A stretch of DNA of 64,000 bases from Centroscyllium fabricii. Its lineage: Eukaryota. A program made the translations under genes and the position numbers. Numbering within the stretch: the first letter of the stretch is position 1; every line of letters begins with the position of its first letter. The DNA is taken from NCBI GenBank assembly GCA_051313645.2, contig JBNRSN020000002.1, forward strand, positions 525,512,001 through 525,576,000, read 5' to 3'. Positions 1 through 64,000 of the stretch are shown one piece after another. Below the pieces are notes generated by a model that saw only the letters and a program-made list of their open reading frames with translations, made no database searches and was not told the DNA's origin.

Positions 1-292
1 AGGAGCCTCAGCAGCAGCCCCAGTGGAGGAGGCTCCTGCAAACTGGAAGGGCTGTGCATCAGAAGCTAGTGGACAGCCGGTTCTAGGCGTCTCCTAATGG
101 AAGGAGGTGTGGCCTTCAACAAGACCTGTCCATGTATTTTCAGTGAATTTGCTCCTTATTTATGGTCAGCGACATTACTGCTTCTTTATGTGGAGTGAAT
201 TAATTACTTATTTATGTTCACTAAAATAAATGCCCAGTGAGGTTACAGAAAATAAATTTTTATTCCATCAGAAACAACTTTTCCCACCCACA

Positions 293-440
293 AAACATAA
301 ATAAACATTGCCAACTGGGATTACAAACCCCCCCACCCTACAACACCCACAGAACATAAATAAACATCACCAACTGGCATTACAAACCCCCCCCACCCCA
401 CCCACAGAACATAAATAAACATCACCAACTGGCATTACAA
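293..440. repeat. ~55-60 bp tandem repeat, about 2.5 copies (aacataaataaacatcaccaactggcattacaaa...)
   Basis: Three near-identical blocks are visible at about 293, 352 and 408. Confidence 0.85.
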
Positions 441-660
441 AGCAAAGTACTGGAGCCTACTTCGTGTGCTCCAGGGAGCTGGTGCCCTTGCGTCGTTCCC
501 CCCTCCCCACCCTGATGCTCCTCCTCAATGGCACCCCAGTGGGTGCAGCAACGGGACTGGAAGGCTGCGCAGTGTCTGAACTGGACACTGCCGCAGCCTT
601 CGGAGGTCGGTCTCGACCGGCTCTGGGCTTGGAGTACCCAGCTTCAGACTGCTACACCTC

Positions 661-885
661 TGTGGTAAACCACTGTTCTGTTTGTACATAACTTGTCTGG
701 GCATGTCTCTGCTGGTCTGCCCCTGGCTTCACCCCTAAGCCCAGGTATAAAGGTGACTGAGCTCCAGTCCCCTGGGCTTTCAGGATCGGTCTAAAGCTAG
801 AGACATGCTCGTCTTCTTTACTCAATAAAAGCCTATTTGTTACTTGTATAACTTCTAGTCTTTTGGAGTTATTGATAGCGCATCA
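661..885 (+). mobile_element. 5' LTR of a Gypsy retrotransposon (225 bp)
   Basis: TG...CA termini (tgtggt...gcatca), TATAAA at 746, AATAAA at 824, and a gag ORF starting 20 nt downstream. Confidence 0.85.
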
Positions 886-904
886 ATTTTATTGACTAAA
901 TTTT

Positions 905-1465
905 ATGATGGAGCAAATCCTGAAACCGGAACACCTGGAATTGGATCCTCAACTAGCGGATGCATCCAACAACTTCAAGCACTGGCTGAGCTGCTTTGAA
1001 GCATTCCTGCAGGCCTCTAGCACTACTGTCAGGTCCGACGCTGACAAGTTACTAGTACTGAACTCCCGGGTGAGCCACCAAGTATATTCGATGATCCAAG
1101 ACGCAACATCCTATACGGACACTATCAGTTTCCTTAAAAATCAATATATTAAACTGGTCAATGAGGTCTATGCCAGACACCTCCTGGCTACCCGTAAACA
1201 GCGACCTGGGGAATCAGGTGACGAATACCTACGGGCACTGAGAGTCTTCAGCTGGCCTGGAAGTGCAAATCAGTGACGGCCACAGAAAATATGGAGGATT
1301 TAATCCAGGTCGCCTACAGGGTGGGCTCGACCTGCAAAAGGCTGTGACCCTCGCTAACTCGCTGAACGTGGCTCACCGAAACATGGACGCATACTCCCCT
1401 GACCACGCGGCCACATCATGGATGTTGCAGGCGCCGCCATCTTGGGACTCGGTAGGGCCACAAGA
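905..1465 (+). pseudogene. Gypsy gag, frameshifted and truncated
   Basis: ORF MEQILKPEHLELDP...ARHLLATRKQRPGESGDEYLRAL is a retrotransposon gag (MHR-like QxxGES motif); it continues in another frame as LDLQKAVTLANSL. Confidence 0.85.
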
Positions 1466-1469
1466 TCGA

Positions 1470-1612
1470 TGTATTTCCTAAGGCTAGAGGGATCAAGGGA
1501 TATGGGGAGAAGGCAGGGACAGGGTACTGAGTTTGGATGATCATCCATGGTCTCATTGAATGGTGGAGCAGGCTCGAGGGGCCGAATGGCCTACTCCTAT
1601 CTTCTCTGTTTC
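1470..1612 (+). mobile_element. CR1 LINE 3' end fragment; its (CTATGTTT)n tail resumes at 2695-2710
   Basis: ggatcaagggatatggggagaaggcaggg...ggctcgaggggccgaatggcctactcc, shared with the other CR1 ends in this window. Confidence 0.85.
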
Positions 1613-2694
1613 TGTCACAGGGTGCCTGTCCCTTTAAGATTTCAAAGACAGCTTGGTTGTGTGCTCACAGCTGAATTGAGGACTTGTTCCCCTGTTATTC
1701 TATTAATCTTATCTATTATCTGTTTCACTTGCCTGTGTGTCCCTGTTCTCATTGCCTGCAGCTTATTGGCTAACACCAAATGATCTGTTTGCCGGTTTGG
1801 TTCATAAGCTGGAGGTAGTGATGAGGCAGGTGCGGGATCATTGAATTAGCTACTTTCACTGGATTGGATTGACTTTCTTCATACTGCTGGAGGAGTTGGT
1901 TTCTGTGCTGAGCTGCTCGAGAGGCAATGGGGTTTGGAGTTCATATCACTCAGCCTTGACATTGCACTCTGCTATTCTGCAGCTCAGGCTGGGCTGCTTG
2001 AGAGGCAATGGGGTTTGGAGCTCATATCACTCAGCCTTGACATTGCACTCTGCTATTCTGCAGCTCAGGCTTGGACATTCATCTGTCGAGTAAGGGCGTC
2101 CCCCTGCTAGTGGATCAGGTATTCTCTTCCTCAGAAGACTCCGGGGAAGTGAGTCTCGACCGCAGGGCGGACTCGAAAGAGATTTCAGAATCTACTCCTT
2201 GGACATTTGGTCATTATCAACCGAACTCAGGTTTGGACGTTGTTGTTGGGTATGCGAGGAGTCCCAAGGATTCTGGATGGTAGTCTCTTCCTCAGAAGAC
2301 TCAGTGGAGTGAGTCTCGACCGCAGGGCGGACTCGGAAGAGATCCAGTATTGCACCCACCTGGATTCAGGATTTGGACATGTATTCCTCTGGTCAATGAT
2401 GCGCTTGGCTGCGTAGCATTCCTCTACTCTATTCCACACAACTTTGGAAAGTATTGTACCAGTTCCGAATGGAACTTGATTTCTATTTCTATCTTGGTAT
2501 TTTGTAAACTGTAATGAAGCTTGTGCCAGTCTTCAGCAAAGACTTGTTTAGATGTTTAATAGATTTGTGTATGTGTGAATGCAATTTATGAGGGTTTTGT
2601 TATTTATATATATTAAAGGAGTTTTGCTTTAGAAAGACGTTTCAGTGTCTCTGCATTTGGGCCCCACCACAATCTGTTACAGCATTCCGTTACA
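1613..2694 (+). mobile_element. LTR-like element (probable solo LTR, ~1.08 kb) nested in the CR1 tail
   Basis: Ends are TGTCACA...CGTTACA, flanked by tgtttc on both sides (1607-1612, 2695-2700). ATTAAA lies near the 3' end. There is an internal 78-bp tandem duplication (~1913-2069) and a ~55-bp repeat spaced ~162 bp apart (~2124 and ~2286). Confidence 0.7.
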
Positions 2695-2710
2695 TGTTTC
2701 TATGTTTCTA

Positions 2711-4035
2711 ATAGATATACCCAGTTAGACGCATACCCCCTTCCCCGCATATCTGATATGGTCAACCAGATTGCGCAGTACTGGGTATTCTCTACCATTG
2801 ACCTTAAGTCGGCGTATCACCAACTCCCTATCAGGTCTGAGGAACAGCAGTATACTGCCTTCGAGGCAAACGGCCGCCTCTACCACTTCCTTAGGGTTCC
2901 ATTCGGCATCACCAATGTAGTCTCAGTCTTCCAAAGGGAGATGGACCAGATGGTCGACCAGAATGCGCTGCAGGCCATTTTCCCTACCTGGACAACGTTA
3001 CTATCTGTGGCCATCACCTGCAGGACCATGACGCCAAACTCAAAAAATTCCTCCGCACAGCCCAGCGGTTAAATTTGACCTATTACAAGGAAAAATGCAT
3101 GTTTCGCACCACCCGCCTCGCTATCCTTGGCTGTTTCGTGGAAAACGGAGTCATCGGCTCCGACCCTGACTGGATGCGCCCCCTCCTGGAACTACCCCTG
3201 CCTCACTGCCTCAAGGCCCTGAAGAGATGTCTGGAGTTCTTCTCTTACTACGCCCAGTGGATGCCCAATTACGCGGACAAGGCCCGGCCCCTTATCAAGT
3301 CCACCTCCTTCCCCCTGGCATCAGAGGCCCGCTTAGCATTCAGCCATATTAAAGAGTACATTGTGAAGGCCACAATGCATGCCATGGATGAGTCCATCCC
3401 TTTCCAGGTGGAGAGCGATGCGTCCGGCTTTGCCCTGGCCGCAACCCATAATCAGGCGGGGAGACCCGTGGCCTTCTTTTCACGAACCCTCCAGGGCCCC
3501 AAAATTAGACACTCCTCAGTAGAAAAGGAGGCCCAAGCTATAGTGGAGGCTGTGCGGCATTGGAGGCATTACCTGGCCGGTAATCGTTTCACCCTGCTCA
3601 CTGACCAACGATCAGTAGCATTTATGTTCAACAACAAGCAGCAGGGCAAAATCAAAAATGGGCGGCACGGTGGCATAGTGGTTAGCACTGTTGCCTCACA
3701 GCGCTAGGGGCCCGGGTTCAAATCCGGCCTCGGGTGACTATCTGTGTGGAGTTTGCACATTCTCCCCGTGTCTGTGTGGGTTTCCTCCGGTGGCTCCGGT
3801 TTCCTCCCACAGTCCAAAGATGTGCGGGTTAGGTTGATTGGCCAGGATAAATTGACCCTTAGTGTTAGGGGGATTAAATATGTGGGGTTACGGCGATAGG
3901 GTGGGATATGTGTCGGTGCAGGCTCGATGGGCCGAAATGGCCTCTATCTGCACTGTAGGGATTCTATGATTCTATGATTCTATGATTGAGGTGGAGAATC
4001 GAATTAGCCACCTACAATTACGTTTACCGGGCCGG
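2711..4035 (+). pseudogene. Gypsy pol remnant (RT + RNase H), frameshifted, interrupted by a SINE, lacking protease and integrase
   Basis: Motifs DAYPLPRI, IDLKSAYHQLP, YTAFEA, PFGITN, YLDN, ESDASGFAL, PVAFFSRTL, EKEAQAIV, FTLLTDQRSV; after the SINE it resumes as RWRIELATYNY..VYR. Confidence 0.92.
3660..3987 (+). mobile_element. HE1-type V-SINE (tRNA-derived) with (CTATGATT)n tail
   Basis: tRNA-like head with A box tggcatagtgg and B box ggttcaaatcc; V-domain gtggagtttgcacattctccccgtgt...ctccggtttcctcccacagtccaaag. Confidence 0.9.
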
Positions 4036-4039
4036 TATA

Positions 4040-5175
4040 TAACTCTTGATAAAAGCTGCTCGCCGCCTCTAAAATCTCCCCACTTTCATGAATGATCTTC
4101 TCCCCAACCTTCAACTCTTCAATTAATGATAATCTCTGTTGCAGCTTTTCTTGCTCTAGAATATATCAAGTGCATCTTTCGCCCTCCAATGCATCTCCAG
4201 CCTTTGCATGGAAAATGGCCCCCTTGCATTTTTCAGCTTGCAATAATTCCCACTCTTCCTTTAGCACCCGGAATTTAGTCTCAGCTCCCTTATCCCCTCT
4301 GTCAACTGCTTTACAGACATCCGTAAACCTTTTGTTTATATTCTCTTCTCGGTGACAGTTAGCTGCCGCTCTCTTTTTCCCATAACGACCGAAAAAACTT
4401 TTACCGCATATTTGAAATTGTCCCATCAAACTCTTCCTTCTTTCAAGAACAAAGGTTCCTTCTGAGCATTCTTTATCATATTTAAAATTCGAAGAACCAA
4501 AGCCAAGTGGTCACTAATAAATACTTTTTTGTAATAAATCTCCATCACCTCAGAACTTACCCCTTCCCGCATTAACACAAAATCTATTCGACTCTGTTTT
4601 AAAACGTCACCCACCCAGCCTGATCTGGTGAACTCCATTTTTATGGGGTTCCGATCCCTCCATAAGTCTCTCAAATTTAAATTTGCCATCATTTTTACAA
4701 TCATCCCTCTGGAGTTATCATCCTAAAAGGTCATCTGGGCCGAATTGTCCATCCAAGATAAAAATACATTAAAATCCCCCACTAGACAAGGATTTTCCAC
4801 CTCTGCCACTTCAGTGAATAACCCCCGAAAAAACTTGCAATAGTTGTTCGGTGCATAGATATTAAAGAGATCGTAATTAAATTCCTCCATTTTCACCCTT
4901 AGCCATAAATATCTCCCCTCAGTGTCCTTGTCCACCAAGGCAATATTCTCCTTTATGGACGGACTCACCAAAACAGCCACCCCTCTATGGTTATTGTTTG
5001 CACAACTTGCAAACACTTCTCCCTTCCAAACCTTCTGAACTCTTTCTAGGATATCCTCCTCCCAAAAGGTTTCTTGCAGACACAACAAGTCCGTGTTTAT
5101 AAAACCCTGCAACAACTGCAGCAATTTCTTCTCACCCCTCAATCTGTTCACATTAATTAAGACCAATGTAGTCAT
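4040..5175 (-). pseudogene. Tx1 ORF2 N-terminus: apurinic-like endonuclease, disrupted
   Basis: APE motifs INVNRLR, LCLQET, GVAVL, EGRYL, NIYAPN, VGDFN, DLWR, SRIDF, SDH, then KCKGA..EGERCT. Confidence 0.9.
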
Positions 5176-5217
5176 GGCTCCAAAGAAGGGAATTATGGCT
5201 GATAATCTCCCCATCAT

Positions 5218-6895
5218 TTAATCTCTGGCCCTGCCCTCCTCTCATGCTCCTTCCCAACTTTTCGGCCAGCTGTTGCTTTTTCCTGCAGCCTCCGACTCTT
5301 TTTCACCTCCTGTTTCAACCTTCCTGCTGTTTCAGCCTCTTCCTTGCATTAAGTTTGGGCCCAGGAGCTGCCCTTTCTCCCTCCTTCTGCCCCTCACTAA
5401 CCTTTCCCTCTCCACATGATGCTGCCCCACCCCCCACTTCCATGTCTCTGTCCCCCTCTAATTCCTCACTCTCCAGCTCTTCTGTAACTCTCTGTGCCTG
5501 CTCCCTATCAGATACATAATCCTGCTCCCCATCCGATACATCTTCTCCCATAGAGAGTCTTCCTGCTATCACAGTTTCTCCAACCGTGCCGCTCCCTTTG
5601 ACCTCATCTCCACCTCTGACCCTTGCTCCCTGATCCTTCTCTCTCTGGGACAATGGTGCATCTATATTGCTCCCCCCTGTTGTCTTTGTCTCGCCACTTC
5701 CATCCTGCTGCCCCTTTAAGGCTCCTGTCTCTTGCACCCTCTCCTTGTCTTGCCCCCTCCTGCTCACCAAGATGTCCGACTCTCCGTCTTTCTTTGGAGT
5801 ACTTACATTTACAACGCACCCTGCTCCTGCCTCCTCTCCCCCCATGGACACCAGATTCTTCAGGGAAAGCTGAACCGTATTAAGGCTCGAGACTGCACTC
5901 AACCCTTGCTGCCCGCTGCTGTCTTTGTTCTTTTCCACTGTACTTGGTGTGTTTTCCACCATCTCCATCCTGTTCTCTGCTCCGCCATTTTCTGCCTCTT
6001 CCTGTGCTCTTTGCTCCTTCAATTTTCCCGCTGTGTCCTCTGACTGCTCCGCTCCTCTGGCCATTCCACTCACACCTCCTGCTCCTTCTCCCATCTCTTC
6101 ATCACTCATAGAGCTTCCTTCTGCCTCACACTCACAGCGGGTGGGGCCTTTGTGACCCACCCTACAGCTCTCCGCCTTGCAGCTCCAAGTGATGTGTCCA
6201 GACTTGCCGCAATTATAACAGTGGAAGTCTGGACTGTTTCTTACAAGATGGTCGTGTCCAAGACAATAATAACAAACCTTCACTTGGTTATCATGCAGTA
6301 CTCGGAAGTACTGCACTCCTTCCATTGTCTCAAATTTCATGCTGCACGGCAATGACTTCGCCCTCTCTGGGAACCGCACCTTAATGTAACAGGTTCCATC
6401 TGTTACCTGTTTTCCTGGATAGTATCTCCTCTTTATTGCTGAGCAAATTTTAATGTCCCACTACTCCAACCTTTTGATTAGTATATCATCCTCAATATAA
6501 ACTGGCAAGTTTAAGAATTAAACCACCACCTCTTCTGAATATAGCAGAGATACCTTCAAGAACTTATCGCCAACTCTCAAACTGAGTAAAAGTCTTTCCA
6601 CCTCCTCTTGGCCACTGACCGTCACCTCGAACCCAACATTCGGCTTTGGTCGGCAAGCAAAGCAGCTTCCCTCGCTGCAGTCCTCCTGTACCACCTGGAT
6701 AATATCCCATGCTCATATCTCCTTAATCTCGCACTGAACCACCACAGTGTTTTCTTTTCCAAACGTCCTGGGGTCCCAGCCCAAATCCTTGGGCCTTTTT
6801 CATTCCCTTCCAAACACAGTTAATTCCCTAATTAAATTCATCATGGGAACACTGTCCTCTGAGAGGCCCGGCTCTCTGGACCCCTCAGCAGCCAT
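5218..6895 (-). pseudogene. Tx1 ORF1p (gag-like, CCHC knuckles, acidic low-complexity C-terminus), disrupted
   Basis: FLNLPVYIEDD..RRYYPG..DGT..KVRFP..SLPCSMKFET..YFRVLHDNQVKVCYYCLGHDH..CYNCGKSGHITWSC, with stops and frameshifts upstream. Confidence 0.85.
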
Positions 6896-6982
6896 CTGGC
6901 TGCTGTTTATTGGCCAAAAAGGCTCTAAAACCTGAAAACAAAAACCCAAAAACCCACCACCAACTTTTTACAAACTCACTCC

Positions 6983-7813
6983 TGGGGGGAATTTTTGCAG
7001 GTCCGTGAGGGTGGCTTTTCGGCGGGGCAGGGCCTAAAATCGCGAAACCAGGGGGTCCCAACCGCACCCCCCCCCCGCCCGCTACCGCCGGATCGCTGCC
7101 GGCTTGTAAGTTTCGGGCGGCGTGTCCAGCTGTCCCGAATCTTTCCCGCCCGCCGGCGGCGGGGATGCTCATTTAGCTAATTGAGGGCCCTTAATTGGCC
7201 TGGATAATCCCATTTTAAGGGCCCTCACCTATTTTGAACCCTTTCCCACCCAAACCTCGCCATCCTGAAACCCCGCTGGTGAAAGCTAGCGGGATCACAG
7301 TCGGCTAGGTCACTTTCACCTTCAAGGCATTGAAGGACCCAGAGCAGAATGCCTTCCAGGCCTTCTAGACCCTGGAGGTGTAAGTGACTCCCTTGGGTGA
7401 AGACTAGCTGTGGAGAAAAACCTTAAAAAACTAATCTTGACAGATGGTGAAATGCTGGATTGAGAGACGGTCCCTAACTCTGAAAGATTTCCAGCGCGTC
7501 AGTGCACCTGTCACTCAAAACACTTGGGCTTTGTGATAGGTTGCACTCCATTGTGATGTCACAATGGAGTATTTCCATGGAAACTGACAACAGACAGTCC
7601 CTAGAACTGTCACTCAAAGTTCTGGCTCCCAGCTGCAGCCCGTTGATTGCCGACTCGATTCAGGCAATTGGAAGTGGCTCCCCGCACGCGGGGAATTAAT
7701 TGCCCAATTTAGGGGAAATTGCGTGGGATTCCCAGGCCCTTGGGTGGGCGGGCCAGAAACCCGACCCGACCAAAACCCGCCAGGTTCCCGCACCCTCGGG
7801 AAAATCCCCACCC
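6983..7813. mobile_element. GC-rich non-autonomous DNA element (Harbinger-like MITE), diverged
   Basis: Imperfect ends ggggggaatttt...aaaatccccaccc and CpG-rich subterminal regions like the other MITEs here. Confidence 0.5.
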
Positions 7814-9054
7814 AACTCCCTGCTGCAATCAGGCAACCAGTAACACCTGTTCACTCCTAGCCCCTCCCACCTAGAGAGTGCTGCCCACTGGGCCACAGCT
7901 GACAGCTATGTCTACATGTCTGTGGGCAGATATCTGTGTCTGTACATGCCTCTGTGCATGTGAATGTGTTAATAGCTGTGTATGTACCAGTCTGCACATT
8001 TGCCTGTATCTGTACATACGCCTGTCAAACGCTGCTGTATGTGTCGTTACATCTTCTGTGTTTGTTCTGACAAGTATCTGTGGACCTTTCTGTATCTGAG
8101 CATGTGTCTGTCTGTGGGGGTGGCTTTGCCCGTGACTCCGCCTGTACTTGTGTTCTCTCTGTTTGTGGTTATGTGTCTGTCCGTGTGTCTTTGCCGGTAC
8201 CTGATGTTTTAATGGTTGTGCGCGCTTACGTGTGTGTGTGAGACCGTGTTTGGGTGTGCCCGTACTGTGCATACGCGCGTGCTTAATCTGAGGGTTGACA
8301 CTGTCGCCAGAAACATACCAGTCTCACTCAGCCGCCTACACTGGACTCTCGTAAAATCATCAAGCTCTTTGATCTAATTATCTTGTCAGCGACATCAGCA
8401 GAGCCGCTGCCGCAGTTAGCCAGCTCCCAGCTGAAAAACTGACATTAAAAATGATCAAACAACCAAAAGAAAAAGAGAAAAAAGCAGCCAGAAAGCAGAG
8501 GTCAGATAGTACATCAACAGACAGCCAGGTCTCGGGGACAGTCACTTCTCTCCTCTCTGTTGGACGTCCTTTGAAGGATTTGAAAACAAACACCTCTGTC
8601 CCACATTATGTTTTGAGATCGAAATCCTCTATCAGTTAATGAACTAGTAATAACCTAGATGGGTGCCCTGATAACCTGGTCAAAGGGCAACCTCTGGCAT
8701 TCCTTCTTTAGGGATGGCCATTAGCTAGCACTTAGTTTCAAATGGAGTCAAGCTCCTGCAGCCTTCCCCGGACTTGCCAATCTGAATATGTGGGGTGGGG
8801 TGGGATGGGATGAGGGGAGTCGAGCAGAATGTGACTACACGTTCTTTGCAGATTGCAACAAACCCCCCCCCCCCCGCCCCTTCCTGAGCAACTCCCAATA
8901 ACAAGCAAGATAGGTCCATTGCCCATCGTTGTTAGTCTAGTTATCACTGAGCTAGGAGGGAAATGGATTAATAAAGCGATTCCTTGTTCAAAGGAAAACT
9001 ATGGGCTATTCTGTCTTGAAGGTGGAAATGCAGGTACAGCAGGCAGTTTAGAAA

Positions 9055-9195
9055 GCAAATGGCATGTTGGCCTTCATAGTGAGGGGATTTGAGTACAGGA
9101 GTAGGGAGGTGTTGCTACAGTTGTACAGGGCCTTGGCGAGGCCACACTTGGAGAAATGGCCTCTATCTGCACTGTATGGATTCTATGATTCTATG
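9055..9195 (+). mobile_element. CR1 RT fragment joined to an HE1-type tail
   Basis: ANGMLAFIVRGFEYRSREVLLQLYRALARPHLE followed by aaatggcctctatctgcactg...(ctatgatt)n. Confidence 0.75.
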
Positions 9196-9252
9196 AAAAG
9201 AGTGAAAGATAAGAATAGGCAATTCAGGAATGCTGACTCGGTGCTTGGATTT

Positions 9253-9668
9253 TAGAACATAGAAACATAGAAACATAGAAGATAGGAGCAGGAGTAGGCC
9301 ATTCGGCCCCTCGAGCCTGCTCCGCCATTCAATGAGATCATGGCTGATCATCCAAACCCAGTACCCCGCCCCTGCCCTCTCCCCATATCGCTTGATCCCT
9401 ATCGAGCCTGCACTGACACATATCCCACCCTATCCCCGTAACCCCACATATTCAATTCCCCTAACACTAAGGGTCAATTTATCCTGGCCAATCAACCTAA
9501 CCTGCACATCTTTGGACTGTGGGAGGAAACCGGAGCACCCGGAGGAAACCCACGCAGACACGGGGAGAATGTGCAAACTCCACACAGATAGTACCCGAGG
9601 CTGGATTTGAACCCGGGTCTCCAGTGCTGTGAGACAACAGTGCTAACCACTGTGCCACCGTGCCGCCC
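9253..9668 (-). mobile_element. HE1-type V-SINE with a CR1 (CTATGTTT)n 3' tail
   Basis: Head and V-domain match 3660-3930; the tail matches the CR1 ends at 34610-34723 and 41541-41670. Confidence 0.88.
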
Positions 9669-11786
9669 AAGGCTGTTCACAGCCTTGGTGTCCTATTTGA
9701 CACTGAGCTGAGCTTCTGACCTCTTTAGGGATCCAATGAGACCTCCCTCCACTGACACCTCCCGCCACTGAACTCTCCTCCACTGAGACCAGGCTCCACT
9801 GAGACCGTCCAACTCTGAGACCACCCTCCACTGAGATCTTAATTACTGAGACATACCTCCAGTGAGACAACTCTCCAGTAAGACCACCCTCCACTGAGAC
9901 CTCCATCCAGTGAGACCATCCTCCAATGAGAAAACTCTCCACTGAGAACACCCTCCAATGAGACCACACACCACTGAGACCACCCTCCACTGAGACTGCC
10001 CTCCACTGAGACTGCCCTCCACTCAAACCACTCTCCACTGAGACCGCCATCCAGAGACCACTCCCCACTGAGACAAACCTCCACTGAATTTGTCATCCAA
10101 TGAGACCACCATCCGCTGACACCGCCCACCACAGAGCCAACCCTCCACTGATACAACCCTCCACTGAGTCTGTCATCCACTGAGACCACCCTACACTGAG
10201 ATAACCCACCACTGAGACAGTCCACAACTGGGACGGTCCTCAAATTAGACTGACCTCCACTGATTCCGTCATCCACTAAGACCACCCTCCACTGAGACCA
10301 CCCTCCAATGAGACTGCCCTCAACTGCGACCACCCACCACTGATACCACCCTCCACTGAGACCACTCTCCACTGATACCACCCTACACAGAGTCCACCCC
10401 CCACTGAGACCATCATCCACTGTGATGCTCCTCCACAGAGCCCACCCTCCACTGATACCACCCTCCACTGATACCACCCTCCACTGAGACCACCCTACAC
10501 AGAGCCCACCCTCCACTGAGACCATCATCCACTGTGATGCTCCTCCACAGAGCCCACCTTCCACTGTGACCACTCACCACTGATACCACCTTCCACTGAG
10601 ACCACCCTCCACAGAGCCCAGCCTCCTCGGAGACCACTCTCCACTGAGACCACCCTCCACTGTGGCACTCCTCCACTGAGACCACCCTCCACTGAGAACA
10701 CCCTCCACTGAGCCCGTCACCCACTGAGACCACCCTCCACTAAGACCTGCCCACCACTGAGACCGTCATCCACTGAGATCACATTCCACTGTGATCAACA
10801 CCCACTGAGACGGCCCTCCACTGAGACCACCCTCTACTGAGTCCGTCACCCACTGAGACCACCCTCCACTGAGACCATCCTCCACTGAGACCACCCTCCA
10901 CTGAGACCACCCTCCACTGAGTCCACCCTCCACTGAGACCATCCTCCACTGAGAACACCCTCCACTGAGAACACCCTCCAGTGACCACTCCCCACTGAGA
11001 CAAACCTCCACTGAATCCGTCATCCAATGTGACCACCCTCCACTGGTACTGCCTTCCAATGAGACACCCTTCACTGACACCACCCTCCACTGAGACCGCC
11101 CTCCACTGAGACCAATCTACACTGAGACCAATCTACACTGAGAAAATGTCCGCTGAGATCACCATCCCCTGAGACCACCCTCCACTGAGAACACCCTCCA
11201 GTGACCACTCCCCACTGAGACAAACCTCCACTGAATCCGTCATCCAATGTGACCACCCTCCACTGGTACTGCCTTCCAATGAGACACCCTTCACTGACAC
11301 CACCCTCCACTGAGACCGCCCTCCACTGAGACCAATCTACACTGAGACCAATCTACACTGAGAAAATGTCCGCTGAGATCACCATCCCCTGAGACCACCC
11401 TCCACTGAGAATGCCCTCCACTGAGACAACCCTACACTGAGACAGTCTACAACTGAGACAGCCTTCAAATTAGACCACCCTCCACTGCATCCGTCATCCA
11501 CTGAGACCACCGCCCTCCACTGAGACCACCCTCCACTTTGACCATCATCCACTGATACAACCCTCCACTGAGACTTCCCTCCACTGAGACATCCCTCAAA
11601 TGAGACCACCCTCCACTGAGACCACCCAACACTGAGACCATCATCCACTGAGACCAACCTCCACTGTGACTGTCATCCACTGAGACCACCCTCCACTGCG
11701 ACCACCCTCCACTGAGACCACGCTCCAATGAGACCGTCATCCACTGAGACCATCATCCACTGTGACCACCCTCCACTGAGACCGAC

Positions 11787-12503
11787 ATTCAATTCAATTC
11801 AAATTGCTGAATTGGCATGACAAGATACATCTTATGTTGCCAAAGCACAGAAAAAGGACTTATACAATTGAACATACAAACGCAGATCAAGACATACAGT
11901 GAATGGACAAATATACTCATGTATACATATATATACCCCCATATAATACTCATATAATCTTTTCTTAGATTCAATGGTCACTGGTTGTCCCTCTGCTTAT
12001 GGCAAGCTGTGACGTAGTTTGCCGTTAATTATATACAGTTCCTCTGTTCCCCCAATAGATATGGGAGTTTTTGGTGGTCGTTCAACTTTTTGAATTCAGG
12101 GCATGTTTTTATGAATTTTGGGTAGAAATTCCCCCTTACGTCCTGATAGTTTTCACAAGTTGTGAAGAAATGCAGCTCTGTCTCCACCACTCCCTGACTG
12201 AAGTGAGAGCACAGCCTTTCCTCTCTGGGCAGCCAGGTCTGTCTTTGTCTGCCTTTTTCGATGGCTAGGTTGTGCTCACTAAGTCTATACATTGTCAGGG
12301 TTTTTCTCAGTTTGCTATCTTTCACCATGGTCAGGTAATCAGCCATGGTGTACGGTCTGTTTAGGGCTAAATAACAATCTAGTTTGTTTTGGGTTTTTGT
12401 CATTTCTGTCCCATATGACAAATACTTTCTCTTTGTTTAGTAACAATTGTGTTGGGTCGAATTCTGTGTGCTAGGATGTCACTGTCCTGGGGCTGTTTAT
12501 ATT
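11787..12503 (-). mobile_element. 3' fragment of an RTE-X-like LINE inserted in the array
   Basis: C-terminal YRLSEHNLAIEKGR..ERLCSH..ETELHFFTTC zinc-finger-like region; 3'UTR gctttggcaac...catgccaat and a (TTGAA)n tail. The clade is assigned from recall. Confidence 0.75.
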
Positions 12504-12997
12504 CACTGAGAATTCCCTCCACTGAGACCACCCTCCACTGAGAACTCCATCCACTGAGTCCACCAACCACTGAGACCATCCTCCACTGAGACCACCCTCC
12601 ACTGAGATCGTCATCCACTGAGACCATCCTCCACTGAGACCACCCTTCACTGAGATCGTCATCCACTGAGACCACCCTCCACTGAGAAAATTCATCCACT
12701 GAGACCAAACTCCACTGAGACCATCATCCATTGAGACCACCCACCATTTCAACCATCATCCACTGAGCCCACCCTCCACTGAGACCACCCTCTACTGAAA
12801 CCACCCTCCACTGAGACCGCCCTCCACTGAGACCACCGTCCACTGAGACCACCATCCACTGAGTCCGTCATCCTCTAAGACCACCCTCCACTGAGACGAA
12901 CCTCCACTGAGACCATCATCCACTGAGACTGCCTTCCACAGAGACCATCCTCTATTGAGACCACCCTCCATTGATAACACCCTCCATTAATACCACC

Positions 12998-13299
12998 CGG
13001 CACGGTGGCATAGTGGTTAGCACTGTTGCCTTACAGCGCTAGGGGCACGGGTTCAAATCCGGCCTCGGGTGACTATCTGTGTGGAGTTTGCACATTCTCC
13101 CCGTGTCTGCGTGGGTTTCCTTCGGGTGCTCCGGTTTCCTCCCACAGTCCAAAGATGTGCGGGTTAGGTTGATTGGCCAGGATAAATTAACCCTTAGATA
13201 TGTGGGGTTACAGGGATAGGGTGGGATATGTGTCGGTGCAGGCTCGATGGGCCGAAATGGCCTCTATCTGCACTGTAGTGATTCTATGATTCTATGATT
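12998..13299 (+). mobile_element. HE1-type V-SINE inserted in the array
   Basis: Near-identical to 3660-3987. Confidence 0.92.
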
Positions 13300-13601
13300 C
13301 CACTGAGGCCACGCTCCACTGAGTCCATCATCCACTGAGCCCACCCTCCACTGAGACAATCATGCACTGAGACCACCTTCCACTGGGACAACACTCCACT
13401 GAGACCGCCCTGTACTGAGACCATTCTCCACTGATACCACCCTCCATTGAGACCACCCTCCACTGAGACCGCCCTGCCCTGAGACCAACCTCCACTGATA
13501 CTACCCTGCACTGAGATCACCCTCCACTGAGACCACACTCCACTGAGACAGCCCTCCACTGTGACGACCCTCCACTGAGTCCCTCATCCACTGAGACCAT
13601 C

Positions 13602-14075
13602 CTGATACTTGGGATGGCAAGAGTGACGTATGGGGAGAGATTGAGTCGATTGGGCTTATACTCACTGGAGTTCAGACGATTAAGAGGGGATCTCATCGAA
13701 ACCTATAAAATTCTGTCAGGCCTGGACAGACTGGATGCAGGAAGGATGTTTCCGATGAAAGGGGAGTCCAGAACCAGGGGCCATAGTCTAAGGATAAGAG
13801 GAAAGCCATTTAGGACTGAGATGAGGAGGAATTTCTTCACCCAGAGAGTGGTGAACCTGTGGAATTCTCTGACACAGAGGGTGGTGGAGGCCGGTTCATT
13901 AAATATATTCAAGAAGGAGTTGGATATATTTCTTCAGGCTGAAATGATCAAGATATATGTGGAGAAGACAGGGACAGGGTACTGAATCTGAAAAATTAGT
14001 CATGATCTAATTGAATGGCAGAGCAGGCTTGAAGGGCCGAATGGCCTACCCCTGCTCCTATCTTCTATGTTTCTA
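13602..14075 (+). mobile_element. CR1 LINE 3' fragment inserted in the array
   Basis: YGERLSRLGLYSLEFRRLRGDLIETYKI..TRGHSLRI..FFTQRVVNLWNSL. The rare array variant ccactgagtccctcatccactgagacca is duplicated at 13572-13599 and 14080-14107, a probable TSD. Confidence 0.93.
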
Positions 14076-17000
14076 ATCACCACTGAGTCCCTCATCCACT
14101 GAGACCACCCTCCACTGTGCCCATCATCCACTGAGATGACCATCCACTGAATCCGCCCTCCACTGAGACCACCCTGCACTGAAACCGCCCTCCACTTAGA
14201 CCACCATCCACTGAGACCATTAGCAACTGAAACCGTCATCCACTGTGACCGCTCACCACTGTGACCGCCCTCCACTGAGACCACACTGCACTGAGACTGC
14301 CATCCACTGAGACAGTCGTCCATTGAGACCAAAATTCACTGAGACCACCCTCCAATAAGACCACCCTCCAATAAGACCACCCTCCAATGAGATCACTCTC
14401 CACTGAGACCACCATCAATTAAGATCACCCTCCACTGACCCCGTCATCAATTGAGATCAACATGCACTGAGACCACCATCCACTGAGATCACCCTCCACT
14501 CAGACCACCCTCCACTGAGCCCACACTCCACTGAGCCCACACTCCACTGAGACCACCCTCCACTGAGCCCACACTCCACTGAGTCCACCCTCCACTGAGG
14601 CCAACCTCCACTGAGACCACCCTCCACTGACACCACCCTCCACTGAGACCATCCACCACTGAGACCATCATCCACTGAGACCATCATCCACTGAGACCAT
14701 CATCCACTGAGATGACCATCCACTGAGTCTGCCCTCCACTGAAATCGCCCTCCACTTAGACCGCCATCCACTGAGTCCGTCATCAACTAAAACCGTCATC
14801 CACTGTGACCGCTCACCACTGTGACCACCCTCCACTGAGACCACACTGTACAGAGACGGCCATCCACTGAGACATTCATCCACTGAGACCAACCTTCATT
14901 GAGACCACCCTCCTCTAAGACCACCCTCCAATAAGACCACCCTCCAATGAGATCACTCTCCACTTAGACCACCATCCACTGAATCCACCCTCCAATGAGA
15001 CCGTCATCGATTGAGAGCAACATGCACTGAGACCACCATCCACTGAGACACCCTCCACTCCGACCACCCTCCACTGAGACTGCTATCCACTGAGCCCACA
15101 CTCCACAGAGAACACCCTCCAATGAGACCACCCTCCACTGATACCACCCTCCACTGAGACCATCCTCCACTGAGACCACCCGCCACTGAGATCACCCTCC
15201 ACTGAGACCACCCTCCACTGAGTCTGTCATCCACAGAGACCACCCTCCACTGAGACTATCCTCCGTTGAGACCACCATCCACTGAGACATCATCCAGTGT
15301 GAACCCCTCCACTGAGACCATCATCTACTGAGCCAACCCTCCCCTGAGACAGTCATCCACTGAGACCACCCTCCACTGAGACCACCCTCCAATGAGACCA
15401 CCCTCCACTGATAACACCCTCCACTGAGACCATCCTCCACTGAGACCACCCTACACTGAGAACACCCTCCACTGAGACCGTCATCCAGCGAGACTCATCC
15501 ACTGAAACCTCCATCCACTGAGACCGACCTCCACTGAGACCACCATCCACTGAGTCCGTCATCCACTAAGCCCACCCTCCACTGAGACCACCCTCCATTG
15601 AGACCACCCTCCACTGAAACAACCCTCCATTGATACCACCCTCCACTGAGACCAACCTCCACTGAGATCATCCTGCACTGAGACCACACTCCACTGAGAC
15701 AGCCCTCCACTGTGACGAACTTCCACTGAGTCCATTATCCACTGAGAGCATCATCCACTGAGATGACCATCCACTGAGTCTTCCCTCCACTGAGACCACT
15801 CTCCACTGAAACTGCCCTCCACATAGATCCCCATCCACTGAGACCATCATCAACTGAAACCGTCATCCACTGTGACCGCTCACCACTGTGACCGCCCTCC
15901 ACTGTGACCACCCTCCAATGAGACCACACTGCACTGATGCCACCATCCACTGAGACCGTTGTCCACTGAGAGCAACCTTCACTGAGACCACCCTCATCTG
16001 AGACCACCCTCCAGTAAGACCACCCTCCGATGAGATAACTCTCCACTGGGACCACCATCCACTGAGACCACCCTCCACTGAGACCGTTATCGATTGAGAT
16101 CAACATGCACTAAGACCACAATCCACTGAGATCACCCTCCACTAAGACCACCCTCCACTGGGACCACCCTCCACTGAGACCATCCTCCACTGAGACTATT
16201 CTCCACTGAGACCACCCTCCACTGGGACCACCCTCCACTGAGACCATCCTCCATAGAGACCACCCTCCACTGAGACCACCCGCCAATGAGACCACTCTCC
16301 ACCGAGGCTGCCCTTCACTGAGACCACCCTCCACTGAGACCACCCGCCAATGAGACCGCTCTCCAACAAGGCTGCAGTTTACTGAGACCACCCTCCACTG
16401 ATACCACCCTGCACTGAGACCACCCTCCACTGATACCACCCTCCACTGAGACCACCCTGCATTGAGACTGCCATCGACTGAGACCACCGTACACTGAGAC
16501 CAATTTCCACTGAGACCACCCTCTACTGAGACCGTCATTCTCTGAATCCGCCCAACACTGAGACCGCACTCCACTGAGATCTTCATCCACTGAGAACACA
16601 CTTCACTGCGACCATCATTCACTGAGACCACCCTCCACTGAAAACAACACTCCACTGAGACCGCCCTCCACTGAGACCATCATCATCTGAGACTGAAATC
16701 CACTGTGACCGCTCACCACTGTCACCACCCTCCACACAGACCACCCTCCACTAAGACAGCCATCCACTGAGACTACCCTCCACCGAGACCATCATTCACT
16801 GAGACCGTTCAACACTGAGATCTTCATCCTTGAGACCACGCTGACCAAGATCATCATCCACTGAGACCACACTCCACTGAGACTGCCCTCTACTGAGACC
16901 GTCATTCACTGAGACAGCCCTCCACTGTGAATACCCTCTACTGAGACCACCCTCCATTGAGATCGACCTCCACTGAGACCACCATCGACAGGGACCATCA

Positions 17001-20000
17001 TTCACTGAGACCACTCAACACTGAGACCGCACTCCACTGAGATCTACATCCTTGAGACCACCCTGACCGAGATCATCATCCACTGAGACCACCCTCCACT
17101 GAGACCACCCTCCACTAAGACCACCCTACACTGAGACCACCCTCCACTGAGACCACCTTCCACTGAGACCACCTTCCACTGAGACCACCCTCCACTGAGA
17201 CCACCCTCCACTGAGACCACCCTCCACTGGCACCGCCCTCCACTGAGATCAGCATCCACTCTGACCGCTCACCACTGTGACCACACTCCACTGAGTCCAC
17301 CATCCACAGAGCCCACCCTCCACTGAGACCACCCGCCACTGAGACAGCCCTCCACAGAGGCCGCCCTCCACTAAGAACAACCTTCACTGAGACCACCGTC
17401 CATTGAGACCAACCTCCACTGAGAACACCCGCCACTGAGACCACCCTCCACTGAGAACACCCTCCACTGAGACCACCCTCCACTGAGACCACCCTCCACT
17501 GTGATCACCCTCCACTGAGACCACCCTCCACTGAGACCACCCTCCACTGAGACCACCCTACACTGAGACCACCCTCCACTGAGACCACCCTCCACTGAGA
17601 TCACCCTCAACTGAGACCACCTTCCACTGAGACCACCCTCCACTGAGACCATCCTCCACTGAGACCGTCATCCACTGAGACCGCCATCCACTGAGAATCC
17701 CCTCCACTGAGACCATCATCAACAGAGACCACCCTCCACTGAGACTATCCTCCAATGAGACTACCATCCACTGAGACCATCATCGACTGAAACTCCACTC
17801 CACTTGGAACACCCGCCACTGAGACCACCCTCCACTGAGACCACCCTACACTGAGAACACCGTCCACTGAGACCACCCTCCACTGAGACCACCATCCACT
17901 GAGCCCACACTCCACTGAGAACACCCTCCACTGAGACCACCTTCCAATGAGACCACCCTCCACTGAGAACACCCTCCACTGAGACCAACCCTCACTGAGT
18001 CTGTCATCCACTGAGACCATCCTCCACTGAGACTGTCATGAACTGTGACCACCCTCTGCTGAGAGCACCTTCCACTGAATCTGTCATCCACTGAGTCCAC
18101 CCTCCACGGAGACCGTCATCCACTGAGACTATCCACCATTGAGACGATCATCCACTGAGACCCCCCTCCACTGAGACTATCCTCTTTTGAGACGGTCATC
18201 CACTGAGACCCCCTTCCACTGATCATCATCTACTGAGACTGCTCTCCACTCTGACCACCCTCCACTGAGACAACCCTTCACTGAGACTGTCATCCACTGA
18301 GACCACACTCCACTGAAACCGTCATCCACAGAGACCAACCTCCACTGATATTACCCTCCATTGAGACCAACCTCCACTGAGACCACCCTCCACTGAGACC
18401 ACCCTCCACTGATACCACCCTCCACTGAGACCACCCTCCACTGAGACCACCCTCCACTGAGACCACCCTTCATTGAGACTGCCATCGACTGAGACCACCG
18501 TACACTGAGACCAATTTCCACTGAGACCACCCTCCACTGAGCCCACCATCCACTGAGACCGCCCTCCACTGAGACCACCCTCCACTGATACCACCCTCCA
18601 CTGAGATCACCCTCCATTGAGACTGCCATCGACTGAGACCACCGTACACTGAGACCAATTTCCACTGAGACCACGCTCCACTGAGCCCACCATCCACTGA
18701 GACCGCCCTCCACTGAGACCACCCTCCACTGATACCACCCTCCACTGAGACCACCCTGCATTGAGACTGCCATCGACTGAGACCACCGTACACTGAGACC
18801 AATTTCCACTGAGACCACCCTCTACTGAGACCGTCATTCTCTGAATCCGCCCAACACTGAGACCGCACTCCACTGAGATCTTCATCCACTGAGAACACAC
18901 TTCACTGCGACCATCATTCACTGAGACCACCCTCCACTGAAAACAACACTCCACTGAGACCGCCCTCCACTGAGACCATCATCATCTGAGACTGAAATCC
19001 ACTGTGACCGCTCACCACTGTCACCACCCTCCACACAGACCACCCTCCACTAAGACAGCCATCCACTGAGACTACCCTCCACCGAGACCATCATTCACTG
19101 AGACCGTTCAACACTGAGATCTTCATCCTTGAGACCACGCTGACCAAGATCATCATCCACTGAGACCACACTCCACTGAGACTGCCCTCTACTGAGACCG
19201 TCATTCACTGAGACAGCCCTCCACTGTGAATACCCTCTACTGAGACCACCCTCCATTGAGATCGACCTCCACTGAGACCACCATCGACAGGGACCATCAT
19301 TCACTGAGACCACTCAACACTGAGACCGCACTCCACTGAGATCTACATCCTTGAGACCACCCTGACCGAGATCATCATCCACTAAGACCACCCTCCACTG
19401 AGACCACCCTCCACTAAGACCACCCTACACTGAGACCACCCTCCACTGAGACCACCTTCCACTGAGACCACCTTCCACTGAGACCACCCTCCACTGAGAC
19501 CACCCTCCACTGAGACCACCCTCCACTGGCACCGCCCTCCACTGAGATCAGCATCCACTCTGACCGCTCACCACTGTGACCACACTCCACTGAGTCCACC
19601 ATCCACAGAGCCCACCCTCCACTGAGACCACCCGCCACTGAGACAGCCCTCCACAGAGGCCGCCCTCCACTAAGAACAACCTTCACTGAGACCACCGTCC
19701 ATTGAGACCAACCTCCACTGAGAACACCCGCCACTGAGACCACCCTCCACTGAGAACACCCTCCACTGAGACCACCCTCCACTGAGACCACCCTCCACTG
19801 TGATCACCCTCCACTGAGACCACCCTCCACTGAGACCACCCTCCACTGAGACCACCCTACACTGAGACCACCCTCCACTGAGACCACCCTCCACTGAGAT
19901 CACCCTCAACTGAGACCACCTTCCACTGAGACCACCCTCCACTGAGACCATCCTCCACTGAGACCGTCATCCACTGAGACCGCCATCCACTGAGAATCCC

Positions 20001-23000
20001 CTCCACTGAGACCATCATCAACAGAGACCACCCTCCACTGAGACTATCCTCCAATGAGACTACCATCCACTGAGACCATCATCGACTGAAACTCCACTCC
20101 ACTTGGAACACCCGCCACTGAGACCACCCTCCACTGAGACCACCCTACACTGAGAACACCGTCCACTGAGACCACCCTCCACTGAGACCACCATCCACTG
20201 AGCCCACACTCCACTGAGAACACCCTCCACTGAGACCACCTTCCAATGAGACCACCCTCCACTGAGAACACCCTCCACTGAGACCAACCCTCACTGAGTC
20301 TGTCATCCACTGAGACCATCCTCCACTGAGACTGTCATGAACTGTGACCACCCTCTGCTGAGAGCACCTTCCACTGAATCTGTCATCCACTGAGTCCACC
20401 CTCCACGGAGACCGTCATCCACTGAGACTATCCACCATTGAGACGATCATCCACTGAGACCCCCCTCCACTGAGACTATCCTCTTTTGAGACGGTCATCC
20501 ACTGAGACCCCCTTCCACTGATCATCATCTACTGAGACTGCTCTCCACTCTGACCACCCTCCACTGAGACAACCCTTCACTGAGACTGTCATCCACTGAG
20601 ACCACACTCCACTGAAACCGTCATCCACAGAGACCAACCTCCACTGATATTACCCTCCATTGAGACCAACCTCCACTGAGACCACCCTCCACTGAGACCA
20701 CCCTCCACTGATACCACCCTCCACTGAGACCACCCTCCACTGAGACCACCCTCCACTGAGACCACCCTTCATTGAGACTGCCATCGACTGAGACCACCGT
20801 ACACTGAGACCAATTTCCACTGAGACCACCCTCCACTGAGCCCACCATCCACTGAGACCGCCCTCCACTGAGACCACCCTCCACTGATACCACCCTCCAC
20901 TGAGATCACCCTCCATTGAGACTGCCATCGACTGAGACCACCGTACACTGAGACCAATTTCCACTGAGACCACGCTCCACTGAGCCCACCATCCACTGAG
21001 ACCGCCCTCCACTGAGACCACCCTCCACTGATACCACCCTCCACTGAGACCACCCTGCATTGAGACTGCCATCGACTGAGACCACCGTACACTGAGACCA
21101 ATTTCCACTGAGACCACCCTCTACTGAGACCATCATTCTCTGAATCCGCCCAACACTGAGACCGCACTCCACTGAGATCTTCATCCACTGAGAACGCACT
21201 TCACTGCGACCATCATTCACTGAGACCACCCTCCACTGAAATCAACACTCCACTGAGATCGCCCTCCACTGAGACCATCATCATCTGAGACTGAAATCCA
21301 CTGTGACCGCTCACCACTGTCACCACCCTCCACACAGACCACCCTCCACTAAGACAGCCATCCACTGAGACCATCATCCACTGAGACCAACCTTCACTGA
21401 GACCACCCTCCACTAAGACCACCCACTAATAAGACCACCCCCCAATGAGATCGCCCTCCACAGAGACCACCCTCCACTGAGACCACCTGCCACTGAGACC
21501 GTCCTCCACTGAGGCCGCCCTTCAATGAGGCTGCCATCCACAGGGACCGTCATCCACTGAGACCAACCTGAACTGAGGCCGCACACCACTGAGACCGTCA
21601 TTCACATAGAACATCATCCACTGAGAAAACCCTCCACTCAGACTGTCATTCACTGAGACCCCCCTGCACTGAGACTGTCATCAACAGAGACCAGCCTCTA
21701 CTGAGTCTATCCTCCAATGAGACAACCATCCACTGAGAAAACCCTCAACTGAGACCGTCATGAACTGTGACCACCCTCTACTGAGAGCACCCTCCACTGA
21801 ATCTGTCATCCACTGTGTCCACCATCCACTGAGACCGCCCTCCACTGAGACCACCCTCCACTGATACCACCCTCCACTGAGACCACCCTCCATTGAGACT
21901 GTCATCGACTGAGACCACCGTACACTGAGACCAATTTCCACTGAGACCACCCTCCACTGAGCCCACCATCCACTGAGACCGCCCTCCACTGAGACCACCC
22001 TCCACTGATACCACCCTCCACTGAGACCACCCTGCATTGAGACTGCCATCGACTGAGACCACCGTACACTGAGACCAATTTCCACTGAGACCACCCTCTA
22101 CTGAGACCATCATTCTCTGAATCCGCCCAACACTGAGACCGCACTCCACTGAGATCTTTATCCACTGAGAACACACTTCACTGCGACCATCATTCACTGA
22201 GACCACCCTCCACTGAGACCATCATCATCTGAGACTGACATCCACTGTGACCACTCACCACTGTCACCACCCTCCACACAGACCACCCTCCACTAAGACA
22301 GCCATCCACTGAGACCATCATCCACTGAGACCAACCTTCACTGAGACCACCCTCCACTAAGACCACCCACTAATAAGACCACCCCCCAATGAGATCACCC
22401 TCCACAGAGACCACCCTCCACTGAGACCACCCGCCACTGAGACCGCCCTCCACTGAGGCCGCCCTTCAATGAGGCTGCCATCCACAGGGACCGTCATCCA
22501 CTGAGACCAACCTGAACTGAGGCCGCACACCACTGAGACCGTCATCCACATAGACCATCATCCACTGAGAAAATCCTCCACTCAGACCATCATTCACTGA
22601 GACCCCCCTCCACTGAGACTGTCATCAACAGAGACCAGCCTCTACTGAGTCTATCCTCCAACGAGACAACCATCCACTGAGACCACCCTGCACTGAGACC
22701 ACCCTCCACTGAGAAAATCCTCCACTGAGAAAACCCTCCACTGAGACCACCCTCCACTGAGAAAAACCTCCATGAGACCACCCTCCACTGAGACAACCCT
22801 CCACTGAGAACACCGTCCACTGAGACCACCATCCACTGAGACCACCCTCCACTGAGCCCACATGCCACTGAGAACACCCTCCACTGAGACCACCTTCCAA
22901 TGAGACCACCCTCCACTGAGAACACCCACCACTGAGGCAACCCTCCACTGAGACTGCTATCCATTAGCCCACGCTCCACTGAGACCACCCTCCACTGAGG

Positions 23001-24239
23001 CCACCCTCCACTGAGCCCACCCTTCACTGAGAACACCCACCAGTGTGACCACCCTCCACTGAGACCAACCCTCACTGAGTCTGGCATCCACTGAGACCAT
23101 CATCCACTGAGACCGTCATGAACTGTGACCACCCTCTGCTGAGAGCATCCTCCACTGAATCTGTCATCCACTGTGTCCACCCTCCACTGAGACCGCCCTC
23201 CACTGAGACTGCCCTCCACTGAGACCCCCCTCCACTGAGACCATCATCCACAGAGACCACCCTCCACTGAGACTATCCTCCATTGAGACGATCATCCACT
23301 GAGACCCCCCTCCACTGAGACCGTCATCTACTGAGACTGCTCTCCACTCTGACCACCCTCCACTCTGACCACCTTCAACTGAGACCATCATCCACTGAGA
23401 ACCCCCTCCACAGAGATCACCCTCCACTGAGACCACTGTCCACTGAGACCAACCTCCACTGAGACCATCCTCCATTGAGACTACCATCCACTGAGACCAT
23501 CATCCACTGAGACCCCCCTCCACTGAGACCGTCATCCACAGAGACCACCCTTCACTGAGACCATCCTCCATTGAGACTACCATCCACTGAGACTATCATC
23601 CACTGAGACGCCCCTCCACTGAGCCCGTCATCTACTGAGGCTGCTCTCCACTCTAACCAACCTCCACTGAGACAACCCTCCACTGAGACTGTCATCCGCT
23701 AAGGCCGTCATCCACTGAGACCACCCTCCACTGAGACCACCCTCCACTGAGACCATCCTCCACTGAGACCACCCTCCACTGAAACTGTCATCCACTGAGA
23801 CCATCATCCACAGAGACCACCCTCTACTGAGACCACACTCCACTGAGACGACCCTGCATTGAGCCCAACCTCCATTGAGACAGCCATCCACTGAGACCAC
23901 CCTCCACTGAACCAACCTCCACTGAAACCACCCTCCACTGAGACCACCATCCACTGAGAACACCCGCAACTGAGACCAGCCTCCACTGAAACTGTCATCC
24001 ATTGAGACCGCCCTACACTGAGACCAACCTCCACTGAGACCACCTTCCAACGGGACAACACTCCACTGACACCGCCCTGCACTGAGACCAACCTCCACTG
24101 ATACCACCCTCCACTGATACCACCCTCCACTGATACCACCCTCCACTGAGACCAACCTCCACTGAGACCAACATCTACTGAGACCACCCTCCACTGAGAC
24201 CACCCTCCACTGAGACCAACCTGCACTGAGATCACCTTC

Positions 24240-64000: not shown

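Follow-up and report, generated by a model that had tools for sequence, protein, structure and literature searches.

As far as the available text of the cited reports goes, priming of reverse transcription by an element's own RNA has been shown for Tf1 of fission yeast and ascribed to its chromovirus relatives and to a few plant lineages. In Tf1, the RNA's first 11 bases pair with the primer site and are freed by RNase H (PMC7175516), the primer sits in a three-duplex fold called the "pretzel" (PMC10085805) and the cDNA retains a DNA copy of the primer (PMC11042837). For the plant elements Tcn1 (Gypsy) and TAR/Houba/Osr-1 (Copia), self-priming was predicted from a complement of at least 10 nt between the site after the LTR and the 5' LTR, and the available part of that report mentions no primer length, no link to the poly(A) signal and no fossil evidence (PMC6317226). 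The element described here belongs to another lineage and kingdom than these plant elements. It likely self-primes with a fragment of its own transcript, 50-55 nt long, the site behind the LTR pairing with an arm inside the LTR and no tRNA taking part.

The copy under study is the 5' part of a broken Gypsy retrotransposon in Centroscyllium fabricii (contig JBNRSN020000002.1). It lies in a stretch of 64,000 nt that was analysed as a whole and is referred to as the window. In the list that follows, the TATA box, the poly(A) signal and the small hairpin were read directly from the sequence. Run-on copies are aberrant copies in which the complement behind the LTR extends past the arm. The features are:

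661..885, plus strand: 5' LTR (TG...CA, 225 bp); start from 30 copies, end from second LTRs and target duplications
746..751, plus strand: TATA box, 85 nt before the arm's 3' end
776..830, plus strand: predicted self-primer of ~55 nt, from the transcript start (TATA+30/31) to the arm end; placed by run-on copies L198 and L201, which end at 776-777, and by matching abrupt drops in run-on ends in two sister families
817..830, plus strand: LTR arm, complement of the primer site, with a mismatch at 821 in the window copy
824..829, plus strand: poly(A) signal AATAAA, at the arm's 3' end
830..831, plus strand: predicted cut between arm and U5 stem, placed by the arm-end motif and insertion joints
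831..885, plus strand: R/U5 loop between the arms, predicted template of minus strong-stop DNA, with an inner hairpin at 848-872
871..887, plus strand: small hairpin over the LTR end (871-876/882-887)
886..900, plus strand: spacer base 886 and predicted primer-binding site 887-900, placed by the layout of CA, one nucleotide and arm complement found in 32/32 families that have the repeat
905..1464, plus strand: 5' part of gag, ATG at 905; frame broken near 1250, followed by insertions
917..925, plus strand: complement of 778-786 over 9 nt, at which L198 and L201 have their joint
2710..4022, plus strand: broken RT-RNase H remnant (2710-3658, 3985-4022), with an interruption

The LTR end at 885 was located from a second LTR with an identical CA terminus, present in 12/20 longer loci; the 5-bp target duplications at those 12 two-LTR loci were exact in 9, carried one mismatch in 2 and were missing in 1. 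A first-pass annotation of this DNA had placed the LTR end at GCATCA (885) with no TGG adjoining it, had paired 887-900 with 817-830 at 13 of 14 positions, covering AATAAA, and had noted the hairpin at 871-887 and the gag ATG at 905. The shared CA ends and target duplications bear out the boundary, and the sequence and the computed pairing agree with the other points. Its placement of the partner in an internal R segment past the presumed transcription start is also supported, with the distance corrected from about 45 to ~40 nt, counted from the predicted start at 776-777. It had further proposed that the 3' LTR has no partner downstream. Only the 5' LTR does have a partner. The window itself contains no 3' LTR of this interrupted copy.

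Whole copies of the element measure ~4.3 kb and encode gag, protease, RT, RNase H and integrase (Pfam on natural copies) in the Ty3/Gypsy order, with a zinc-knuckle gag followed by PR-RT-RNase H-IN. They have TG...CA LTRs, a purine tract and a target duplication, and relatives carry a single ORF of ~1,200 aa. Ty3 RT is the best solved relative. No chromodomain was found in the integrase up to the stop codon, nor among the domains listed for 120 relatives. The closest named proteins come from rays and a catshark, followed by corals, nematodes, flukes, crustaceans and spiders; no relative was matched in a viral sequence collection, a search for longer gag relatives gave one match, and motif searches for the clade in the published supplementary files searched gave none. 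The clade is large, with more than 9,000 junctions of one family in the C. fabricii genome and 2,253 protein clusters at 50% identity. We presume that it may be Cigr-1 (Ciona, molluscs), to which a length of ~4.2 kb, one ORF of ~1,200 aa and short LTRs would match. The Cigr-1 clade of Ty3/Gypsy is named in PMC6238403, the available part of which is silent on priming. No description of the clade's priming was found in the literature searched, a scope that left out Repbase, GyDB and the original Tf1/sushi papers, and the available portions of PMC6934838, PMC8556966, PMC4600332, PMC5341516 and PMC2864245 contain none either.

Two side observations concern the RT. Its catalytic motif (~2980-3010) reads YLDN in place of YxDD, and among 214 stored relatives carrying the motif, a redundant set, the residue is N in 146 and D in 68. 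In an RT tree with one outgroup and a weakly supported base, the C. fabricii families fall on two separate branches, one of which nests among invertebrate-type sequences; given these two branches, the clade may have entered or persisted in the lineage more than once. Seven contigs filed under bacterial genome assemblies (L161-L167) also carry this animal retrotransposon, likely through host contamination.

The closest likeness is to the Tf1/sushi group of chromoviruses (Tf1/Tf2 of Schizosaccharomyces pombe, Tj1, Tosmo1-3). According to the available text on that group, its members likewise have a post-LTR site that complements their own LTR and use no tRNA. They also share a stem adjoining the primer and, if the cycle proposed below is right, a primer copied into the cDNA end (PMC7175516, PMC10085805, PMC11042837). 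Unlike in Tf1/sushi elements, the paired arm is internal, 13-18 nt long and ends with the poly(A) signal, and it is preceded in the C. fabricii families by a predicted leader of ~40 unpaired bases. In contrast to a primer of ~11 nt from the start of the RNA, the run-on copies of three C. fabricii families end at 50-55 nt. The missing chromodomain, the internal arm and the long leader together indicate that the element is not a member of the Tf1/sushi group. Skipper of Dictyostelium and the fungal GalEa likewise have no TGG primer site, but they differ in having no complement in the LTR, as described in the available parts of PMC5006619 and PMC5445492.

To return to the inverted repeat, the two arms of the window copy are 14 nt each, 13/14 complementary and 56 nt apart. 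Among 30 copies of the window family, pairing was 14/14 in 23 and 13/14 in 7; the folding energy of the 141-nt region alone was not unusual (z -0.52). In a sister family, two changes in the arm are matched by two compensating changes after the LTR. The first-pass annotation had suggested looking for such covariation among relatives, and we did so on a set of families collected by gag alignment, which gave 80 metagenome and 7 genome-collection loci. Seven loci that did not include the start of gag and 2 whose upstream DNA was too short were left out, and two C. fabricii families were added; the final set comprised 80 loci from 39 families. Perfect inverted repeats of at least 9 nt were present in 32/39 families compared to 4.7% of 975 shuffles, and one of at least 12 nt in 30/39 compared to 0.1%. 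A family's own arm pairs were on average complementary at 11.9 of 12 positions, against 7.6 for cross-family pairs, so the arms change together.

The register of the repeat is fixed. The partner begins one base past the CA of the LTR end in all 32 repeat-bearing families, and the last base of the arm is A in 32/32. Position +2 is C in 30 families and position +3 in 28; the bases after the arm are G/A-C-C in most families. In the invertebrate-type families, the second LTR copy stops exactly at that CA in six, agrees with it to within 1-3 nt of chance overlap in three and ends 3 nt earlier in one. A search pattern built on this layout gave 9,264 genome matches versus 1,014 for the reversed control and revealed three further families. 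The hexamer in the 32 arms is AATAAA in 11, ATTAAA in 15 and another sequence in 6. HIV-1, which is primed by a tRNA, likewise has its poly(A) hexamer base-paired near the 5' end, in a local hairpin, but the partner here is the predicted primer site itself. Upstream in the arm, -10 is G (24/31) and -11 is A (19/31), preceded by T's, a preference that is kept though any pair would do.

In 26/35 families, folding favoured over shuffles a stem whose first base directly follows the arm (p 9e-6). It is mostly a local hairpin, so the three-duplex pretzel of Tf1 is probably not general here, and in the window family a stem directly after the arm was not favoured in the copy folded. The small hairpin over the LTR end occurs in 3/5 C. 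fabricii families and was rejected as a clade feature, being present in 1/30 of the others. In the remaining 7/39 families no inverted repeat was found in the interval searched, and inspection by eye showed mostly damaged copies. One has a 5' LTR deleted between arm and primer site, through the inverted repeat, while its 3' LTR retains the arm (L101). In another the arm is visible in the 3' LTR (L105), one is decayed (L155) and three are rearranged or cut (L118, L124, L144). Collectively, these results establish the complement of the LTR arm behind the LTR as a real, clade-wide feature. A tRNA site beginning with TGG was present within 5 nt of the LTR in 0/32 repeat-bearing families, and none was seen in the other 7. 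The arms covary and TGG is missing, which together rule out a fixed tRNA primer. The possibility of a host RNA matching the segment, raised with the first-pass annotation, was checked with Rfam over positions 600-1000, and nothing was matched apart from one chance match.

If the element primes itself, aberrant copies may record the ends of the primer. In the L194 family, of which 30 of 53 copies were fetched, 24 LTRs carry 8-40 nt of inverted LTR end including the complement of the spacer, inserted exactly between the last A of the arm and GCC (ACC in one). Both ends were found for 22 of these, and 16 are solo LTRs with exact 5-bp duplications; as solo LTRs, they have no adjacent primer site to copy from. 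The window family contains one copy of this insertion type (L199/L383). The insertion joint is the primer-DNA joint predicted by self-priming, as read from these sequences, and points to minus strong-stop DNA that stopped at that GCC before folding back over its own start. The joint coincides with the U5 stem, which offers microhomology here and might on its own direct a template switch. Joints that are identical, such as those of the 19-nt type, may go back to a small number of events.

The other end of the primer would be the transcription start. A TATA box lies at -83 to -110 from the arm end in five C. fabricii families and a TATA-like sequence at -81 in a sixth. Judging from the sequence, transcription of the window copy likely starts ~31 nt after the TATA box, at a predicted 776-777 and ~40 nt upstream of the arm; in family 2 the initiator A is predicted at -52. 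No retroposed copies with a poly(A) tail were found in family 3, and contigs from two runs, aligned to 640-1280, revealed neither starts nor ends. A splice-acceptor-like motif upstream of the arm was considered and rejected, being weak (7/25, expected 3.5) and contradicted in C. fabricii by run-ons that are contiguous with the LTR.

A Tf1-like primer that is kept on the minus strand and copied should yield failed copies that run to the first base of the RNA. Run-on copies, known from the C. fabricii genome only, make up 0.3-3% of junctions: 4 versus 1,297 normal junctions in the window family, with 3 more matches at two mismatches assigned to other families, and 317 places versus 9,609 normal junctions in family 2. 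Family 3 has 6. Reversed-pattern controls gave 0, and the patterns are blind to run-ons below ~19 nt. Among 100 of the 317 family 2 run-ons that were fetched, 59 end at 22-54 nt, 1 at 55-72, 16 at 73-233 and 24 at 234-236, the latter being the first bases of the LTR. The drop is abrupt: the interval 47-54 contains 28 ends and the interval 55-62 a single one (p about 1e-7). The predicted initiator A lies at 52. For a second sister family, 30 of 60 run-ons were fetched and 5 dropped (no own arm in 1, a normal junction in 1, a cut LTR in 2, a duplicate in 1); of the 25 kept, 13 end at 44-53 and 0 at 54-63, with the predicted start at 50. In the window family, L198 and L201 run on for ~55 nt to 776-777 and then enter gag again via a 9-nt microhomology; the two are 89% alike and thus separate copies. 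The three families with such data have similar TATA distances (81-85). In families with other TATA distances, all 6 run-ons of family 3 reach the LTR start and the L194 family has almost only the insertion type.

The 60 short run-ons of family 2 also bear on how these copies arose. In 39 the sequence continues into scattered positions of the element and no joint recurs, and 7 are flanked by exact 5-bp target duplications. A second strand transfer that went astray before an otherwise normal integration would be expected to leave such copies. Compared with the variants of their own LTR, run-ons follow in 42 cases and do not in 61, a count in which indels were not handled. In 13 of 21 family 2 LTRs that are cut on the left, the end falls 1-15 nt past the predicted cut, and in none does it fall at the predicted start (52). 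Some of the aberrant copies (L199, L200, L202-L207 and 24 of L211-L310) are snap-back insertions, in which the LTR and spacer are followed by an inverted copy ending at the LTR's first base. Plus strong-stop DNA that folded back on itself would be expected to leave this structure.

Self-priming in some form is very probable. In the cycle that we propose as the likely one, transcription would start ~31 nt past the TATA box, and the last 13-18 nt up to and including the poly(A) signal would pair back with the site that lies one base behind the end of the LTR. The RNA would then be cut in cis right after the arm, at the foot of the U5 stem (830/831), probably by the element's RNase H, an assignment made purely by analogy with Tf1. 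The freed 3' end would prime minus-strand DNA and U5 would be copied back to the cut, whereupon the minus strand would jump to the short stretch between cut and poly(A) site at the 3' LTR. The primer would remain attached and be copied by the plus strand, which would explain the joint change of arm and primer site. Copying on through the unpaired leader, followed by a stray second jump, would fix a run-on copy in the genome. As a side effect of the cycle, the 5' poly(A) signal would first be hidden and then removed. Aberrant copies are the only record of the long primer, and the normal halt of plus-strand copying at 13-18 nt, without a modified tRNA base, poses a puzzle.

Other accounts of these data were weighed against this cycle. 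Productive RNAs might start at the arm itself, giving an 11-14-nt primer as in Tf1, with the TATA-driven RNAs as an aberrant side class. At least 97% of junctions carry a complement of 13-14 nt only, which fits such a short primer, as do the favoured A at -11 and G at -10 and an initiator-like match at -11 in 5 families. However, the TATA boxes of C. fabricii lie 81-110 nt before the arm end with none ~30 nt before the arm, and the abrupt drop in run-on ends shows that long RNAs served as primers, so we regard a start at the arm as unlikely. The same 50-55-nt primer would be predicted if a short transcript terminating at the poly(A) site of the 5' LTR annealed in trans to full-length RNA and was trimmed to the duplex, leaving the template uncut. 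This would give the hexamer a role, and the family 2 left ends 1-15 nt past the predicted cut are compatible with it. An uncut template should nevertheless let minus strong-stop DNA reach the start, which 0/21 left ends do at 52; moreover, the insertion class resumes at GCC and six arms lack a strong hexamer, and priming in trans seems to us quite improbable.

Two further accounts fare worse still. The first-pass annotation had offered, beside tRNA-independent fold-back priming, a switch by which only the poly(A) site of the 5' LTR is silenced. Taken as the whole explanation, with a host RNA of some kind as the primer, pairing would merely hide the signal; AATAAA or ATTAAA is present in 26/32 arms and the partner is confined to the 5' LTR, both of which suit this role. 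Yet the spacing of CA plus one base is fixed in 32/32 families, at least 5 families of one genome differ in the arm so that no single host RNA fits, and in the run-ons and insertions the DNA of the LTR end is joined to the leader of the element itself. We therefore consider hiding alone very unlikely. Silencing is possible as a second role of the pairing, but not as its only one, given the 6/32 arms without the hexamer, the invariant spacing to the LTR end and the fact that no other primer site was seen. The aberrant copies could also be products of DNA fold-back or of template switching during replication at the inverted repeat, in which case self-priming would rest on covariation alone. That 24/100 run-ons reach the first bases of the LTR, which needs a DNA template, speaks for this, as does microhomology at many joints. 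It gives no reason, though, for a drop at the predicted start, which 40 copies pass while 1 stops within the next 18 nt, nor for insertion-bearing solo LTRs without an adjacent partner, and we give it very little credence. Fold-back priming without a tRNA, the other half of that earlier proposal, finds support in the covariation seen in 32 families and in the aberrant copies that record both primer ends.

The proposed variant of self-priming appears to be new, and the genomic evidence for both primer ends is unusually direct. Its full form would be an animal, non-chromovirus Gypsy clade, ranging from cnidarians to sharks, that uses a capped 50-55-nt RNA primer cut exactly behind the poly(A) signal. 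A single duplex would serve as primer, mask the 5' poly(A) signal and leave a minimal R, with the primer freed from the transcription start and genomic copies recording both of its ends. We hold this combination to be somewhat more probable than otherwise. A second, very abundant animal clade would make self-priming common and would reopen the question, raised in the available text of PMC3601003, of whether tRNA priming or self-priming came first. Self-primed elements would also escape the control by tRNA fragments that is described for tRNA-primed elements in the accessible part of PMC7472051. If the interpretation is true, the thousands of genomic copies amount to a fossil RACE experiment on both ends of the primer, and reading primer ends from aberrant genomic copies may be applicable to any LTR family without RNA data.

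The remainder of the window contains further repeats. The insertions at 1465-2709 and 3659-3984 consist of pieces resembling SINEs and of another LTR-like repeat, which has duplications inside it. On the minus strand, a LINE-like element with endonuclease-like and zinc-knuckle ORFs (~4030-6900) truncates the Gypsy copy, and a long minisatellite with a 16-bp unit and a strong strand skew extends over ~9780-30000.
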